Source of the DNA: an uncultured Acidobacteriota bacterium
Lineage (GTDB): Bacteria > Acidobacteriota > Terriglobia > UBA7540
Direction of reading: 5' to 3'
Assembly: GCA_963804995.1 (NCBI GenBank)
Contig: CAWDSK010000001.1
Coordinates: 320,001-384,000, forward strand
Length of the DNA stretch: 64,000 bases
This document shows positions 1 through 64,000 of this stretch, piece after piece. Numbering within the stretch: the first letter of the stretch is position 1; each line of letters opens with the position of its first letter. Below the pieces are notes generated by a model, which searched no databases, had not been told where the DNA came from, and saw only the letters and a program-made list of their open reading frames with translations. Both the position numbers and the translations under genes were made by a program.

Positions 1-1
1 A

Positions 2-847
2 GGAATCATTTCGAAACCCAAGAAGACGGAAATCCGCGAGATTGTGCCCCCGCTGCTCGAGTGGCTCGGCGAGCGCAACATCGAAGCCTTTATTGATAAG
101 GAAACCGGCGCCATCATGCAGACTTCGGAGCGCTGCCTGACCCGCAACGAAATGCCGGGGCAGGTGGACCTGCTGATTGTGCTGGGAGGAGACGGCACGC
201 TCCTGGCGACAGCACGCGCTCTGAACCGAAAGCCGGTGCCCATCCTGGCCGTGAATCTGGGAGGACTGGGGTTCCTTACGGAGGTCACACGCGAGGAACT
301 CTTTCCCACCTTGGAAATGTTCCTCGAGTGCACGCACTGCACCGACCGTCGCGTACAGATTGAAGGTGAGCTGGTCCGCGCCGACGAAGTTATTACATCC
401 TTCCTGGCGTTGAACGATGTGGTGCTCAATAAAGGAGCTATCGCGCGGATTCTGGATTTCGAAGTGCGCGTGGATGGACAACTCGTTTCAACTTATAAAT
501 CCGACGGCTTGATCGTGTCTACGCCCACCGGGTCAACCGGCTATTCGCTTTCGGCCGGCGGCCCCATCCTCACGCCCAACGTCGAGGCCTTCCTTATCAC
601 ACCGATCTGCGCTCACACACTCACCCACCGCCCCCTGGTGATTCCCGATACCGTCAAGATTGAAATCGCTGTGAAGAGTCAGCGCGAAGCTGCCTACCTG
701 ACCGTCGACGGGCAGGTGGGCATCGCCGCGCACAGTGAAGATTTGGTCAGGCTGAGAAAGGCATCCTCATTCGTGGAGTTGGTGCAGTCACCTTCCAAGC
801 AGTACTTTGAGATTCTGCGGCAGAAATTGAAGTGGGGGGAGCGGTAG
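2..847 (+). CDS. nadK: NAD(+) kinase, 5'-truncated by window edge
   Basis: GGDGT, NDVV and DGLIVSTPTGSTGYSLSAGG motifs; frame is open back to position 2. Confidence 0.95.
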   Translation, partial: GIISKPKKTEIREIVPPLLEWLGERNIEAFIDKETGAIMQTSERCLTRNEMPGQVDLLIVLGGDGTLLATARALNRKPVPILAVNLGGLGFLTEVTREELFPTLEMFLECTHCTDRRVQIEGELVRADEVITSFLALNDVVLNKGAIARILDFEVRVDGQLVSTYKSDGLIVSTPTGSTGYSLSAGGPILTPNVEAFLITPICAHTLTHRPLVIPDTVKIEIAVKSQREAAYLTVDGQVGIAAHSEDLVRLRKASSFVELVQSPSKQYFEILRQKLKWGER

Positions 848-971
848 AGCAGTAGGCAGTAAGCAGAAGGCAGCGAGCGCTTTGTGCAAGTCCCGACAGA
901 GTCGGGATAGGCAGTCGTAGCGCCGGACGTTAGGCCGGCACGTGCCGACTTTCAGTTGAAGCTGCGAAGGA

Positions 972-1041
972 ACCCCTCCCCCGGCCCGCCCCGGCTGATG
1001 AAAGCGCCGGTCGCGGTCCACCCTCTCCCCTCGGAGAGGGC
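972..1041 (+). repeat. REP-like family A copy (CCCCTC..CCGGCTGATGAAA.CGCCGG..CCACCCTCTCCCCTCGGAGAGGG)
   Basis: Near-identical copies at 5908-5978(-), 12327-12400(-) and 48541-48610(+); lies between convergent genes. Confidence 0.85.
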
Positions 1042-1111
1042 TAATACTCGTTGTGTCGTGGCAGCGCTTGGACAAGTCTTCGTGCTTAATCGTGAATCCT
1101 AAATCCTAGCT

Positions 1112-2365
1112 CTACCCCTCCGCCCGCATCAAATCTTCCACGCTTTCGCGGGGGCGAATCAAATCTGCTTCCCCACCATGCACCAGGACTTCAGCGGGAC
1201 GGGGCCGCGTGTTGTAGTTGGACGAGAGCGCGAATCCATAGGCGCCGGCCGTCAGTACAGCCAGCAGATCACCGGGCTGGACGTTTGCCATGTCGCGGTC
1301 CTGGGCGAGGAAGTCACCACTTTCGCAAAGCGGTCCCACCACGTCCGCCTGCAACCTTTCGGCAGGCCGATCGAGTGCCGGAACGATCTCGTGGTAAGAA
1401 CCGTAAAGAGTCGGCCGTATCAGATCATTCATGCCGGCGTCGATGACCACGAAATTCTTGCGCTGATTCCGCTTCACGTAAAGCACGCGCGTTATCAAGG
1501 CGCCGGCATTGCCCACCAGCGCGCGCCCGGGTTCCAGAATCAGTTTCAGCGAAGTCCCGCGCAGTCGCTCCTCCAAACCTTCGGCCAGGCGATTGACGTT
1601 GAGCGGCTCTTCTTGCGCGTAACGAATGCCATACCCGCCGCCCAGATCCAGCCACGTGGCAGGGTAGCCAGCCTGCTCCAATCCGCGCGCCACGCTGAGG
1701 ATTTCTTCCAGCGCTTCCCAGAAGGGTTCGACCTCCAGGATCTGCGAGCCGATGTGACACGCCACACCATGGACCTTCAGATGCGGCGACTCGGCGGCAC
1801 GGCGGTAAAGCTCCGGCGCTTCCTCTTTCGGCACGCCGAACTTATGGATGATCTGGCCGGTGGAAATTTTCGGGTGCGTATGAGCTTCTACATCCGGATT
1901 CACGCGAATCGATATGCGGGCTGTGCGCTGGAGAGAACGCGCGCGGCTCTCAATGACCGCGAGTTCGCCCGCTGATTCCACGTTGAACATCAGGATGCCT
2001 GCCTGGAGTGCGGCATCAATCTCATCCTGCGTTTTCCCTACGCCGGAGAAAACGATAGTGTCCGGCGAAGCCCCCGCCCGCAGGGCGCGTGCCAGTTCTC
2101 CGCTGGAAACAACGTCGAAGCCCGCACCGGCCTGCCGCAGCAAACCCAGGATGCGAAGATTGGAATTGGCTTTGACCGAGTAGCAGATCAGGTGGGGAAG
2201 GCGCGCCAGGCTGCCGCGCAGGCGTTCAAAATTCCTGGTGATTGCGCCCTGACTGTAAACGTACGTGGGTGTGCCGAAGCGCTCCGCAATCGTTCGGAGG
2301 GTCATCCCTTCGCAGAAAAGTTCGCGCTCGCGGTACGGGAAGCAATCAGGGCTGGATGGTTCCAT
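1112..2365 (-). CDS. lysA: Diaminopimelate decarboxylase
   Basis: YSVKAN PLP-lysine, HIGSQI, EPGR, GPLCESGD and SSNYN motifs. Confidence 0.95.
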   Translation of the reverse strand: MEPSSPDCFPYRERELFCEGMTLRTIAERFGTPTYVYSQGAITRNFERLRGSLARLPHLICYSVKANSNLRILGLLRQAGAGFDVVSSGELARALRAGASPDTIVFSGVGKTQDEIDAALQAGILMFNVESAGELAVIESRARSLQRTARISIRVNPDVEAHTHPKISTGQIIHKFGVPKEEAPELYRRAAESPHLKVHGVACHIGSQILEVEPFWEALEEILSVARGLEQAGYPATWLDLGGGYGIRYAQEEPLNVNRLAEGLEERLRGTSLKLILEPGRALVGNAGALITRVLYVKRNQRKNFVVIDAGMNDLIRPTLYGSYHEIVPALDRPAERLQADVVGPLCESGDFLAQDRDMANVQPGDLLAVLTAGAYGFALSSNYNTRPRPAEVLVHGGEADLIRPRESVEDLMRAEG

Positions 2366-2396
2366 GCTCTCTCATTCTTCGGAGATGTTGGTACTT

Positions 2397-2448
2397 GTTG
2401 TGCCGACCTTGAGGTCGGCATGTGTCCCGACAGGTCGGGACGCTACAA
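2397..2448. repeat. GTAG-type REP-like hairpin with nested TCCCGA/TCGGGA micro-hairpin
   Basis: GTGCCGACCTTGAGGTCGGCA...GTCCCGACAGGTCGGGACGCTAC; related to 51838-51966. Confidence 0.7.
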
Positions 2449-2489
2449 CATCAACCACAACCTCGACACCGCGTCCACACTATTCCCGC

Positions 2490-4244
2490 TCAGTGCACTT
2501 TCAACAACACCATGGTCTGATCATCACGCGGCGGGCGCCCCGCCTCAAACAGGCGGAGTTCTTCAAACGTCCGGTCGACGATTTCCTTGGGAGACCGGTG
2601 AGCATTCAGGCGCAGCACATTTTCCAGTCGCCGCGCGCCGAACTCATCCAGCTTGGGGTTGGTGGCTTCACTGACGCCGTCAGAAAAAAAGGCCAACAGA
2701 TCTCCCGACTCAAGATTCACCGCCGTGGGCAGGTACTCCGTGTGTTCGAGCAGTCCCAAGGGCACCCCCTCGGCGCGAATCGGCCGGCACTGGCCTTTCC
2801 GAACCAGGATGGGAAGGGGCATGCCGGCATTGGCCAGGCTCAAGGCCTTCGTCCGAGGTTCCCAGAGGGCGTAGGTCAGGGTCAGAAAGTGGCCTTCAAT
2901 CTTGCGCTCCAGAAGCATAAGGTTCAGCTTCTTCATCATGTCCGGGGGCAGAAGTTTTTGCGGAGCAAGACTGCGCAGGGTGCCGCTGGCCATGGCGCCG
3001 TAAAGCGCCGCGGGAGCACCCTTGCCGCTGACGTCGCCGACCGCGATCACATGCCGGTCCTTTCCATAGGCAAGGAAATCGTAGAGGTCGCCTCCCAGCT
3101 CACGCGCCGGCTCAAACCTTATGGCCACTTCCAGACCGGGAATGGTGGGCGCCGTTCCCGGCATCATGAGCATCTGGATTCCCTGCGCGCGTTGCAGATC
3201 ACGCTCCAGGCGCTCTTCACTGCGCGCCACTCGCTCATACAACCGGGCATTCTCAATGGCGATGGCGATCTGGGGCGCCAGCGTTGACAGGATGCGCACG
3301 TGGTCTTCATTGAAATAATTGGGTTGAGGGCTTTCCAGATCGATAACGCCAATCACCCGATCGCGATAGATTAAGGGCAAGGTCATCTCCGAACGAGTGT
3401 CCGGATTCGTCGCGATGTACCGCGGATCTTTGGAAACTTCAGGCACCACCACCGGCTGGCGCAGGTCCCCCGCCGCCCCTACGATGCCATGGCCAAAGGG
3501 GACCGTGCACTTCTCGGCCATGCGCTCGTCCTGCTTCAAGGAGATGACGGCATTGTAGGTCTGCGCCTGGTCATCAGCCAGGAATATGCCGAAGCGGTGG
3601 TAATCCACCAGCCGCTTGGTGAGAGTGCCAATCTTGCGGAGCAGCTCGTTCAACACCAGAACGGAACTGAGCTCGCGACTGATTTCGTTCAGCAACTGCA
3701 GGGTTCGGGCCTGGCGCAGGGTGCGACGGTAGAGCCGGGCATTTTCGATCGCCATGGCCATACGGCTGGCCAGGAGTTCCAGCAGGTTGACGTGCGAATC
3801 ATTGAAGAAGTCCGGCCGCGGAGCTTCCAGGTCGATGACCCCAATCAGGCGTCCTTTGAAAAGCAGGGGGACCGCCAACTCAGAGTGAATCGAAGGCAGC
3901 GAGGCGATATAAGTGGGATCCTTCTGAACATCGTTGACCAGCACCGAGCGCCGGGTTTCGGCGGCCCGGCCTACGATGCCCGCTCCGACTTTGATGCGCA
4001 GCCGACGGACCACTTCCTCAGGGTGGCCAATGCTGAAACGCACGCGCAGCTCTTGCGTCTTCTCATTCAGGAGTAAGATGGCAAAGACTTCGTAGTCAAT
4101 GGCGCGCTTGACGATTTCCGCGATGCGGCTCATCAGCTCGTCGAGATCGAGCGTGGAGCTGATTCGCTCGTTGACTTCCAGCATCAACGTCAGCAACTCC
4201 GTCAGCTCGAGAGGCCGTGATGTGAACCGCGTGGTTTCCGCCAT
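2490..4244 (-). CDS. Two-GAF-domain PP2C-type (SpoIIE/RsbU-like) phosphatase
   Basis: Duplicated GAF segments ending IAIENARLY; GGDLYD, GDVSGKG, SDG and DDQT motifs; ATG 4244 with AGGA upstream. Confidence 0.9.
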   Translation of the reverse strand: MAETTRFTSRPLELTELLTLMLEVNERISSTLDLDELMSRIAEIVKRAIDYEVFAILLLNEKTQELRVRFSIGHPEEVVRRLRIKVGAGIVGRAAETRRSVLVNDVQKDPTYIASLPSIHSELAVPLLFKGRLIGVIDLEAPRPDFFNDSHVNLLELLASRMAMAIENARLYRRTLRQARTLQLLNEISRELSSVLVLNELLRKIGTLTKRLVDYHRFGIFLADDQAQTYNAVISLKQDERMAEKCTVPFGHGIVGAAGDLRQPVVVPEVSKDPRYIATNPDTRSEMTLPLIYRDRVIGVIDLESPQPNYFNEDHVRILSTLAPQIAIAIENARLYERVARSEERLERDLQRAQGIQMLMMPGTAPTIPGLEVAIRFEPARELGGDLYDFLAYGKDRHVIAVGDVSGKGAPAALYGAMASGTLRSLAPQKLLPPDMMKKLNLMLLERKIEGHFLTLTYALWEPRTKALSLANAGMPLPILVRKGQCRPIRAEGVPLGLLEHTEYLPTAVNLESGDLLAFFSDGVSEATNPKLDEFGARRLENVLRLNAHRSPKEIVDRTFEELRLFEAGRPPRDDQTMVLLKVH

Positions 4245-4580
4245 GAGTCCTTGCCGTGCTTGCCGGGCCGGTTCGGGGTGCTGCCGTCCTCGCACCGCGC
4301 GCCGCCGCTCCGGGATTCAACTGGTTGCTGAAATTCCGACTGCCGAAGCCACAGCCCGCGACCACTTGCCGGCAAGCGTTCCCAGGAGAGGTATTTCAGG
4401 TGACCAGTAAAATTCTCATTTTACCATAGGGGTCCTCTTCCGCCTGGTTCCGGACGACGATCTCTGGGAAGCGGGACCTTCGCGTTGACACAGGCTCCCT
4501 CTGGGAGGCGATCACCCATCAACGTAGGGCAGTCATTTCAAGACGACTGCGCCGCGCCGCCTCCGATATAATGAACGGCG

Positions 4581-5303
4581 ATGCTTATTCTGGCTCTTGA
4601 TACAACCAGCGAGAAGGGTGGCGTGGGAATCTTCCAAGACGCGGAGTGCCTGGCGTCGGCTCCGAATGAAGGTCCTGCCAACCGTTACTCGATCTCGCTG
4701 TTTGAATTGGCCGAGCAGGCGCTGGCCGGGGCCCACCTCGAACTCCACGAAATCGAATTGTTTGCGGTGGCCAATGGGCCAGGATCGTTCACCGGAATCC
4801 GAGTCGGCCTAGCAGCTGCTCGCGCTTGGGGTAAGGCTTTCGCGAGGCCGGTGCGCGGTGTCTCGGTGCTCGAAACCTTAGTGACCAAATCCAATCTGAC
4901 GTCGACATGGGCCTTTCCCATTCTGGACGCGCGGCGGGGAGAGTTTTACTTGGGCGCCTTCCACAAAACTTCTCAGGAAGTTTCGGGTGCATCTGGGCGG
5001 AAGTATGAGCCGGTGGATGCAGGCTGGGTTCTCCGGCCGGAACTCGTGACCCCGCTTGTGGAGAAGCTCCTGGGAAACGGGGAGCGCGCAACGTGCCTGG
5101 TGCGCGCGCATGATGAGTCCGCTCTGGCATTACGGGAGAACCTGCCAGCCTCGCTTGACTGGCAAAGAATCGAAGGCACACTCGTGGATTCCGTCGCCTC
5201 CCTGGCTCTTCACGGACTGCTCACGAGCAGCCCCTGCTCAGATCCCAAACTCGATGCTTATTACATCCGCCGGCCGGATGCTGAAATCAACTGGAAGGGG
5301 TGA
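4581..5303 (+). CDS. tsaB: tRNA t6A biosynthesis protein TsaB
   Basis: LILALDTT, GPGSFTGIRVG and DARRGE motifs; adjacent to rimI. Confidence 0.93.
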   Translation: MLILALDTTSEKGGVGIFQDAECLASAPNEGPANRYSISLFELAEQALAGAHLELHEIELFAVANGPGSFTGIRVGLAAARAWGKAFARPVRGVSVLETLVTKSNLTSTWAFPILDARRGEFYLGAFHKTSQEVSGASGRKYEPVDAGWVLRPELVTPLVEKLLGNGERATCLVRAHDESALALRENLPASLDWQRIEGTLVDSVASLALHGLLTSSPCSDPKLDAYYIRRPDAEINWKG

Positions 5304-5437
5304 GGTGGGAAGCAGGGAGTAGGGAGTGGGGAATCGGGAATAGGGACGCAATTTCCTACTCCCTATTCACCGGGCCGCCGGTTAGAGGTTCCGAATTCTT
5401 GATTTCAGATTCCGAACATGAAGATCCGCTTCCGAAC

Positions 5438-5908
5438 ATGAAGATTCGCGCCTTCGCTCGCGATGATGTGGCGGCCGTCCAGGCTATTCAAATAAAGTGC
5501 CCGCCTGCCGCCCAGTGGCATATGGAGGATTACCTGCGCTTGGCTGACGATCCCTATGGCATGGTGCTCGTGGCCGAACTCGCGACCGTGAACGCGCCCG
5601 AGGTCGTGGGCTTCTCAGCGTTTTACCGTGTCATCGAGGAGGCCGAACTTCGCAACCTCGCCGTCGGACCCACCTGCCAGCGGCAGGGGATTGCTCGCGC
5701 GTTGCTTGAAGAAGGAACCCACAAGCTGCGGGAGACCGGCGTGCAGCGAATTTTCCTGGAGGTCCGCGCCTCGAACCATCCCGCCCTTGAACTGTATACC
5801 TCCTTGCGGTTCAAGTTGCTTTCCACCCGCAAGGACTATTATCAGAATCCGGTCGAGGACGCGCTGGTCATGGCGCTCGATATCACCTCTGGAAAGCGCG
5901 ATGCTTAG
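5438..5908 (+). CDS. rimI: Ribosomal-protein-alanine N-acetyltransferase (GNAT)
   Basis: NLAV..QRQGIA, FLEVRASN and RKDYY..EDALVM motifs; start placed at MKIRAF because the upstream extension is repeat DNA. Confidence 0.88.
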   Translation: MKIRAFARDDVAAVQAIQIKCPPAAQWHMEDYLRLADDPYGMVLVAELATVNAPEVVGFSAFYRVIEEAELRNLAVGPTCQRQGIARALLEEGTHKLRETGVQRIFLEVRASNHPALELYTSLRFKLLSTRKDYYQNPVEDALVMALDITSGKRDA

Positions 5909-5978
5909 CCCTCTCCGAGGGGAGCGGGTGGACCGCCGCCGGCGTTTTCATCAGCCGGGGCGGGACGGGTGAGGGGTC
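5908..5978 (-). repeat. REP-like family A copy
   Basis: Reverse complement of 972-1041 and 48541-48610. Confidence 0.85.
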
Positions 5979-6211
5979 ACTTAAGAGTTGGGGCGTTTAG
6001 AAATTCAAAAACTGTTGGCCGCGCCCTTCCCGCAGCCCCCAAGACCCTTTAAGCGTGGTGAGAAATCCAGGTAAGCGGTTCAGGGCAGGCTGCCCGCTCA
6101 CCCCATCGCATACCGCCAATTTATTTTTGCTCCCCAAACAGAGGGCTTGCGAGGCGGGCGTCACCCTCCTATACTTTCGCCACTATTCTGGAATTTAGTT
6201 GAGGAGGAAAT

Positions 6212-7105
6212 ATGACTCTTATTTCACGACGCGATGCAGGAAAGATTTTGTTAACCGGATGTGCCGGCGCGCTGGTATCCGCCCAAGGGTTGCTCAGCGC
6301 TGCCCGGATCAATTCGGTGGTTCGCGGGGTGCAGATCGGCGCCCAAAGCTATTCGTTTCGCGACCGTCCTCTCAACGCGTGCATCGAAGCTTTCCGCACG
6401 GTGGGCCTCGGCGAGTGCGAACTCTATGAAGGGCACGTGGCGCCCCCCCACACGAAAGGCGCGGACCTGGAAAAGTGGCGCCTCGAGACTCCACCCAGCT
6501 ACTATAAAGAAATCCGCAAGAAGTTTGATGATGCCGGGGTTCTGATTTACGCGTACAACTTTAGTTTTCGCAAGACTTTCACGGATGAGGAGATCGAGCG
6601 CGGTTTTCAGGCCGCCCAAGCCATGGGCGTTAAGTACATCACCGCTTCTTCCAACGTCAGCGTAGCTCCGCGGGTTGACAAGTACGCCCAGCAATACAAA
6701 ATCATGGTGGGGTTCCACGGGCACGACCAGACCTCTGACCCGGATGAGTTCTCGACTCCGGACACCTTTGCGCGCGCCATGCAGGGTGCATCGCGTTACA
6801 TTGGCATCAACCTTGATATCGGCCATTTCACCGCCGCGGGCGGGGACGCTGTCGCCTTCCTTCGTGAGCACCACGAAAAGATCGTCACGCTGCACATCAA
6901 AGACCGGAAGAAGAATCACGGTGCGAACCTCCCGTTGGGCGAGGGCGATACCCCCATTGTGGAAGTGCTCCACCAGTTGCGCGATAATCACTGGAAGATT
7001 CCCGCCAACATCGAGTACGAATACGGCAACGAAATCAAAGGCCTCGACACCATCGCGGAAGTCAAGAAGTGCTACGAGTATTGTCGGAAGGCGCTGGAGA
7101 GTTAG
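6212..7105 (+). CDS. Tat-exported sugar-phosphate isomerase/epimerase-like TIM barrel protein
   Basis: SRRD twin-arginine leader; LDIGH, HIKD and IEYE metal-binding motifs; GAGGA RBS. Confidence 0.8.
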   Translation: MTLISRRDAGKILLTGCAGALVSAQGLLSAARINSVVRGVQIGAQSYSFRDRPLNACIEAFRTVGLGECELYEGHVAPPHTKGADLEKWRLETPPSYYKEIRKKFDDAGVLIYAYNFSFRKTFTDEEIERGFQAAQAMGVKYITASSNVSVAPRVDKYAQQYKIMVGFHGHDQTSDPDEFSTPDTFARAMQGASRYIGINLDIGHFTAAGGDAVAFLREHHEKIVTLHIKDRKKNHGANLPLGEGDTPIVEVLHQLRDNHWKIPANIEYEYGNEIKGLDTIAEVKKCYEYCRKALES

Positions 7106-7220
7106 CTGGAATTTCTCGGGGCGGAGGGAATGGGCGGGCTATTGCCTTTCCCTCCCCGCGGTGCTTGCGTGGGGCAACACCTAAGTTGGGGAATTGCCTT
7201 GCGGCTCTGTCTCCCTGGCC

Positions 7221-7296
7221 GTAGGGGTACGGCTTGCCGTGCCCTCTGCATTTTTTATCGCGTGACCGAAGCAAGAGGGTACGGCAAGCCGTACCC
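7221..7296. repeat. REP doublet (GTAGGGGTACGGCTTGCCGT(G/A)CCCTC, inverted pair) whose right REP is interrupted by the IS
   Basis: Left REP at 7221-7246; right REP is restored by joining 7275-7296 to CTAC at 9145-9148. Confidence 0.85.
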
Positions 7297-7313
7297 TGGA
7301 GTTTTTACATTTA

Positions 7314-8693
7314 TTATGCATCAGCGGCGTGGGTGAGGGCGCGGTCGGTGAGTTGGAAGCCCAGAGATTGGGGACATTCCGGGTGGTCGACCATTTCTTG
7401 GCGCAGCAGGGTGACGAGGTCGAGGCAGGAAGGGCGGTGGGCCTTGCGTCGCCACCGGGGCAGAGCCTGATAGGCCGTGCCACGCTCGGTGCCGAAGGCT
7501 TGGAGAGAAGCCAGGAGCAGCGCGCTGTAGGCGGCCACGACCAGGGCAGGTTGCTTGGGCACGGCGTTAACGTTCCATAACTGGGCTTGTCCGACACCCA
7601 GCGTCTCCTTCTCGTCGCGGTGGTTGACTTCGATCTGCCAGCGGTCGAAGTAGATTTGCAGCAACTGAGGGGCAGAGTGCCGCAGGTCGGTGGTCAGCAG
7701 GTAGGCCGGTTGACGGTAGTAGAGTCTGGAGCTCTTCCGTTTGCGATAGGGGGTAGGAGCCACGACGAAGAGCCGCAGGGGGATCTGGCCGGCGCCCCGA
7801 CGCCAGTAGACTTGCGACACCTCTTTATAACGGAGGCGGCGGCGCTTGCCTCCGTAGAAGAGCTTGGTTTGCTGCCAGAGGTGGGACTCGTCCTGCCGGA
7901 CCTGTTCGGGGGTAAAGGTGGAGAGGGCGTAAAAGCGGCGAGAAGGCTGGGGAGCGCGAAAGCCGAGGCGCGCATCCTTGCGGGCGCGGGCGATCAACTC
8001 GGTGCGATCGCGGGGGGCGCGCAGACAGGTGCGGTTGCAGAAGCTGCCATCCAGAGCCAGCACCAGCAGCTTGGCCCCACCCCCGGCCGCATCCAGCGCC
8101 TGGCGCAAGGGGGCCACGCTCTGCACAAAACGCTGCGAGAGGTTGTGGAGCTTGCGCATCCTTTTATATTCCTGCCAGGCTTCCTCTTTCGCCTTGCGGG
8201 AGGGCTTTTTCAGCGGCGCCGCCTCTTCAAAGCGCACGGGCAGAGCGCGGCAGCTGGCGGGGGCGTGCCGATGCAGGGGCAGCAGCAGGGAAGCTTGCAG
8301 AAAGCGCACGCCGCGCAGGAGGTTGACATGAAAGGGGGGCGAGAGGGGATCGCGGTGATAACGCGCCTGGGGAATGGCGCGGCCGGTCTTGCGCAGGCGG
8401 GTGTCGTCGACGGCCACGCCCACCAGGCGGCCGGGACAATAGGGCAAGGCGCGGCGCCAGACGCCGGCAAACAACGTCTGCGGTTCCCAGTGACAACGCG
8501 AGTGGAGAAAGTATTCGCTCGACCAACTGCGCTGCTGGCGGCCCTGGGTCCAGAGGATACGCGAAAGACAGCGTCGACCCACGCAGACCAAGGCGCCCAG
8601 GGCCTGGCGCACGGCGCGCTGCAGGGTGCGCTGCTGGGGAAAAGTGGGGGCCCAGTCCGCCACGATCTCCGACCAGGCGGCGAACAGAGTCAT
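7314..8693 (-). CDS. DDE transposase (IS701/IS4-like)
   Basis: VAVDDT, LALDGSF and Y..RWQIE..HRDEK (YREK-type) motifs; bounded by TIRs. Confidence 0.88.
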   Translation of the reverse strand: MTLFAAWSEIVADWAPTFPQQRTLQRAVRQALGALVCVGRRCLSRILWTQGRQQRSWSSEYFLHSRCHWEPQTLFAGVWRRALPYCPGRLVGVAVDDTRLRKTGRAIPQARYHRDPLSPPFHVNLLRGVRFLQASLLLPLHRHAPASCRALPVRFEEAAPLKKPSRKAKEEAWQEYKRMRKLHNLSQRFVQSVAPLRQALDAAGGGAKLLVLALDGSFCNRTCLRAPRDRTELIARARKDARLGFRAPQPSRRFYALSTFTPEQVRQDESHLWQQTKLFYGGKRRRLRYKEVSQVYWRRGAGQIPLRLFVVAPTPYRKRKSSRLYYRQPAYLLTTDLRHSAPQLLQIYFDRWQIEVNHRDEKETLGVGQAQLWNVNAVPKQPALVVAAYSALLLASLQAFGTERGTAYQALPRWRRKAHRPSCLDLVTLLRQEMVDHPECPQSLGFQLTDRALTHAADA

Positions 8694-9025
8694 CGGGCCT
8701 CCGGACGTAAGCCGAAAGTGTTCTTCCCGGTACGCAGGAAGCGATCGCCGCGGGCGACTTTTTTGGTCAGCGAAGAGACCAGGCTCTCGCGATCGACGGT
8801 GACGTGGAAGGCGGCGCGGAGGCGCGCCAGGAGTTCGGAAATGTGCAAGGGGGTACGGGCCTTCTTGAGTATGTCGTACGCCATGTCCACTTGGGACAGA
8901 CCTGTGCGGCGCGGCCTCGGGGCGGGGGCTGGGGAACCGCCGCGGAGACGGCGAACCGCCCGCAACTGGGCATCCAGTGAGGCCTCGAATATCGAAAGAA
9001 TGGAATCCTTGAGATCGTCAGGCAA
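8690..9025 (-). CDS. Small winged-helix protein (HARE-HTH-like) carried by the IS
   Basis: AYDILKKARTPLHISELL...FLRTGKNTFGL pattern; GGAGG RBS before TTG; stop overlaps transposase ATG (ATGA). Confidence 0.75.
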   Translation of the reverse strand: MPDDLKDSILSIFEASLDAQLRAVRRLRGGSPAPAPRPRRTGLSQVDMAYDILKKARTPLHISELLARLRAAFHVTVDRESLVSSLTKKVARGDRFLRTGKNTFGLRPEAR

Positions 9026-9073
9026 GTTAACCTCCGGAGCCAGGACTCAGGAGGAAGGTAACGGAAATCAGGG

Positions 9074-9108
9074 AGGTCTGTCAATAGAAATCTTACTTTG
9101 CCAGACCT
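9074..9108 (-). promoter_or_regulatory. Inward IS promoter (-35 TTGACA) overlapped by an 11 bp inverted repeat
   Basis: AGGTCTGTCAA-13 bp-TTGCCAGACCT; minus-strand TTGACA at 9084-9079 with a TACCTT-like -10 downstream. Confidence 0.5.
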
Positions 9109-9255
9109 AAATGTAGAAACTCCAGGGTACGGCAAGCCGTACCCCTACATCCGAGTATTGAGTGTGAGGGGTCGCATCTGAACATTTGCGAGACCTGCTG
9201 GCCGTGGGACCACGCCAGCAGAATCCTGGCTAAAATCTCGTGAAGAAGGTGCACG

Positions 9256-9654
9256 ATGAAACGACCAGTATTGGCCATTATATGTGCACTCCTGATGGGG
9301 AGTCTAACGTCAGGGCAAAATCCCACCGGTAAACCAGAGCTCAAGGAATTTCTCTACTTAATCCAACTCACCCGGCCTGACATGTTGCGCAGCGGCCCCA
9401 CCCCGGAGGAGTCGACAGCAGTCCAGAATCACGCCAACTACCTGAAGGACCTCACCGCCAAGGGGACAGTTATCCTGGCGGGTCGGACCCTCAACAATGA
9501 CGAGACCACCTTCGGGATTATTGTTTTCCGGGCAGCCTCGGAGGAAGCTGCACGCGAGATCATGAACGGTGACCCCGCGGTCCAGAAAAAAGTTTTCCGC
9601 GCCGCCCTATACCCCTTCAGCGTCGTCTTTATGGAGGCGGGAAAGGAACCGTAA
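9256..9654 (+). CDS. YciI-like domain protein with N-terminal signal peptide
   Basis: H..YL..L...G.VILAGRT, GIIVFRAASEEAA and DPAV pattern. Confidence 0.7.
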   Translation: MKRPVLAIICALLMGSLTSGQNPTGKPELKEFLYLIQLTRPDMLRSGPTPEESTAVQNHANYLKDLTAKGTVILAGRTLNNDETTFGIIVFRAASEEAAREIMNGDPAVQKKVFRAALYPFSVVFMEAGKEP

Positions 9655-9790
9655 ACGTCTGTTGGGAAGAGAAAAGAATCGGCCCGCTCGCTCCGTGAAA
9701 TGATCCCACCTTGAACGGTCCTCGACATCCATGGACCTCTGCACTTGACCCGGAAGCTGATTTCCGTTAGCTTTGCTGGTTTAAAAGGTC

Positions 9791-10525
9791 ATGGGAAAAC
9801 CGCGTGTAGCTCTTTTCATCACCTGCCTAGCAGACCAGTTTCTGCCTAACGTTGGTGAGTGCGTAGTAAAAGTCCTCCGGCGCCTGGACGTCGATGTCAC
9901 CTTCAACCCTGCGCAGACGTGTTGCGGCCAGCCGGCGTTCAACACCGGCTTTCGGGACGAGGCTCGCAGTGTGGCCATGCGGGTGTTGGACCTTTTTGAC
10001 GACGCCGACTATATCGTGGCGCCTTCGGGGTCCTGCACGTCGATGGTGCGGGTCTTCTACCCCGAACTCTTTGCGGATGACCCCGCGCGCCTGAGCAAGT
10101 GCGCGCAACTGCGGGAACGCTTCTTCGAATTCTCGGAATTCCTGGTGGAGGTCTTGAAGGTCGAAGACGTGGGGGCGAGTTTTAGGCACCGCGTGACATA
10201 CCACGATTCCTGCCACCTGCTGCGCGAACTTGGAGTCGGTGAAGCGCCGCGCAAGCTGCTCCGGAAAGTGCAGGGCATCGATTTTGTGGAGATGCAGGAT
10301 CAGAAACTCTGCTGCGGTTTCGGGGGCACATTCTCCGTGAAATTTCCCGAAGTCTCCGTGCCCATGGGCGAGGACAAAGTCCGCGCCGCTTCGGAGACCG
10401 GAGCCGAATACCTGGTGGCGGCTGACGGCGGATGCCTGATGCACATTTCAGGCCTGATTCATCGGCAAGGACTGCCGCTCAAGACCCTGCATTTGGCGGA
10501 GGTTTTGGCGGAGGAGGAGGGGTAG
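9791..10525 (+). CDS. lutA: Lactate utilisation Fe-S protein A (CCG domains)
   Basis: LFITCL, QTCCGQP, SGSC, YHDSCH and CCGFGG motifs. Confidence 0.88.
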   Translation: MGKPRVALFITCLADQFLPNVGECVVKVLRRLDVDVTFNPAQTCCGQPAFNTGFRDEARSVAMRVLDLFDDADYIVAPSGSCTSMVRVFYPELFADDPARLSKCAQLRERFFEFSEFLVEVLKVEDVGASFRHRVTYHDSCHLLRELGVGEAPRKLLRKVQGIDFVEMQDQKLCCGFGGTFSVKFPEVSVPMGEDKVRAASETGAEYLVAADGGCLMHISGLIHRQGLPLKTLHLAEVLAEEEG

Positions 10526-10544
10526 CGGTGGATAACTGGGAGAT

Positions 10545-10696
10545 CGGGCCATCGAGCCATCGGGTCATCGGGCCATTTAACAAATGCAAATCGCCAATTT
10601 GCCCAATGACCGTTTGGCTAAATGGCTTCATGCCCCGGTCGCCCGAAGATCCGATTACTCAATGGCCCGATGGCCCGATGACCCGATGACTCAATT
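10545..10696. repeat. Inverted arrays of degenerate 8-mer (CATCGGGC / GCCCGATG)
   Basis: Tandem octamers in opposite orientation between lutA and lutB; same unit at 55250-55293. Confidence 0.75.
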
Positions 10697-12119
10697 CATT
10701 GGCGTTCACAGCAACGAGATTCACCAGGGCGCTAAGCAGACCCTTGGCAATCAGCGCCTGCTCGACGCCTATCAGGCTTCGACCCTACGATTGTTATCGC
10801 ACCGGGGCCAGGCCATGGCCGAGGTTCCCGGATTCGAACGCCTGCGTGACCGGGCGCGTGAGGTGAAGCGCCAGACCATCGAGCACCTTGATTACTATCT
10901 CGCCCAGTTCGCCGACAAAGTTGAACAAAACGGCGCCAAGGTGCATTGGGCCTCCACGGCCGAAGAGGTGTGCAGGATTGTCGTCGATATCGCCCGCCAA
11001 TCCGGGGTGCAGGAAGTGGTGAAAGCCAAGAGCATGGTCGCGGAGGAAGTTGAGCTGAACCATGCCCTGGAGGCCAGCGGGATTCGCGGGGTTGAAACCG
11101 ACCTCGGCGAGTTCATCATCCAGTTGGCCGGCGACCGACCCGCGCACATCGTGGCCCCCGCCATCCACAAGACGCGCGAGGACGTTTCCGCGCTGTTCGT
11201 GAAACACATTCACTCGGAGCCCACCCTCGTACCCGAGGAACTGACCGCCATTGCCCGCCGGGCCCTGCGCGAAATGTTCCAGAAAGCTGGGATGGGCGTG
11301 AGCGGCGCAAATTTCGCGGTGGCTGAAACCGGAACCGTGGTTCTGCTCGAGAACGAAGGCAACATTCGCATGTGCTCGACCGTGCCGCGAGTCTACGTGG
11401 CGCTGGTGGGAATTGAAAAGCTCATTCCCTGCCTGGCAGATTTGGGCGTTTTCCTGCGGTTGCTCGGCCGCTCCGCCACCGGCCAAAGGCTCACTACGTA
11501 CACCTCCTTGCTGACCGGACCACGCCGTCCGGGCGAAGATGGTCCGGAAGAGATGCACGTGGTGTTGGTAGACAATGGCCGCACCAAGGCACTTGCCGAT
11601 CCCAAGATGCGTGAGATGCTCTATTGCATCCGCTGCGGGGCGTGCCTGAATACCTGCCCCGTTTACCGCAAGATCGGCGGACACGCCTATGGATGGGTTT
11701 ACAGCGGCCCCATCGGGGCGCTGGTCACGCCGGAATTTACCAGCATCGGCCAGGCGCGCGAATTGCCCTTTGCCTCATCCCTGTGCGGAGCGTGCCGCGA
11801 AGTCTGCCCGGTGAGAATCAACATTCCCGACCTGCTACTCCACCTGCGCGGTGAGGCCCAGCGACTCGCTCCCAAGCACACGGAGTCGCTGATGTCGGAG
11901 CGGCTCATGTTCCGGTTGTGGGCCTGGGCGATGCGGCATCCGAGCTTGTACGCGCTGGGTTCGCGGCTGGCCCGTTGGGGGCAGGTCCTGGTGGCGCGCC
12001 AAGGCTGGATTCGAAAGATTCCGATGTTCCCTGCTTCCCAGTGGACCAAAGGCCGTGACTTCCCCGCGCTTGCACCCATGGCCTTTCGCGACCGTTGGAA
12101 AAAACTTCAAGGCGAGTAA
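10686..12119 (+). CDS. lutB: Lactate utilisation Fe-S protein B
   Basis: ETDLGEFI, HIVAPAIH, ENEGN, CIRCGACLNTCP and SSLCGACREVCP motifs; the upstream ORF extension is repeat DNA. Confidence 0.9.
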   Translation: MTQFIGVHSNEIHQGAKQTLGNQRLLDAYQASTLRLLSHRGQAMAEVPGFERLRDRAREVKRQTIEHLDYYLAQFADKVEQNGAKVHWASTAEEVCRIVVDIARQSGVQEVVKAKSMVAEEVELNHALEASGIRGVETDLGEFIIQLAGDRPAHIVAPAIHKTREDVSALFVKHIHSEPTLVPEELTAIARRALREMFQKAGMGVSGANFAVAETGTVVLLENEGNIRMCSTVPRVYVALVGIEKLIPCLADLGVFLRLLGRSATGQRLTTYTSLLTGPRRPGEDGPEEMHVVLVDNGRTKALADPKMREMLYCIRCGACLNTCPVYRKIGGHAYGWVYSGPIGALVTPEFTSIGQARELPFASSLCGACREVCPVRINIPDLLLHLRGEAQRLAPKHTESLMSERLMFRLWAWAMRHPSLYALGSRLARWGQVLVARQGWIRKIPMFPASQWTKGRDFPALAPMAFRDRWKKLQGE

Positions 12120-12230
12120 AGAAAGCAGGTAGTGCGGTGCGCCGGAGCCGCATATGAAAACGGAAAGGCAAATGGCAAAAGGTAAAAGTTTAAAGCCGTT
12201 GATGGCGGTGGCAACTCGCCGGACGCTAAA

Positions 12231-12400
12231 ACCCCCTCACCCCCCGGCCCCTCTCCCCCAAAGGGGCGAGGGGGGAGTTAATTTGACTTACTCAGATGAG
12301 AGAGGGAGAGTGATTTGAATTCATAACCCTCGCCCCTTTGGGGGAGAGGGTGGACCGCTACCGGCGTTTTCATCAGCCGGGGCGGGACGGGTGAGGGGGT
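12231..12400. repeat. Inverted pair of family A REP-like units
   Basis: 12231-12275(+) short form and 12327-12400(-) long form with the CTGATGAAAAC hairpin. Confidence 0.8.
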
Positions 12401-12571
12401 CGACTAGGAACAAATTGAGAAGTGGGAAGCGCGCGGTGGCCTCCGACCGCAACCAAACTACGCCGTTACGCAGCCCCCGACCTGTCAGTACCCCTCATAT
12501 GAATACCATCCAAAAATGCGGCTCTGCGCTACCGTCTTCGCGAAGATCTTACCCTTCCATCGAGGTGCATC

Positions 12572-15277
12572 ATGTCCCGCTTTGATTTGATCCGAAAATG
12601 TGTTTTGGCTGCAGTTCTCATGGCAATGTCTGCTACGTGGCTCATCCAACCGGCTCGCGCCACGGACGGCCCGCAACCTCCCGCCAACTTGCGGTGCGAA
12701 TATCTGAAAAACCCATTGGGAATCGACGTGCGTCGGCCACGCTTCGCCTGGGTGCTCGCCCACACCCAGCGCGCGCAAAAGCAGGCCGATTACCAGATTC
12801 TGATTGCTTCGAGCCTGGAGCTCCTCAACCAGGACAAAGCTGACCAGTGGGACAGCGGCAAGACCGCCTCCGATGACTCCACGCAAGTCGTCTACAAAGG
12901 GAAGGCCCTGGAGAGCAACCGTTCCTATTACTGGAAAGTCCGCTACTGGGATCTTGAGGGCAATGCCAGCGAGTACAGCCACCCGGCAAGTTTCGATGTG
13001 GGGCTGCTTTCCGCGGAGGATTGGAAGGGGCAATGGATTGGCGGAGCGAATCAACTGCGCACGGAAATCCGGCTGCCGGAGGCCGTCAAGCGGGCGCGGG
13101 CGTACATTTCGGGCCTGGGCTACTACGAACTCAGAATCAACGGCAGGAAAGTGGGAAACAATGTTCTCGATCCCGGCTGGACAACTTTTGACAAGCGCGC
13201 GCTGTACGTCACCTACAACGTCACTTCCCAGCTACATGCCGGCGCGAACGCCATGGGCGTGATGTTGGGAGAAGGCTGGTATAAGTCCCGGGGCTTGCTG
13301 TTGCAGTTGAACATTGAGCTCGCGAGCGGCAAGCAGGTGAGCGTCACCAGCGGCCCTGCTTGGAAAGTCCAGAATGGCCCCATTACGAGCGACGGCGTTT
13401 GGGATGGGGAAGTCTACGACGCGCGGCTGGAAACCACGGGCTGGGATATGCCGGGGTTCGACGATTCCCGTTGGGCAGCGGCTCAGGCGGTAAAGGCGCC
13501 CGGCGGCGTGCTCTCCGCCCAGATGATGCCGCCCATCCGCGTCGTCGATTCTATCGTGCCCGTGGCCATGACCAATCCGCGGCCCGGTACGTATATCTAC
13601 GACCTGGGCCAGAACTTCAGCGGTTGGGCGGAACTTCACGTGCACGGTCCGCGCGGCACGGAAGTCCACTTGCGTTTTGCCGAGCTGCTTTACGACGATG
13701 GCACCATCAATCGCGAGAACCTGGGGCTCGCCAAATCGCGCGACATTTATATTCTGCGCGGGGAAGGCGAAGAAACCTTCCATCCGCGTTTCACCTACCA
13801 CGGCTTCCGCTACGTGGAGGTCACCGGCTTTCCCGGAACGCCGAGCCTCGATTCTCTGCGCGGCCGCGTCGTGCATACGGCGGTGGAGTCTACCGGAAGC
13901 TTCATGGCTTCCAAACCTATATTGAACCAGATTCATAAGATCATCCGCTGGTCGGACTTGACCAATCTGCACAGTGTTCCTACCGACTGCGACCAACGCG
14001 ACGAACGCCAGGGCTGGATGGGCGACGCCCAGACCAGCGCCGAAGGCATGACCCTAAACTTCGACATGGCGGCGTTTTACACCAACTTCCTGCGCGACAT
14101 CCACGACGTGCAGGGAGCGGACGGCACCGTCACCGACACCGTTCCCTTTCGCTACGGACAGCGGCCCGCCGATCCTGCCTGGGGCACGGCTTACCCGGTT
14201 ATCGCCTGGACTTTGTATGAGAAGTATGGCGACCGCCGAATTCTGGAAGAAAACTATGACGGGCTGAAGAAGTACGTGGAGTTTCTCCGCACCCGCGCAC
14301 CCGACAACGTTTTGCGCTACAGCTATTATGGCGATTGGGTGGCCATCGAGAAAACCCCCGGCGAGCTGGTCTCTGACTTTTACTATTATTACGACACGCT
14401 GCTGCTTTCCAAAATGGCCGGGGTGCTGGGCAATTCCGCCGACGTGGACACTTACACGCAGCTTGCCACACAGATCAAGGACGCTTTCAATCACGCGTTC
14501 TTTGACGCCAAGGCTAACAATTACGCGAACGGAACCCAGACGGCCAACGCCCTGCCGCTCTTCCTGAACATGGTCCCCCGTGAGCAGCGCGGCGCGGTGG
14601 AGGGGAATCTCGTCAACAATATCGTATACGGCCACGATACACACCTGACGACAGGCTTCATCGGCCTCCGTTACGTCTTCCCGGTACTCAGCGGCTCCGG
14701 CAACCCTGAGGTAGAGAACGCCACCGGCAACTCCGATTTGGCTTACGATCTCCTCACGCAGACGACCTATCCGAGTTGGGGTTACATGCTGGCGAAAGGC
14801 GCCACGACGCTTTGGGAAATCTGGCAGAATAAATCCGGCCCCGCCATGAATTCCCATAACCACCACATGATGGGAAGCGTCGATGCCTGGCTTTATGAGG
14901 GCCTGGGAGGGATCAATGCGGAGGCGGAGAATCCGGGCTACCGGCACTTCCGGATTGAGCCGCAAGTCGTGCGCGACTTAACCTCGCTGAGCGCGACCGT
15001 CGGCACGCTGCGCGGAGACATCACCTCCTCCTGGACCCACGCGCCGGGCGCCGTGACGCTGGATGTGGATATTCCCGTCAACAGCGCGGCCACCGTGTCG
15101 ATTCCCAGGGATGTTGAGATGACGGGAGTTGTGGTTCGGGAAGGAGACCAGGTGGTCTGGGAAAAGGGCCAATTCGTGGCTGGCCGTCCCGGCATCAGCA
15201 GTGCAAAAGACCAGCGCGGCCGCGTCATCTTCGAAGTGGGCTCGGGACACTACGCGTTCAGATTGACCGGGGAATGA
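12572..15277 (+). CDS. Secreted alpha-L-rhamnosidase (GH78)
   Basis: Signal peptide; LRCEY..NPLGID, DLGQNFSG, FTYHGFRY, PTDCDQRDER.GWMGD, GATTLWE and SHNH motifs. Confidence 0.92.
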   Translation: MSRFDLIRKCVLAAVLMAMSATWLIQPARATDGPQPPANLRCEYLKNPLGIDVRRPRFAWVLAHTQRAQKQADYQILIASSLELLNQDKADQWDSGKTASDDSTQVVYKGKALESNRSYYWKVRYWDLEGNASEYSHPASFDVGLLSAEDWKGQWIGGANQLRTEIRLPEAVKRARAYISGLGYYELRINGRKVGNNVLDPGWTTFDKRALYVTYNVTSQLHAGANAMGVMLGEGWYKSRGLLLQLNIELASGKQVSVTSGPAWKVQNGPITSDGVWDGEVYDARLETTGWDMPGFDDSRWAAAQAVKAPGGVLSAQMMPPIRVVDSIVPVAMTNPRPGTYIYDLGQNFSGWAELHVHGPRGTEVHLRFAELLYDDGTINRENLGLAKSRDIYILRGEGEETFHPRFTYHGFRYVEVTGFPGTPSLDSLRGRVVHTAVESTGSFMASKPILNQIHKIIRWSDLTNLHSVPTDCDQRDERQGWMGDAQTSAEGMTLNFDMAAFYTNFLRDIHDVQGADGTVTDTVPFRYGQRPADPAWGTAYPVIAWTLYEKYGDRRILEENYDGLKKYVEFLRTRAPDNVLRYSYYGDWVAIEKTPGELVSDFYYYYDTLLLSKMAGVLGNSADVDTYTQLATQIKDAFNHAFFDAKANNYANGTQTANALPLFLNMVPREQRGAVEGNLVNNIVYGHDTHLTTGFIGLRYVFPVLSGSGNPEVENATGNSDLAYDLLTQTTYPSWGYMLAKGATTLWEIWQNKSGPAMNSHNHHMMGSVDAWLYEGLGGINAEAENPGYRHFRIEPQVVRDLTSLSATVGTLRGDITSSWTHAPGAVTLDVDIPVNSAATVSIPRDVEMTGVVVREGDQVVWEKGQFVAGRPGISSAKDQRGRVIFEVGSGHYAFRLTGE

Positions 15278-15480
15278 GCAAGTGCGATGCGGGCCTGTTT
15301 CGTACCGCGGTGCCCCGGTTTTGTGATTCCGCGGCTTTTCCTTCGGCTGTGGCACAGCCACTCCTGGCTGTGTCGCTAAGTTCGAACCTCCAGCCGCAGC
15401 CACAGGTAGGAGGAGTGCTTCCGTGAGCGGCTGCGCCACGCCTGCTTCTTTACGCCGATACCTTCGCTCAATTGGCACAC

Positions 15481-15518
15481 GAAGAACCGCGGACCTCAAC
15501 GGCGGAGGTCCGCGCTAC
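15481..15518 (-). repeat. GTAG-type REP-like hairpin (GAAGAACCGCGGACCT..AGGTCCGCGCTAC)
   Basis: Related copies at about 17345-17410, 43352-43392 and 45998-46037. Confidence 0.7.
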
Positions 15519-15532
15519 GCTGGGCATTCCGC

Positions 15533-16113
15533 ATTTCGGACAATTCCACGCACCTTTTTTACGATTTGGGCTACCGGTAGCCCATTTGCATATATCTCTC
15601 TTGACAACAGCTCGCCCCATGCTAGCCTATTAAGTGGAGAATTGTTTCGTGCTGACACTACCCGCCACCGTGGAATGCCCAACGCCGCCGCGAAAATCGC
15701 ACCCCCTCGTCCCATGGCGCGGCTTACTTGAAAATGCGCTGCCGGGATTCCCGCTTCCTGCCTTCGCGGGAAGGACAAGCGTGAGATCCGTGCCCATTTC
15801 CCCGGCGCAGCGGGCCAAAAAACGGTTGGATATGACACGGATTGCGGTATCCTTCTGACGATGTTGATGATAATAAAGGAAGTTAGCGGAAATACTGATG
15901 ATCTACAGAAAAAGTCAACGCATTGAAACTAAGCCACTTGCTTGATTGACTGGCTCGGGTGCGCCACCGAATAATTTCAATCAGGATAGTCTAACGATGT
16001 GTATGAAAACAAAGGGGAGCAGCAGTGACAAATTGGCAAGTCTAACGATGTTGATGAAAACACACAAGTTAACCTACTTTTCTAACGATGTTTATGAAAA
16101 GAAAGGGAGTTAT
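15533..16113 (+). other. Palindrome-promoter-motif-array element, copy 1
   Basis: TGGGCTACCGGTAGCCCA 15567-15584; TTGACA 15601; TGnTAGCCT -10 at 15623; motifs with GATGT at 15860, 15996, 16047 and 16087; colinear with 52392-51559(-). Confidence 0.85.
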
Positions 16114-16375
16114 CAGGAATGGCGAGGTGTTTTGGAGAGAATTCTGGACTCGGGCTTGGGGGGGCGAGAAGCGGCGCTAGTTGCCCGGTGCGGCCACCAA
16201 AAAGGCGTGGCGACTTCGCCGGATGGAGAATGAAAATGCCGTACGGAAAATGCCAAACTGAGCCAGTGCCCAATGAGAAACCCGGTTGACAGCCGCGGAG
16301 GAACAGTTGAAAGTAGAAGTTCAGTACCCACCACGGCTTGATTTCAACTTTTGATCTGGACGGGAGTCCTGGAAC

Positions 16376-17323
16376 ATGAAGCTGGTAACTTATGAATCCG
16401 CTAAACAATCTCGCGTGGGAGTAGTCGAAGGCGAGTTCGTTGTTGATATTGCAGCAGCGTACGGAACGGTCGCGAAGGGAAGAATCGCCGACGCCAAATT
16501 GGCCGCGGCGGCAAAAGTGCTGCGGGCGCTGGGCCGGCCGCCTCAGGACATGATGGAACTCCTCGGGTTAGGTGAGAGATACCGGAAGGCGCTGGGGGTG
16601 ATCACCGCGGCGGCGGCGGCGCGCGGCAAAGGCCCGAAAGGCCTGCTAACGCCGATGCGCTCTGCCAAATTGCGAGCCCCCATTTCGAAGCCCAACAAGA
16701 TTACTTGCATCGGGCTTAACTACGCCGACCACGCTCGCGAGCAAGGTAAGGAGCCCCCAGAGAAGCCGATCTTCTTCCTAAAATCCCACAACACCATCAG
16801 CGGTCCTGGCGACCCCATCAAGCTTCCGCCCAACTCCGACCAGAACGATTACGAAGCGGAATTCGCGGTGGTGATCGGCAAGCGCGGCCATCGCATTCCG
16901 GAGTCAGAGGCCCACAAGTACATTGCCGGCTATACGATCTTGACTGACGTGACGGCACGCGACATGCAGTACGGCGACAGACAATGGTTCCGCGGCAAGA
17001 GTTGCGACACCTTTGGGCCTACCGGCCCGTGGATCGTGACGGCGGACCAAATCCCTGACCCCGATAATCTCCGCATCTCGCTGACGCTCAACGGCGCGAC
17101 CATGCAGGACTCGAACACCCACAACCTGATCTTCAAGGTTCCCTTTCTGATCAGTTATCTCTCGCAATCCCTCACCTGGGAAGTGGGCGATATACTCTCC
17201 ACCGGTACGCCGGCCGGCGTGGGCGTCTATCGTAAGCCTCCCGTCTTTCTGAAACCCGGCGACACGGTCAGCGTCACCGTCGAAGGTATTGGGACGCTTA
17301 CGAACCCGGTGGTCGGACCGTAA
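16376..17323 (+). CDS. Fumarylacetoacetate hydrolase family protein
   Basis: CIGLNY..H, DYEAE, DVTARD, GKSCDTF and TGTPAGVG motifs. Confidence 0.9.
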   Translation: MKLVTYESAKQSRVGVVEGEFVVDIAAAYGTVAKGRIADAKLAAAAKVLRALGRPPQDMMELLGLGERYRKALGVITAAAAARGKGPKGLLTPMRSAKLRAPISKPNKITCIGLNYADHAREQGKEPPEKPIFFLKSHNTISGPGDPIKLPPNSDQNDYEAEFAVVIGKRGHRIPESEAHKYIAGYTILTDVTARDMQYGDRQWFRGKSCDTFGPTGPWIVTADQIPDPDNLRISLTLNGATMQDSNTHNLIFKVPFLISYLSQSLTWEVGDILSTGTPAGVGVYRKPPVFLKPGDTVSVTVEGIGTLTNPVVGP

Positions 17324-17435
17324 AGGAGATTCCTCACCACCAGAAGGTCCGCGGTTCGTCCTCAAATGACAACAAAAAGCCGTGGGCCTCAAGAACAGGT
17401 CCACGCGACGAATGAGTGTAGTACGAGGCTGCATC

Positions 17436-18996
17436 ATGCAACTGCCCGAATTCAAGAATGAACCCTTAAGCGATTTCAAAGGCAATCCTCAGCATCGCCG
17501 CGGGATGGAAGACGCCTTGCAAGAGGTCGCGAAGGAACTGGGCCGTGAATACGATTTGGTCATCGGCGGCGGGCACATCAAGACTCAGGACAAACTGATT
17601 TCCTCGAATCCCAGCCACCCCGACCAGGTCGTCGGCATGTTTTCAAAGGCCGATGCTTCGCTCGCCGACCGTGCCATTCGCACCGCTGATGAAGCGTTCA
17701 AGACCTGGAAGAGGGTACGAGCGGAGAAGCGGGTCGAGTTGTTATTGAACACCAGCCGGATCCTGCGCGAGCGCAAGTACTACTACGAGGCCTGGTTGGT
17801 GTATGAGGTGGGAAAGACCTGGGCCGAGGCTGACGCTGACGTCGCTGAGGCCATAGATTTCGCCGAGTTTTACAGCCGGGAGATGTTGCGCCTGGCCATT
17901 CCCCACCCGCTCACGCCGGTCCCTGGTGAGAAGAATTATCTGAGCTATATTCCCCTGGGTGTGGGCATTGTGATTCCGCCCTGGAACTTTCCCCTGGCAA
18001 TTTTGGCGGGAATGACCCTGGCGTCCATCGTGGCGGGAAATACGGTGGTGATGAAGCCCTCCAGCGACTCACCCACCATCGCCTACAAGTTTTTCGGGGT
18101 CCTCGAGGCAGGCGGGCCTGCCTGCGGGTGTCGTGAATTTCCTGCCCTGCCCGGGGGGAACGGTGGGGGAAGTTCTGGTTCGCCATCCCCGCACGCGCTA
18201 CGTGGCCTTCACCGGATCAAAGGAAGTCGGACTGCGCATCAATGAGCAGGCGGCGCGGACGGCGCCCGGGCAAATCTGGGTGAAGCGCGTGATCGCGGAA
18301 ATGGGCGGCAAGGATTCGATCGTGGTGGCGAGCGATGCCGATCTTGAGGCGGCCGTGGAAGGAGTGGTGGCCTCCGCGTTCGGTTATCAGGGCCAGAAGT
18401 GCTCTGCCTGTTCCCGCGCCATTGTGGTGGAGGGGGTCTATGAGGCATTCCTCGCGAAACTCAAGCGACGCGTGGAGCAAATCTCCGTCGGCCCCGCTGA
18501 GCGCCCGGAAAATTACATGGGCCCGGTCATCAACGCCAAGGCGAAACAATCCATCCTGGAATACATTGCGATCGGAACAGAGGAAGGTCGTCTGATCACC
18601 GGGGGCAAGGAGGTTGCTGGGGGAGGGCATTTCGTTCAGCCGACCGTCATCGCGGATGTGCCGCCCACCGCCCGCATCGCGCAGGAAGAGATTTTTGGTC
18701 CAGTACTGGCGGTGATCCGCGCTGCAAACTTCGAGGAAGCCCTGGCCATCGCCAATAACACCGAGTATGGACTGACGGGCGCAGTGTACTCCCAGGACCG
18801 GCGGAAACTCGAGAAGGCTGCGGAAGAATTCTTCGTGGGAAACCTTTATTTCAATCGCAAATGCACAGGCGCCCTGGTGGGCGGGCATCCCTTCGGGGGA
18901 TTCAACATGTCAGGGACTGATTCCAAAGCCGGTGGAGCGGATTATTTGCTGCTCTTCTCCCAAGCCAAGGCAGTTGCCGAAAAGCTTACCACTTAA
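17436..18996 (+). CDS. pruA: 1-pyrroline-5-carboxylate dehydrogenase (RocA/PruA type); apparent +1 frameshift near 18107
   Basis: FKNEP, EAIDF, PPWNFP, FTGS, EMGGK, GQKCSAC, EEIFGP and PFGG motifs are split over two frames; removing one G at GAGGCAG restores [12 protein letters not shown]. Confidence 0.88.
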
Positions 18997-19172
18997 ATCG
19001 ATTACTGTTCAGTTAATGAAGTGTATGGAAAATACCCTTGACGAGGTTTTTAATCATATGGTTATCTTCTCAGCTTGCTTTCTCGCGCCGTTTTCGTATA
19101 ATTGGCACGCTGGAAATGGTACAGTTCCAACCAAATTTCTGGAAACCACCTTTTTTCAGGTTTTGAAGCGAC

Positions 19173-20015
19173 ATGATGACAAATCACCCGCCGGATGTTG
19201 TCGAACAGGTCAGCCCGCAAGCGCGCATCCAAGCGGAGCTCATGAGGCTTGAATCGCAAAAAAGGGAATTCTGGATCATCGTGGCCTTTGCAGCGATGGT
19301 TCTTATCCTGGGAGTTCTATCCTTCTTCTTCCCCCACACCTTTTGGTACCGGAACAGCCTGAACATCAGTATTTCCCCTCAAGTCCTTTTCGTGATCATG
19401 GTCGCCATGGTGCTGGCGGCACTGTTTTATGTCCGGCGCGACATGGAGATCAAAGGGCTCCGGCTTGCGAATCTACAACAAATCCTCGCCTCACAGGAGG
19501 ACCAGGCCGCGAGCATGATCGACGCGGTGACGAATGTCTTCACGCGAGGCTTCCTGCATGACCTCCTCCAGGGTGAAATCTCCCGGGCCGAACGCACCAA
19601 CCGCTCGCTGGCGCTGCTGATGTGTGACCTGAACAACTTCAAGCAGGTGAACGACCGGTATGGCCACCTGATGGGCGACTATGTCCTCTCGCAGATCGCC
19701 ACGATTTTGAAGTCCTGCGTGCGCGGCTCCGACTACGTTATCCGGTATGGGGGTGACGAATTTCTGGTTGTGCTTCCCGAAACCGACGAACATGGTGGTG
19801 AGATCGTCCGGCAACGCGTCCACCGCAAGGTCATGGAATGGGACCAGAATAACCGTGTAGGGGATCTGCCGATTTCCCTCAGCCTGGGCCTGTACCTCCA
19901 CATCGCTGGCCAAACCGCAGAGAAGGATGTGGCGGAAGCCGACGCCCGCATGTATGCGGACAAGCAGGCCACTAAACACGGCGCCAAGCTGACCGACGCC
20001 TCAACCGTCCAGTAA
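19173..20015 (+). CDS. Membrane-anchored diguanylate cyclase
   Basis: Two hydrophobic segments; FKQVND.YGH..GD, RGSD I-site and intact GGDEF. Confidence 0.92.
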   Translation: MMTNHPPDVVEQVSPQARIQAELMRLESQKREFWIIVAFAAMVLILGVLSFFFPHTFWYRNSLNISISPQVLFVIMVAMVLAALFYVRRDMEIKGLRLANLQQILASQEDQAASMIDAVTNVFTRGFLHDLLQGEISRAERTNRSLALLMCDLNNFKQVNDRYGHLMGDYVLSQIATILKSCVRGSDYVIRYGGDEFLVVLPETDEHGGEIVRQRVHRKVMEWDQNNRVGDLPISLSLGLYLHIAGQTAEKDVAEADARMYADKQATKHGAKLTDASTVQ

Positions 20016-20144
20016 GGCCGCCTCTCTTCCGCTCGGAACTTTCATCAAGGCCTGCGCACGCATCACCCCCACGGCGCGCTTGCCGCGTTTGTCCTCCATG
20101 GCCAGTCTAATGCGGTGTTACAATCTTTTCAGACGGATCCCTTC

Positions 20145-21560
20145 ATGCGTCATCGACCTGACCTATACGCCCGGTGGTCCCTCGAAGTGCGTCGCGCGGA
20201 GTTCTTCCGCCCTGGGCAACGAGTGGGGGTGGCGGTTTCAGGTGGCCCTGATTCCGTCTTGTTGCTGCATTTCATGAAGATTCTGGCGGGCGAACTAGGA
20301 CTCACGCTCGCGGTTGTACACTTCAATCATCGCCTGCGCGGGGCAGAGTCGGACGGCGATGAAGCTTTGGTGCGCGGTTTCGCAGAGACTCTGCAACTCG
20401 AATACCTGCGCGGCGAGGCGGATGTGGGGCGCGTGGCGCGCGAACGCCGCCGCAACCTGGAAGCCGTGGCGCGGGAACTGCGCTACCGGTATTTCTTTAC
20501 TCTGGTTGATCAGGGGCGGCTCGACCGTGTGGCCACTGCACACACAGCCAACGATCAGGCAGAAACCGTGCTGCTGCGCCTGCTGCGAGGCACGGGAACG
20601 CGGGGACTGGGGGGCATCTATCCGGTGCTCGAGGGTAAAGTCGTTCGCCCCTTTCTTAACCTGACGCGCGCCGAAGTGATGGAAGAGATTGCGGCCCGCC
20701 ATCTCGAGTACCGCGTGGATTCCTCGAACCTCAACCCCCGATTCCAGCGCAACAAAGTGCGGGGAGAGCTCCTGCCATTCCTAGCCAGAGAATTCAATCC
20801 AGAAATTGTTCTCTTACTCAAGCAGCTTGCTGACCGGGCACGCGACGACGAAGCCTGCCTGGAGCGTCAGGCGCATGACCGGGCCCATCCCTGGAGGGTG
20901 CGCGAAGGCCTGGAAGAACGCCTCCCCATTCGCCCTCTTCTGGAATTTCCCGTGGCCCTGGCGCGGCGAGTATTACGACAGATGTTGCAATCCGTGCGTG
21001 GCTCGCTCCACGGGCTGACGCACGGGCATGTGGAGGCGCTGCGGCGCTTTGCCGCGGAAGCGCAGAGCGGGAAGAGCCTATCCCTGCCGGGTGGTGTGGT
21101 GGCTCGTAAGGAATTTGCCTGGCTGGTTCTGGCGCCCAGTCCCCCTGTGGCAGAACATCCGGGCTTTTCTTACGCCGTGGTAATTCCCGGGGTATTAACT
21201 GTTCCGGAGTTGAGTTGTAAATATAACTTCAAAATTCTTAACCGGGATGACCTTGCCCGGGCGTATAATCAACAGATGCTCGCTGGGCTTGACCCGCAAA
21301 AGTTGCCGGGGAAGCTTCTCTTGCGCAACTGGCGGGCTGGCGACACTTTCTGTCCTTTGGGAAGCCGCCGGGATCGCAAACTGAAGGAGCTTTTTCGCGA
21401 GCGGAAGATCCCGGAAGTTCAACGCAAAGTTTGGCCCGTCCTGTCAAACGAAAGCCAAATTTTCTGGGTCCGAGGATTCCCACCGGGGAGTCTCGTTGCC
21501 GCAACTGAGCAGACCGGCCGGGTGCTAATAGTGGAAGAGGAACCGATCCTGTTACCTTAG
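20145..21560 (+). CDS. tilS: tRNA(Ile)-lysidine synthetase
   Basis: VAVSGGPDS, HFNH, AHTANDQAET, RNKVR and C-terminal KLKELF motifs; start could be 20115. Confidence 0.93.
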   Translation: MRHRPDLYARWSLEVRRAEFFRPGQRVGVAVSGGPDSVLLLHFMKILAGELGLTLAVVHFNHRLRGAESDGDEALVRGFAETLQLEYLRGEADVGRVARERRRNLEAVARELRYRYFFTLVDQGRLDRVATAHTANDQAETVLLRLLRGTGTRGLGGIYPVLEGKVVRPFLNLTRAEVMEEIAARHLEYRVDSSNLNPRFQRNKVRGELLPFLAREFNPEIVLLLKQLADRARDDEACLERQAHDRAHPWRVREGLEERLPIRPLLEFPVALARRVLRQMLQSVRGSLHGLTHGHVEALRRFAAEAQSGKSLSLPGGVVARKEFAWLVLAPSPPVAEHPGFSYAVVIPGVLTVPELSCKYNFKILNRDDLARAYNQQMLAGLDPQKLPGKLLLRNWRAGDTFCPLGSRRDRKLKELFRERKIPEVQRKVWPVLSNESQIFWVRGFPPGSLVAATEQTGRVLIVEEEPILLP

Positions 21561-21580
21561 GCTGTCCGAGGACCACTGAG

Positions 21581-22159
21581 ATGAAGAAGCGTTCCCAATC
21601 CGCACCCAAGAAGCGTCGCAGCGTGCGAGGGCCAGCCGTACCCAGCGGGAAGGTTCGGGGCGTCATTAGCGAGACCGAAATCCGTCGGCGCGTGCGCGAG
21701 ATGGCCAAACAGATCAATCGGGACTACCAGGGAAAGACCCTTTACGCGGTGGGGGTCCTGGAGGATTGCTTCCTGTTTATGGCTGACTTGGTTCGGGCCC
21801 TAACGGTCCCGGTGGTTTGCTATTTCGTGCGTTCGCAAGTGCGCGATAGCGAGTCGGGATTGGTGGCCATGCGGGAGATCATGTACATCCCTCCCGTAGA
21901 CGCCACGGGCAAAGACATCCTGCTGGTAAACGGGATCCTGGATTCCGGGGTGACGCTCGATCATCTGTGCCGGTCCTTGTTGGTGCAACAGCCGGCCTCG
22001 CTGCGGACCGCCACGCTGCTCGACAAGGCGGAAGACCGAAAAGTGGATGTACCGCTCGATTACGTAGGTTTCAAAGTTTCGGGTAAATTCCTGGTTGGCT
22101 ACGGTCTGGGCTACGAGGGGCAGTATCGAAACCTGCCTTACCTTGCCCGGATAGTTTGA
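21581..22159 (+). CDS. hpt: Hypoxanthine phosphoribosyltransferase-like protein with degenerate motifs
   Basis: FMADL, ILDSG.TL, LLDK, FLVGYGL and YRNLPY motifs; lies between tilS and ftsH. Confidence 0.8.
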   Translation: MKKRSQSAPKKRRSVRGPAVPSGKVRGVISETEIRRRVREMAKQINRDYQGKTLYAVGVLEDCFLFMADLVRALTVPVVCYFVRSQVRDSESGLVAMREIMYIPPVDATGKDILLVNGILDSGVTLDHLCRSLLVQQPASLRTATLLDKAEDRKVDVPLDYVGFKVSGKFLVGYGLGYEGQYRNLPYLARIV

Positions 22160-22263
22160 GGAAGACGTCGCTATCCAGGTGGCCTTGGCGAGCATCTAAT
22201 TAGTGGGGGCAGGGCCCGAGGGGAAAACACCGGCATTGGGGTGGGGTTGGAGGAGGGCAGTCC

Positions 22264-24166
22264 GTGAACTCGGCAGTGAAGAATATAATCTTTTGGGTTG
22301 TGATGGCGGTCGCCGCGCTGCTGATCTGGGCGGTCGTGAAGTCGAATACCGGAGAAAGGGTCCGGGACCTTACCTACACAGAGTTCATGACCGAAGTGAA
22401 CAAGGACAATGTCCGCGATGTCACCATCGTAGGAACTGACGTCACGGGCACCTTCAAGAAAGATAGCTCCCACTTCAAGACTACAATTCCCTCCAATTAC
22501 CCCGATCTCTACAAGTCCCTCCAGGACAAGAACGTCAACGTCATCATCAAGGACAATTCCGGATCCACCTGGGTGACCTGGGTCGGCAATGGCTTGCCGC
22601 TGCTCCTCATTCTGGGATTGTGGATTTTCATCATGCGCCAGATGCAGTCCGGGGGGAACAAGGCGCTTTCCTTCGGCAAGAGCCGGGCCCGGCTGCTCTC
22701 GAGTCCAACAGAAGAAAGTCACCTTTAAAGACGTGGCCGGCGTGGAAGAAGCCAAGGAAGAATTGCAGGAAATCATTGAATTTCTTCGAGAGCCGCAGAA
22801 GTTCCAGAAGCTGGGCGGGCGCATTCCCAAAGGTGTGTTGCTGGTGGGCCCTCCGGGAACCGGCAAGACGCTGCTGGCGCGCGCCATCGCCGGCGAGGCC
22901 AACGTTCCGTTCTTCTCGATATCCGGTTCCGACTTCGTTGAGATGTTCGTGGGCGTGGGCGCCTCCCGTGTCCGCGACTTGTTTGAGCAGGGCAAGAAGA
23001 ACGCGCCCTGCATCATCTTCATCGATGAAATTGACGCCGTGGGCCGTCATCGCGGCGCCGGTCTGGGAGGCGGGCACGACGAGCGGGAGCAGACACTTAA
23101 CCAGTTGCTGGTGGAAATGGACGGGTTCGAATCAAACGAAGGCGTCATCCTGATTGCCGCTACCAACCGCCCCGACGTTCTGGACCCGGCGCTGCTGCGC
23201 CCTGGCCGCTTTGACCGTCGCGTGGTGGTTCCACGACCCGATGTGGGTGGGCGGGAAGCGATTTTGAAAGTCCATACCAAGAAGATCCCCTTGGCGGAGG
23301 ATGTTGACATCTCCGTTCTGGCGCGCGGCACGCCGGGCTTTTCGGGCGCCGACCTCGCCAACCTGGTGAACGAAGGGGCGTTGTTTGCGGCGCGGCAAAA
23401 TCGCAAGACCGTCATGATGATGGACTTCGAAACCTCCAAGGACAAAGTCCTGATGGGCGCCGAGCGCAAGTCCATGATCCTCTCCGAGGAGGAGAAGAAG
23501 AATACTGCCTACCACGAAGCCGGGCACGCGCTCGTCGCCTCCGTCGTTCCCTTCGCCGACCCCCTGCACAAGGTCACCATCATTCCGCGCGGCATGGCCC
23601 TGGGTGTCACCATGCAGTTGCCCCTTGACGACAAACACACCTACACGCGCGACTATCTTGAATCGCAACTCGCCATCATGATGGGAGGGCGCGCCGCCGA
23701 GGAGATTTTCCTGAACCACATCACCACCGGGGCGGGCAACGACATCGAACAAGCCACTGAGGTCGCCCGCCGCATGGTTTGCGAGTGGGGTATGTCGGAC
23801 CTGGGGCCCTTGGCATACGGCAAGAACCAGCAGGAAATCTTTCTGGGACGGGACCTTGCCACGCAGCGCGACTTCAGCGAGGACACGGCGATCAAGATCG
23901 ACCAGGAAGTGAAGAAATTCGTTACCGTTGCATACCAGCGGGCGCACGATGTCCTTACCACGAGTCGCGAAGCTTTGGTGCGCATTTCGGAAGCGTTGCT
24001 GGAGCGTGAGGTTCTGGACGCGAGTGAAGTGAAACTCCTGATCGACGGTAAGCCCTTGAAGGAATTTGTTCGGCGCGAAGCACCCCAACCTGAGACCACC
24101 CAGGTCCTTAAACCCCAACCGGCCCAGCCCGGCATGCCGCCCCGCGAGCGGCCCCAACCGGCGTAG
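22264..24166 (+). CDS. ftsH: ATP-dependent metalloprotease FtsH; apparent +1 frameshift near 22705
   Basis: Two TM segments and FGKSRARL in one frame; [22 protein letters not shown] and HEAGH in the next. Confidence 0.93.
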
Positions 24167-24442
24167 GCGCTGGTCCGAAATCCAAGACCTGATGGAGCGG
24201 GCCGGGTGCATCATTCTGCGCGGCTGCGGCCCAGCAAATGCTCCACTCGCACCGTGATGATCGTTACGAAGATCGCACTCGCTGATCCCCAGGCAGTGTC
24301 CACAAACTCCATCTTCCGGTTCTGACCTGTCAAAAGAGGGCTGATACAATCCTCGCATTGCTTTTCCTGCGCATTTCCAACTCTGCCGAACTATACTTTT
24401 GGCTCTTCGGCTGACGGCAACCGCACACCCGGAAGGAGGCAC

Positions 24443-25159
24443 ATGAGTCCCTTTGTGGCAGAATTGGTTGGCACTGCGCTGCTGGTTTTGTTGGGTGATG
24501 GAGTGGTCGCGGCAGTTGTCCTGAACAAGAGCAAGGCACAGAACTCCGGTTGGATGGTCATCACCACGGGATGGGCATTGGCGGTAGCGATGGCCGTGTA
24601 CGCCGTGGGTCGTATTAGCGGAGCACACCTGAATCCGGCTATCACCCTGGGCCTTGCGGGGATTGGGAAGTTCCCCTGGAGCGCTGTGCCCCGCTACCTG
24701 GTAGCGCAATTCCTGGGAGCCTTCTTGGGCTCGGTCATCGTATGGCTCGCGTATTTGGCGCATTGGCCCGTGACGGACGACCCGAGTGCAAAGCTCGGAG
24801 TTTTTTCCACCGCGCCGGCCATCCGCCACCTGCCCATGAATCTGGTCACTGAAACTATCGCGACCTTCGTGCTGATGTTCGGAGTGCTCGCCATCCTCGC
24901 GAATGCCGGCCCCCTTCAAAGTGGGTTGTCACCCTTGCTGGTGGGATTTCTGGTGTGGTCGATCGGGCTTTCGCTCGGAGCACCCACGGGCTATGCCATG
25001 AATCCCGCGCGCGACCTGGGGCCGCGCCTCGCCCACGCCCTGCTGCCCATCCCCGGCAAGCGTGATTCCGATTGGGGCTACTCTTGGGTCCCCATCGCCG
25101 GCCCGGTCATCGGCGGCTTCCTTGGCGCAATTACCTATGCGGGTTTATTCGGGTTTTGA
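24443..25159 (+). CDS. glpF: MIP channel, glycerol facilitator-like
   Basis: SGAHLNPA and GYAMNPARD motifs; hydrophobic helices; AGGAGG RBS. Confidence 0.85.
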   Translation: MSPFVAELVGTALLVLLGDGVVAAVVLNKSKAQNSGWMVITTGWALAVAMAVYAVGRISGAHLNPAITLGLAGIGKFPWSAVPRYLVAQFLGAFLGSVIVWLAYLAHWPVTDDPSAKLGVFSTAPAIRHLPMNLVTETIATFVLMFGVLAILANAGPLQSGLSPLLVGFLVWSIGLSLGAPTGYAMNPARDLGPRLAHALLPIPGKRDSDWGYSWVPIAGPVIGGFLGAITYAGLFGF

Positions 25160-25174
25160 TCTGTAACTGCGAAT

Positions 25175-26197
25175 ATGAAACGTCGCCGTGAATTTGAAAT
25201 TGAAATCGCTGGCCGTAGGATTCACCTGGGGCAACGCACGCTCATCCTGGGCGTGCTCAACGTCACTCCGGATTCCTTCTCGGACGGTGGTTTGTACCTT
25301 GACCCTGTCCGTGCCATCCAGCAAGGAGTGGAACTGGTTCGACAGGGAGCAGACTGGATTGATATGGGCGGCGAGTCCACGCGGCCCGGGTCACACCCTA
25401 TTACTGCCGAAGAAGAACTGCAACGCGTGCTGCCGGTCATCCGCGGGCTGCGGCGGAAGTTGCCGTCTGTCCCCATCTCCATCGACACCACCAAAGCCGA
25501 GGTTGCCGAGCAGGCTCTCCGCGCCGGGGCTGGGATTGTAAATGATGTAAGTGGATTACGCTTTGACCCGCGACTGGCTGAAGTGGTGCGGCGCTACCGA
25601 GCCCTTCTCATTCTGATGCACCTGCGCGGCCGCCCGGAAACCATGCAGCAGAAACCCTTCGCTCGTAACATCTGGCGATCGCTCCGGAGCGGCTTTGAGA
25701 CTTCCATCCGCCGAGCGCTTACCGCAGGAGTGCACCAATCGAAGATCATCCTTGACCCCGGTCTGGGCTTCGGCAAGTCACGACGGCAGAACTATGAAAT
25801 CCTTGCAGGGCTCGAAAGACTCCAGGCCTATCACCTTCCCATCCTCGTGGGCAGCTCGCGCAAATCCTTCGTGCAAGCGGTCGTGGCGGGCCAAGGGTTC
25901 GAATCTTCGCGCAGGAGGGGGGCCGCAGCGAGCCGTGCGCTCCTCGAAACCCTGCCTGGCGAGCAGAGGCCCATCACTACCTGGCCGATGGCGCCAGCTC
26001 ACCCCGCCAAATCGAGGGTAGCCCGCGACGCGCAATGGCAAAAGAATGTCGCCCTACTGATCGGCGATGCCGCGGCCGTGGTGGCAGCAATCCTGGGTGG
26101 CGCGCACATCGTGCGTGTTCATGAACCGGCTGCTGTCCTTCCTGCCGTACGTATTGCCGATGCCCTGCTTGCCATTCTCGCGGGTAGCGGGCTGTGA
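25175..26197 (+). CDS. folP: Dihydropteroate synthase
   Basis: NVTPDSFSDGG, GGESTRPG, SIDT, DPGLGFGK, SRKSF and IVRVH motifs. Confidence 0.93.
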   Translation: MKRRREFEIEIAGRRIHLGQRTLILGVLNVTPDSFSDGGLYLDPVRAIQQGVELVRQGADWIDMGGESTRPGSHPITAEEELQRVLPVIRGLRRKLPSVPISIDTTKAEVAEQALRAGAGIVNDVSGLRFDPRLAEVVRRYRALLILMHLRGRPETMQQKPFARNIWRSLRSGFETSIRRALTAGVHQSKIILDPGLGFGKSRRQNYEILAGLERLQAYHLPILVGSSRKSFVQAVVAGQGFESSRRRGAAASRALLETLPGEQRPITTWPMAPAHPAKSRVARDAQWQKNVALLIGDAAAVVAAILGGAHIVRVHEPAAVLPAVRIADALLAILAGSGL

Positions 26198-26484
26198 ACA
26201 ACATTTCCGGAAAAATATTCGCCCTCGCATTTGAAATTGAATTGATGTATAGTCAAGTGCGGCTGGGTAACCAAGTAGACACCGCAGCTTGACGCACCAC
26301 CCTGGCATTGCCGAGTCCTGGAAGTTCCCCGCGAATCATTCGCCTCTGCGATGCGACAACTGCTAACTAGCCAAGCTAGTTTTCTATTTCAGTCGTAAAG
26401 GCGCCGTAGAATCGATCCAAACCCCGCTCAATTCGTACCGCCACCAACTGCCGTGGGCAGGAGACTCACGTGAAGGGTTTGCGT

Positions 26485-28116
26485 ATGATTCCCACTCTCA
26501 GTTCTCCGCATGAAACTGAGGCCGCGTTTCCGCCCCTCGGCAAGAAGATCAAGGCCTTGCTGGTCTGGCCGCGGATCCCCAACTCGTTCTGGACATTTAC
26601 AGGGATGTTGGAGCTGCTTCCGGAAAAGGCCGTCATGCCGCCCCTGGGGCTAATCACGTTGGCGGCCCTATGTCCGGACTCGTGGACCCTTAGGCTGATT
26701 GACCAATCCATCGAGGAGTTGACGGACGACGACATTCTCTGGGCTGACCTCGTCATGGTAGGCGCCATGAGTGTTCAGCAAGCGGGGCAGCACGAAGTTC
26801 TGGCCCGCGCCCGCCGATTGGGCCGCCGCACGATCGTGGGGGGGCCATACGCAAGCGGCGAACCGGCCCGCATGCTCGCCATCGCGGACCACGTAGTAGT
26901 GGGAGAACCCGATGAGGTGTTTCACGAGATCGCCCGGGATCTTGAGGAGGGCACGGCACGGCGCCTCTATGAAATCGCTGAGAAGCCGGACGTAACCAAG
27001 ACCCCGCTGCCCAGGTTCGAACTGCTGAAGCTACACAGTTATGCCTCCATGGCGATTCAATTCTCCCGGGGATGCCCATTTCAATGTGAATTCTGCGACA
27101 TCATTATTCTCTATGGGCGAAAACCTCGAACCAAGGATCCTAAGCAAGTCTTGGCGGAGTTGGACAAACTCCTGAGCCTGGGATGGAAGAAGCAGGTGTT
27201 CATTGTCGATGATAATTTCATCGGCAACCACAAGCACGCCCTCGGCCTCTGCGTTGAACTCAAGAAATGGCAGCAGGCGCGTGGCTTCCCCATGATGTTT
27301 TACACCGAGGCATCGATGGACTTGGCCCGGCAATCGGCCCTCATCGAAGCGATGGTGAAAGCAAACTTCCTCTACGTCTTCCTGGGCATTGAAAGCCCCT
27401 CGAAAGAGTCCCTGAAGGAAACCAAGAAGCTCCAGAACCTGGCGATGGATCCCATCAGTTGTGTGGAGCTCTTACATAAGAAAGGCCTGTGGGTGACCGG
27501 CGGCTTTATCGTGGGGTTCGATTCGGATACAGCAGATATTTTCGAGCAGCAGATTGAGTTCATTGAGCGCACCGCCATTCCCTGGGCTTTGCTGAATCCC
27601 CTGCATGCGATGCCGCGCACGGCCCTCTACGAACGCATGCAAAGGGAAGGACGGTTGCTCGAGTCACCGCACAGCAGCGGCGACGGTACACCTCCCAATT
27701 TCCGCACGACCCTGGACACCACGGTCCTGATGCGAGGAATTTGTAAGACAGTCACAGCGATTTACGAGCCGAAGAGGTTTTTCGAACGCGCCTTGCGGTC
27801 CATGGAAAGTTGGGAAACCACGAAGTCCCAACATCCCGCCCAGCAGCCGACGATGGGTGGGATTCTTCAAATCATGGCTCGCTCAATCTGGAGGCAGGGG
27901 CTCCGGTCCTCCTACCGAAAGGTTTATTGGAAATACCTTGCGAAGATCCTTACCCGTTATGCAACGAATCGCCCCAAGCTGTGGATGGCCGCTACCATCA
28001 TGATTTCCGGCCACCACTTTATTCCTTATGCCACCGAAGTGGTGGCGAAGATTGAACGGGAATCGCTGGGCAGCACGCCTGCGCAAGAGTTGATCGCCGT
28101 TCCAGCTGAAGACTAA
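26485..28116 (+). CDS. B12-binding-domain radical SAM protein (class B methyltransferase-like)
   Basis: PPLGL, VGGPY..GE, SRGCPFQCEFC, VDDNF, LGIES and GFIVGFDSD motifs; start uncertain (26470 or 26485). Confidence 0.85.
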   Translation: MIPTLSSPHETEAAFPPLGKKIKALLVWPRIPNSFWTFTGMLELLPEKAVMPPLGLITLAALCPDSWTLRLIDQSIEELTDDDILWADLVMVGAMSVQQAGQHEVLARARRLGRRTIVGGPYASGEPARMLAIADHVVVGEPDEVFHEIARDLEEGTARRLYEIAEKPDVTKTPLPRFELLKLHSYASMAIQFSRGCPFQCEFCDIIILYGRKPRTKDPKQVLAELDKLLSLGWKKQVFIVDDNFIGNHKHALGLCVELKKWQQARGFPMMFYTEASMDLARQSALIEAMVKANFLYVFLGIESPSKESLKETKKLQNLAMDPISCVELLHKKGLWVTGGFIVGFDSDTADIFEQQIEFIERTAIPWALLNPLHAMPRTALYERMQREGRLLESPHSSGDGTPPNFRTTLDTTVLMRGICKTVTAIYEPKRFFERALRSMESWETTKSQHPAQQPTMGGILQIMARSIWRQGLRSSYRKVYWKYLAKILTRYATNRPKLWMAATIMISGHHFIPYATEVVAKIERESLGSTPAQELIAVPAED

Positions 28117-28468
28117 AGTCAGCCCAACTCATTTGCACGTCCCTTTAGGCGAGCTATTTGTCCCCGCCAGCCGCCCTCTCCTATTTCAGAGAATCGTCGC
28201 CACAAGTTGAAAGAACACCAGCACAAACCTCACAAGAATCGAGAGCGCGGGGCTGGCGAACTACGGTCCGCTTGATCGCTATGCCAATAGGGTTACACTC
28301 CTCATAACGGCGTTGAACATCGCGCGCCAAGGAGCTGAAGAACCAACCGGTGCGCCGACGAGAGCAAAAATTCGATTTACTTTATTGTCTTTTCGTTGCA
28401 CCCTAACGTCATTTCACAAAGTATTTTGTTCTGGTAGTTTGCGGAGCTTAGCCCGAAAGGAGTCACCC

Positions 28469-29257
28469 ATGCCGCGGGCCATTTCCAGCGGGAACGCCAT
28501 CGCTTACGACGATGTGGGGAAGGGCGAACCGGCATTATTCTTCCTGCCCGGCTGGTGTGCGAGTCGCACCGTTTTTGAGGACCTCATCCCCAATCTCTCG
28601 AAGCAACACCGTTGCCTGGCGCTCGACTGGCGGGGTCACGGGGAGTTGAGCCTGCCGCCTCTCGACTTTGATCAGCGCGCTCTGGTCGATGACGCCATGG
28701 CGGTGCTGGCGGCCAGCGGTGTACATACCGTAATTCCGGTGGCATTCTCGCACGCCGGCTGGGTGGCAATGGAAATGCGGCGCCGGCTGCGCATCAGGGT
28801 TCCCGTGTTGGTTCTTCTCGAGTGGTTGATTCTGGAACCGCCCGCGCCCTTTCTGGGTGCGCTCGAGGGCATGCAATCGCCGGAGCGATGGCGCGAGACC
28901 GTGGACCAGACCTTTTCGCTCTGGCTCGCGGGCACAGATAACCCGAGACTAACGCGCTTTGTGCGCGAAGGCATGGGCGCACACGCTTTCGAGATGTGGT
29001 CGCGGGCGGCGCGCGCCATCAGTTCCGCCTATGCCGAAGCCGGCAACCCACTGAAGGCGTTGTCACAGTTGGCCCCATCCCCGCCGGTTTTACACCTCTA
29101 TGCCACGCCGGAAGACCCAGAGTTCCTTGCCGCCCAACAAGCATTCGCTTCCCACTATCCTTGGTTCCGCGTGCAAAAGCTTCCAGGCCACAGCCACTTC
29201 CCCATGTTTGAATGCCCGGAGGCCATAGCCTCGGCCATCGAGCGATTTGTGTCTTGA
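28469..29257 (+). CDS. Alpha/beta-hydrolase-fold protein resembling Hod/Qdo/AqdC cofactor-free dioxygenases
   Basis: LPGWC, DWRGHG, PVAFSHAGWV, PERWRE, PWF and SHFP motifs; AGGAG RBS before ATG 28469. Confidence 0.75.
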   Translation: MPRAISSGNAIAYDDVGKGEPALFFLPGWCASRTVFEDLIPNLSKQHRCLALDWRGHGELSLPPLDFDQRALVDDAMAVLAASGVHTVIPVAFSHAGWVAMEMRRRLRIRVPVLVLLEWLILEPPAPFLGALEGMQSPERWRETVDQTFSLWLAGTDNPRLTRFVREGMGAHAFEMWSRAARAISSAYAEAGNPLKALSQLAPSPPVLHLYATPEDPEFLAAQQAFASHYPWFRVQKLPGHSHFPMFECPEAIASAIERFVS

Positions 29258-29474
29258 GAATGAACCCGGCGGGGCACTCCTGCACGAGACCTCTCGCTCG
29301 CGGCCTCACCCTGCCAGAATCTCTCTACTGACCGGGGTCTCAATACCTTGGTATAATGGCCGCCCACGTGGTGCCCGCTTGTCGATGGGCCGCTACGGAA
29401 GTGGCGGCGGCCTGTCTGATGACTTGCCGCGAATGATTGCCGATCAACCGAGGAAGGCAGAGTTAATCCCCGAA

Positions 29475-30106
29475 ATGACGACCAAGCTGTCACGACACGA
29501 TCTCGAACGGTTAGCCGCAGACACAATCCGCGCAGGAATTACCCTCCAGGAGGTGCTACTCGCGGACGAGGGTTTCGTCCGGTTGCTCGTCAACGTGGGT
29601 CAGGCCTTTGCCTCTGCCTTGCGCCGCGGCAACAAAATTCTACTGTTTGGGAACGGGGGTAGCGCCGCCGACGCCCAGCACATTGCCGCAGAGTTCGTGG
29701 GCCGATATCTCATGGAGCGCCGCCCCCTGCCGGCCATCGCTCTGACGACCGACACCTCCGCGCTCACGGCCATCGGCAACGATTACGCCTTTGAGGATGT
29801 TTTCTCACGGCCTATCGAGGCGCTAGGGAGAAAGGGAGACATCGCCGTCGGCTTCTCCACTAGCGGCAAATCCCCCAACGTCCTAAAGGCGATGGCGGTC
29901 GCGAAGAAAAAAGGGTTGCTGACCGTGGGGCTATGCGGCAAGCCTGGCAGCGCTCTGAGAAGCTTGCTGATTACTGCTTCTGTGTTCCCTCGGAAGCGAC
30001 GCCTCGCGTCCAGGAAGCCCATGCCCTTATCGGGCATATCCTCTGTGATTTTAGTGAGAAGCTACTCGCAGGCCACACCGTGAAAAGGAAACGCCAGAAC
30101 AAATAA
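29475..30106 (+). CDS. gmhA: Phosphoheptose isomerase; apparent 1-base deletion near 29956
   Basis: GNGGSAADAQH, NDY and STSGKS motifs; shifted frame continues VPSEATPRVQEAH..GHILCD to a TAA overlapping the next ATG. Confidence 0.88.
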
Positions 30107-30957
30107 TGCCTTCAACAAAACCACATGACGTGCAAAATCCCAAGGGAGTGTTAATCGAGCGGCTCCATCCCGGCACTTCGGCCCGGCGCGCCAAAGTTGT
30201 ACTCTTTGATTTTGACGGTACAATTTCGCTCATCCGGGCAGGTTGGGTCGATGTGATGGTTCCGATGATGGTCGAGATCCTCGCCGACCTCAACACCGGA
30301 GAGAGCGAGGCGGAGCTTTCAACGCTCATCGAGGAATTTGTCGCGCGACTGACCGGCGAGCAGACAATCTACCAGATGATGGAGCTGGCGCGCCAGGTGG
30401 AGGTGCGGGGCGGAAGGCCTCTCGAACCTCTCGCCTACAAGAAGATGTATCACGATCGCCTTATGAAAAAGATTGCGCACCGGCGTGAGGAACTCCGTTC
30501 CGGGGAGGCCGACACCGAGAAGTATCTTGTGCCGGGCACCCGCGCGCTGCTCGAGTCGCTGAAGGGGCGAGGGTTGAAGCTCTATTGCGCGAGCGGCACC
30601 GACGAGGTCTACACGTTGGAGGAGGCTGGATTGCTCCGGGTGCGGGATTATTTTGACGGCGGGGTCTACGGCGCGCAGGATGACTACCAGAACTTCTCCA
30701 AAGAGATATTGATTCAGAGAATCATTCAAAGATCGGAATGTGGCGGGGATGAGCTTCTGGGGTTCGGCGACGGTTACGTGGAGATCAAGAACGTCAAGGA
30801 CGCGGGCGGAGTGGCCGTGGGTGTGGCGACCGCCGAGCCCGAATGCCGCGTGGTGGATGAATGGAAACGCCAGCGGCTGGTGAAAGTCGGGGCAGATTTC
30901 ATCGTTCCGAATTTCCTCGCTCACGAACAGCTTCTCGAAGCATTATTCCCGGAGTAA
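30106..30957 (+). CDS. HAD-family hydrolase
   Basis: FDFDGT motif I, ASGT and GFGDG; translationally coupled to gmhA. Confidence 0.85.
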   Translation: MPSTKPHDVQNPKGVLIERLHPGTSARRAKVVLFDFDGTISLIRAGWVDVMVPMMVEILADLNTGESEAELSTLIEEFVARLTGEQTIYQMMELARQVEVRGGRPLEPLAYKKMYHDRLMKKIAHRREELRSGEADTEKYLVPGTRALLESLKGRGLKLYCASGTDEVYTLEEAGLLRVRDYFDGGVYGAQDDYQNFSKEILIQRIIQRSECGGDELLGFGDGYVEIKNVKDAGGVAVGVATAEPECRVVDEWKRQRLVKVGADFIVPNFLAHEQLLEALFPE

Positions 30958-30968
30958 ATGGTAAGCCT

Positions 30969-31937
30969 ATGAAATCCCAATATGAAATATTCGACCGCAC
31001 CCGGCTGCGGATCAAGCCTCTCGGTGAGCGCAAACACGACATGGACCTCGCGTATGTCCTGAGGCTGGACGAGCCGGCTCCGGAATACTCCCACCCTCAG
31101 TTGCGGGACGTCGCGGAGCGGATTGTTGCCGCAAAGAAGCGAGGCGCCGCGCGCATCCTGATGATGGGAGCGCACGTCATCAAGACCGGAGTGAGCCGCC
31201 ACGTGATTGACCTCCTCGAGCGTGGCGACCTGACCCACATTGCCATGAATGGCGCGGGAGCGATTCACGATTACGAACTGGCGCGAATCGGTGCTTCCAC
31301 GGAAAGCGTGGCCCGCTACATCCGCAGCGGTGAGTTTGGCCTCTGGCGCGAGACGGGCGAGTTGAACGACATTATCGGCGAGGCCGCGCGCCTCTCCTTG
31401 GGCCTGGGCGAAAACCTGGGGCGGTGGATCGAGGGCAGCAACTTCCCCCACAAGGATGTGAGTATTTTCGCGGCAGCTTACCGGCGATCCATTCCCGCGA
31501 CGGTGCATGTGGGCATCGGCTACGACATCATTCACGAGCATCCAAACTGCGACGGCTCGGCGCTGGGCGCAGCGAGCTATCACGACTTCCTGATTTTCAC
31601 GCGCACTGTGGAGAGCTTGGAAGGTGGCATCATGCTGAACTTCGGCTCCGCCATTATGGGCCCGGAGGTGTATCTGAAAGCTCTCGCCATGGTCCGGAAC
31701 GTGGCGCACCAGGAAGGTCGCGAAATCCGCCACTTCACGACCGCGGTGTTTGATCTCGTGCCGATTCAGGGCGACGTCCATCACGAACTGCCCAAGAGCG
31801 ATCCGGGGTACTACTTCCGCCCGCATAAGACGATCCTGGTGCGGACAGTGGCTGACGGTGGAGAGAGTTTTTACTTTTCAGGAGACCATCGGGCGACCTT
31901 TCCGGCTTTGCGGCGCGCCCTTCTGGAGCTGGACTAA
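30969..31937 (+). CDS. Conserved protein, possibly deoxyhypusine-synthase-like fold
   Basis: Well-formed in-operon ORF with MGAHVIK.G, HIAMNGAGAIHD.E, HVGIGYDIIH and GSAIMGPEV motifs; fold call is from memory. Confidence 0.6.
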   Translation: MKSQYEIFDRTRLRIKPLGERKHDMDLAYVLRLDEPAPEYSHPQLRDVAERIVAAKKRGAARILMMGAHVIKTGVSRHVIDLLERGDLTHIAMNGAGAIHDYELARIGASTESVARYIRSGEFGLWRETGELNDIIGEAARLSLGLGENLGRWIEGSNFPHKDVSIFAAAYRRSIPATVHVGIGYDIIHEHPNCDGSALGAASYHDFLIFTRTVESLEGGIMLNFGSAIMGPEVYLKALAMVRNVAHQEGREIRHFTTAVFDLVPIQGDVHHELPKSDPGYYFRPHKTILVRTVADGGESFYFSGDHRATFPALRRALLELD

Positions 31938-31938
31938 C

Positions 31939-32934
31939 ATGACTACGGCTGAGATTCTGGCGGGCTTCCCCAAACTTGCCGCGCTGGTGGTGGGTGACAT
32001 CTGCCTCGACCGCTGGTGCACTTACGATCCTTCGACCTCCGAACCCTCGCGCGAAACAGGCATTCCACGCCTCGGCGTGGTAGAAACCCAAGTCACGCCC
32101 GGGGGGGGTGGCACTGTGGCGAATAACCTTGCAGCGCTCGGGACGGGGCGGGTAGCCGTACTGGGGGTGCGCGGAGACGACGGGTTCGGCTTTGAGCTTG
32201 AACGCGCGCTCGCGAAACGTGGCATCACGGCGGATTTGATGGTCAAGGTGCGCGACTGGCACACCTTCACTTACACCAAGTTGCTGAATTGCCAAAGCGG
32301 AGTAGAAGACCAGCCGCGCCTGGATTTCATTTCCATCCGCCCCGTGCCTGTTGAAGCCGAGAGACAAATCATCGCAAACCTGCGCTCCGCTATTTCTGGC
32401 TTCGACGTGATCCTCGTGGCCGACCAGGCTGAGACCGCTTCCGGCGGAGTGGTGACACCGGCCGTGCGTGCCTGCCTCATGGAGGTTGCAGCCCAGTATC
32501 CTGAGAAGGTCTTTCTTGTTGATTCGCGCAAGCGCGTCGACCTGTTCCGAAACGTGATGGTCAAGCCCAATCGCCAGGAGGCCGTCGAGGCGTGCACCAA
32601 GCTCTTCGGGACAGTTGACTACGCACGCCTGCGGCAGCACCTCGCGGCTAAAGTCATCATGGTCACGCACGGACCGCGGGGTGCACTGGTGGTCGAGGAG
32701 GGCAAGCAAACGTGGGCCAAGGCTTGGCCGGTCGCGAACCCCGTCGACATTTGCGGCGCGGGCGACAGCTTCGCAGCCGGAACGGCGTTGTCGCTGGCGG
32801 TTACGTGCGATCCCGTCCTGTCCGCGGGAATCGGCAGCCTGGTGGCATCCATCACGGTCATGAAAAAAGGAACAGGAACGGCATCGCCCCAGGAAGTGTT
32901 GGCCGCAGAAGGCAGGCCACCTGGTCGGAATTAG
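31939..32934 (+). CDS. PfkB-family sugar kinase, RfaE/HldE domain-I-like
   Basis: VVGDICLD, PGGGGTVANNL, VKPN and DICGAGD motifs. Confidence 0.85.
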   Translation: MTTAEILAGFPKLAALVVGDICLDRWCTYDPSTSEPSRETGIPRLGVVETQVTPGGGGTVANNLAALGTGRVAVLGVRGDDGFGFELERALAKRGITADLMVKVRDWHTFTYTKLLNCQSGVEDQPRLDFISIRPVPVEAERQIIANLRSAISGFDVILVADQAETASGGVVTPAVRACLMEVAAQYPEKVFLVDSRKRVDLFRNVMVKPNRQEAVEACTKLFGTVDYARLRQHLAAKVIMVTHGPRGALVVEEGKQTWAKAWPVANPVDICGAGDSFAAGTALSLAVTCDPVLSAGIGSLVASITVMKKGTGTASPQEVLAAEGRPPGRN

Positions 32935-33004
32935 AACCCGTCGGTCAGGAGTGCAAGCGCGCCGGCATGGCTCCCGCTCCCTTCCATCCTCAGGAGGTTT
33001 CGCC

Positions 33005-34009
33005 GTGGGCAACTACTCCGTTACCCAAAAAACCGTCGAAGGGCACCTGACGTATCACCTGATTGACCGCAAGCGCCGTATGGACTTCGGACTCGTCCCG
33101 GACATCGGCAATTTCGGTTACGAATTCAAGGTCAACGGCAAGGACGTTCTTTTCTTCGCGGATTCCTTTCGCGACTACCTCCAGAAGCGCTCGCTCGGTG
33201 GCGGCATTCCATTGCTTGCGCCTTTCGCAAATCGCATTGACGGCGACCAGTACTATTTCCAGGGCAAGAAATATCTCTTGAATGATTCCCTGGGCAACAT
33301 CATCCGGGCGCGTGGAAGCAACCTGCCTATTCACGGACTGCTGGTCCGCGACCCGCGCTGGAAGGTCACGAAATCCGGAGCGTTCAGCCTGGACGGCGCT
33401 TTCATCGTTTCGCGGCTGGAGTTCTACCGGTACCCCGAACTGATGGCCCAATTTCCTTTCGCGCATGTATGGGAAACTACCTATCGTCTGAAAGATGGGA
33501 AGCTGGAGTGTCGAACCAAAGTCAAGAATGTGGGCGGTTCACAAATGCCGGTGCATTTCGGATACCACCCCTACTTTCGTCCGGACGGCCCACGCGAGGA
33601 CTGGACTCTGCATCTCGGAGCAAAGAAGCACTGGAGGGTCTCCGACACGCTCATCCCCACCGGAGAACTCGAGCCGACAGAAACATTCCTTCCGGGAGCG
33701 ACTGAGGTACTGAGCCTGCACAAGTCGTATGTCGACGGGGCCTTCGCAGAACTGGAGCGCGATGGGAAGGGCCTGGCGCACTTCTGGGTGGCCGGGAAGA
33801 CGCAGAAAGTTGAGCTGGTGTTTGACCCGGGCTACGAAGTGGCAATTGCCTATGCGCCGCTGGACCCGGAGATGATTTGCCTTGAGCCGCAGACCGGTCC
33901 TACCAACGCCTTCAATTTGCACCACGAAGGAAAGTTCCAGAACCTGATTATCCTCGATCCAGGCCGGACTTATCAGGCTCGATTCTGGATTGTTCCCACC
34001 GGCTTTTGA
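33005..34009 (+). CDS. Aldose 1-epimerase family protein
   Basis: GIPLLAPFANRI, IHG, GYHPYF and ICLEP motifs; AGGAGG RBS before GTG 33005. Confidence 0.85.
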   Translation: MGNYSVTQKTVEGHLTYHLIDRKRRMDFGLVPDIGNFGYEFKVNGKDVLFFADSFRDYLQKRSLGGGIPLLAPFANRIDGDQYYFQGKKYLLNDSLGNIIRARGSNLPIHGLLVRDPRWKVTKSGAFSLDGAFIVSRLEFYRYPELMAQFPFAHVWETTYRLKDGKLECRTKVKNVGGSQMPVHFGYHPYFRPDGPREDWTLHLGAKKHWRVSDTLIPTGELEPTETFLPGATEVLSLHKSYVDGAFAELERDGKGLAHFWVAGKTQKVELVFDPGYEVAIAYAPLDPEMICLEPQTGPTNAFNLHHEGKFQNLIILDPGRTYQARFWIVPTGF

Positions 34010-34370
34010 CCAAGTGCACACTCCTTCCTGCTATGCGGCCCAATGCCCTGCCGTTTTACTGGTGGTCTTCTGAGCGTGAGGCGGGCCATCCCGACTATGA
34101 GAGCACAGACCGTGTGGTCGCCAAACGTGTGGCTCATCACGTCACCATGAAGGGGCATTCACTAGCTTGGAACACGGTGCGCAAGCCTGGGCCTGAAATC
34201 AGAAGGAGACCTTGCCCCTCGCCTTGCTCCGCTGAAATTTCCCTGCTGCCCATTGTCAAGTAACCTTTGGTATAATGGCGTTCCTCGCAGCACCCGCCTG
34301 CCAAGGGTGCTTACGGGACTAGCGCCCAGGCCTTGATCCCTCGCGCCGCCTCCCGCAGAAAGTTGCACCG

Positions 34371-35903
34371 ATGCTCTTCAAAGCTCTAAGCGCCGCTGTC
34401 TTCGGTATTGATGCCTATCTTGTTGAGGTAGAAGTCGACATCACCGCGGGCAATGGCCTCTTTATCACCGTCGGTTTGCCCGACGCAGCAGTGCGTGAAA
34501 GTCGCGAGCGCATCAAAGCCGCTATAAAGAACTGTGGCCTGGCCTATCCCTTTCAGGACATCACCGTGAACCTGGCCCCCGCTGACGTGAAGAAAGAGGG
34601 TTCGGGATTCGATCTTCCCATCGCGCTCGGCATTCTGGGCACGACGGGCGCTCTACTGAAAAACGAATTGAAAAACACTCTGTTCCTCGGCGAACTCTCC
34701 CTCAACGGCGGTCTGCGTCCGATCAAAGGCGCCCTATCGATCGCCAGCATGGCGCGGCAGAAGGGCCTGCACAAATTGGTGGTACCGGTCGAAAATGCCA
34801 GCGAGGCAGCAGTGGTTCGAGAGGTGCAGGTCTACGGACTGCGCTCGCTGCCGGAAGTGCTGGACCTGATCAATGAGACACGCGAGTTCAAGCCCGTGCA
34901 CGTGAATGTGGCTCAGATGCTCGCGCAGGCCAGCCAGTACTCTGTGGATTTCCACGACGTCAAAGGGCAACTTCACGCCAAGCGCGCCATCGAGGTCGCG
35001 ACTGCGGGCGGGCACAACATCCTGATGATCGGCCCGCCGGGCGCTGGGAAGACGATGGTCGCCAAGCGAATTCCCACCATTCTGCCGCCGCTCACATTTG
35101 ACGAAGCAATCCAAACTACAAAGATTCACAGTGTGGCGGGTGTGCTGGAGGCGGGCGCGGGGTTGGTGGCCACGCGGCCCTATCGCTCGCCGCATCACAC
35201 CATCTCCGACGCCGGATTGATTGGGGGCGGAGCGCTTCCGCGCCCCGGCGAAGTCAGTCTGGCGCACAACGGCGTGCTGTTTCTCGATGAGCTGCCGGAA
35301 TTCCAGCGCAACGTGTTAGAAGTGCTCCGGCAGCCTTTGGAAGACGGAAACGTAACGATTGCGCGCGCCTCCATGACCCTCACCTTTCCCGCGCGCTTCA
35401 TGCTGGCCGCCGCCATGAATCCCTGCCCGTGCGGGTTTTTCAACGACCCCTCGCGGGATTGCACTTGCACGCCGCCCATCATTCAGCGCTATGTTTCGAA
35501 GATTTCCGGGCCACTGCTCGACCGCATTGACATTCACATTGATATGCCTGCTGTGCGTTTCCAGGAACTACGCCAGGAGGCAGGCGGTGAGGCTTCCGAC
35601 GCCATTCGCGCCCGCGTGATCAAGACTCGCGAGCGCCAACTGGAACGCTTCCAGGGCGAAAAGATTTACTGCAACGCGCAGATGAGCTCGCGGCAGATTC
35701 GTAAGTACTGCGACATTGCTCCTGACAGCGAGCGCCTGCTGGAAAGCGCCATGTCACGCCTGGGCCTTTCCGCGCGCGCCCACGACCGCATCTTGAAAGT
35801 TTCCCGTACCATCGCTGACCTGGAGGGCGCGGAAGACATCGGCAGCGTGCATCTCTCCGAAGCCATCCAATACCGCTCCCTCGACCGCAGCTACTGGACG
35901 TAA
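34371..35903 (+). CDS. comM: ComM/YifB-family Mg-chelatase-like AAA+ ATPase
   Basis: [48 protein letters not shown] and GPLLDRID motifs. Confidence 0.9.
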
Positions 35904-36126
35904 TGCGGATCCCCAACGCGCGCCGATAATTCTGGCAATGGAAGCGTGGCGCCAACATCGATTGATTCAAAGTGGACCAGGTCTTTGATAACCACACCAT
36001 AACCGCTATCGGGCGGATTATTTGGCCCGGTGCGTTCCAAAGTGATCCCATATTTGGAGATTATGGGATTGACTACGCCTGTCCGCGGGGACTACGATTC
36101 TGCGTTTTCAAACTAGCGGGGGGACG

Positions 36127-38007
36127 ATGATGAAAACCAGTCGGAGAAAAGTGTTAGGTGACGCGCTGAAGATCGTGGGAGCCGGTGTTTCCGTTTTATC
36201 TCTTCCCGCACCTGGGAAAGGCAAAGCACTGAGGAGTCTGGAGGCGATAGCGGAAAGCGCATCCCCTCGTGCCGAGGGCGGTGTAGAAGTAGTAGCCCGC
36301 GGAGTTGAAGAAGGCGCCTGGCCCAAACTGGTTGCGCGTTGGAAACTGGATGGGGATTGCCGCGACTCCGTCGGGGCGCACCATAGCGAGGGGCATGGCA
36401 TCAAGTTTGTCGAGGGGAGGGATGGGCGGCCTGGGGGTGCGGCGCAATTCAACGGCGTAGACGCCTTCGCGGAAGTCGCCCACGATGAGGACCTTCCCTT
36501 TGGGACGCGCGAGTTCTCCCTGGCATTTTGGGTGAAGCTCCCGGAAACCCTCAACACCGTGCTGGGCGACGTGATGAGTAAGTTCGATCTTCCTCGCCGA
36601 AGGGGCTTCAATCTCAGCCTGGGAGGAAGTTCACCGAGTTACAACTCCATTTGTGATATGAGGAATCTCTATTTCGGAATTGATAACGGTATTAACGGTT
36701 CTTGGATCGACTGCGGCAGGCCCTGGAAGAGCAATCCGCTGATCAGCACGCTGAGTGTCTACAAGGGTCAGCTCTACACCGGCATCGCCGATGCCTCCAA
36801 ACCGGAGGACGCCTGTCACGTCTTTCGTTACGCCGGCGGTGCGGGATGGGAGGACTGCGGCCGCTTGGGGAGCGATCTTCGTACCTTGTCGGTCTATTCC
36901 ATGACCGTCTACAAGGGCCATCTCTATGCAGGAACGGGCGAGTGGGATTGGGAAAAAGCCTGGGCCGGGATGGGTGGCCCCAACCACGTCTACCGTTACG
37001 AAGGTGGCAGCGAGTGGCGGGACTGCGGCCAGCTTGGCAACGGGTACCGCACGATGTCATTGGCGCCTTTCAAGGGTGACCTGTACGCAAGTGACGATAC
37101 GGGAAAGTGCTATCGCTTTGATGGCGACCGAACTTGGGCCTTCGTCGGTCAATTGGGCAACGAGAATCGCTTTAATACCATGATGCCGTACAGGGGACAC
37201 CTCTACGGCGCTTCTCACACTGCCATCTATCGATATGATGGCGGCACCACGTGGACGAGCATTGGCAGGGATATCCCCGGCGTTACGCAGATTCACAAGC
37301 TGCAGGTCTACGATGGGCATCTCTATGCCGGCACCTGGCCTTTCGGCAAAGTGCTGAGGTACGAAGGGGAGAATCACTGGTCGGAATGCGGGCAACTGGG
37401 CATCGCCACCGACAAGGTGCAGATTAACGAGGTAAACGACCTTACCGCTTATAACGGCAAACTGTATGCCGGCGTGCTGCCTAAAGCCGAGGTCTACCGC
37501 TACGAAGGCGGTGCGGATTGGACGATGCTCAGAAGAATGGTCGGCAGCCCGTACTGGTCGGCAGGCTGCCGGAGTTGCGGAGATTCACCTACCAGCGATT
37601 GCACCTGGGCCCGCGTCCCCTGCTTGACGGTATTCCAGGGCCAGTTGTTTATGGGCACCTCGACCTGTCAAGGCCGGCACGATCCCAACGCTCCTCCGGA
37701 AGTCGGGCGTGTCTACGCCATGGAGGCGGGGAAGAACGTGTCGTTGGACGACGATCTGGGGGCCGGATGGAAGTTCATAGTCGCCACCCGGGAACGCGGG
37801 CATCTTAGACTTTACGTCAATGGCGAACTGCGAGCCACTTCCTCAGCTTTTGACGATTCCGACTACGACGTCTCAAACCGGTCCTCTCTACTGATTGGTC
37901 TTGGCGCGCAAAACTATCTTTCCGGTGTTCTTGATGACGTCCGCATTTACCAAAGAGCGCTCAACTCCGATCAGGCGGCGGCTCTGTACCGTGGCACTCA
38001 TGAATGA
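36127..38007 (+). CDS. Exported protein: LamG-like jellyroll halves flanking a beta-propeller-like repeat region
   Basis: SRRK leader; N-terminal WKLDG/FNG/FSLAFWVK; repeated Y.G.LYAG..VYRYEG..W.DCG; C-terminal LYVNG/LDDVRIYQRAL. Confidence 0.7.
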   Translation: MMKTSRRKVLGDALKIVGAGVSVLSLPAPGKGKALRSLEAIAESASPRAEGGVEVVARGVEEGAWPKLVARWKLDGDCRDSVGAHHSEGHGIKFVEGRDGRPGGAAQFNGVDAFAEVAHDEDLPFGTREFSLAFWVKLPETLNTVLGDVMSKFDLPRRRGFNLSLGGSSPSYNSICDMRNLYFGIDNGINGSWIDCGRPWKSNPLISTLSVYKGQLYTGIADASKPEDACHVFRYAGGAGWEDCGRLGSDLRTLSVYSMTVYKGHLYAGTGEWDWEKAWAGMGGPNHVYRYEGGSEWRDCGQLGNGYRTMSLAPFKGDLYASDDTGKCYRFDGDRTWAFVGQLGNENRFNTMMPYRGHLYGASHTAIYRYDGGTTWTSIGRDIPGVTQIHKLQVYDGHLYAGTWPFGKVLRYEGENHWSECGQLGIATDKVQINEVNDLTAYNGKLYAGVLPKAEVYRYEGGADWTMLRRMVGSPYWSAGCRSCGDSPTSDCTWARVPCLTVFQGQLFMGTSTCQGRHDPNAPPEVGRVYAMEAGKNVSLDDDLGAGWKFIVATRERGHLRLYVNGELRATSSAFDDSDYDVSNRSSLLIGLGAQNYLSGVLDDVRIYQRALNSDQAAALYRGTHE

Positions 38008-38145
38008 CTGCGCCATGACGCTGAGAATGAAAAAGGGCAAGGAAATTTCTGGCCGGAGCGGTTCCGTTTACTGCCGCGCCCGCCCACTCACTCTGGCAGC
38101 ATCCAAATTCGAGACCCAAAACATAGGGGAGAACCGAGGGGCATC

Positions 38146-40092
38146 ATGTGTTCCAGGCACGTGACACTCTGGCTTCGGCTTGGCATCGTAGCGGCACTGG
38201 CCGCCTTACTGATCACGCAAGCCCTTGTTATCCACGCACAGGATCTGGAGCAACGGCAAGCCGCAGCGCTTGCCTACGTCCGGGATCACGCCGACCGCGA
38301 AAACGACGTGATGATGCCGATGCGCGACGGCGTCCGCCTCTCCGCCGACATCCTGTTCCCGAAAGGCCAACCGCGCAAGAATCTACCCACCGTGCTCATA
38401 CGCAAGCCGTATTTGACCGACGCCATGATCAGTTGGCCGGAACATACACAGTATCTGGCGAGTTTCCTTGCCAACGGATATGCCGTCGTATTCCAGAGCG
38501 AGCGGGGGCGTTACTTTTCTGAAGGCACCTACACTGTCCTGGTCGGCTCAGGAAACGACGGCTACGACACTGTCGAATGGTTGGCCAAGCAACCCTGGTC
38601 TAACGGGAAGGTGGGGACCTTCGGCTGCTCATCGAGTGCCGAAGAGCAGTGGAAGCTCGTGGGCACACATCCCCCTGGACTTGCCGCTGCTGTCCCCAGG
38701 AGCTCAGGGTGCGGCATCGGGAAGGTCGGGCCCTATAACGAGATGGGCAACTTCTATCGCGGCGGCGCCGTGCAGATGTGGTGGTTCGATTGGTTCTACT
38801 ACTATGCGTTCACGTACCGCCCTCTCTTTCCGCCCAATCTATCCCGCCAGCAGATGGTGCGCCTATTGCCCTTCTGGGATCTCCAGCCGGAGCATTTTCC
38901 CCCTGCAGACTTCGAGAAGGCCATCTGGACACTGCCCATCAACAAGCTCATGGACAAGATCGGCGCCGCTCCGAGCGACATGGATGATTGGGTCAATCGC
39001 TTGCCGAATGACCCGCGGTGGAAGGATTTCGAAGTTGGGAACGAAGGCGACCGGTTGAGTGTGCCGGTTCTGATGATCAACTCCTGGTACGACCTCTCGA
39101 TTGGGCCCAATGTTGCCATGTACAAGTACCAGTCGAAGAACGCGGCCAATGAGACGGCCCGCAACAACATGTTCATGATTATCGCCCCCACCACACATTG
39201 CAACCAGGGTCAGATGGAGACCGAACACACGATCGTCGGTGAACGGGACATGGGCGATGCCCGGCTTGACTACGTCGGGATAATCCAGAAATGGTTCGAC
39301 CATTTCCTGAAGGGCGTCGATAATGACATTACGAGCCAGCCCAAAGTGCGTGCCTACATGATGGGCGCCAATGAGTGGCATACCTATGACACTTGGCCGC
39401 CCAAAGAGGTCCGGGACGTTTCCTACTACCTTGATAGCGCAGGGAGAGCGAACACGGCGTACGGCGACGGTAGTCTTGCAACCAAAGAACCGGATAGAGC
39501 GGGCTCGGATACCTTCACCTATGACCCTCTGCGCCCCGTTCCCTCCGTGGGAGGGGGCATCTGTTGTTTCCCCCTCATCCATGGCGGGCCGTTCGACCAA
39601 TCGGCAACGGAGATGCGCAGCGACGTGCTGGTCTACTCGACTCCGCCACTCACCGACACCGTTGGGGTGGCAGGGCCGGTGAAAGTTTCCCTATATCTTT
39701 CGTCGGATCGAAAGGACACCGACCTTACAGTCAAGCTATTGGACGTTTACCCGGACGGCAAAGCCTACAATTTGGATGAGAGCATCCAGCGGGTGCGCTG
39801 GCGCGAGGGGTGGGACAAGCCGGCGTTCATGGAACCCGACCACGTTTACAAGGTGGAGGTGGGGCCCTTGGTGACCAGCAACGCCTTCCTGCCGGGACAC
39901 CGCATACGGATCGAGGTCTCAAGCAGCAACTTCCCGCGCTTCGAGCGCAATCTGAATACGGGCGGCAACAATTTCGACGAGAAGGACGGCCTCATCGCCC
40001 ACAACGTCATTCATCACGGTCCGGCTCACCAGTCGGTCATTGTGCTGCCCATTGTGAACGTCCGAGGCGCGCCGAGCCCGAATGGCAATTGA
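38146..40092 (+). CDS. Secreted CocE/NonD-family (S15-like) hydrolase
   Basis: MPMRDGVRL, RGRYFSEG, DGYDTVEW..QPWSNG, WYD and GHRIRIEVSSSNFP motifs. Confidence 0.9.
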   Translation: MCSRHVTLWLRLGIVAALAALLITQALVIHAQDLEQRQAAALAYVRDHADRENDVMMPMRDGVRLSADILFPKGQPRKNLPTVLIRKPYLTDAMISWPEHTQYLASFLANGYAVVFQSERGRYFSEGTYTVLVGSGNDGYDTVEWLAKQPWSNGKVGTFGCSSSAEEQWKLVGTHPPGLAAAVPRSSGCGIGKVGPYNEMGNFYRGGAVQMWWFDWFYYYAFTYRPLFPPNLSRQQMVRLLPFWDLQPEHFPPADFEKAIWTLPINKLMDKIGAAPSDMDDWVNRLPNDPRWKDFEVGNEGDRLSVPVLMINSWYDLSIGPNVAMYKYQSKNAANETARNNMFMIIAPTTHCNQGQMETEHTIVGERDMGDARLDYVGIIQKWFDHFLKGVDNDITSQPKVRAYMMGANEWHTYDTWPPKEVRDVSYYLDSAGRANTAYGDGSLATKEPDRAGSDTFTYDPLRPVPSVGGGICCFPLIHGGPFDQSATEMRSDVLVYSTPPLTDTVGVAGPVKVSLYLSSDRKDTDLTVKLLDVYPDGKAYNLDESIQRVRWREGWDKPAFMEPDHVYKVEVGPLVTSNAFLPGHRIRIEVSSSNFPRFERNLNTGGNNFDEKDGLIAHNVIHHGPAHQSVIVLPIVNVRGAPSPNGN

Positions 40093-40135
40093 TCGCGAGC
40101 CTCCGAACGTGTGAAAAAACCGGGAGAACGTCCTC

Positions 40136-40207
40136 ACCGCAGAGACGCTGAGGCGCAGAGAAAAGGACCTTTATTTTCATTTCTCTGCGCCTCAGCGTCT
40201 CTGCGGT
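40136..40207. repeat. Perfect 28 bp inverted repeat between convergent genes (possible bidirectional terminator)
   Basis: ACCGCAGAGACGCTGAGGCGCAGAGAAA, 16 nt loop, then its exact reverse complement. Confidence 0.85.
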
Positions 40208-40263
40208 AAGAATGCTATTTCTTCACAGCTTCTCCCGGCTGTGATCCCATTGGCCCATCGCCC

Positions 40264-41247
40264 TCATAAGGGCAGCACGGTTCCGAGATTCTGCGCCAAG
40301 GCGCGTTGGTAAATCACGAGAGCAGTGGCCATGTCTTCGAGCGCGATACCCAAGTTGACAACCAGATAGCGATCGCTTGGCGCGCGGCGCTCGTGCCCTG
40401 TAGAAACCAGCGCAGCGAGCTCCTGGTATTTCGTAGGCATGCCCGCGAAATGCCCATGCCGGCGGTAGTATTCGAACTGGTCCCCATCGTCAACCCACAT
40501 TCCGTCTACGGCATGCCCCACAGCAGCCATGACGGTCGCGTCAAAATCCAGCGACGCAACCACACTGCCCGGTTTCAGCCACTCCGGAGGGATGACGGGC
40601 TGGGGATCCTTCACAATCGGGGCGCAGGTCACTACGATATCGGCTTCGGCCACCGCCGCGTTTGGGGTCGGCGCTTGTTCCACGCGCAGGCCCCAAGCGG
40701 AAACTTCGCGCTCGAAGATGGCGCGGGCCTCATCAGACGGATCAAACGCTGCAACTTCCCGGATGCCGGGGCAGACCCTGCGCAGCGCATCGGTGTTGGC
40801 CCGTCCCTGGACACCCGCGCCGATTATCGCCAGGCGCCGCGCGTCCTCGGAGGCCAATCGCTTGACAGCCACCGCCGTGGCGGCCGCAGTCCGTTTCTCG
40901 GTGATCCAGGTGCAGTCCATCACCGCCAATGGCACACCGGTTTCGGGGCAGTTCAAGATGAGCAGGCCGGTGATGTAAGGAAGTCCATAATGCCGGTTGC
41001 CGGGATAGCCGCTCACCCACTTGATGCCCGCGACGCTCATTCCCTGAAGATGCGCCGGCATGGCGTGGATAAAGGCGTCGGGAGCAGTGTGGATGCCGGG
41101 CTTGGGAGGCATTTCGACCTGCCCTGCCGCCTTCTCGCGAAAAGCTGCCTCCACGGCTTCCCTCACCTCATCGACGGAAACTGCGAGGGCTTCAATCTCC
41201 ACACGGGAGAGATAGAGCAATTGACGACCGCGTTCAAGCTTTAGCAT
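40264..41247 (-). CDS. Ornithine cyclodeaminase/mu-crystallin family protein
   Basis: MPPK, AMPA, GIKW, IT..RTAA, IIGAGVQG and GIALED motifs. Confidence 0.88.
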   Translation of the reverse strand: MLKLERGRQLLYLSRVEIEALAVSVDEVREAVEAAFREKAAGQVEMPPKPGIHTAPDAFIHAMPAHLQGMSVAGIKWVSGYPGNRHYGLPYITGLLILNCPETGVPLAVMDCTWITEKRTAAATAVAVKRLASEDARRLAIIGAGVQGRANTDALRRVCPGIREVAAFDPSDEARAIFEREVSAWGLRVEQAPTPNAAVAEADIVVTCAPIVKDPQPVIPPEWLKPGSVVASLDFDATVMAAVGHAVDGMWVDDGDQFEYYRRHGHFAGMPTKYQELAALVSTGHERRAPSDRYLVVNLGIALEDMATALVIYQRALAQNLGTVLPL

Positions 41248-41489
41248 GGGTCTCCTTTTGTCGCACGCTTCTGTGCGGATTCCACTTGGCGGGCAGCACC
41301 GCGAGCGGCTTCATCAGGATCATTTCCTGATCGGACGTTCTCAAGGGGTCGTGAAGCGTCGCGACAGTTGGTCATTTGCACGCTTGGGGCCTGGGGAGAA
41401 TCTGCAAGGAAAGAATTCAAGGGGCCTTACCCCCGCCCTTACCGATCCGTGGTGAGAAGTCCAGGGTCACCCGTTCGAGCCGGCAAATC

Positions 41490-42767
41490 CTACCATGCAA
41501 CCATGGCCTCTTCAAAGAGCATAGCCAACTCTTCCGGGCCAGCCGGTCGTGGTGAGAGTTTGGTGACGCGGTGCTGCGGCAGCGTGCCCTCCACAAGTTT
41601 CGGGATGTCAGCGGTAGAGTAGCCAAGCGCCCGCAGCCCATTGGGGATATCGAGATCGCGCATGAGCTGAATAATCCGGTCAGCAAGAATCTTGCCTGCG
41701 TCTTCGAGGTGCGCCCCCTTGACCTTGGCCCCCAGGATTTCAGCCGCCCGCAAGTGGCGTTCGGGGCAGGCCTGCGACGCGAATCGGTAGACCGCCGGCG
41801 CGTTCAAAATTACGGAGACACCGTGGGGGACGAGAGGATGGTCGACCGCATAGCCCGGCGCGCGGTATCCTCGCACCAGGCCGGAGACGGGATAAGACAT
41901 GCCATGCGGCAAATGCACGCCCGCGTTCCCGAACCCGATCCCCGCGTAGGCCGCCGCCAGCATCATGGAACCGCGTGCCTCGTCGTCTGAAGGGTCCCGG
42001 ACGGCGCGCTCAAGGTAGAGCGATAACAGCCGTAGCGATTCAAGGCTCCAAACATCACTGATGGGATTCGACCCCTGATAGGCGGGCCGCAGGAGGGGCC
42101 GCTCAGGTCGCGGGCGCTGGTGGAAGGGCAGTGCGGTGTAAGATTCGATGGCGTGGCTTAGCACATCCAGACCCGATGAGGCCGCTACCGCCGCTGGCTG
42201 TGTCCGCGTATTCTCCGGATCGATCAGGCCCAGCGTGGGCTTCAGACGGCGGTGGGCGATGCCGGTCTTGGCGTGCAGCTTGACGTAGTCAAAGATCGCA
42301 ACCCCGGTGGTTTCACTGCCCGTGCCGGCGGTGGTCGGAATCGCAATCAAGGGCTTCAGTGGACCCGGGACCGGCAAACCCTTCCCCACGGGAGGATTGA
42401 CGTAGTCAAGCAGATCGGCTGGGTAGCAACTGTAGAGGTTCGCGGCCTTCGCGGTGTCCATCGTTGACCCGCCACCCACGGCGACGAAGGCATCGAAATC
42501 CTCGGATTGCGCGGCAGCGGTCGCATCAAGCAGAGATTCGTCGGTGGGCTCAATGTGTACGCTGTCGAAGACCGAAAACCGGATTTCATTTGCAGTGAGC
42601 GACTCCTGAACCGTTGCGAGGGGTGGTAAGTTTCGCAGGTTGGGGTCCGCAAACACCAGGACGTGACTCTTCTTAAGGTCGGCCAGTTCTGCGCCCACCT
42701 CACGCGTGACCCCGAAACCAAACCGGATGGCCGCGGGTGCAATCTCGAATGCATACTCGAGTGGCAT
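41490..42767 (-). CDS. Hydroxyacid-oxoacid transhydrogenase-like Fe-ADH
   Basis: EPTD, GGGS.MDTAK, PTTAGTGSETT, RPAYQGSNPISD and GNAGVHLPHGMSYP motifs. Confidence 0.88.
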   Translation of the reverse strand: MPLEYAFEIAPAAIRFGFGVTREVGAELADLKKSHVLVFADPNLRNLPPLATVQESLTANEIRFSVFDSVHIEPTDESLLDATAAAQSEDFDAFVAVGGGSTMDTAKAANLYSCYPADLLDYVNPPVGKGLPVPGPLKPLIAIPTTAGTGSETTGVAIFDYVKLHAKTGIAHRRLKPTLGLIDPENTRTQPAAVAASSGLDVLSHAIESYTALPFHQRPRPERPLLRPAYQGSNPISDVWSLESLRLLSLYLERAVRDPSDDEARGSMMLAAAYAGIGFGNAGVHLPHGMSYPVSGLVRGYRAPGYAVDHPLVPHGVSVILNAPAVYRFASQACPERHLRAAEILGAKVKGAHLEDAGKILADRIIQLMRDLDIPNGLRALGYSTADIPKLVEGTLPQHRVTKLSPRPAGPEELAMLFEEAMVAW

Positions 42768-43205
42768 GGTGCCCCTTCGCTTGGTTCGGCCTTCCTCATT
42801 CAGCCCCCCAAGCCGGAAATTTGAATATGATGCCTACTTACAAGTAACGGACATACCCAATCGACTGACACGGAGTCCTGCGGTTATGTGTACCGAGCAA
42901 CATCCCCCTTGAGTGGCGCTTCGATCCCAAGGTTCGGAGTGACTTGCAAGTGAATCCGCCCTCGCCGGCGCTGCTGGCGCATCCCGCGGAGCAACCCCAA
43001 GTATGTCACCCACTCCTGCCAGTCGTTTGTCCCTTATACTGCGATACTAAATCATCGGAGCCGCTTCCGCAATGGAGAGCCGACTGCGGGGAGTTGCATG
43101 GGGAGATGGGCACCGCTTGGTGAGGTGCCCTGGGCAGGGCAAGCCCAGCCCCCACAAGGAGCGTTCGGTTGCGCCCGCGCCGCGTGGCGCTTTGTCCCTG
43201 CCGAT

Positions 43206-43980
43206 TTTTCAGACAATTTGCTGCGCGCATTGCATTTTTGGGCTACCGGTAGCCCAAAAGCGTACATTGCCTATTGACATAGGCCAGTGGTTTACGAGCA
43301 TAATAGAAGTAGGGAAGCGCAGCGCCCGGATGCGTCGCGGCGGCATTTCCTACCGAAGAACCGCGGACCCCAGAAGCGGGGTGTCCACGCAACACGGTCT
43401 CGGGAGCTTTCCATGACCTCCATCCTGCCGCGCACATCAAGTCTGGCCAAAATAGCCGCAAATCGGGCCCAGGGTCGGCAGTCAGAGGGCGCGATGACGC
43501 CGGCGGGCAAGGCCCCCATGACCAATTCGGAAATTACGGGCTATCGAGGCAAGCCGCGAGCGGCGGAGGGTGATCGGGCAGTGTGGAATTCCATTGACTA
43601 TCTGGGCCCCGAATCCCGGTTTTGTTTCACTGGATTTTCATGCCTCATGCCCTGGGACAGGCTGTCAATTTGTCGAGTGGAATTAGGTGGGGAGCACGTC
43701 CCTACAAAAAATATCAAAATGAAGAGTGCTCCCAATAACATAATGAAAACAAAGGTCGAAAAACGACACAATTTGGCATGGCCAATGACTATATGAAAAC
43801 AAACGGCTTATCGTATATGCCAATAACTTACTGAAAATGCACGAGATAGCATCACTTAAGGGCAGCGGAATCAAAGAAGAACACCTCAAACCCACCCTAG
43901 GCCAATAACTTAAAGAAAATAAACAAGTTATACGCTTATGTTCAAGGCAATGCCAATAAGTTTATGAAAAGATTGGAGAT
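43206..43980 (+). other. Palindrome-promoter-motif-array element, copy 2
   Basis: Perfect 24 bp TTTTGGGCTACCGGTAGCCCAAAA 43236-43259; TTGACA 43274; five CCAAT...GAAAA motifs at 43732, 43782, 43820, 43902 and 43953. Confidence 0.8.
43413..43796 (+). pseudogene. Short or relic ORF inside element 2 with an IAANR..S.G..T..GK motif
   Basis: GGGAG RBS; SLAKIAANRAQGRQSEGAMTPAGKA; ORF runs into the motif array. Confidence 0.4.
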
Positions 43981-44174
43981 GATGAGCAGGGACAAACCAT
44001 CCCCTTGTGGACCCGTGAGTCTTGAGCCGCTGAAGCGTATTGGAACCCGAGGAGAGCCCCAAATAATCGACCCTAATTACCTCCGAGCCACAAAACTTCA
44101 GGCCACTATCAATTCACCCCAATTGGAGTAGAATCCAGTTCCTTCTTGATCCCCAGCAGCCCCAGGAGGCCGTA

Positions 44175-45946
44175 ATGATAATCCGGAAGACGCTAACGTA
44201 CCTTATGTTGGGAATGGGACTGTTTGTTGCCCTACCTGCCTGGGCGCAACAGAAGCCATTGACCCAGGATCAAGTAAGAGGTTTGGTACGCAACCAGCTT
44301 GGCGACGAGACGGGTGCGCGCGCCATTCGCGAACGCGGCATCGACTTCGTGCCCAGCGACGATTTCCTGGAAGCCCTCAAAAACGCCGGGGCCACAGAAC
44401 CTTTTATCCAAGCCTTGAAAAAGGTGAAGCAGCCCGGCACCGCTTCCGCACCCGCAGCCCCCCGGGTGCCCTCCCCACCCGCAGCGCCTGCGGTTTCCGC
44501 CAACGCGCCACTCGATATGTTCCAGGTCCTCGATCTTCTAATCAGTGTGGTGCCGACGACTCGTATCGCCTCGCTCATCGGACAGCGCGGAATTGCGTTC
44601 TCGGCGCAGGGCGAAGTTTTGAAAGATTTTCAAATGTTGGGGGCTCAAAAAGGGATCCTTCGTGCCCTGCGCGAGGCGAAGGCATACCCCGCCGATCCGG
44701 ACGCCCTGAAAAAGCATGCTCAGCTTGTGGAGAACGACTACGCCGCCCGGCTGCAAAAAGATCCTAACAATCACGTGGTGCGCTTCGCCTTGGCGGAAGC
44801 GCTCGACACCCAAGGAAAGGACGATGAGGTCGTCGACCTGTTCCGAGCTGCTGTGAGGCTGAAGCCTGACGATCCGTGGGCGCATTACTGGCTTTCAATC
44901 GCGCTGGGGAGAAGGAGGGATTTGGAGGGAGCCCTCGCGGAGCTGCGCGAAGTCATCCGCCTGGACCCCAAGGACCCCCTCCCCCATCGGGACCTGGCAA
45001 GCGGGCTCAAGGAAAAGGGTGATGTGGACGGAGCGATCGCAGAGTATCGCGAGGCCCTGCGCTTGAACCCCAATGATGACATGGCGCACTTCGACATCGG
45101 GAACGCGCTCAGCAAGAAGGGAGACCTGGAGGGTGCAATCCCGGAATACCGGGAGGGCCTACGCCTGAACCCGACTCTTGTAGCAGCCCGCCTCGGCATG
45201 GGCAACGCACTCGAACAAAAGGGCGACCAGGATGGCGCCATCGCGGAATACCGCGAGGCCCTGCGCTTGAACCCAAAGCTCGCTGATGCGCAGGTCAGCC
45301 TTGGCCGTGCGCTCTTTATGAAGGAAGACTGGGATGGGGCAATCCGGGAAGAACGCGCAGGGTTGCTCCTAAATCCCCATAGTGACGTTGCGCATTCCAT
45401 TCTCGGTGCTGCACTCGAAAAGAAGAAGGACCGGGATGGCGCAATTGCGGAGTTTCGGGAGGCGCTACGCCTAAACCCCAATAGTGACTATGCCCACGGT
45501 AGTCTAGGCGACGCACTTGGAGAAAAGGGCGACCTGGGGATGGCGCGATCGTGGAGTTTCGCGAACTGGTGCGTTTGAGGCCCCATGACGCCCAAGCGCA
45601 TGGCAGCCTCGGCGTCGCGCTCATACAAAAGGCCAATTGGGATGGTGCAATCGCGGAGTTTCGCGAAGTGGTGCGCTTGACGCCCAATGATGCTCAAGCG
45701 CATTGCGTCCTCGGTATCTCGCTCGGGCAGAAGGGCGAAGTGAATGGCGCGGTCGCGGAGTATCGGGAGGCGCTGCGTCTGGACCCTAACCTCCCGGAAG
45801 CACACTACAACCTTGGCGTCGCGCTGGAGAGGAAGGGCGACCGGCAGGGAGCACTTGAGGAGTACAGCGTGGCATGCAAGCTTGACCCCCAGGAAGCGAA
45901 CTATCAGCAGAATTACCAGCGGCTGTCGAAACAGCTGAATAAATGA
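44175..45946 (+). CDS. Exported TPR-repeat protein; frameshift near 45533-45540
   Basis: Signal peptide; many 34-aa GD.DGAIAEYREALRLNP repeats that continue in a shifted frame to 45946; AGGAGG RBS. Confidence 0.88.
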
Positions 45947-46261
45947 TGAGCATGAACCACGGGCAGGATCGTTGGAGCGGCGGCTTTTCATAGCAAGCAT
46001 AGAACGGACCTGTTCTTCAAGGTCCGCGACTCTTCGCATCCTAATGCCCGCTACTGCGGGTTAACGATTGACAGCTTGCCTTTGGATTCGAGAGCACGAA
46101 TTTTCAGAAGAACCCTTAAGGAAGGGGTTAGCACGTGGAACCTGAAATTCCCTATTCCCGAAGCGACCTGAACGGCGGGGCGTGGGCTGAGGTTACGCTT
46201 AGCGACAGGTACTCACTCCACTCCAAGCGAATGGCACTAGGCAGAAGGCGAGGAGGCATCG

Positions 46262-47476
46262 ATGGACAGTGGCAGAGGCGGATCCAAACATATTGAGTTC
46301 TGGAAAGTCGCGATTCCAATCCTGTTGGTTTTGTGTTTCGGGGTAACCGCATCGCGCGCCAGCGACACCGATGACCTCGAAGTCGTCGTGGGAAATACCG
46401 TCGAGATCACCGGTTCGCGACGTTACTGCTGGTTCCCCACCGTTCATCAATTCTCAACTGGCGAAATCATGGCCACCATGCGGATGAGTCCGGACGAAAC
46501 GAATCCGGAAGGAGACTTCTCCGCCTACTGCATTTCGAAGGATAAGGGGCTGACCTGGAGCCAAAGGTACACCATGGGGGCGGGGGCTAATGTGGATGGG
46601 GCATACAGCGAGTCACCGCGCCCGGATGGAAGTATTTGGCAACTCTATGGTTGGGTGAGTTCTCTGTTTGCGGAGCCCTCTGAACAATTCCATATGACCT
46701 TAACCAAGTTTTCGCAGGGGGGAATGCAGTTCACCCAGTGGCGCGACGTTCCCTTGCGGACCTCGCAACCTATCCAACTTTCGCACACTGACACGTTTGA
46801 CCGGAAAGTTCAGGATGGGCACCTCGCCGCGCAGCCGGGACTGGTTCCCTGGGGAGCTATGCTCGATGGGCTGAACGGGGATCTGATGACTACGGCCTAT
46901 TACACTGCCGACCGGGATCCGCATTACTACCGGCTGGCCTTAATCCGATCGAGTGATGGTGGCAAGTCCTGGAGTGAATACTCAACCCTTGCCGCAGTGA
47001 ATCCGGGGGAGCAGCCTTGGCCGGGGATGGGCAATGAGGGGCCGTGTGAGGCGGGCATGGTGCGTCTGGCTGATCAGCGGCTATACGCCATGTTCCGTAC
47101 CGGGGGAGACGGCTTCATTGGGAACGTGTGGTCGAAGGATGATGGGAGAACCTGGACGAAGCCAGTCTCTACACCCTACAAGGGAGTTGCTCTGCGAGTG
47201 CGCCGGCTGAGCAACGGGGTCCTGGCATGCACGACGGGGCGGCCAGGTCCGGTGGTCGTGATGTTCAGCTTGGACGGGACTGGCGAAAAGTGGTCGCACG
47301 TCACTCCAATCTTCGATGGGAAGAGCACACACTACACGGATTTCATTGAGGTGGAGCCTGGGAAGTTGCTGGTGGTGTATGACCACACGCCGTACGGCTG
47401 GAATGCGATTCCTCCTGCTGATCCCGACTCGAGGAACGTCATCTACGGGACATTCGTTTCCATTCGGAGGAAATAG
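46262..47476 (+). CDS. BNR/Asp-box sialidase-like beta-propeller protein
   Basis: Asp boxes SKDKGLTW, SSDGGKSW and SKDDGRTW; signal-like N-terminus. Confidence 0.8.
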   Translation: MDSGRGGSKHIEFWKVAIPILLVLCFGVTASRASDTDDLEVVVGNTVEITGSRRYCWFPTVHQFSTGEIMATMRMSPDETNPEGDFSAYCISKDKGLTWSQRYTMGAGANVDGAYSESPRPDGSIWQLYGWVSSLFAEPSEQFHMTLTKFSQGGMQFTQWRDVPLRTSQPIQLSHTDTFDRKVQDGHLAAQPGLVPWGAMLDGLNGDLMTTAYYTADRDPHYYRLALIRSSDGGKSWSEYSTLAAVNPGEQPWPGMGNEGPCEAGMVRLADQRLYAMFRTGGDGFIGNVWSKDDGRTWTKPVSTPYKGVALRVRRLSNGVLACTTGRPGPVVVMFSLDGTGEKWSHVTPIFDGKSTHYTDFIEVEPGKLLVVYDHTPYGWNAIPPADPDSRNVIYGTFVSIRRK

Positions 47477-47604
47477 CACCGGGTACACCCGCAACAAAGA
47501 TCGGCGAACTTTCAGCCTCAGCGATCAGTTCGGACCGTGAGCGCTTAAGCTAAAATGATAAGGCCTGGGTGGAGCAAGGTGATCAGGGAAGGAGACGGCA
47601 AGCA

Positions 47605-48471
47605 ATGTCGGGTGCGGAAGGGAAAAGGAGATTTGCCCCGGGGCCAATGCCGAAAGGCCACCCGCTGGGGCGCAGAGAATTCCTGACTTCCAGTCTCGCC
47701 GGTCTCCTTGCTGCGGGTCTATGGCCTGGCGGACTGGAAGCGCAAGACTCGGGTGAAAATTTTCAGTTCGTAGCAATGAATGACACGCATTTCCGCGACG
47801 ATCAAGATCTTCAATTCTTCGAGCAACTGGCCGCAAGAATTAGGGGCACCGAGGGCGCTGCCGAATTCATTCTCCACGCCGGCGACGTTGTGGATGGCGG
47901 TCTTCCAAAACAACTGGGTCCTATGAAGTCTTTCTTTGACAGCCTCGACAGGCCTTGCCACCTGGTGCCCGGCAACCACGATGTGGACGTGGACGATGGG
48001 TCGCTCCGAAGTTATCGAGCGGTGTTCGGAGAACACGCGGCCAACGCGTGGTTCAAGCACAAGGGCTGGCAGTTCGTGGGGCTGGACAGCACCGAAGGGA
48101 CTAAATGGAAGGACGTGCAAGTTCAAGCTGCCAACCTCGCATGGCTACATGAAACGGTGGCGGAACTCGACCACCAGAAGCCTGTCGTCTTGTATACGCA
48201 CATGCCTTTGGGAAGCGAGGTGCCGTACCAAGCCGCTAATGCTGATGCGGTGCTGTCAATGTTCGTTGAGCACAATCTAAAAGCCGTCTTCAACGCCCAT
48301 TTCCATGGGTACACGCTGCGCGACTATCGCGGGGCAGGAGTCACCACGGACCGCTGCCTCTCGCGATGGAGAGCTAACATGGACGGCTCAGTTGATAAGG
48401 GCTACTTCAGGTGCAAAGTGGAGGCAGGGCACATCACTCGTGAATTCGTTCGCTTCAACTTTAAGGCGTAA
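47605..48471 (+). CDS. Tat-exported calcineurin-like metallophosphoesterase
   Basis: GRREFL leader; DTH, GD, GNHD, HMP and AHFH motifs; start uncertain. Confidence 0.85.
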   Translation: MSGAEGKRRFAPGPMPKGHPLGRREFLTSSLAGLLAAGLWPGGLEAQDSGENFQFVAMNDTHFRDDQDLQFFEQLAARIRGTEGAAEFILHAGDVVDGGLPKQLGPMKSFFDSLDRPCHLVPGNHDVDVDDGSLRSYRAVFGEHAANAWFKHKGWQFVGLDSTEGTKWKDVQVQAANLAWLHETVAELDHQKPVVLYTHMPLGSEVPYQAANADAVLSMFVEHNLKAVFNAHFHGYTLRDYRGAGVTTDRCLSRWRANMDGSVDKGYFRCKVEAGHITREFVRFNFKA

Positions 48472-48540
48472 GACGAGCGGCCGCCGGATAACTTTGCTGG
48501 AGACCTGGGCCATCGCGGTGGAGCCTCGCGGGCTTAAGTG

Positions 48541-48610
48541 ACCCCTCACCCGTCCCGCTCCGGCTGATGAAAACGCCGGCAGCGGTCCACCCTCTCCCCT
48601 CGGAGAGGGC
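48541..48610 (+). repeat. REP-like family A copy, flanked by an 11 bp direct repeat
   Basis: Matches 972-1041; GGCTTAAGTGA at 48531-48541 and 48650-48660. Confidence 0.85.
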
Positions 48611-48672
48611 TGGTAGTTCGTGCGGTGTCAAATCTGCGGAAATGTGGCTGGCTTAAGTGAACCGTCTAGGCC

Positions 48673-50091
48673 TTACGGCGCCATCTTCATTTCCAACTTG
48701 AACGGCGCCAGTTCCTGCTTGATAACTTTATCAACGCCGACCGCGACGATGGCTTGACGCGCCGCTGGGAAGTATTTGGCGCTTGCCGCGTCCACGTTTT
48801 TAATCGTCACCTTACCGATTCGCTCACTCTGCAAGCCCAACTCTTCCGGCGGCAGGCCGAGAATCCACAGGCGTGCAAGCGACCGCGCCACGGAATCCTG
48901 TGCCTGGAGGTCGATAGCCTGATTGCCGACCAGGTATCTCTGGGCGTGCAGCACGTCGTCCTGAGAGGGGCTGGTGGTGGCCATGCGGTTCAGCTCATAC
49001 AGGATTTCGTTGAGCGCTGCGCCCGTGACGGCATTCTGCACGGGCGCCCAGGTCTGGAAAACCGCGGCCGTGCGTCGTGATGCCAGGTAGGAGCCCGGCG
49101 AATACGTGTAGCCCTTGTCTTCGCGGATGTTCAGGATCAAGCGGGAGCCGAACATTCCCCCGTAGATGGCGTTGGCCACCTGGGTGGCGGCGAAATCCGG
49201 ACTGCTCTCCGTGGGGCCGATTGAGCCGAGCGCCAGGGTGGTCTGGACGGAGTCCGGGCGATCCACAACCATGATGGCGTGTTCGACCGGGTGTGAGGGC
49301 TTTCCCAAGGCCGGAACCGGCGGTGTCGAAGGCGCGGTCCACTTGCCCAGCAGCGATTCGACGGTCGCCATCATCTTCCCCGTTTCGAAATCACCCACCA
49401 CCACCAGAATCGCCTGGTCGGGCCGAAAGCGGCGTGCGTACTCACTCTTCAAATCCTGTGGAGTGGTTTTGGCGATGGTCGCCTGGGTCAAGGAGGTCAC
49501 TGCGTAAGGGTGCTGGCCGAAAAGGGCACTTGCCAGCGCGCGGCTGGCCAGAAAGAACGGGTCGGCTTCCTGTTCGCGCAGATGGTCAGCAGCGTTACGC
49601 TTGGCGAGTGCAACTTCGCTGTCAGGGAAGATGGCGTTTTGGATGACGTCCGCGAAAACCGCGAGGCCCGCTTCGGTTTTGGACGAGAGAACGCTCGTCC
49701 CGACCACGATTGACTCGCTCCCTGCGTCGCCGCTCAGGTCCCCGCCCGCCGCTTGCACCTCTTCGGCAATCTGCCTGGCCGTTCGCGTCTTCGTCCCTTG
49801 ATCGATGGTGGCCGTCAGCAGGTCCGAGAGCCCTGGCCGGTCCCTGGGATCAGCCGACATCCCACCGCGTACGGCGAGCTCAAAGGTGACCTCTGGATAC
49901 CCCGGGCGCGGCACCAGCCACAGCGTGAGCCCATTCGCGAGCTTCCTTGCGGTGACTTGCGGGGCGTGGAAAGGTTTCAACTCACCGTAGGGCGGCAACT
50001 CCGCCGGCAGAGGCTTTTCCTTCTCCGCTTTCACGGTACCAGGGGCAACGAGAAGAACCAGAAAGAAAATTGACAGGATTCGACGGGCCAT
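48673..50091 (-). CDS. M16 peptidase family, non-catalytic subunit
   Basis: L.NGL, GGMFGSRL..NIREDKGYTY motifs; lacks HxxEH; coupled to the upstream M16 gene. Confidence 0.88.
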   Translation of the reverse strand: MARRILSIFFLVLLVAPGTVKAEKEKPLPAELPPYGELKPFHAPQVTARKLANGLTLWLVPRPGYPEVTFELAVRGGMSADPRDRPGLSDLLTATIDQGTKTRTARQIAEEVQAAGGDLSGDAGSESIVVGTSVLSSKTEAGLAVFADVIQNAIFPDSEVALAKRNAADHLREQEADPFFLASRALASALFGQHPYAVTSLTQATIAKTTPQDLKSEYARRFRPDQAILVVVGDFETGKMMATVESLLGKWTAPSTPPVPALGKPSHPVEHAIMVVDRPDSVQTTLALGSIGPTESSPDFAATQVANAIYGGMFGSRLILNIREDKGYTYSPGSYLASRRTAAVFQTWAPVQNAVTGAALNEILYELNRMATTSPSQDDVLHAQRYLVGNQAIDLQAQDSVARSLARLWILGLPPEELGLQSERIGKVTIKNVDAASAKYFPAARQAIVAVGVDKVIKQELAPFKLEMKMAP

Positions 50092-51480
50092 TAGAGGGCT
50101 CCTTTCTCGCCGCCTTCGTTCTTACCGCTGGAGGCGGGGGCGGGGACTCGGTCGATGATGGTGCGATTCGTCTTGACCAGATATTTTCCGGCGAAGGCAC
50201 GGACATCTTCAGGAGTCACGTGCTCCAGCTCATCCGGGACTTCATTCACCCGATCCGGTTTGCCATCGAGCAGAGTGGCGTGCGACAGGATGGAAGCGCG
50301 GCTCATCGGGACCTCCAGGTTCGAGTACCAATCGGACCGCATCTTGGTGCTGATGCGCGCCAGCGCCTCTGGGCTCGGCCCTTTCGCAGCCAGGTCGCCG
50401 ATGACCTCATCGTACGCGGCCAGAACGTCGTCCGGCTTAAGCTTGGGCGGATATTTGATGAAGGAGGTCAGCAGGGTCGGGCCGGCATACTCGAAGGGCG
50501 TTCCGAACACGAAGTTGACCCCGCCGCTGACTTCGAGTGCGACCTTCTTTTCTTTCACCAACGCCTGATAGAGCACCGACGCCTGCCCGTTATGCAGCAG
50601 CTCGCCCACCACGGCTCCCACCACCGCGTCGGAAGCAGTGCGGGGCGGCATGCGATAGCCGATGGCGAGCGCCGGAACGCGCGCCAGCTTGTCCTGCTCC
50701 GTGGAGCGCCGCTCCCTGGTCTGCGGCGCCTCCGTGAAATCGGGCTTAGGCGGCACCTCGCGCGGCGGAATCGCGCCAAAATACTTTTCGACTTTCTCGA
50801 AGACTTCCGGTGCATTCACGTCGCCCACGATGGCCAGCACGGCATTATTGGGAGCGTAGTAGTGCTCAAAAAAGGCCTGGACGTTCCTGAATCTTGGCTG
50901 CGTCCAGGTCTTTAAAGTCGCCGTAGAAATTGTGAGAGTTGGGGAATTTATCAAACGCCTTGCCCGCCAAATCAATGACGAAGAAAAACCCATAAGGTTG
51001 GTTGAGCACGTTGACCCGGACTTCTTCCTCCACCACCTTGCGCTGATTCTCAAGATTGGCAGGGGAGAAATCGAGCGTCTTCAGGCGGTCCGCCTCGAGC
51101 CACAGCACCGGGTCGAGCGCCGAAACCGGGGCCGCTTCGATGTATTCCGTGAAATCATACCGCGTGTCGCCATTGTTCGAGCCCCCTCCCCCTTCTATCA
51201 CCCGGTCAAAGGTTCCCTTGGGAGCGATCGGCGTGCCTTCGAACATCATGTGCTCGAAGAGATGCGCAAACCCCGTGCGCCCCTCGGGCTCTAACCTGAA
51301 CCCGATGCCGTAGGAGATGCAGAGCCCGAAAGTCGGCGCGGAATGGTCTTCTGAAACCACCACGACCAACCCGTTCGGGAGCTTCTTGGTCACGGCAGGA
51401 ACCTTCCAGCCTTCCGCGGGGAAGGCGTTCGATGCGACGATCAAGAAAACCAGAAGTGTCCAAACGCGTGCAAGTCTCAT
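50091..51480 (-). CDS. M16 zinc peptidase, catalytic subunit; apparent +1 frameshift near 50884
   Basis: GFAHLFEHMMF and LWLEADR, then FFEHYYAPNNA in the next frame; AGGAG RBS before ATG 51480. Confidence 0.88.
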
Positions 51481-51558
51481 TGTTTCTCCTTGGCCTGACT
51501 TCGGCACCTTGGCCCACTTCACCACCCAGCGTCATACTTTTCCTGAAGGCTAAGCATT

Positions 51559-52392
51559 ATAACTCCATTTCTTTTCATAAACATCGCGAGATAGCGTTTT
51601 TAACTTATGTGTTTTCATCAACATGGCGAGAAGGCGGAAAACTGACATTTTGCCACCATTTGTTTTCAATAACATCGCCAGGCTATCCTTCATTATTTCC
51701 CCCGCGTTTTTTCGCAACCCCGGCATCAGAATGAGCTGACTATCTTTGTTTCAGCGATATAGACTTTTGCAGGATTCTTGCTATTCACAGCTAACCCATT
51801 TTGTTTGCTACACATAATGGAAAGCCGCGGGCAATTTTGTAGCGCTGAACTTTAGTTCAGCATGTGCCGACCTCCCGACCAAGTCGGGACAGGTTCCGGT
51901 CGGCGCTACATCGGCTTGTGCCGACCGTTCGCGGTGCTCAGGTCGGGCTCCGAAGGTCGGCACCACTTCGCGCAGATTTATGGCGTAATTCGTGTTTTTC
52001 AGCCCACAATCCTGATCGATTGTCGTCAATTCTAGCAAAATTCCGGAATTTTCTGCAAAAAGGCTCGAATAATAGCCTGACATATTGTCACTTCTCTTGT
52101 GTTTTCATACACATCCCCGGAGGTTCCTTCATTTTTAACATCTCTACGGGTCAGCGCCCCGTTTCGGGTTCTGATCAGCGTGCCGGTGAGCCGCCACAAT
52201 TGGCGCAAGCTGGAATCCTCCCTCTTCTGCATGAGCGGCGCGTTGCGGGTGCTCCTAGTGTGCTCGACTTCACCACGACACAATTCTCCATTAAATAGCC
52301 TAGCAGGGACGCGGCCATTGTCAAGAAAGATATATGTGAATGGGCTACCGGTAGCCCAAATCGTAAAGGAGGGGTGTCCAATTGTCCGAAAT
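51559..52392 (-). other. Palindrome-promoter-motif-array element, copy 3
   Basis: Palindrome 52341-52358; TTGACA 52324-52319; TAGGCT 52302-52297; motifs at 52115, 51676, 51625 and 51585 plus degenerate ones; interrupted by a REP cluster. Confidence 0.85.
51838..51966. repeat. GTAG-type REP cluster inside element 3
   Basis: TGTAGCGCTGAACTTTAGTTCAGC..GCCGACC..GGTCGGCGCTACA..GGTCGGCAC hairpins. Confidence 0.75.
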
Positions 52393-52470
52393 CGCGGGTG
52401 GCGCATACGTGCCGCATTTTGGCAGGTATGCGGTCACAACCTTAGGTCCATATGCATCGGCTGCGAAGAG

Positions 52471-52610
52471 ACCCCTCACCCGCCTGCGGGCCGGAGCCGA
52501 TGTCATTTACGGTTCCCAGGTGCCCCTTCGGTGGGCGTAGGCCCGTCGTGCTTCCCGATGAAGTGCATCGGGACAGTGCGCCACCCTCTGTCGCCGCGGC
52601 GACAGAGGGC
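52471..52610 (+). repeat. Expanded variant of REP-like family A
   Basis: ACCCCTCACCCG start and CCACCCTCTGTCGCCGCGGCGACAGAGGGC end, with a different internal insert. Confidence 0.6.
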
Positions 52611-52665
52611 TATGGATTCCACGCGACCCGATTTTCGAATTTCGAGTTTCGATTTTCGTCTTTTG

Positions 52666-53745
52666 TCAGTTCTCGGCTGACGGGACGGGAACCTCATCGC
52701 CGAGGGCGGCATCGCCGGACGGGGCCTTGCCCACCACAATTTGCCAGACCAGGAATTCCAGCAGAATTTTGGAATTCTTCCACGACAACTTGATTCCCAA
52801 ATCGGCGCGGCGCACGGCGCGCATGGCCTGCAACAATTCTTCGCGGGGATAATTCTTCTGCGTCAGGGGAGCAATCTCCGCCGTCGAGTAAGGGTTCGAG
52901 CCGCGCGACCAGCGATTGCCGTAGCTCGCCACTCCACGCAACGTCTGGCGAAATAAATCGCCAATGCACCAGAGGATGAGGGTTTCCGCCACTTTGCTGG
53001 CCAGAAGCTCGCGCAAGGTTTCAAGCGCCAGCCCGCACTTGCGCTCGCCGATGGCGCGTAAGAGCTTGCCGATTTCGTGCTCCTCGCGGAAGGCGACGAT
53101 AACCTCAAGATCCGCGGGCTCCAGGCGCTTGAGGCCAGGCCGCGCGGTCATAAGCTTTTCGAGCTCGGTGCGCATCCAAAGCAGATTGACGGCGGAGGGG
53201 CCGGCAGCCGAACGCGAATCCTGGCTGATTTCGAACTTCGCAGCAATATCTTCCGCCAGATCATCCGCGAGCTCCACTCCTGCCTGCTCAAGAAAGCGCT
53301 GCGCCCAACCCGCGGCTTCCTGGCGGTCGGGGGAACGCAACTCGACAAGCTGCGCCTTCTTTTCGAGCAACTGGGTGAAGCGGCGGCGGCGGTCGGGCTC
53401 CGCGGCCATGAACACTACGGTTGAAAAGGGCGAGGGACGCTCCAGATAAGCCCGCAACGCTTCCACATCCTCATCGCCCGCGCCCTTGAAGTCTTCTGAA
53501 TCCGACAGCAGCAGGAAATTGTGGCCGCCCAGCATGGGCATCTGTTCCGCCCCTTCGAGGGCGTGCTGGAGCTGCCCCGCTTCAAAATCAATTTCCGCCA
53601 GGCACCACTGGCGCGCGTCCGCGGGGATGGAGTTCAATACGGCCTTGCGACACTCCTCCTGAAGGAAGCGGTCAGGGCCGCGCAGAAAGTACGCGGTACC
53701 GGGTTGACCCTTGCGCAACGCTGCAATGAATTCGGTGGGGCGCAT
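52666..53745 (-). CDS. holA: DNA polymerase III delta subunit
   Basis: YFLRG.DRFL, YLERPSPF, ELEKL and C-terminal ADL.IK..LE pattern; typical size. Confidence 0.8.
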   Translation of the reverse strand: MRPTEFIAALRKGQPGTAYFLRGPDRFLQEECRKAVLNSIPADARQWCLAEIDFEAGQLQHALEGAEQMPMLGGHNFLLLSDSEDFKGAGDEDVEALRAYLERPSPFSTVVFMAAEPDRRRRFTQLLEKKAQLVELRSPDRQEAAGWAQRFLEQAGVELADDLAEDIAAKFEISQDSRSAAGPSAVNLLWMRTELEKLMTARPGLKRLEPADLEVIVAFREEHEIGKLLRAIGERKCGLALETLRELLASKVAETLILWCIGDLFRQTLRGVASYGNRWSRGSNPYSTAEIAPLTQKNYPREELLQAMRAVRRADLGIKLSWKNSKILLEFLVWQIVVGKAPSGDAALGDEVPVPSAEN

Positions 53746-53983
53746 CGAGAAGAGTGTAGCGGCAAGCGGGGGGAATTCGATAGCGAAAACGGAGCGAAAG
53801 TTTCGGCAGATCGGGAGATCGGGTGATCCGGTGATCGAAGCGGAGAGGGCTCGCTTTGGTGCCCTAATCAAAAGAGGTCTTCCCGACTCTGTCGGGGCCC
53901 GCTAAAGGCTCGCTGCCTACTGCTTACTGCCTTCCGCTTTCCGCCTTCCACCTATTCACCCCCATGGTGGGGGCGCGCCCTCA

Positions 53984-55105
53984 TTATTCCAATCGAATTA
54001 TCACGATTTCGGGATGGTTGCCGGTGCGCATGGGGGGACCCCAGGTGCCGGCGCCACTCGTAGCGTACGAGGCGTAATCACCTTCGACATGCAACCCGTA
54101 GTAATACCTTCCATAGATTAACCGCGTGATGAACTGGAGAGGGAAAATCTGGCCGCGATGGACGTGCCCGGAGAGCTGCAGGTTGATCCCCGCCGCCTTC
54201 GCTTCGGCGATGTGGGTGGGGCTATGGTAGAGCAGAATCGACGGCAGAGTGGGGTCAAAGCCGGAGAGGCTCGCAAGCTTGCCGGTAAAATCCAACGCGT
54301 GGCCGCGCTCCGGGTAGCTGAGCCCGATCACCTGCAGGCCATCGATCACCGCCATCTCGTCGGCGAGGATCCTGACCGGAGTCGTGCGGAGCGCCGCGGT
54401 CGCACGCTCCACGCCCAGATAGGTTTCGTGGTTTCCAGTCACAAAGTAGATCCCCAGCGGGGCGCGGAGGTCGTTCAGCGGGGCGACCAATTGCTCGAGA
54501 TTGCCGTCGACACCGTCAAAAAGGTCCCCGGTAATGAAGACCGCCGCGGGATTTTCAGCGTTAACTTTGTCCAAGATGTTCGCCAGGAAGCGGGAACGCG
54601 CGGCTTGTCCCAGGTGAATATCGGAAATTTGGATAACTTTTCGACCTCGCCAGGCCGGCGGCAAATTTTTGATGCGGACGGTGAGATTTTTAACCCGGGG
54701 GTGATAGGCGTTCCAAACACCGTAGGCGGAGTACAGGCACGCCACTCCAACCGCTGCGAGCCCAAACCAGAAGGGACGCGGAGTGTGGGTAAAAATCCGG
54801 GTCACTCCCCAGGCGATCCAGGCAAACGCCAAGGCGGTAATCAGCGTCAGTCCCACTCCCAGCCAGAGCGCGGTGCAGAAATAGAACACGCGGGAAAGAA
54901 TGTTGTCAGTCCAATGCGAAAGAATGGACAACGCAATGAAGCTGAGCGGGAGGAAATAAAGCAACGCGGCCAGCACAAGCCTGCGCTCCGGCTGAGCGAC
55001 ATCGAAAAAATACACGACCGAAAAGTAGAAGAAGTCATGGCCTAAAAACAGGATGGAGAAGACAATGAGAATGAAGAGCGGAACGACGATCAGGCTTCGC
55101 GCCAT
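53984..55105 (-). CDS. Membrane-anchored metallophosphoesterase
   Basis: N-terminal TM helices; SDIH, TGDLFD, GNHE and SGHVH.GQ motifs. Confidence 0.88.
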   Translation of the reverse strand: MARSLIVVPLFILIVFSILFLGHDFFYFSVVYFFDVAQPERRLVLAALLYFLPLSFIALSILSHWTDNILSRVFYFCTALWLGVGLTLITALAFAWIAWGVTRIFTHTPRPFWFGLAAVGVACLYSAYGVWNAYHPRVKNLTVRIKNLPPAWRGRKVIQISDIHLGQAARSRFLANILDKVNAENPAAVFITGDLFDGVDGNLEQLVAPLNDLRAPLGIYFVTGNHETYLGVERATAALRTTPVRILADEMAVIDGLQVIGLSYPERGHALDFTGKLASLSGFDPTLPSILLYHSPTHIAEAKAAGINLQLSGHVHRGQIFPLQFITRLIYGRYYYGLHVEGDYASYATSGAGTWGPPMRTGNHPEIVIIRLE

Positions 55106-55321
55106 AGGGTGTCACTGCCGAGCGGCACAGTCAGCCATTTTACACGGAGGTGTTGGGATTGGAAAGAATCCGATAATCGGGTGATCGTATGGCGGAACAT
55201 GACCCCCATTGGAACTCAGGAGAATTGGCAATCACCCTATCGCCAAGTCACTCAATCAATGACCCGATGGCCCGATGGCTCGATGGCTCGATGCCGCCGT
55301 CTCCCCAACCCCGGGTTGCAG

Positions 55322-56353
55322 CTACTGCTGGTCGGCGCTCACCACTCGATAGGCTTTATCGATGTTCGCGGGTAGGTCTTTCGCCAGCATGCCGGGCGGG
55401 AAGCGGTCCGCGTACTTCGGCAGCAGCTTTGCGGCGACCTGGTTACGAGCCTCGAGGCGCGTGGCGCCCCCGGCGTAGGCTTCGGCGGCTGCATCCATCA
55501 GGTCGCGTAAGTAGGCCCTCCACAAATCGAAGGTACCCTTGCCGTGCATCAAATCACCGTGGCCGCCCAAGGCCCACTCAAAGTCGAGCTTCTCAACGTT
55601 GGCAAGGGTCTGGATCCAATCATAGGGATAGCCGTCTCCCATGTAGGGCACCCAGCCTTGCAGCATGTCGCCGGTGGCGATGAATTTCTCCTTGGGCAGA
55701 TACACCACCACGTCGCCTTCGGTGTGCGCCCGGCCGAGGAAGAGGATTTCCACGGTGCGGGTCTTCTGGTGCAGGATAAGGCTGCGATCGAAGGTCAGCG
55801 TGGGCAGCGTCACCTGCATGTTCTGAAGTTCCCCCAGGTAGGCCTGATCCTGGCGAAGGTTTTCCTGGATTTTCGCCTTCTCGGCGGGATCGGTCGCGGC
55901 GGCGAGATCCGCTTGGAGTTTGGCGATTTCTTGGGGAGTGTCGAGTAGCGCGCGCTTGACCCGGGGGACGCCGCGATCCTGCATATTCTCGCGCGCGGAT
56001 TCCGACGAAATGATTTCAATGCCGGCAGGCCACGCGCCTATGTAAGCCTGATTGCCCTGGTAATGATCCCAGTGGAAGTGCGTATTAACGACGTAGCGCA
56101 CCGGCTTGTCAGTAATCGTCTTGATCTGCGCAATCAGGGCGCGCGCCGCGGAGGGTTTGGAGTGCGTGTCCACCACCAGCACACTCTCATCCAACAGAAT
56201 CACCGCGGCGTTGCAATTCACCTTGAATTGCTCTTTGGACACTGCCGCGTATACCCCCGGCACAACTTGCTTCAGCGTGAAGAGGTCTTCGGCGCACGCG
56301 AAGCCCGGTGCAAGCATAAGAACAACCATCGCCAACCACCGCAGATGCTTCAT
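55322..56353 (-). CDS. Secreted MBL-fold metallo-hydrolase
   Basis: THFHWDH, AHT.GD, TGD and GHG motifs; signal peptide. Confidence 0.88.
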   Translation of the reverse strand: MKHLRWLAMVVLMLAPGFACAEDLFTLKQVVPGVYAAVSKEQFKVNCNAAVILLDESVLVVDTHSKPSAARALIAQIKTITDKPVRYVVNTHFHWDHYQGNQAYIGAWPAGIEIISSESARENMQDRGVPRVKRALLDTPQEIAKLQADLAAATDPAEKAKIQENLRQDQAYLGELQNMQVTLPTLTFDRSLILHQKTRTVEILFLGRAHTEGDVVVYLPKEKFIATGDMLQGWVPYMGDGYPYDWIQTLANVEKLDFEWALGGHGDLMHGKGTFDLWRAYLRDLMDAAAEAYAGGATRLEARNQVAAKLLPKYADRFPPGMLAKDLPANIDKAYRVVSADQQ

Positions 56354-56544
56354 TGCCCGTCTCCTGTTACGTGGATCCTTCACTTAGAAGTGGTGGGATT
56401 GTACCAGAACCCTTCGAGTGATGGAACGGCCTGTCACGGTGAGTGGCGGTTCAATTTGACGCGGCGGAATTTATCCCGAGGTTATCGGGACGCGGCCCTT
56501 TGGCGAGGTTATCTCGCCCGATGCGCCGCCCCCGCCGACTGGTC

Positions 56545-56617
56545 GTAGCGGCGAGTTTATCTCGCCATGTGGCGGCGCTATGCCGCCACGAAAATGGCGA
56601 GGTAAACTCGCCGCTAC
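56545..56617. repeat. REPIN-like inverted GTAG REP pair
   Basis: GTAGCGGCGAGTTTATCTCGCCAT ... ATGGCGAGGTAAACTCGCCGCTAC. Confidence 0.85.
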
Positions 56618-56665
56618 GGCAAAAGATTGGCACCACTACTCCGCGGTGAGGTTCGCGGCGCGACA

Positions 56666-57199
56666 TCATTTTGGTGGAGTGACAGGGGCCGGAGGAGCCG
56701 TGAGCGCCTCATGCACAGAGGCCGGAAGCTTATCGGCGTTGGCGAGCAGAAGGCTGACCTGCCATAGTTGCTGTTCGGATAGGGAACGTGCGAAGCCCGG
56801 CATGCCCGTCAGGCGGATGCCATTCTTGGCTTTCCAGTAGGTCTCACCCGGCGGATCGTCGTCGACCATGTGGTGCGGCTGGAATAGTTGGGGAGCTTTG
56901 GGGAACATGCCACCCGCCACAACCGGCGCCGGCTGATCGGGGAGGCCATGGCACATCGCGCAATTATCCCGATAGACGCGCGCACCCGCGAGGTATGCCG
57001 CCTCATCCGCCGCTAGAGGGACAACGGTAGGCATTTCCTTGCTGATTCTGGCGCGCAATGCGGAGCTCGCAATTTTCCTTTCGAAAGGCATGGGCGGGTC
57101 GGAAGCCGCCGCTGGCGCCCTCCCGGACATCAAATAGAAGTATGCCAATCCAGGAATCAGCGCCATTCCCAAGATCAATCCCAGAATGAACTTCTTCAC
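56666..57199 (-). CDS. Membrane-anchored monoheme c-type cytochrome
   Basis: N-terminal TM segment; CAMCHG; GIRLTGMP distal Met. Confidence 0.88.
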   Translation of the reverse strand: MKKFILGLILGMALIPGLAYFYLMSGRAPAAASDPPMPFERKIASSALRARISKEMPTVVPLAADEAAYLAGARVYRDNCAMCHGLPDQPAPVVAGGMFPKAPQLFQPHHMVDDDPPGETYWKAKNGIRLTGMPGFARSLSEQQLWQVSLLLANADKLPASVHEALTAPPAPVTPPK

Positions 57200-57368
57200 G
57201 AGTGAATGTCCCCCCTTGAAAGATGAACCGCAGGCACGCTCTCTATCGCTACCAGATCAGTTGTGCCCAGGAAACAGAACTTCGCCCCACCACTGACTCC
57301 TCGTGATTATATCCTCTTTTTGTTCGCGCAAGTTGCATTGAGACGAGTCAAAAAACTCTCGGCTCTTA

Positions 57369-59495
57369 TCAGGAGCCTTGCCATCGCGGCCAGGCAAGCA
57401 CGGCGCGGTAGTTCGATTCGTTGTAGAGCGGGTTGCGTAAGGGTGCGTAGATGCGCTCACCTTTAAACGGGCGGTCCTGGGTATAGATCCACACCCTCTC
57501 CTGGTCCCACAGGATCACTTCATCCCTTGCATCCCCCGTTACATCCGCCACGGCGCAGCACAGGTCCGGATGTCCGTCATCAGGAAAAGTCACGACCCGT
57601 CTCAGTTGTCCATCCAGCATCCCCCCCTCCCGGACGTTCCCCGAGAGCAGCGCAAAGACCTGCCCGTCTCCGCGCCAGTTCACCGGCAACAAAGGACTGC
57701 CGGCATGTGCGGGCTCTTCCTGCGCCAGAATATTGCCGTCCGCATCGAACAGCGTGATGATACCGGGGTTGTACCAGAAATTGACGGTCATGCATTGCAG
57801 GCCGGGGAGGGCTGGCCGGTACTTCCCCACACTGAGGTTCTGCGCGTGGCCGATTCTCACATGTTTCTGAATCTCACCACGGTCGTCGAACACGATAAAC
57901 CCTTCGTCGCTCCCGCAGGCATAAACGCGGGGGCGAGCCGCCGGGTCACCGCTGAAATTCCCCATAATGACGGCGTCGGCATGGTCACGTAACGCGCGGT
58001 CCTGGCTCCAGAGTTGATGCCCGGAGGAATCCCACACCGAGTAGCCAATCACCACCTTATCCAGGCCCCCGGGCTCCGAGGCGTAAGCATAGGGGAAGTG
58101 GCCCGTCTGGCCCTGGCCCTGCCACAGAATCTCAAGCCGGTTGTTCAAAATCCAAAAGTTGGAGTAACGGTCTTTAATCAGGAGTTCATGGCGCCCAGGT
58201 TCGCCGGACAGGTTGAAAAACGCAATGCAGTCACCGTTGACGAGTTCATAGGGGCGCGCGGCGGCAGGAGGAGCTGAAGGCATCCACACCCAACGCCGCA
58301 CCTTTCCCGTAGCACCGTCCAGAATCTGAAGTTTGAAATCACGCACCAGCACAACTTCCGCGCGCCCATCCCCGTCGATGTCGTGGATCTGAAACGGCGT
58401 ATCATTGGTGAGCAAGCCATTGCGAGGGTCAGGCCTGCCTGATTGCCAAAGGATCCTTCCGTCCAGCTTGACCGCCGTGAGGCAACTGATTTGGTCAAAG
58501 TCATCCGCGTGAACCCGGGGAATGTTCTGGCAGATCAGCATCTCGAGTTGACTGTCGCCATCCAGGTCTCCAAACCGCACGTTGCGGCCCGCCCCGAAAC
58601 GCGGCGTGGCAAACTTCTTCCAAAGTTTGGGCTGCGGATTTTCTGATCGCAGGCTGCCGAGTTCGCGTTCGCGGCGTTCCACGCGGTCGTCAATCTGCTG
58701 CTTCACCTCCGCCGGACAGGTGACGGCGAAATCCTGAAACCTGGCCGGGATATTGGCTGAAACACCCACTTTCCCCGCGGTTAGTTCAGTGTCACTCGTC
58801 TCCAGCAACTTCCTTCCGTCCACCCAGGCACGGATCAGCGGCCCCTCGTTTTCCACCCGCAGGGTGTAATAACGCTGGGTGTCATAAGCGAACTCACAGG
58901 CTGCAAGCTCGCGCCAATCCGCGATCCGGAAAGCGGTTTCTATCGGCCGGCGCACCGCCAAACGGGCCGTGTGCCCTCCCGTCAGCGCGAACAAGTAATA
59001 ATGACGATTGGTATGGTAGCGGAAGACCACGCCCGCCAGATCGGCCAGGGATAACGGGCGCACCCGCACTTCGACGGTGTAGTCGCTCCACGCTGAGTCC
59101 CCGGTAAGGAAAATCGGGCTCATGAGCTTGGGGCGGGTATTGACCGGGTGCTGTTCCAGATAAGGCCGGCCGTCTTCGTCACTCACCACCCAGGCATCCA
59201 AATGCGTAATGGGATTTGCCCAAGGCTCCAACGGAACCCCGCGATGGCTGAGGTAGTGAACTTCTTGGATGGAGGGGTCGAGCTGACGGACAGGTGAAGA
59301 AAGCCAGCCGGCAGGGAATTTGGAGAAATCATCGCGCAGGAGGATGGAACTTCCTGTCGGGCTGGAAGCCTGAAAACCCGAACTCAGGGGGGCCGCCCTT
59401 TTTTTCGCGGCCGGCGCGGGTGGCTGCAAGAGGACCTTCGAGGCACCGAGACCGGCGACCATGGTTCCCTTACGAAGAAAATTGCGTCGATCCAT
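57369..59495 (-). CDS. Tat-exported protein: lectin-like beta-sandwich plus rhamnogalacturonan-lyase-like (PL11-type) propeller
   Basis: DRRNFL leader; WSDYTVEV..AGVVFRY region; GDLDGD, HDIDGDGRAE, DVTGDARDE and YNESNY motifs. Confidence 0.65.
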   Translation of the reverse strand: MDRRNFLRKGTMVAGLGASKVLLQPPAPAAKKRAAPLSSGFQASSPTGSSILLRDDFSKFPAGWLSSPVRQLDPSIQEVHYLSHRGVPLEPWANPITHLDAWVVSDEDGRPYLEQHPVNTRPKLMSPIFLTGDSAWSDYTVEVRVRPLSLADLAGVVFRYHTNRHYYLFALTGGHTARLAVRRPIETAFRIADWRELAACEFAYDTQRYYTLRVENEGPLIRAWVDGRKLLETSDTELTAGKVGVSANIPARFQDFAVTCPAEVKQQIDDRVERRERELGSLRSENPQPKLWKKFATPRFGAGRNVRFGDLDGDSQLEMLICQNIPRVHADDFDQISCLTAVKLDGRILWQSGRPDPRNGLLTNDTPFQIHDIDGDGRAEVVLVRDFKLQILDGATGKVRRWVWMPSAPPAAARPYELVNGDCIAFFNLSGEPGRHELLIKDRYSNFWILNNRLEILWQGQGQTGHFPYAYASEPGGLDKVVIGYSVWDSSGHQLWSQDRALRDHADAVIMGNFSGDPAARPRVYACGSDEGFIVFDDRGEIQKHVRIGHAQNLSVGKYRPALPGLQCMTVNFWYNPGIITLFDADGNILAQEEPAHAGSPLLPVNWRGDGQVFALLSGNVREGGMLDGQLRRVVTFPDDGHPDLCCAVADVTGDARDEVILWDQERVWIYTQDRPFKGERIYAPLRNPLYNESNYRAVLAWPRWQGS

Positions 59496-59598
59496 ACTCG
59501 TCAGCCCCCTCTTAGATAACTGGAGGTCACCGATTCCGATATGGGTTCTTGTGCTACAATCTGCCAGCCTCGGGAAATTACATCAAACCAGAGATCTT

Positions 59599-60651
59599 AT
59601 GCAAACCCATTACCGCATGACGAATCCGGCCTGGACTTTGGCCTACTCGTTGCTTGTCGCCTGCTCTATCGCCTCCGCTAGAACTTACGAGGTTCAGCCG
59701 GAAGGCTATTCTGACACGTTCTCCGCCGACAAAAAGCCAATCCTTGAGATTCATTCCGGTGATACCGTCCAAACCAGCACTTGGGATGCCCTGGGGCAGG
59801 ACAAGCGTGGTGTGGCTCACGTTCCCAACCCTTTCGGTTTTCCGGAGCTCAGCAATCCACTGTTGGGGCCTTTCTACATTCAGGATTCCGACTACGGCGA
59901 TGTCCTGGAAGTGCACCTGGATAAAGTAAGGCTGAATCGGAACTGGGGGTATTCGAACTACCGCCTGCTAACCACCATCATAATCCCAGGCACGATTGAG
60001 GGCCTTTATAAGAACTACTACAAGCCGGACGCCGTGTGGCCCGGAAAGGCGAACCTGATCCCCTGGGACCTTGACCTCGAGCGCGGAGTCGCCACGCCAC
60101 GGCTGCTCCAAGGTTCGGGGATGAAGCTTGATCTCCCCACCAAGCCGATGCTGGGCTGCATTGGAGTGGCGGCCCCCGGTGAGGACGTTGGCACCGCCGA
60201 TATCTCAGGTCCCTGGGGCGGCAACATGGATTACAACGATGTGGTGGAAGGCGCGACACTCTACTTCCCCGTGTATCATAAAGGCGCGTATTTCTACATT
60301 GGTGACGGGCACGCCCTGCAAGGCGATGGGGAAGGCCTGGGCATGGGCATTGAGACCTCCATGGACGTTCAGTTCAGCGTCAGAGTCCTCAAAGGCAGGC
60401 GAATCGCCATGCCTCGATTGGTGAATGACGACTACATCATCACCATCGCCAGCCAGCCGGAGTATCGCAGTAACCTCGATCTCGGCCTCCAAGCAGCAAA
60501 CTCTGAAATGATTGCCTGGCTGACCAGCGAGTACAAGCTCACGCCGCCGGAAGCACATCTCTTAATGGGAATGGAAGTCCGCCACAAAATTGTGACGTAC
60601 TTTGGTAGCGTCACGGCCATGATCCCGAGAAGCTGCCTCCCGCGCCGTTGA
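59599..60651 (+). CDS. Acetamidase/formamidase family protein
   Basis: GPFYI...GD.L.V, PMLGCIGVA, GGNMD and GDGHALQGDGE motifs; start 59599 or 59617. Confidence 0.85.
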   Translation: MQTHYRMTNPAWTLAYSLLVACSIASARTYEVQPEGYSDTFSADKKPILEIHSGDTVQTSTWDALGQDKRGVAHVPNPFGFPELSNPLLGPFYIQDSDYGDVLEVHLDKVRLNRNWGYSNYRLLTTIIIPGTIEGLYKNYYKPDAVWPGKANLIPWDLDLERGVATPRLLQGSGMKLDLPTKPMLGCIGVAAPGEDVGTADISGPWGGNMDYNDVVEGATLYFPVYHKGAYFYIGDGHALQGDGEGLGMGIETSMDVQFSVRVLKGRRIAMPRLVNDDYIITIASQPEYRSNLDLGLQAANSEMIAWLTSEYKLTPPEAHLLMGMEVRHKIVTYFGSVTAMIPRSCLPRR

Positions 60652-60705
60652 ATCTGGCATTGCAAACATTGGCCTTCCTATGGTGCCGGGGTTGTCCCCT
60701 GCCTG

Positions 60706-63388
60706 TCACAATTGCCGCAGGCCCCCGCCCACAGCTTCCTGCATCTTTGTGTTCGAGCTTCTCGCCTCGATGCCTGAGGTAGAACACGTCAATAGCGCGT
60801 TGTCCTTCCGTATCAATCAGGGCGATTGAAATATCGCATCCCAGGCGAGCCAGCGTTGAGCTGACGTCGAAGAGCAGGCCGGGACGGTCCTGGGCGACGA
60901 ATTCCAGAAGCGTGCTATGCGACGAGGTTTGACTATCAAATCGTACTTGCGTGGCCACGTGGAGCTTGGGTCGTGCTGCCGCGCCTCGGGGGCCTCGGGC
61001 GTTCAAGAGCTTTTCAAGTTCCACCTTACCCTTGAGAACATCGACCAGGCTTTGCCGGAACCGATCTCTTTCGGAGGGGTTCAGCTCCAACGTGCGGTGG
61101 AGATCCACGAATTTAAACGTGTCAAGAACCTGACCCAGGGCGTTCGAGAACGCGTCGGCCTTGATGATACTCATCCCCCAGGCCGCGAGAGTGCCCGTGA
61201 TGGAAGCAAACAGAAACGGCCGATCCCCGGTCACAACGGTCAACTCGAAGTGATGGTTGCGCGGGTGGAGTTCTACGGCGATTCCTTCGGTCTCGAGACG
61301 CCGGACGAGCTCAAAATGCCGGGCGACTTCCTCCGGGGTGTGAGTCGAGAGGTAGCGTTGGGGAAAGCCGTCCAGAAAGGAGCGCAACTCACCAGCGCTC
61401 GCGGGACTTCCCAGTGCGGCCAGAATCCTCTCCATTTCTTCAGACGATGATCCGGTGATGCGCAACCGTTCGTCATCTACGCTGCGCGTGAGGTGGTTGG
61501 CGGTCGCGACATAGAGCTGCCACAAGAGTTCAGCCTTCCATGGCGTAAGGGCTTCGGGGTTGACGGCGCGGATGTCCGCAAAGGTCAGCAGGCAGAGCAT
61601 CTTCAGGCGCTCCACGGAGCCCACCAATTTCGCAAAGTCCCGCACGGTCTCAGGATCAAATACATCCCGGCGCTGGCAGGTTGAGGACATGTCCAGGTGA
61701 TGGGCGATCAGGAACCGAACAGTTTGGCAGTCTTCTTCCGGAAGCTCCAAGCGCGCTGCGATTCCTTCCATGGCCCGCAGGCTGCCGCGCACATGATCCT
61801 GCCCGGGAAGCCCCTTGCCGACGTCGTGAAAAAGCAAGGTCAAATAGAGAACCTCCGGTTGTTCGACTTCCGAAAGTATCTCCTCGAATTTCTGCTCCCA
61901 CCCCGGCCCGGGCCCCGCGGCATCTTTACGCGACGGCCCTGGTTTTCCCGTGGGGAGACCGTGCAAGGTTTCGATGGTCAGGAAGGAGTGCTCATCGACC
62001 GTGTAGCGGTGGTAGAAGTCCCGGATGACCAGCGAGTCGATGGCCTGAAATTCTGGAAACAGTGTGGCAATCAAACCCAGGTGATGCATGCTGCGCAAGG
62101 CGTCGGCAGCGTAGGGTTGGACCAGGACACGCCGGAAATGCCGCCAGAAATGCGGCAGACGATGCCCCTCGCCCGCCAGGCGCGGGGATTCAGCCTCCAC
62201 GAATCTTTCAGCCTCACGGCTCAAGGGGAGTCCATGCCGCGCCACCATTTCAAATAGTCGTAAGAGCAAGCTGGGGTCGGTTTCGAAAGCCGCCGGCTGG
62301 CGGAGAAAGATACAGCCCCGGACCACGGAGAAATCTGCATTCGACAACCGCGAGCGCCAATCCCGATACAGCGCGTACAGGGCCGAGCGCGCCGGAGCGG
62401 TGGCGTCGATCCGCTGCGCCACCAACCGATCCACGACTCGGGCCTGCCGGAAGTAGTTGCGCATCCAATCCGCCGGCGCCAGTCCCTCCGGTGGCCGCAT
62501 GCCCACGTCGTGCGCAGCGGCATGGGCCTGCGCATCATAACTTAACTGGTTGTCATCCCGCGCTTGCAGATAATGAAGGAAGCAACGAGCGTCAGCGAGG
62601 AATCCAAACGCACGTTGGGTCAAGGGATATTCGCGAGCCGGCCACAACTCCCCGGGCAGCATCCAGCGCCCCTTTTTCCCCAGCGCTTCGATTTGGGTCA
62701 GCCAGCGGCAAACGTGAAAATCACGAAGTCCCCCCGGCGCCTCCTTGAGGTTGGGCTCGAGATGAAAGATGGTGTTGCCATACTTGGCATGCCGCTGGCG
62801 AGTCAGCTCAGCCAGATTTCGTACCAATTCTTCGGCGTCCCGTGCCACGAGGTGCGGAACGACATCCTCGTGGAGGCGTACAAAAAGGGTCAGGTCGCCG
62901 GCCAAATACCTCTGGTCAAGCAAGGCAACGTCGAATTCCAAATTGTCACGGTGGAGCCGGCCACACTCCGCCAGGGTGCGCGTGCTATGGCCGACGCGCA
63001 GTCGCAGGTCCCAAAGCGTGCGGAGAACAGTGGCGATGGAGTCACGGTGTGGGGATTGCGCGCTGTCATCCTCGGTCAGAAATAGCAAGTCGATGTCAGA
63101 GTACGGAAACAGCTCATGCCTGCCGTAACCGCCCAAAGCCAATACGCAAAGGCCTCGGGGCCCCTCGACCGCGGGGGAGAGAAATTCCCGATAGAGCGCA
63201 ACCACGATGGCGTCCACAAGGTCTGACCGATCTCGCAAAACCCGCTCGCCGCCTCCGTCCCTGTCGAAGTTCTGCTGGATTCTGCCGGATTCCCGAGTGT
63301 AGTAATCTGCCAGAGACGAAAGGGACACGGTGGAAGGGATCGGCGGTGCGGTTTGAGGTGGTGGGTCAACCGGCATGGATTCCAGCAC
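60706..63388 (-). CDS. glnD: PII uridylyltransferase/uridylyl-removing enzyme; probable +1 error near 60747
   Basis: GGYGR..L.PYSDIDL, NLKE.PGGLRD, HRYTVDEH, HDVGKG and two ACT domains; corrected frame stops at 60706 and removes the overlap with the convergent gene. Confidence 0.92.
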
Positions 63389-63510
63389 TCAGCTCTCACA
63401 TCCTCCAGCCGCCCCGGAAGGTGGCTTCGCCGGCGTATGCCGACCCTACAAGCTGACCGCTGCTAGCTGAGGCTGAGAGCTTAACGCTTTCCCGGGGGCG
63501 CAAACCTGGG

Positions 63511-63849
63511 CTACAAGGCGGCCTCACCGCGCTCCTCGTTGCGGATGCGGATGGCCTCCTCCACGCTGGTCACGAAGATCTTGCCGTCACCGATCTTGCC
63601 GGTTTTGGCGGCGCTCAGGATGGCTTGAATGGCCGCCGTGACCATGCCGTCGGTCACCACCATTTCGATTTTGACCTTGGGAAGAAGGTCCACGGTGTAC
63701 TCGTTGCCACGGTAAACCTCGGTGTGGCCTTTTTGCCGGCCGTGGCCGCGCACTTCGGAAATCGTCATACCCTCCACGCCCACTTCTTGCAGCGCACTTT
63801 TCACCGCCTCGAATCGCGAGGGCTGAACGATAGCTTCGATTTTTTTCAT
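63511..63849 (-). CDS. glnB: Nitrogen regulatory protein PII
   Basis: MKKIEAI, GHGRQKG, T-loop YRGNEY and TGKIGDGKIF motifs; 112 aa; upstream of glnD (glnB versus glnK not distinguishable). Confidence 0.93.
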   Translation of the reverse strand: MKKIEAIVQPSRFEAVKSALQEVGVEGMTISEVRGHGRQKGHTEVYRGNEYTVDLLPKVKIEMVVTDGMVTAAIQAILSAAKTGKIGDGKIFVTSVEEAIRIRNEERGEAAL

Positions 63850-64000
63850 GGCAAAGTTTCCTTTGGAAAGTAGCTCACACCCGACAGCTTACCGCCCACA
63901 GTTACTGTATGCTGTCGGTTGTGAGCTGTATCCTGCCCTTTATGTTTCCAGATTGTAGCCTTCTTCCCCGTGCTGGGACAAATCCAACCCCTGCACTTCG

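Follow-up and report, generated by a model that had tools for sequence, protein, structure and literature searches.

The locus described here raises the question of how an IS comes to lie between two copies of an entire hairpin. The window, that is, the whole stretch of DNA analysed, comprises 64,000 nucleotides from an uncultured Acidobacteriota bacterium (GenBank assembly GCA_963804995.1, contig CAWDSK010000001.1, positions 320,001 to 384,000). Two REPs form an inverted doublet here, the second of which carries the IS, and the locus consists of the following features.

7221–7246, plus strand: first REP of the inverted doublet, GTAG followed by a 9-bp hairpin, with no IS insertion
7278–7295, strandless: left copy of the 18-bp target duplication (hairpin of the second REP)
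7296–7313, plus strand: terminal inverted repeat downstream of the transposase gene, 18 bp, complementary to the other end at 17 of 18 positions
7314–8693, minus strand: DDE transposase of 459 amino acids, with invariant D96, D215 and E355, the motif Y348-R351-W352-E355-K362 and a predicted Tn5-like fold
8690–9025, minus strand: accessory ORF of 111 amino acids, a putative winged helix (HARE-HTH or RpoE-delta-like, below cut-offs)
9108–9125, minus strand: terminal inverted repeat upstream of the accessory ORF
9126–9143, strandless: right copy of the 18-bp target duplication
9144–9148, minus strand: rest of the second REP, namely the final base of its stem and CTAC, which reads GTAG on this strand

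The 20-mer GGGTACGGCAAGCCGTACCC is present twice, at 7277–7296 and 9125–9144. No match to it was found in 100 shuffles even when up to 3 mismatches were allowed, which confirms the repeat abutting the terminal inverted repeats from which the initial annotation had started. That annotation left the length of the duplication at 16, 18 or 20 bp. All seven copies of the IS in this genome start with CTGGAG, six end with CTCCAG and one with CTCCAA, and their flanks vary. The relatives of the IS retain the same terminal bases, and position 9125 is the point at which the contig pieces of relatives stop in two public runs. These conserved ends between differing flanks indicate that the IS occupies 7296–9125 (1830 bp, ends CTGGAG) and that the duplication is 18 bp (7278–7295 and 9126–9143) and not 16 or 20 bp. 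That is, the hairpin is duplicated as had been proposed, except for its outermost G-C pair, which lies outside the duplication (perfect stem of 9 bp, offset −1).

Deletion of the IS and one copy of the duplication restores, as predicted, the inverse of the neighbouring REP: the restored site is identical to the reverse complement of 7221–7246 at 25 of 26 positions. The hairpin family of this REP occurs at 12 further genomic sites with up to 2 mismatches, and the 14 Y1_Tnp matches in the genome are a plausible source of the REPs. The insertion site is intergenic, with a TIM-barrel sugar isomerase-like gene on one side and a YCII gene on the other, and a promoter scan detected no promoter. An ortholog of the flanking gene is present in 27 of 28 relatives of the genus, with at most 78% identity; these genomes do not share the REP doublet and thus offer no orthologous empty site. 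No empty allele was found in 4 public runs, none of which covers the locus well.

The seven copies of the IS are 99.6–100% identical, and their duplications (18, 19, 21, 21, 21, 22 and 23 bp, with one mismatch in the 23-bp case) are seven different hairpins. In two of the copies small irregularities were seen: in G000:C5:393722–395567 (L220) the edge of the duplication is mismatched and CTGGAG follows the duplication directly, and in G000:C4:164504–166333 a terminal base is altered. Each irregularity is at the element end that lies upstream of the small ORF. A second IS of the same genome (1763 bp, 10 copies, transposase 41% identical) has an AbrB-like small ORF. Lacking the HTH ORF, it was taken as a negative control and failed as such, since it also targets hairpins. 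A hairpin was present at 9 of its 10 targets, and hairpin duplications of 18–27 bp flank eight copies. The remaining two copies (G000:C1:277249 and G000:C2:760069) have flanks exchanged across contigs, by rearrangement (recombination or intramolecular transposition) or by misassembly, and these flanks resolve into one 21-bp hairpin target and one 7-bp non-hairpin target. The latter splits a PIN-domain gene. In all five relatives examined this gene is intact and contains the 7 bases once, so the 7-bp non-hairpin case is real. Short duplications at non-palindromic sites in other copies had been named as the finding that would speak against hairpin targeting; none of the seven copies shows them, and the single 7-bp insertion belongs to the second IS.

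One copy of the second IS is inserted in a hairpin within the reading frame of a third IS. Thirteen intact copies of the third IS, which are true empty sites, carry the 21-mer once, together with its 30-bp flanks. This is direct proof of the duplication and also of the use of a target that is not a REP. All 16 hairpin targets in the genome come from repeated families, each with 1–82 further sites, and the most abundant hairpin families contain no insertions. Insertions into many different REP families, and one into a hairpin within another IS, show that the target is the hairpin and not the identity of the REP. Of the REP hairpin originally proposed as the target, the hairpin thus stood and the REP as such did not.

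For comparison, seven further IS families in the same genome that have clean duplications of 4–11 bp, a control set that left out the families with zero duplications (ends unrefined), adjoined hairpins at only 1 of 124 ends. These control families rule out that the association arises from selection favouring insertion in REP-rich intergenic DNA. Separately, a 1.9-kb repeat at G000:C1:233090–235037 and about 38 other places has no duplications and frequently adjoins hairpins.

We collected 182 elements, consisting of 80 of 178 genome-contig loci, 80 of 488 metagenome loci, 5 elements from related genomes and the 17 own copies. The genome-contig relatives were mostly from Acidobacteriota, and also from Hydrogenedentota, Armatimonadota and one Pseudomonadota. 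Recognisable ends were lacking in 42 elements, and 16 were located at the edge of a contig; 65 showed no duplication, and a duplication of at least 12 bp was present in 59. These 59 gave 56 distinct long duplications of 17–32 bp; sites that share a genome or a REP family do not count as independent. In 55 of the 56 we found a perfect stem of 6 bp or more, the one exception being L149 with a perfect stem of only 4 bp. Both edges of the duplication lay within 3 nt of the stem feet in 54 of 56, and the offsets at the two edges were symmetric in 54 of 56, compared with a pass rate of 0.47% for random genome positions in the same hairpin test. Structure-directed integration, as the initial annotation had suggested, is therefore supported by hairpins with matching edges in all seven copies, at 9 of the 10 targets of the second IS and in 54 of the 56 long duplications. 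L170 (G138), an AT-rich member, adjoins an AT-rich hairpin with its right end, which shows that targeting is not confined to GC-rich REPs.

Watson-Crick pairing was found at positions +2 to +8 in 51–55 of 53–56 sites, at +1 in 21 of 56 and at the outside positions in 9–15 of 56, and all four pair types occur at most positions. The first 9 nt of the arm were different in 53 of the 56 targets, which rules out site-specific recombination into a shared att site. Furthermore, the length of the duplication was correlated with that of the hairpin (Pearson 0.83, Spearman 0.62, slope 0.67): all six hairpins of at least 25 nt gave 25–32 bp, and 44 of 45 hairpins of up to 21 nt gave 17–23 bp. A fixed-length ruler is ruled out by the 17–32 bp range, by this correlation and by the 7-bp exception.

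We think, with a probability of about 75%, that the element is a recently expanded cut-and-paste-type DDE IS of a clade sister to IS701, which chooses its targets by structure through a cruciform or a comparable pair of hairpins. In transposition by a DDE enzyme, each 3' end becomes joined to the 5' edge of the future duplication. The edges follow the feet of the hairpin, symmetrically on both strands, and the arms vary in sequence and length; this is the pattern expected if a cruciform is attacked at its two 5' feet. The process may be considered as follows. The target palindrome would extrude as a cruciform (or equivalent paired hairpins), and each 3' transposon end would be joined at, or 1–2 bases from, the 5' foot of the hairpin on both strands. 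Gap repair would then copy the whole hairpin, so that the hairpin would set the length of the duplication. Each protomer probably grips about 7–8 bp of stem, with G preferred at +6/+7, fine-tuning the cut. Plain duplex DNA would receive rare insertions with a 7-bp stagger, and REPs would be targeted because they are the commonest suitable hairpins. What we observe is the footprint; from it we infer cruciform extrusion and the cut geometry. On this model, stems of 8–9 bp would have to extrude in vivo. The footprint suggests that the enzyme reads the shape of DNA.

Several features of the data stand against the cruciform reading: the slope is 0.67 instead of 1, the modal duplication is 21–22 bp, that is, two helical turns, the 7-bp target is no hairpin, the stem of L149 is short, and many elements have no duplication. 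Sequence also matters. Of the 56 sites, 43 had G at +6, 43 had it at +7 and 32 had it at both, which counts against a purely structural reading; the background for GG was 0–16 in shifted registers and 13–23% among genome hairpins. In this genome 11 of the 16 targets had GG, compared with 21% among REP-like hairpins (p = 5e-5, the sites being non-independent), and at the window site the cut one base inside the stem makes GG fall at +6/+7. Thus, a mild preference for GG at +6/+7 exists alongside the hairpin structure, which refines the earlier idea of structure-directed integration.

These same observations could be explained if the transposase recognised two inverted half-sites in ordinary duplex DNA (e.g., N5-GG on both strands, or with a host REP-binding protein placing the transposase) and cut with a stagger that varies around 21 bp; palindromy would then be a by-product of symmetric recognition and REP abundance. 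Besides the modal length and the frequent G at +6 and +7, the GG register explains several in-stem cuts (the window site, L001, L016 and L180), and REP-like repeats make up most of the targets of this genome. However, the lengths are continuous from 17 to 23 bp and on to 32 bp without helical phasing, positions that are not conserved are still paired, and GG is missing in 24 of 56 sites. A single element yields duplications of 19, 20, 27 and 30 bp (L016, L018, L041 and L017), the non-REP hairpin inside another IS was used, and the stagger outside a hairpin was 7 bp and not 21. We therefore regard recognition of duplex half-sites as quite improbable, and we prefer the choice of targets by structure.

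Of the 124 elements with both flanks readable, 65 had no duplication. Copies lacking a duplication nevertheless adjoined hairpins at 122 of 141 distinct flanks (null 1.1%). Flank swaps were demonstrated for L010/L011 and L075/L080 and account directly for few of these cases; the others may be adjacent deletions or collapsed assemblies. In L002, L033 and L050 the two flanks are mutually reverse complementary over 20–32 bp, as inverted REP pairs after deletion, an inverted duplication or an assembly artefact would appear. In L009, the terminus of a further copy lies in the left flank, 4 bases ahead of the hairpin, so that two copies lie beside one hairpin.

Many copies with a hairpin on each side and no duplication are what one-ended events or adjacent deletions would give, if the hairpin were read in transient single-stranded DNA (lagging-strand template or transcription bubble), one end being transferred at the foot and replication or repair finishing the insertion and copying the hairpin. 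Short GC-rich stems fold readily in single strands and extrude poorly from duplex DNA, which also counts for such a route. We consider it unlikely, however, since the equal offsets at both edges in 54 of 56 are those expected of a symmetric two-ended attack, no orientation bias was seen relative to the GTAG/GTGG foot of the REP (8 left and 8 right of 56), and the predicted structure has the fold of a dimeric DDE enzyme like Tn5 transposase.

The preferred reading assigns the choice of target to the transposase. An alternative is that the accessory winged-helix protein locates the hairpin. An HTH ORF, whose look-alikes are HARE-HTH, is indeed present in 77 of 80 close relatives, and in 57 of these it is coupled to the transposase start by ATGA, as in the window, where the stop of the 111-aa ORF overlaps that start. 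However, the other 3 of the 80 have a DUF6788 ORF instead and still adjoin hairpins, a second subgroup that includes the second IS has an AbrB-like ORF and likewise hairpin targets, and a DUF6788 ORF also precedes an outgroup element with a 4-bp CTAG duplication. Since three unrelated accessory ORFs accompany the same targeting, the choice of target probably resides in the transposase, and a guiding role of the accessory protein seems highly improbable. The transposase alone would presumably be sufficient, and as a guess the small ORFs are regulatory. In the AbrB subgroup (G000:C1:277250–279012; L168–L170, L174, L180–L183 and L202), the frames of the small ORF and the transposase overlap at a stretch of 8–10 A in all 10 elements examined. 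The transposase frame lacks a clear independent start, and the two are probably fused by a −1 frameshift.

Tn5 transposase has Trp at the position like that of W352 and excises through a hairpin-type step, and by this analogy cut-and-paste chemistry may be expected of the present enzyme. Its structure model (pLDDT 96.7) matched Tn5 transposase best (E 2.7e-11, TM 0.54), and D96, D215, E355 and K362 are invariant in 79 homologues. The Y348-R351-W352-E355-K362 motif has the IS4-family spacing Y(2)R(3)E(6)K, and the first DDE spacing of 118 is slightly larger than the 60–110 given in the IS4 description of PMC2266710. The best profile for the transposase was the NCBIfam IS701 model NF049999, with 132.5 bits under a cut-off of 170; L043 also remained under it (143.7 bits), and outgroup elements scored 294–310 bits against the IS701 model, the three tested passing the cut-off. 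IS4 models gave the window protein 23–37 bits (cut-offs 115–250), and a profile search found no IS1182-type transposase domains in it or in the 79 alignment members. The pattern YFDRWQIEVNHR(D/E)EK was found in 17 of 17 HTH-group rows. The tyrosine position of YREK is F in 5 of 6 outgroup rows; patterns such as those of L083, with Y, and of L171 occur too, which blurs this feature.

In a 37-row tree, the hairpin elements and five end-less homologues formed one clade with 100/100 support, sister to six IS701_3-type elements that have 4–5 bp CTAG/CTNAG duplications and no hairpins. This tree, which included no IS4, ISH3 or other IS701 subgroups, was rooted at its midpoint and carried a long-branch warning, so it does not fix the direction of change. 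By the tests run, the clade lies outside IS30, IS1182 and IS4 and probably outside IS701, and in this tree it is sister to IS701 elements. The family is broad, with 447 clusters at E < 1e-30, and the best plasmid matches are about 25% identical. A search for the ends of the 28–40% relatives L164–L167 and L173 (G115, G232 and G103) found no terminal repeats; they occur at 1–3 per genome, L164–L166 share a similar upstream context, and they are possibly domesticated transposases nested in the hairpin clade.

The long duplication, which the initial annotation had considered unusual, is so when compared with the 4–5 bp of the IS701-type outgroup, but it is less unprecedented than was implied, given IS1630 and the model for the IS1182 family. 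Some IS1182 members, as Siguier et al. are said to have reported in 2015, duplicate the whole structure. The passages on IS1630 (Mycoplasma fermentans, IS30 family) in PMC3317919 and PMC2853133 describe duplication of a whole hairpin, 16–26 bp in length. As in the window clade, this long and variable duplication is a target inverted repeat of variable sequence; IS1630, however, has an IS30-family transposase and an AT-rich host, whereas here we found GC-rich REP-type hairpins, two ORFs and CTGGA ends. IS1272 (IS1182 family) likewise has hairpin targets, for which the accounts in PMC5678879 and PMC4923244 give no primary sequence consensus. Unlike the window clade, it deletes the hairpin and makes no duplication according to these accounts. 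The window clade fits pathway b in Fig. 13 of PMC5678879, in which attack at the 5' feet of a cruciform is hypothesised to duplicate the whole stem-loop.

The IS701 family is nearest by profile and tree, and the ends of the outgroup element L195 (CCTGGAG) are near-identical. In the family descriptions of PMC2266710, IS701 has 4-bp duplications, a YREK Tyr that is mostly absent and a length of 1400–1550 bp, whereas the window clade has duplications of 17–32 bp (7 bp once), the full YREK and a length of 1730–1900 bp. IS4, with duplications of about 10 bp and a single ORF in the same descriptions, shares the DDE triad and Y(2)R(3)E(6)K with our clade but differs from it in ORF number and duplication length. 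ISRm22 (IS4), ISPsy8, ISPa11 and ISPpu9/10 have every copy within REP elements in the part of PMC1525189 devoted to them. Such REP-targeting ISs are described there as using one REP family at a fixed point, with a duplication of 0–6 bp and a conserved consensus, in contrast to the many hairpin families and the whole-hairpin duplication seen here. Our literature search found no description of this hairpin-duplicating, IS701-related clade; most subscription papers, supplements, TnPedia and ISfinder were outside its scope, so an earlier description is possible. Taken together, the comparison suggests that whole-hairpin duplication, already known in a few unrelated ISs, is apparently new for the IS701-sister lineage.

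We speculate further, at somewhat less than even odds, that a DDE transposase has switched from a 4–5 bp duplex target to a four-way junction, cutting diagonally at the feet of the cruciform like a junction-resolving enzyme and measuring about 7–8 bp of each arm. The clade would then be an unnamed family sister to IS701, and its enzyme a natural structure-programmed integrase as well as a recorder of the palindromes that extrude in living cells.

The literature has not settled how long and variable duplications arise from DDE transposases: PMC2266710 states that there was no model for IS1549/IS1634, and PMC5678879 presents the cruciform model as a hypothesis. The present clade offers dozens of natural targets, a sister group with short duplications and an exceptional 7-bp insertion in duplex DNA, and this makes the model directly testable. 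For the element itself, insertion into a REP hairpin leaves an intact hairpin on both sides, which is a low-harm strategy, and an integrase directed by shape is a possible tool.

Follow-up and report, generated by a model that had tools for sequence, protein, structure and literature searches.

PICIs and SaPIs, as described in PMC6092414, encode their own TerS, which redirects the TerL of a helper, and their induction is tied to that helper. The element reported here is predicted from its sequence to resemble them in these respects, but it lacks an integrase, an excisionase, a replication module, a master repressor and an att site, it consists of one gene in tens of dispersed copies, and its putative helper is a vertically inherited gene cluster and not a temperate phage. 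PLEs (Gpi, GpsA/B and pac mimicry; PMC11417361) likewise act as parasites on TerL and mimic their helper. A PLE is, however, a satellite with several genes that replicates and depends on a lytic phage, whereas the likeness seen here consists of a promoter palindrome and a protein motif. TerS proteins bind DNA through their N-terminal part and TerL through a C-terminal segment, with a coiled coil between the two, and in GTAs it is the C-terminal segment that is conserved (PMC6854486). The putative helper cluster resembles RcGTA in being single-copy and family-wide and in carrying head, tail and lysis genes, and the gene ahead of its terL (the pre-terL gene) encodes a conserved C-terminal helix, as does gp1, the TerS of RcGTA. 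It differs from RcGTA, as that source presents it, in its Mu gp28-like TerL and in the longer N-terminus of the pre-terL protein, and the dispersed element has no counterpart there.

Measured against class definitions, the element resembles MITEs and IS in its sharp ends, its lineage-specific insertion and its short gene-less derivatives of ORF-bearing copies, but it has no TIR, no TSD and no transposase family match, and its ends are asymmetric. It has in common with REP/RAYT, IS200/IS605 and IS91 HUH elements a palindrome, no TSD and flanking DNA carried in subfamilies. Unlike them, it has an all-helical ORF that gives no HUH match and, in amplified families, does not conserve a tyrosine, and its palindrome is single, internal and approximately 30 bp from the end. 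The original prediction that no nameable class is matched thus holds under the MITE, IS, HUH and Rfam tests run. A literature search, mostly by titles and abstracts and with most subscription papers outside its scope, found no description of the element or of the head-tail cluster. Passages of PMC3174227 and PMC5900883 mention only repeats and prophages in general, and their supplements could list these loci. Our results point to an unclassified high-copy mobile family, present in several phyla and without a recognisable transposase.

Three window copies and their kin in the genome

The window analysed is a stretch of 64,000 nucleotides from an uncultured Acidobacteriota genome (G000; Terriglobia, 7.55 Mb); relatives carry G-numbers and individual loci L-numbers. 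All three regions hold, in this order, a head GACAATT (15538, 43211 and, on the minus strand, 52380 for copies 1, 2 and 3), the 16-bp core GGGCTACCGGTAGCCC (15568, 43240 and 52342), TTGACA 17–18 bp past the core (15601, 43274 and, on the minus strand, 52319–52324) and tail units. The shared ordered architecture claimed originally was therefore borne out at all three sites.

Copy 1 (15536–16114, plus strand) is an element with an internal deletion, in which no ORF remnant was detected. It opens with the motif TCGGACAATT (15536–15545, plus strand), which is half of a degenerate GGACA-N3-TGTCC site. The palindrome TGGGCTACCGGTAGCCCA (15567–15584), predicted to be the likely operator, is centred approximately 26 bp upstream of the −35 box of a sigma70-like promoter (15601–15628, plus strand; TTGACA, candidate −10 TAGCCT), which is predicted from sequence and spacing. 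The tail array (15855–16114, plus strand) has four strong units, at 15855, 15991, 16042 and 16082. A subfamily-specific 3′ extension (16115–16213, plus strand) is common to the copy at C6:147313, and the two copies are 87% identical across window positions 15512–16213.

Copy 2 (43209–43984, plus strand) has the tail subfamily of the long copy at C4:178350, which carries the 296-aa ORF P0002. Its palindrome (43239–43256) and TTGACA (43274–43279) are followed by an N-terminal ORF remnant of approximately 34 codons (43413–43515, plus strand), whose translation resembles the start of P0002 and which was recognised by eye, being below the HMM threshold. The tail array (43731–43984, plus strand) is made of divergent units. 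Copy 3 (51558–52389, minus strand) is composite, with a head, an ORF remnant and one-unit tail, a second module and a full tail. The left-end motif lies at 52380–52389, the palindrome at 52341–52358 and TTGACA at 52319–52324 (minus strand). Its C-terminal ORF remnant (52088–52253, minus strand; profile positions 304–355) gives a profile match at 52098–52253 (E 7.2e-5) and runs into the single internal tail unit at 52088–52120. Matches to its terminal tail array (51558–51821, minus strand) break off at 51559–51560 in many genomes. The middles had been described as unrelated, but those of copies 2 and 3 retain the N- and C-terminal ORF remnants, respectively. Read from this layout, each of the window copies derives by internal deletion from a longer element with an ORF.

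What was first described as a three-copy element has about 60 copies in the genome. There are 56 exact palindromes (66 at no more than one mismatch), and the reversed pattern gives none; the tail-unit PWM has 248 matches, versus 0 in the reversed genome. Upstream of the 54 tail arrays of at least two units, a palindrome lies within 3.5 kb on the same strand in 40 cases and on the opposite strand in 1, with none in 13. Co-occurrence, order and orientation are thus kept in 40 of 54 arrays, a pairing that is partly circular because the PWM seeds were taken from DNA downstream of palindromes; the reversed-genome control is free of this circularity. In 52 of 58 heads, the palindrome is followed by TTGACA at a distance of 17–18 bp.

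A sharp left end is marked by TCGGACAATT, with information content falling steeply leftward of it (51 heads), and this motif stands 29–30 bp ahead of the palindrome in 49 of those 51. At the right end, the element consensus stops at GGAGTTA. Fully palindromic GGACA-N3-TGTCC forms occur in relatives' loci (L018, L020, L030 and L032), and subfamilies share extensions past both ends. The longest word shared by the two flanks averaged 2.88, versus 3.1 ± 0.16 for shuffled flanks (24 elements, without a clean empty site), and the left TCGGACAATT and right GGAGTTA are unmatched, the longest complementary word averaging 3.7. Both tests agree with the original observation of neither TSD nor TIR. An apparent inversion within the tail was dropped, as the site is a degenerate palindrome.

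The element ORF and its spread

A search of the longest copies for any encoded ORF had been proposed originally, and one was found. Five palindrome-headed copies in G000 carry an ORF of 296–384 aa flanked by head and tail; in a sixth the ORF is interrupted. Within this interval the coding strand of the long copies has one ORF of at least 200 aa. A seventh ORF, ahead of gyrA, has a tail and no palindrome. The element stands just upstream of gyrA in two species (L007 at G000:C2:130794, and L035 in G024). ORF fragments are present in many short G000 copies, with 29 profile matches that include window copies 2 and 3.

The ORF has no name in Pfam, NCBIfam (three long ORFs) or PHROGs, and the named close homologues are Terriglobia hypotheticals. 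Its profile matches 16,100 clusters at E ≤0.001, with distant members in Nitrospira, Phycisphaerae, Armatimonadota, Verrucomicrobiae and Protochlamydia. The consensus of these distant members is ANRxNAQxSTGPxTxEGK..N..HG..WRLRR..E..RYE, and at least 90% of them keep H36, R87, R143 and Y144. Two divergent G000 members (L010 and L011; C5:735257 and C6:1344507) retain the tyrosine that is lost in the main G000 family. The predicted structures are all-helical (pLDDT 82 and 85), with a core of short basic helices and a long helical hairpin. Fold searches with the full protein and with the core gave no significant match, the best (Z 10.6 and 7.3) being generic helical bundles, and PDB sequence searches with the protein gave nothing credible. 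The ESM Atlas returned unnamed clusters only, plus SEC-C-fused clusters at 0.80. In tblastn with one core member, a phage collection gave no real match and plasmids gave six weak ones. The ORFs of the copies in G040 (L099–L127) and G215 (L191–L198) mostly end in Ala-Ala, which we take to resemble a protease tag, and in these copies the stop codon coincides with the element end or lies close to it.

Near-identical ORFs occur at unlinked G000 sites, in two pairs of 97.7% and 99.2% amino acid identity. The junction between the GH78 and FAH genes spans 1098 bp with copy 1 here. It spans 41–528 bp, with the element absent, in all 17 relatives compared (19 loci, less 2 without one anchor gene), the empty sites that the original prediction had looked to for evidence. 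By this comparison, copy 1 is a lineage-specific insertion, and together with the deletion derivatives it upholds the description as a high-copy non-autonomous mobile element. In five of these relatives (L079, L081, L086, L087 and L090) the GH78–FAH gap holds GGCA-N3-TGTC words like the end motif of the element; a target or a remnant is possible. In relatives, the genes that flank copy 3 are no neighbours (in G043 they lie 250 kb apart); no empty site was therefore available there, and the element marks a synteny break. A contig joining 51418 to 52392 without copy 3 was not counted, as its match on one side covers only 23 letters, at 82% likeness. An empty site sought in the genus of G040 had a left flank that was not syntenic. 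The ORF family is found in 23 of 24 congeners (1–38 matches per genome) and in 56 of 60 genomes of the family (1–33 each), and the head–ORF–tail order is kept in the congener loci read.

The head-tail cluster and its two links to the element

A single-copy, Mu-like head-tail-lysis cluster lies at G000:C5:301168–333100 (L171, L179 and L180). Among 32 selected ORFs in its approximately 32 kb are genes for an endolysin, TerL, a portal, a protease and a capsid, together with tail-like genes. TerL is present in seven of the eight cluster regions fetched, the eighth of which stops at a contig edge, and relatives of this TerL carry the name FluMu gp28-like. The capsid is 87–96% identical across six species. 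Its gene occurs in 38 of 47 genomes of the family, once in each bar one weak second match, and in 5 of 253 outside it. No integrase or replication gene is among the 32 selected conserved ORFs. This pattern, seen across one family of Acidobacteria from soil, is that of a domesticated cluster, predicted to be GTA-like and a candidate new GTA. In G000 the TerL gene has an in-frame break and the portal gene a frameshift, which may mean either a dead helper in this genome or errors in the assembly. Three related short ORFs stand ahead of terL in the cluster.

The first link is the palindrome. Four palindromes and two promoters (C5:300717–301110) precede the 127-aa gene at C5:301168, the first gene of the cluster, which has weak HTH matches (E 0.01) and one orthologue in each of 13 of 28 congeners. 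The spacing between palindrome and TTGACA is equal in element heads and cluster promoter. The −35 box is preceded by a perfect TTCCTACCGGTAGGAA at seven of 11 orthologous cluster loci and by a degenerate pair at one, and three loci have none; at cluster loci TTCCTACCGGTAGGAA is usually paired, 42 bp apart. Exact copies number 2–24 genome-wide in the eight palindrome-bearing genomes and 0 in the three without. G000 has the GGGC allele both at the cluster promoter and in the elements, and 0 of the other allele. Counting all 12 genomes, promoter and genome agree in allele or absence in 12 of 12, which are kin and not 12 independent events. At 17 sampled loci with the other allele, the palindrome heads an ORF remnant or a tail in 12, is the cluster promoter in one and is neither in four. 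A promoter site that the element has in common with the head-tail cluster is a better reading of the palindrome than an element end. Its centre is near −61, the position where class I activators bind. The candidate binder is the HTH gene or a small zinc-finger gene found upstream of the cluster in relatives. The latter, which we take to deserve an Ogr-like label, has no library match and was not found in the corresponding G000 region.

The second link is a C-terminal motif. The pre-terL gene ends in a conserved helix, which reads KEIFG in this genus and QEIYG, REVYG or QQIYG in the four other-genus genomes looked at (4/4). When an HMM of seven pre-terL C-termini was run against 111,380 G000 frames, the pre-terL gene itself ranked first and an element ORF second (E 3.8e-6); a second element ORF ranked third (E 0.86) and a third had E 13. 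Between the best element copy and the pre-terL motif, 14 of 15 residues are identical and 12 of 14 codons differ, so that the likeness is held at the protein level. This best match is the gyrA-upstream copy (L007), which has no palindrome. Directly before the variable linker, I207, F208 and G209 are present in 97%, 100% and 95% of 117 element proteins, and EIFG is present in 78 of 108. The G000 subfamilies of P0002 type and C3:27876 are absent from the motif HMM matches. In G215, where the cluster is present, the eight near-identical ORFs read (33 element matches) lack the motif.

No TerS model matches the pre-terL gene, which is a putative TerS gene by its position. In the superfamily, residues 30–168 of member P0288 align weakly and collinearly with positions 92–223 of the TerS model NF040601 (E 3.6e-5). 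On NCBIfam, TerS likeness extends to 2 of 83 members, below the cut-off; four TerS PHROGs are each matched by single superfamily members, and NF040601 itself has 0 matches in 151 genomes of the class. In G000, the element ORFs stand alone, not directly ahead of terL. G040 has no intact TerL of the cluster type; it has three N-terminal halves, two of the three being followed by a separate C-terminal half. Dispersed split-terminase cassettes of this kind, with an ATPase half and a separate nuclease-like half (G040:C1:1204900, 3269200 and 4561500; L228–L231 and L235–L246), occur in 9 of 401 genomes of the phylum, and no matches to the cluster portal or capsid were found nearby. A superfamily ORF lies 8–13 kb from each of the three TerL halves in G040 and directly ahead of a split terL half in G187 (L231). 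Such adjacency was seen at 1 of 17 loci, 10 of which have only 1.5 kb of flank.

A packaging model and competing explanations

We put at about even the prospect that the element is a one-gene packaging parasite of the GTA-like cluster, co-induced with it and recruiting its TerL to the element's own tail. The regulator that switches on the cluster would also switch on the elements. The basic N-terminus of the element protein would bind the element's own tail array, and its copied motif would recruit the cluster TerL; cutting and packaging would then begin at the element, as with the TerS of PICIs. Gene-less copies would be served in trans. Since the element lacks an integrase, it would depend on recombination by the host to insert at new sites, probably via the palindrome and neighbouring repeats. 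If true, this would make the GTA exploitable by minimal selfish elements, with a bearing on GTA upkeep and the randomness of its cargo. The model makes sharp predictions, on a single short motif, a single operator and a single DNA array. Should the packaging model fail, the element family and its two links to the cluster would still need explaining. Instead, the motif could be a helix for oligomerisation or the surface of an inhibitor.

With the helper broken in the G000 assembly, the motif missing in G215 and only N-terminal TerL halves of the cluster type in G040, the link to the cluster is most plausibly a specialisation of this genus within a wider element family. More tentatively, one-gene terminase-hijackers may be widespread: a stand-alone TerS-like protein would mark its own end and borrow TerL in trans. 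In this genus a hitherto unrecognised acidobacterial GTA would lend TerL, the operator and TerS C-terminus having been copied, and elsewhere the lender would be, perhaps, an orphan split-terL cassette. The element would then be a selfish parasite of a GTA, and the superfamily of 16,100 clusters would gain a function.

A new IS-like family, with the all-helical ORF itself as the mobility enzyme and with operator and motif acquired secondarily within a single genus, is unlikely. It draws on G040, a member of another family with 52 dispersed, mostly intact copies and no cluster TerL, where the sequence common to close pairs begins at a 5′ motif and stops, to within about 1 bp, at the stop codon, and on the four residues kept in distant members. 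But other residues stand in place of the only candidate tyrosine both in the main family of G000 and in the copies of G215, which were amplified recently, and its loss in amplified families weakens the case for an intrinsic transposase. Searches of Pfam, NCBIfam, PHROGs and folds gave no DDE, HUH or recombinase match, and the protein-level motif match would be left unexplained.

The median dN/dS of the ORF is 0.32 (45 pairs from 10 ORFs, computed without their variable middle); on this estimate it is under purifying selection. Such selection would also suit a TerL or TerS inhibitor, that is, a decoy blunting lysis and packaging by the cluster or blocking Mu-like phages and retained for that role, with the element spreading by other means. 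The operator and motif evidence applies to it equally, and a copy sits ahead of gyrA in two species. A satellite-encoded TerL inhibitor, Gpi, is described in PMC11417361. We nevertheless consider it distinctly unlikely: most copies have head and tail but no ORF, which better fits cis sites served in trans, and inhibition does not require tens of copies per genome.

The copies have a mosaic structure, with the break at the palindrome. The correlation of left and right similarity is 0.22, versus 0.62–0.68 within the right side, and column linkage across the palindrome has z 2.2–2.4, versus 5.4 and 3.9 within the sides; G007 and G015 have repeated and hybrid palindromes. Many copies adjoin other high-copy repeats and carry subfamily extensions or IS insertions. 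All of this would suit a passive hitch-hiker moved by other enzymes of this repeat-rich genome, such as REP transposases, hairpin-targeting IS or homologous recombination between repeats, yet we hold that reading to be highly unlikely, since the selected ORF, the genus-wide head–ORF–tail order and the motif are unaccounted for and several copies have unique DNA flush with both ends.

The slightest prospect is a host-beneficial regulon or set of chromosome sites (dispersed packaging starts or co-regulated RNAs), which would suit the strong promoter consensus and the operator held in common with a vertically inherited cluster, but has against it lineage-specific sites, copy numbers of 1 to 38, variable middles made of decayed ORF pieces, 0 Rfam matches at gathering score within the window and no strand polarity (24 versus 34 of 58 by local GC-skew strand). 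Nor do the strand count and the lineage-specific sites support the chromosome-organising element considered in the original prediction, or the lack of an Rfam match and the variable middles its ncRNA family. The packaging model stays our preferred reading.

Six G000 copies have an IS inside them (C3:402188, C6:1397410, C6:922628, C9:176128, C2:726554 and C2:700576), and in at least two it is the same IS at the same point. Sequencing runs matching the contig do so in small shares only, and no RNA run is among those listed. Contig depth in peat runs is high at window positions 44736–46136 and 48536–48600, which are further high-copy repeats; one such high-depth region overlaps the 3′ end of the gene at 44175–45578.
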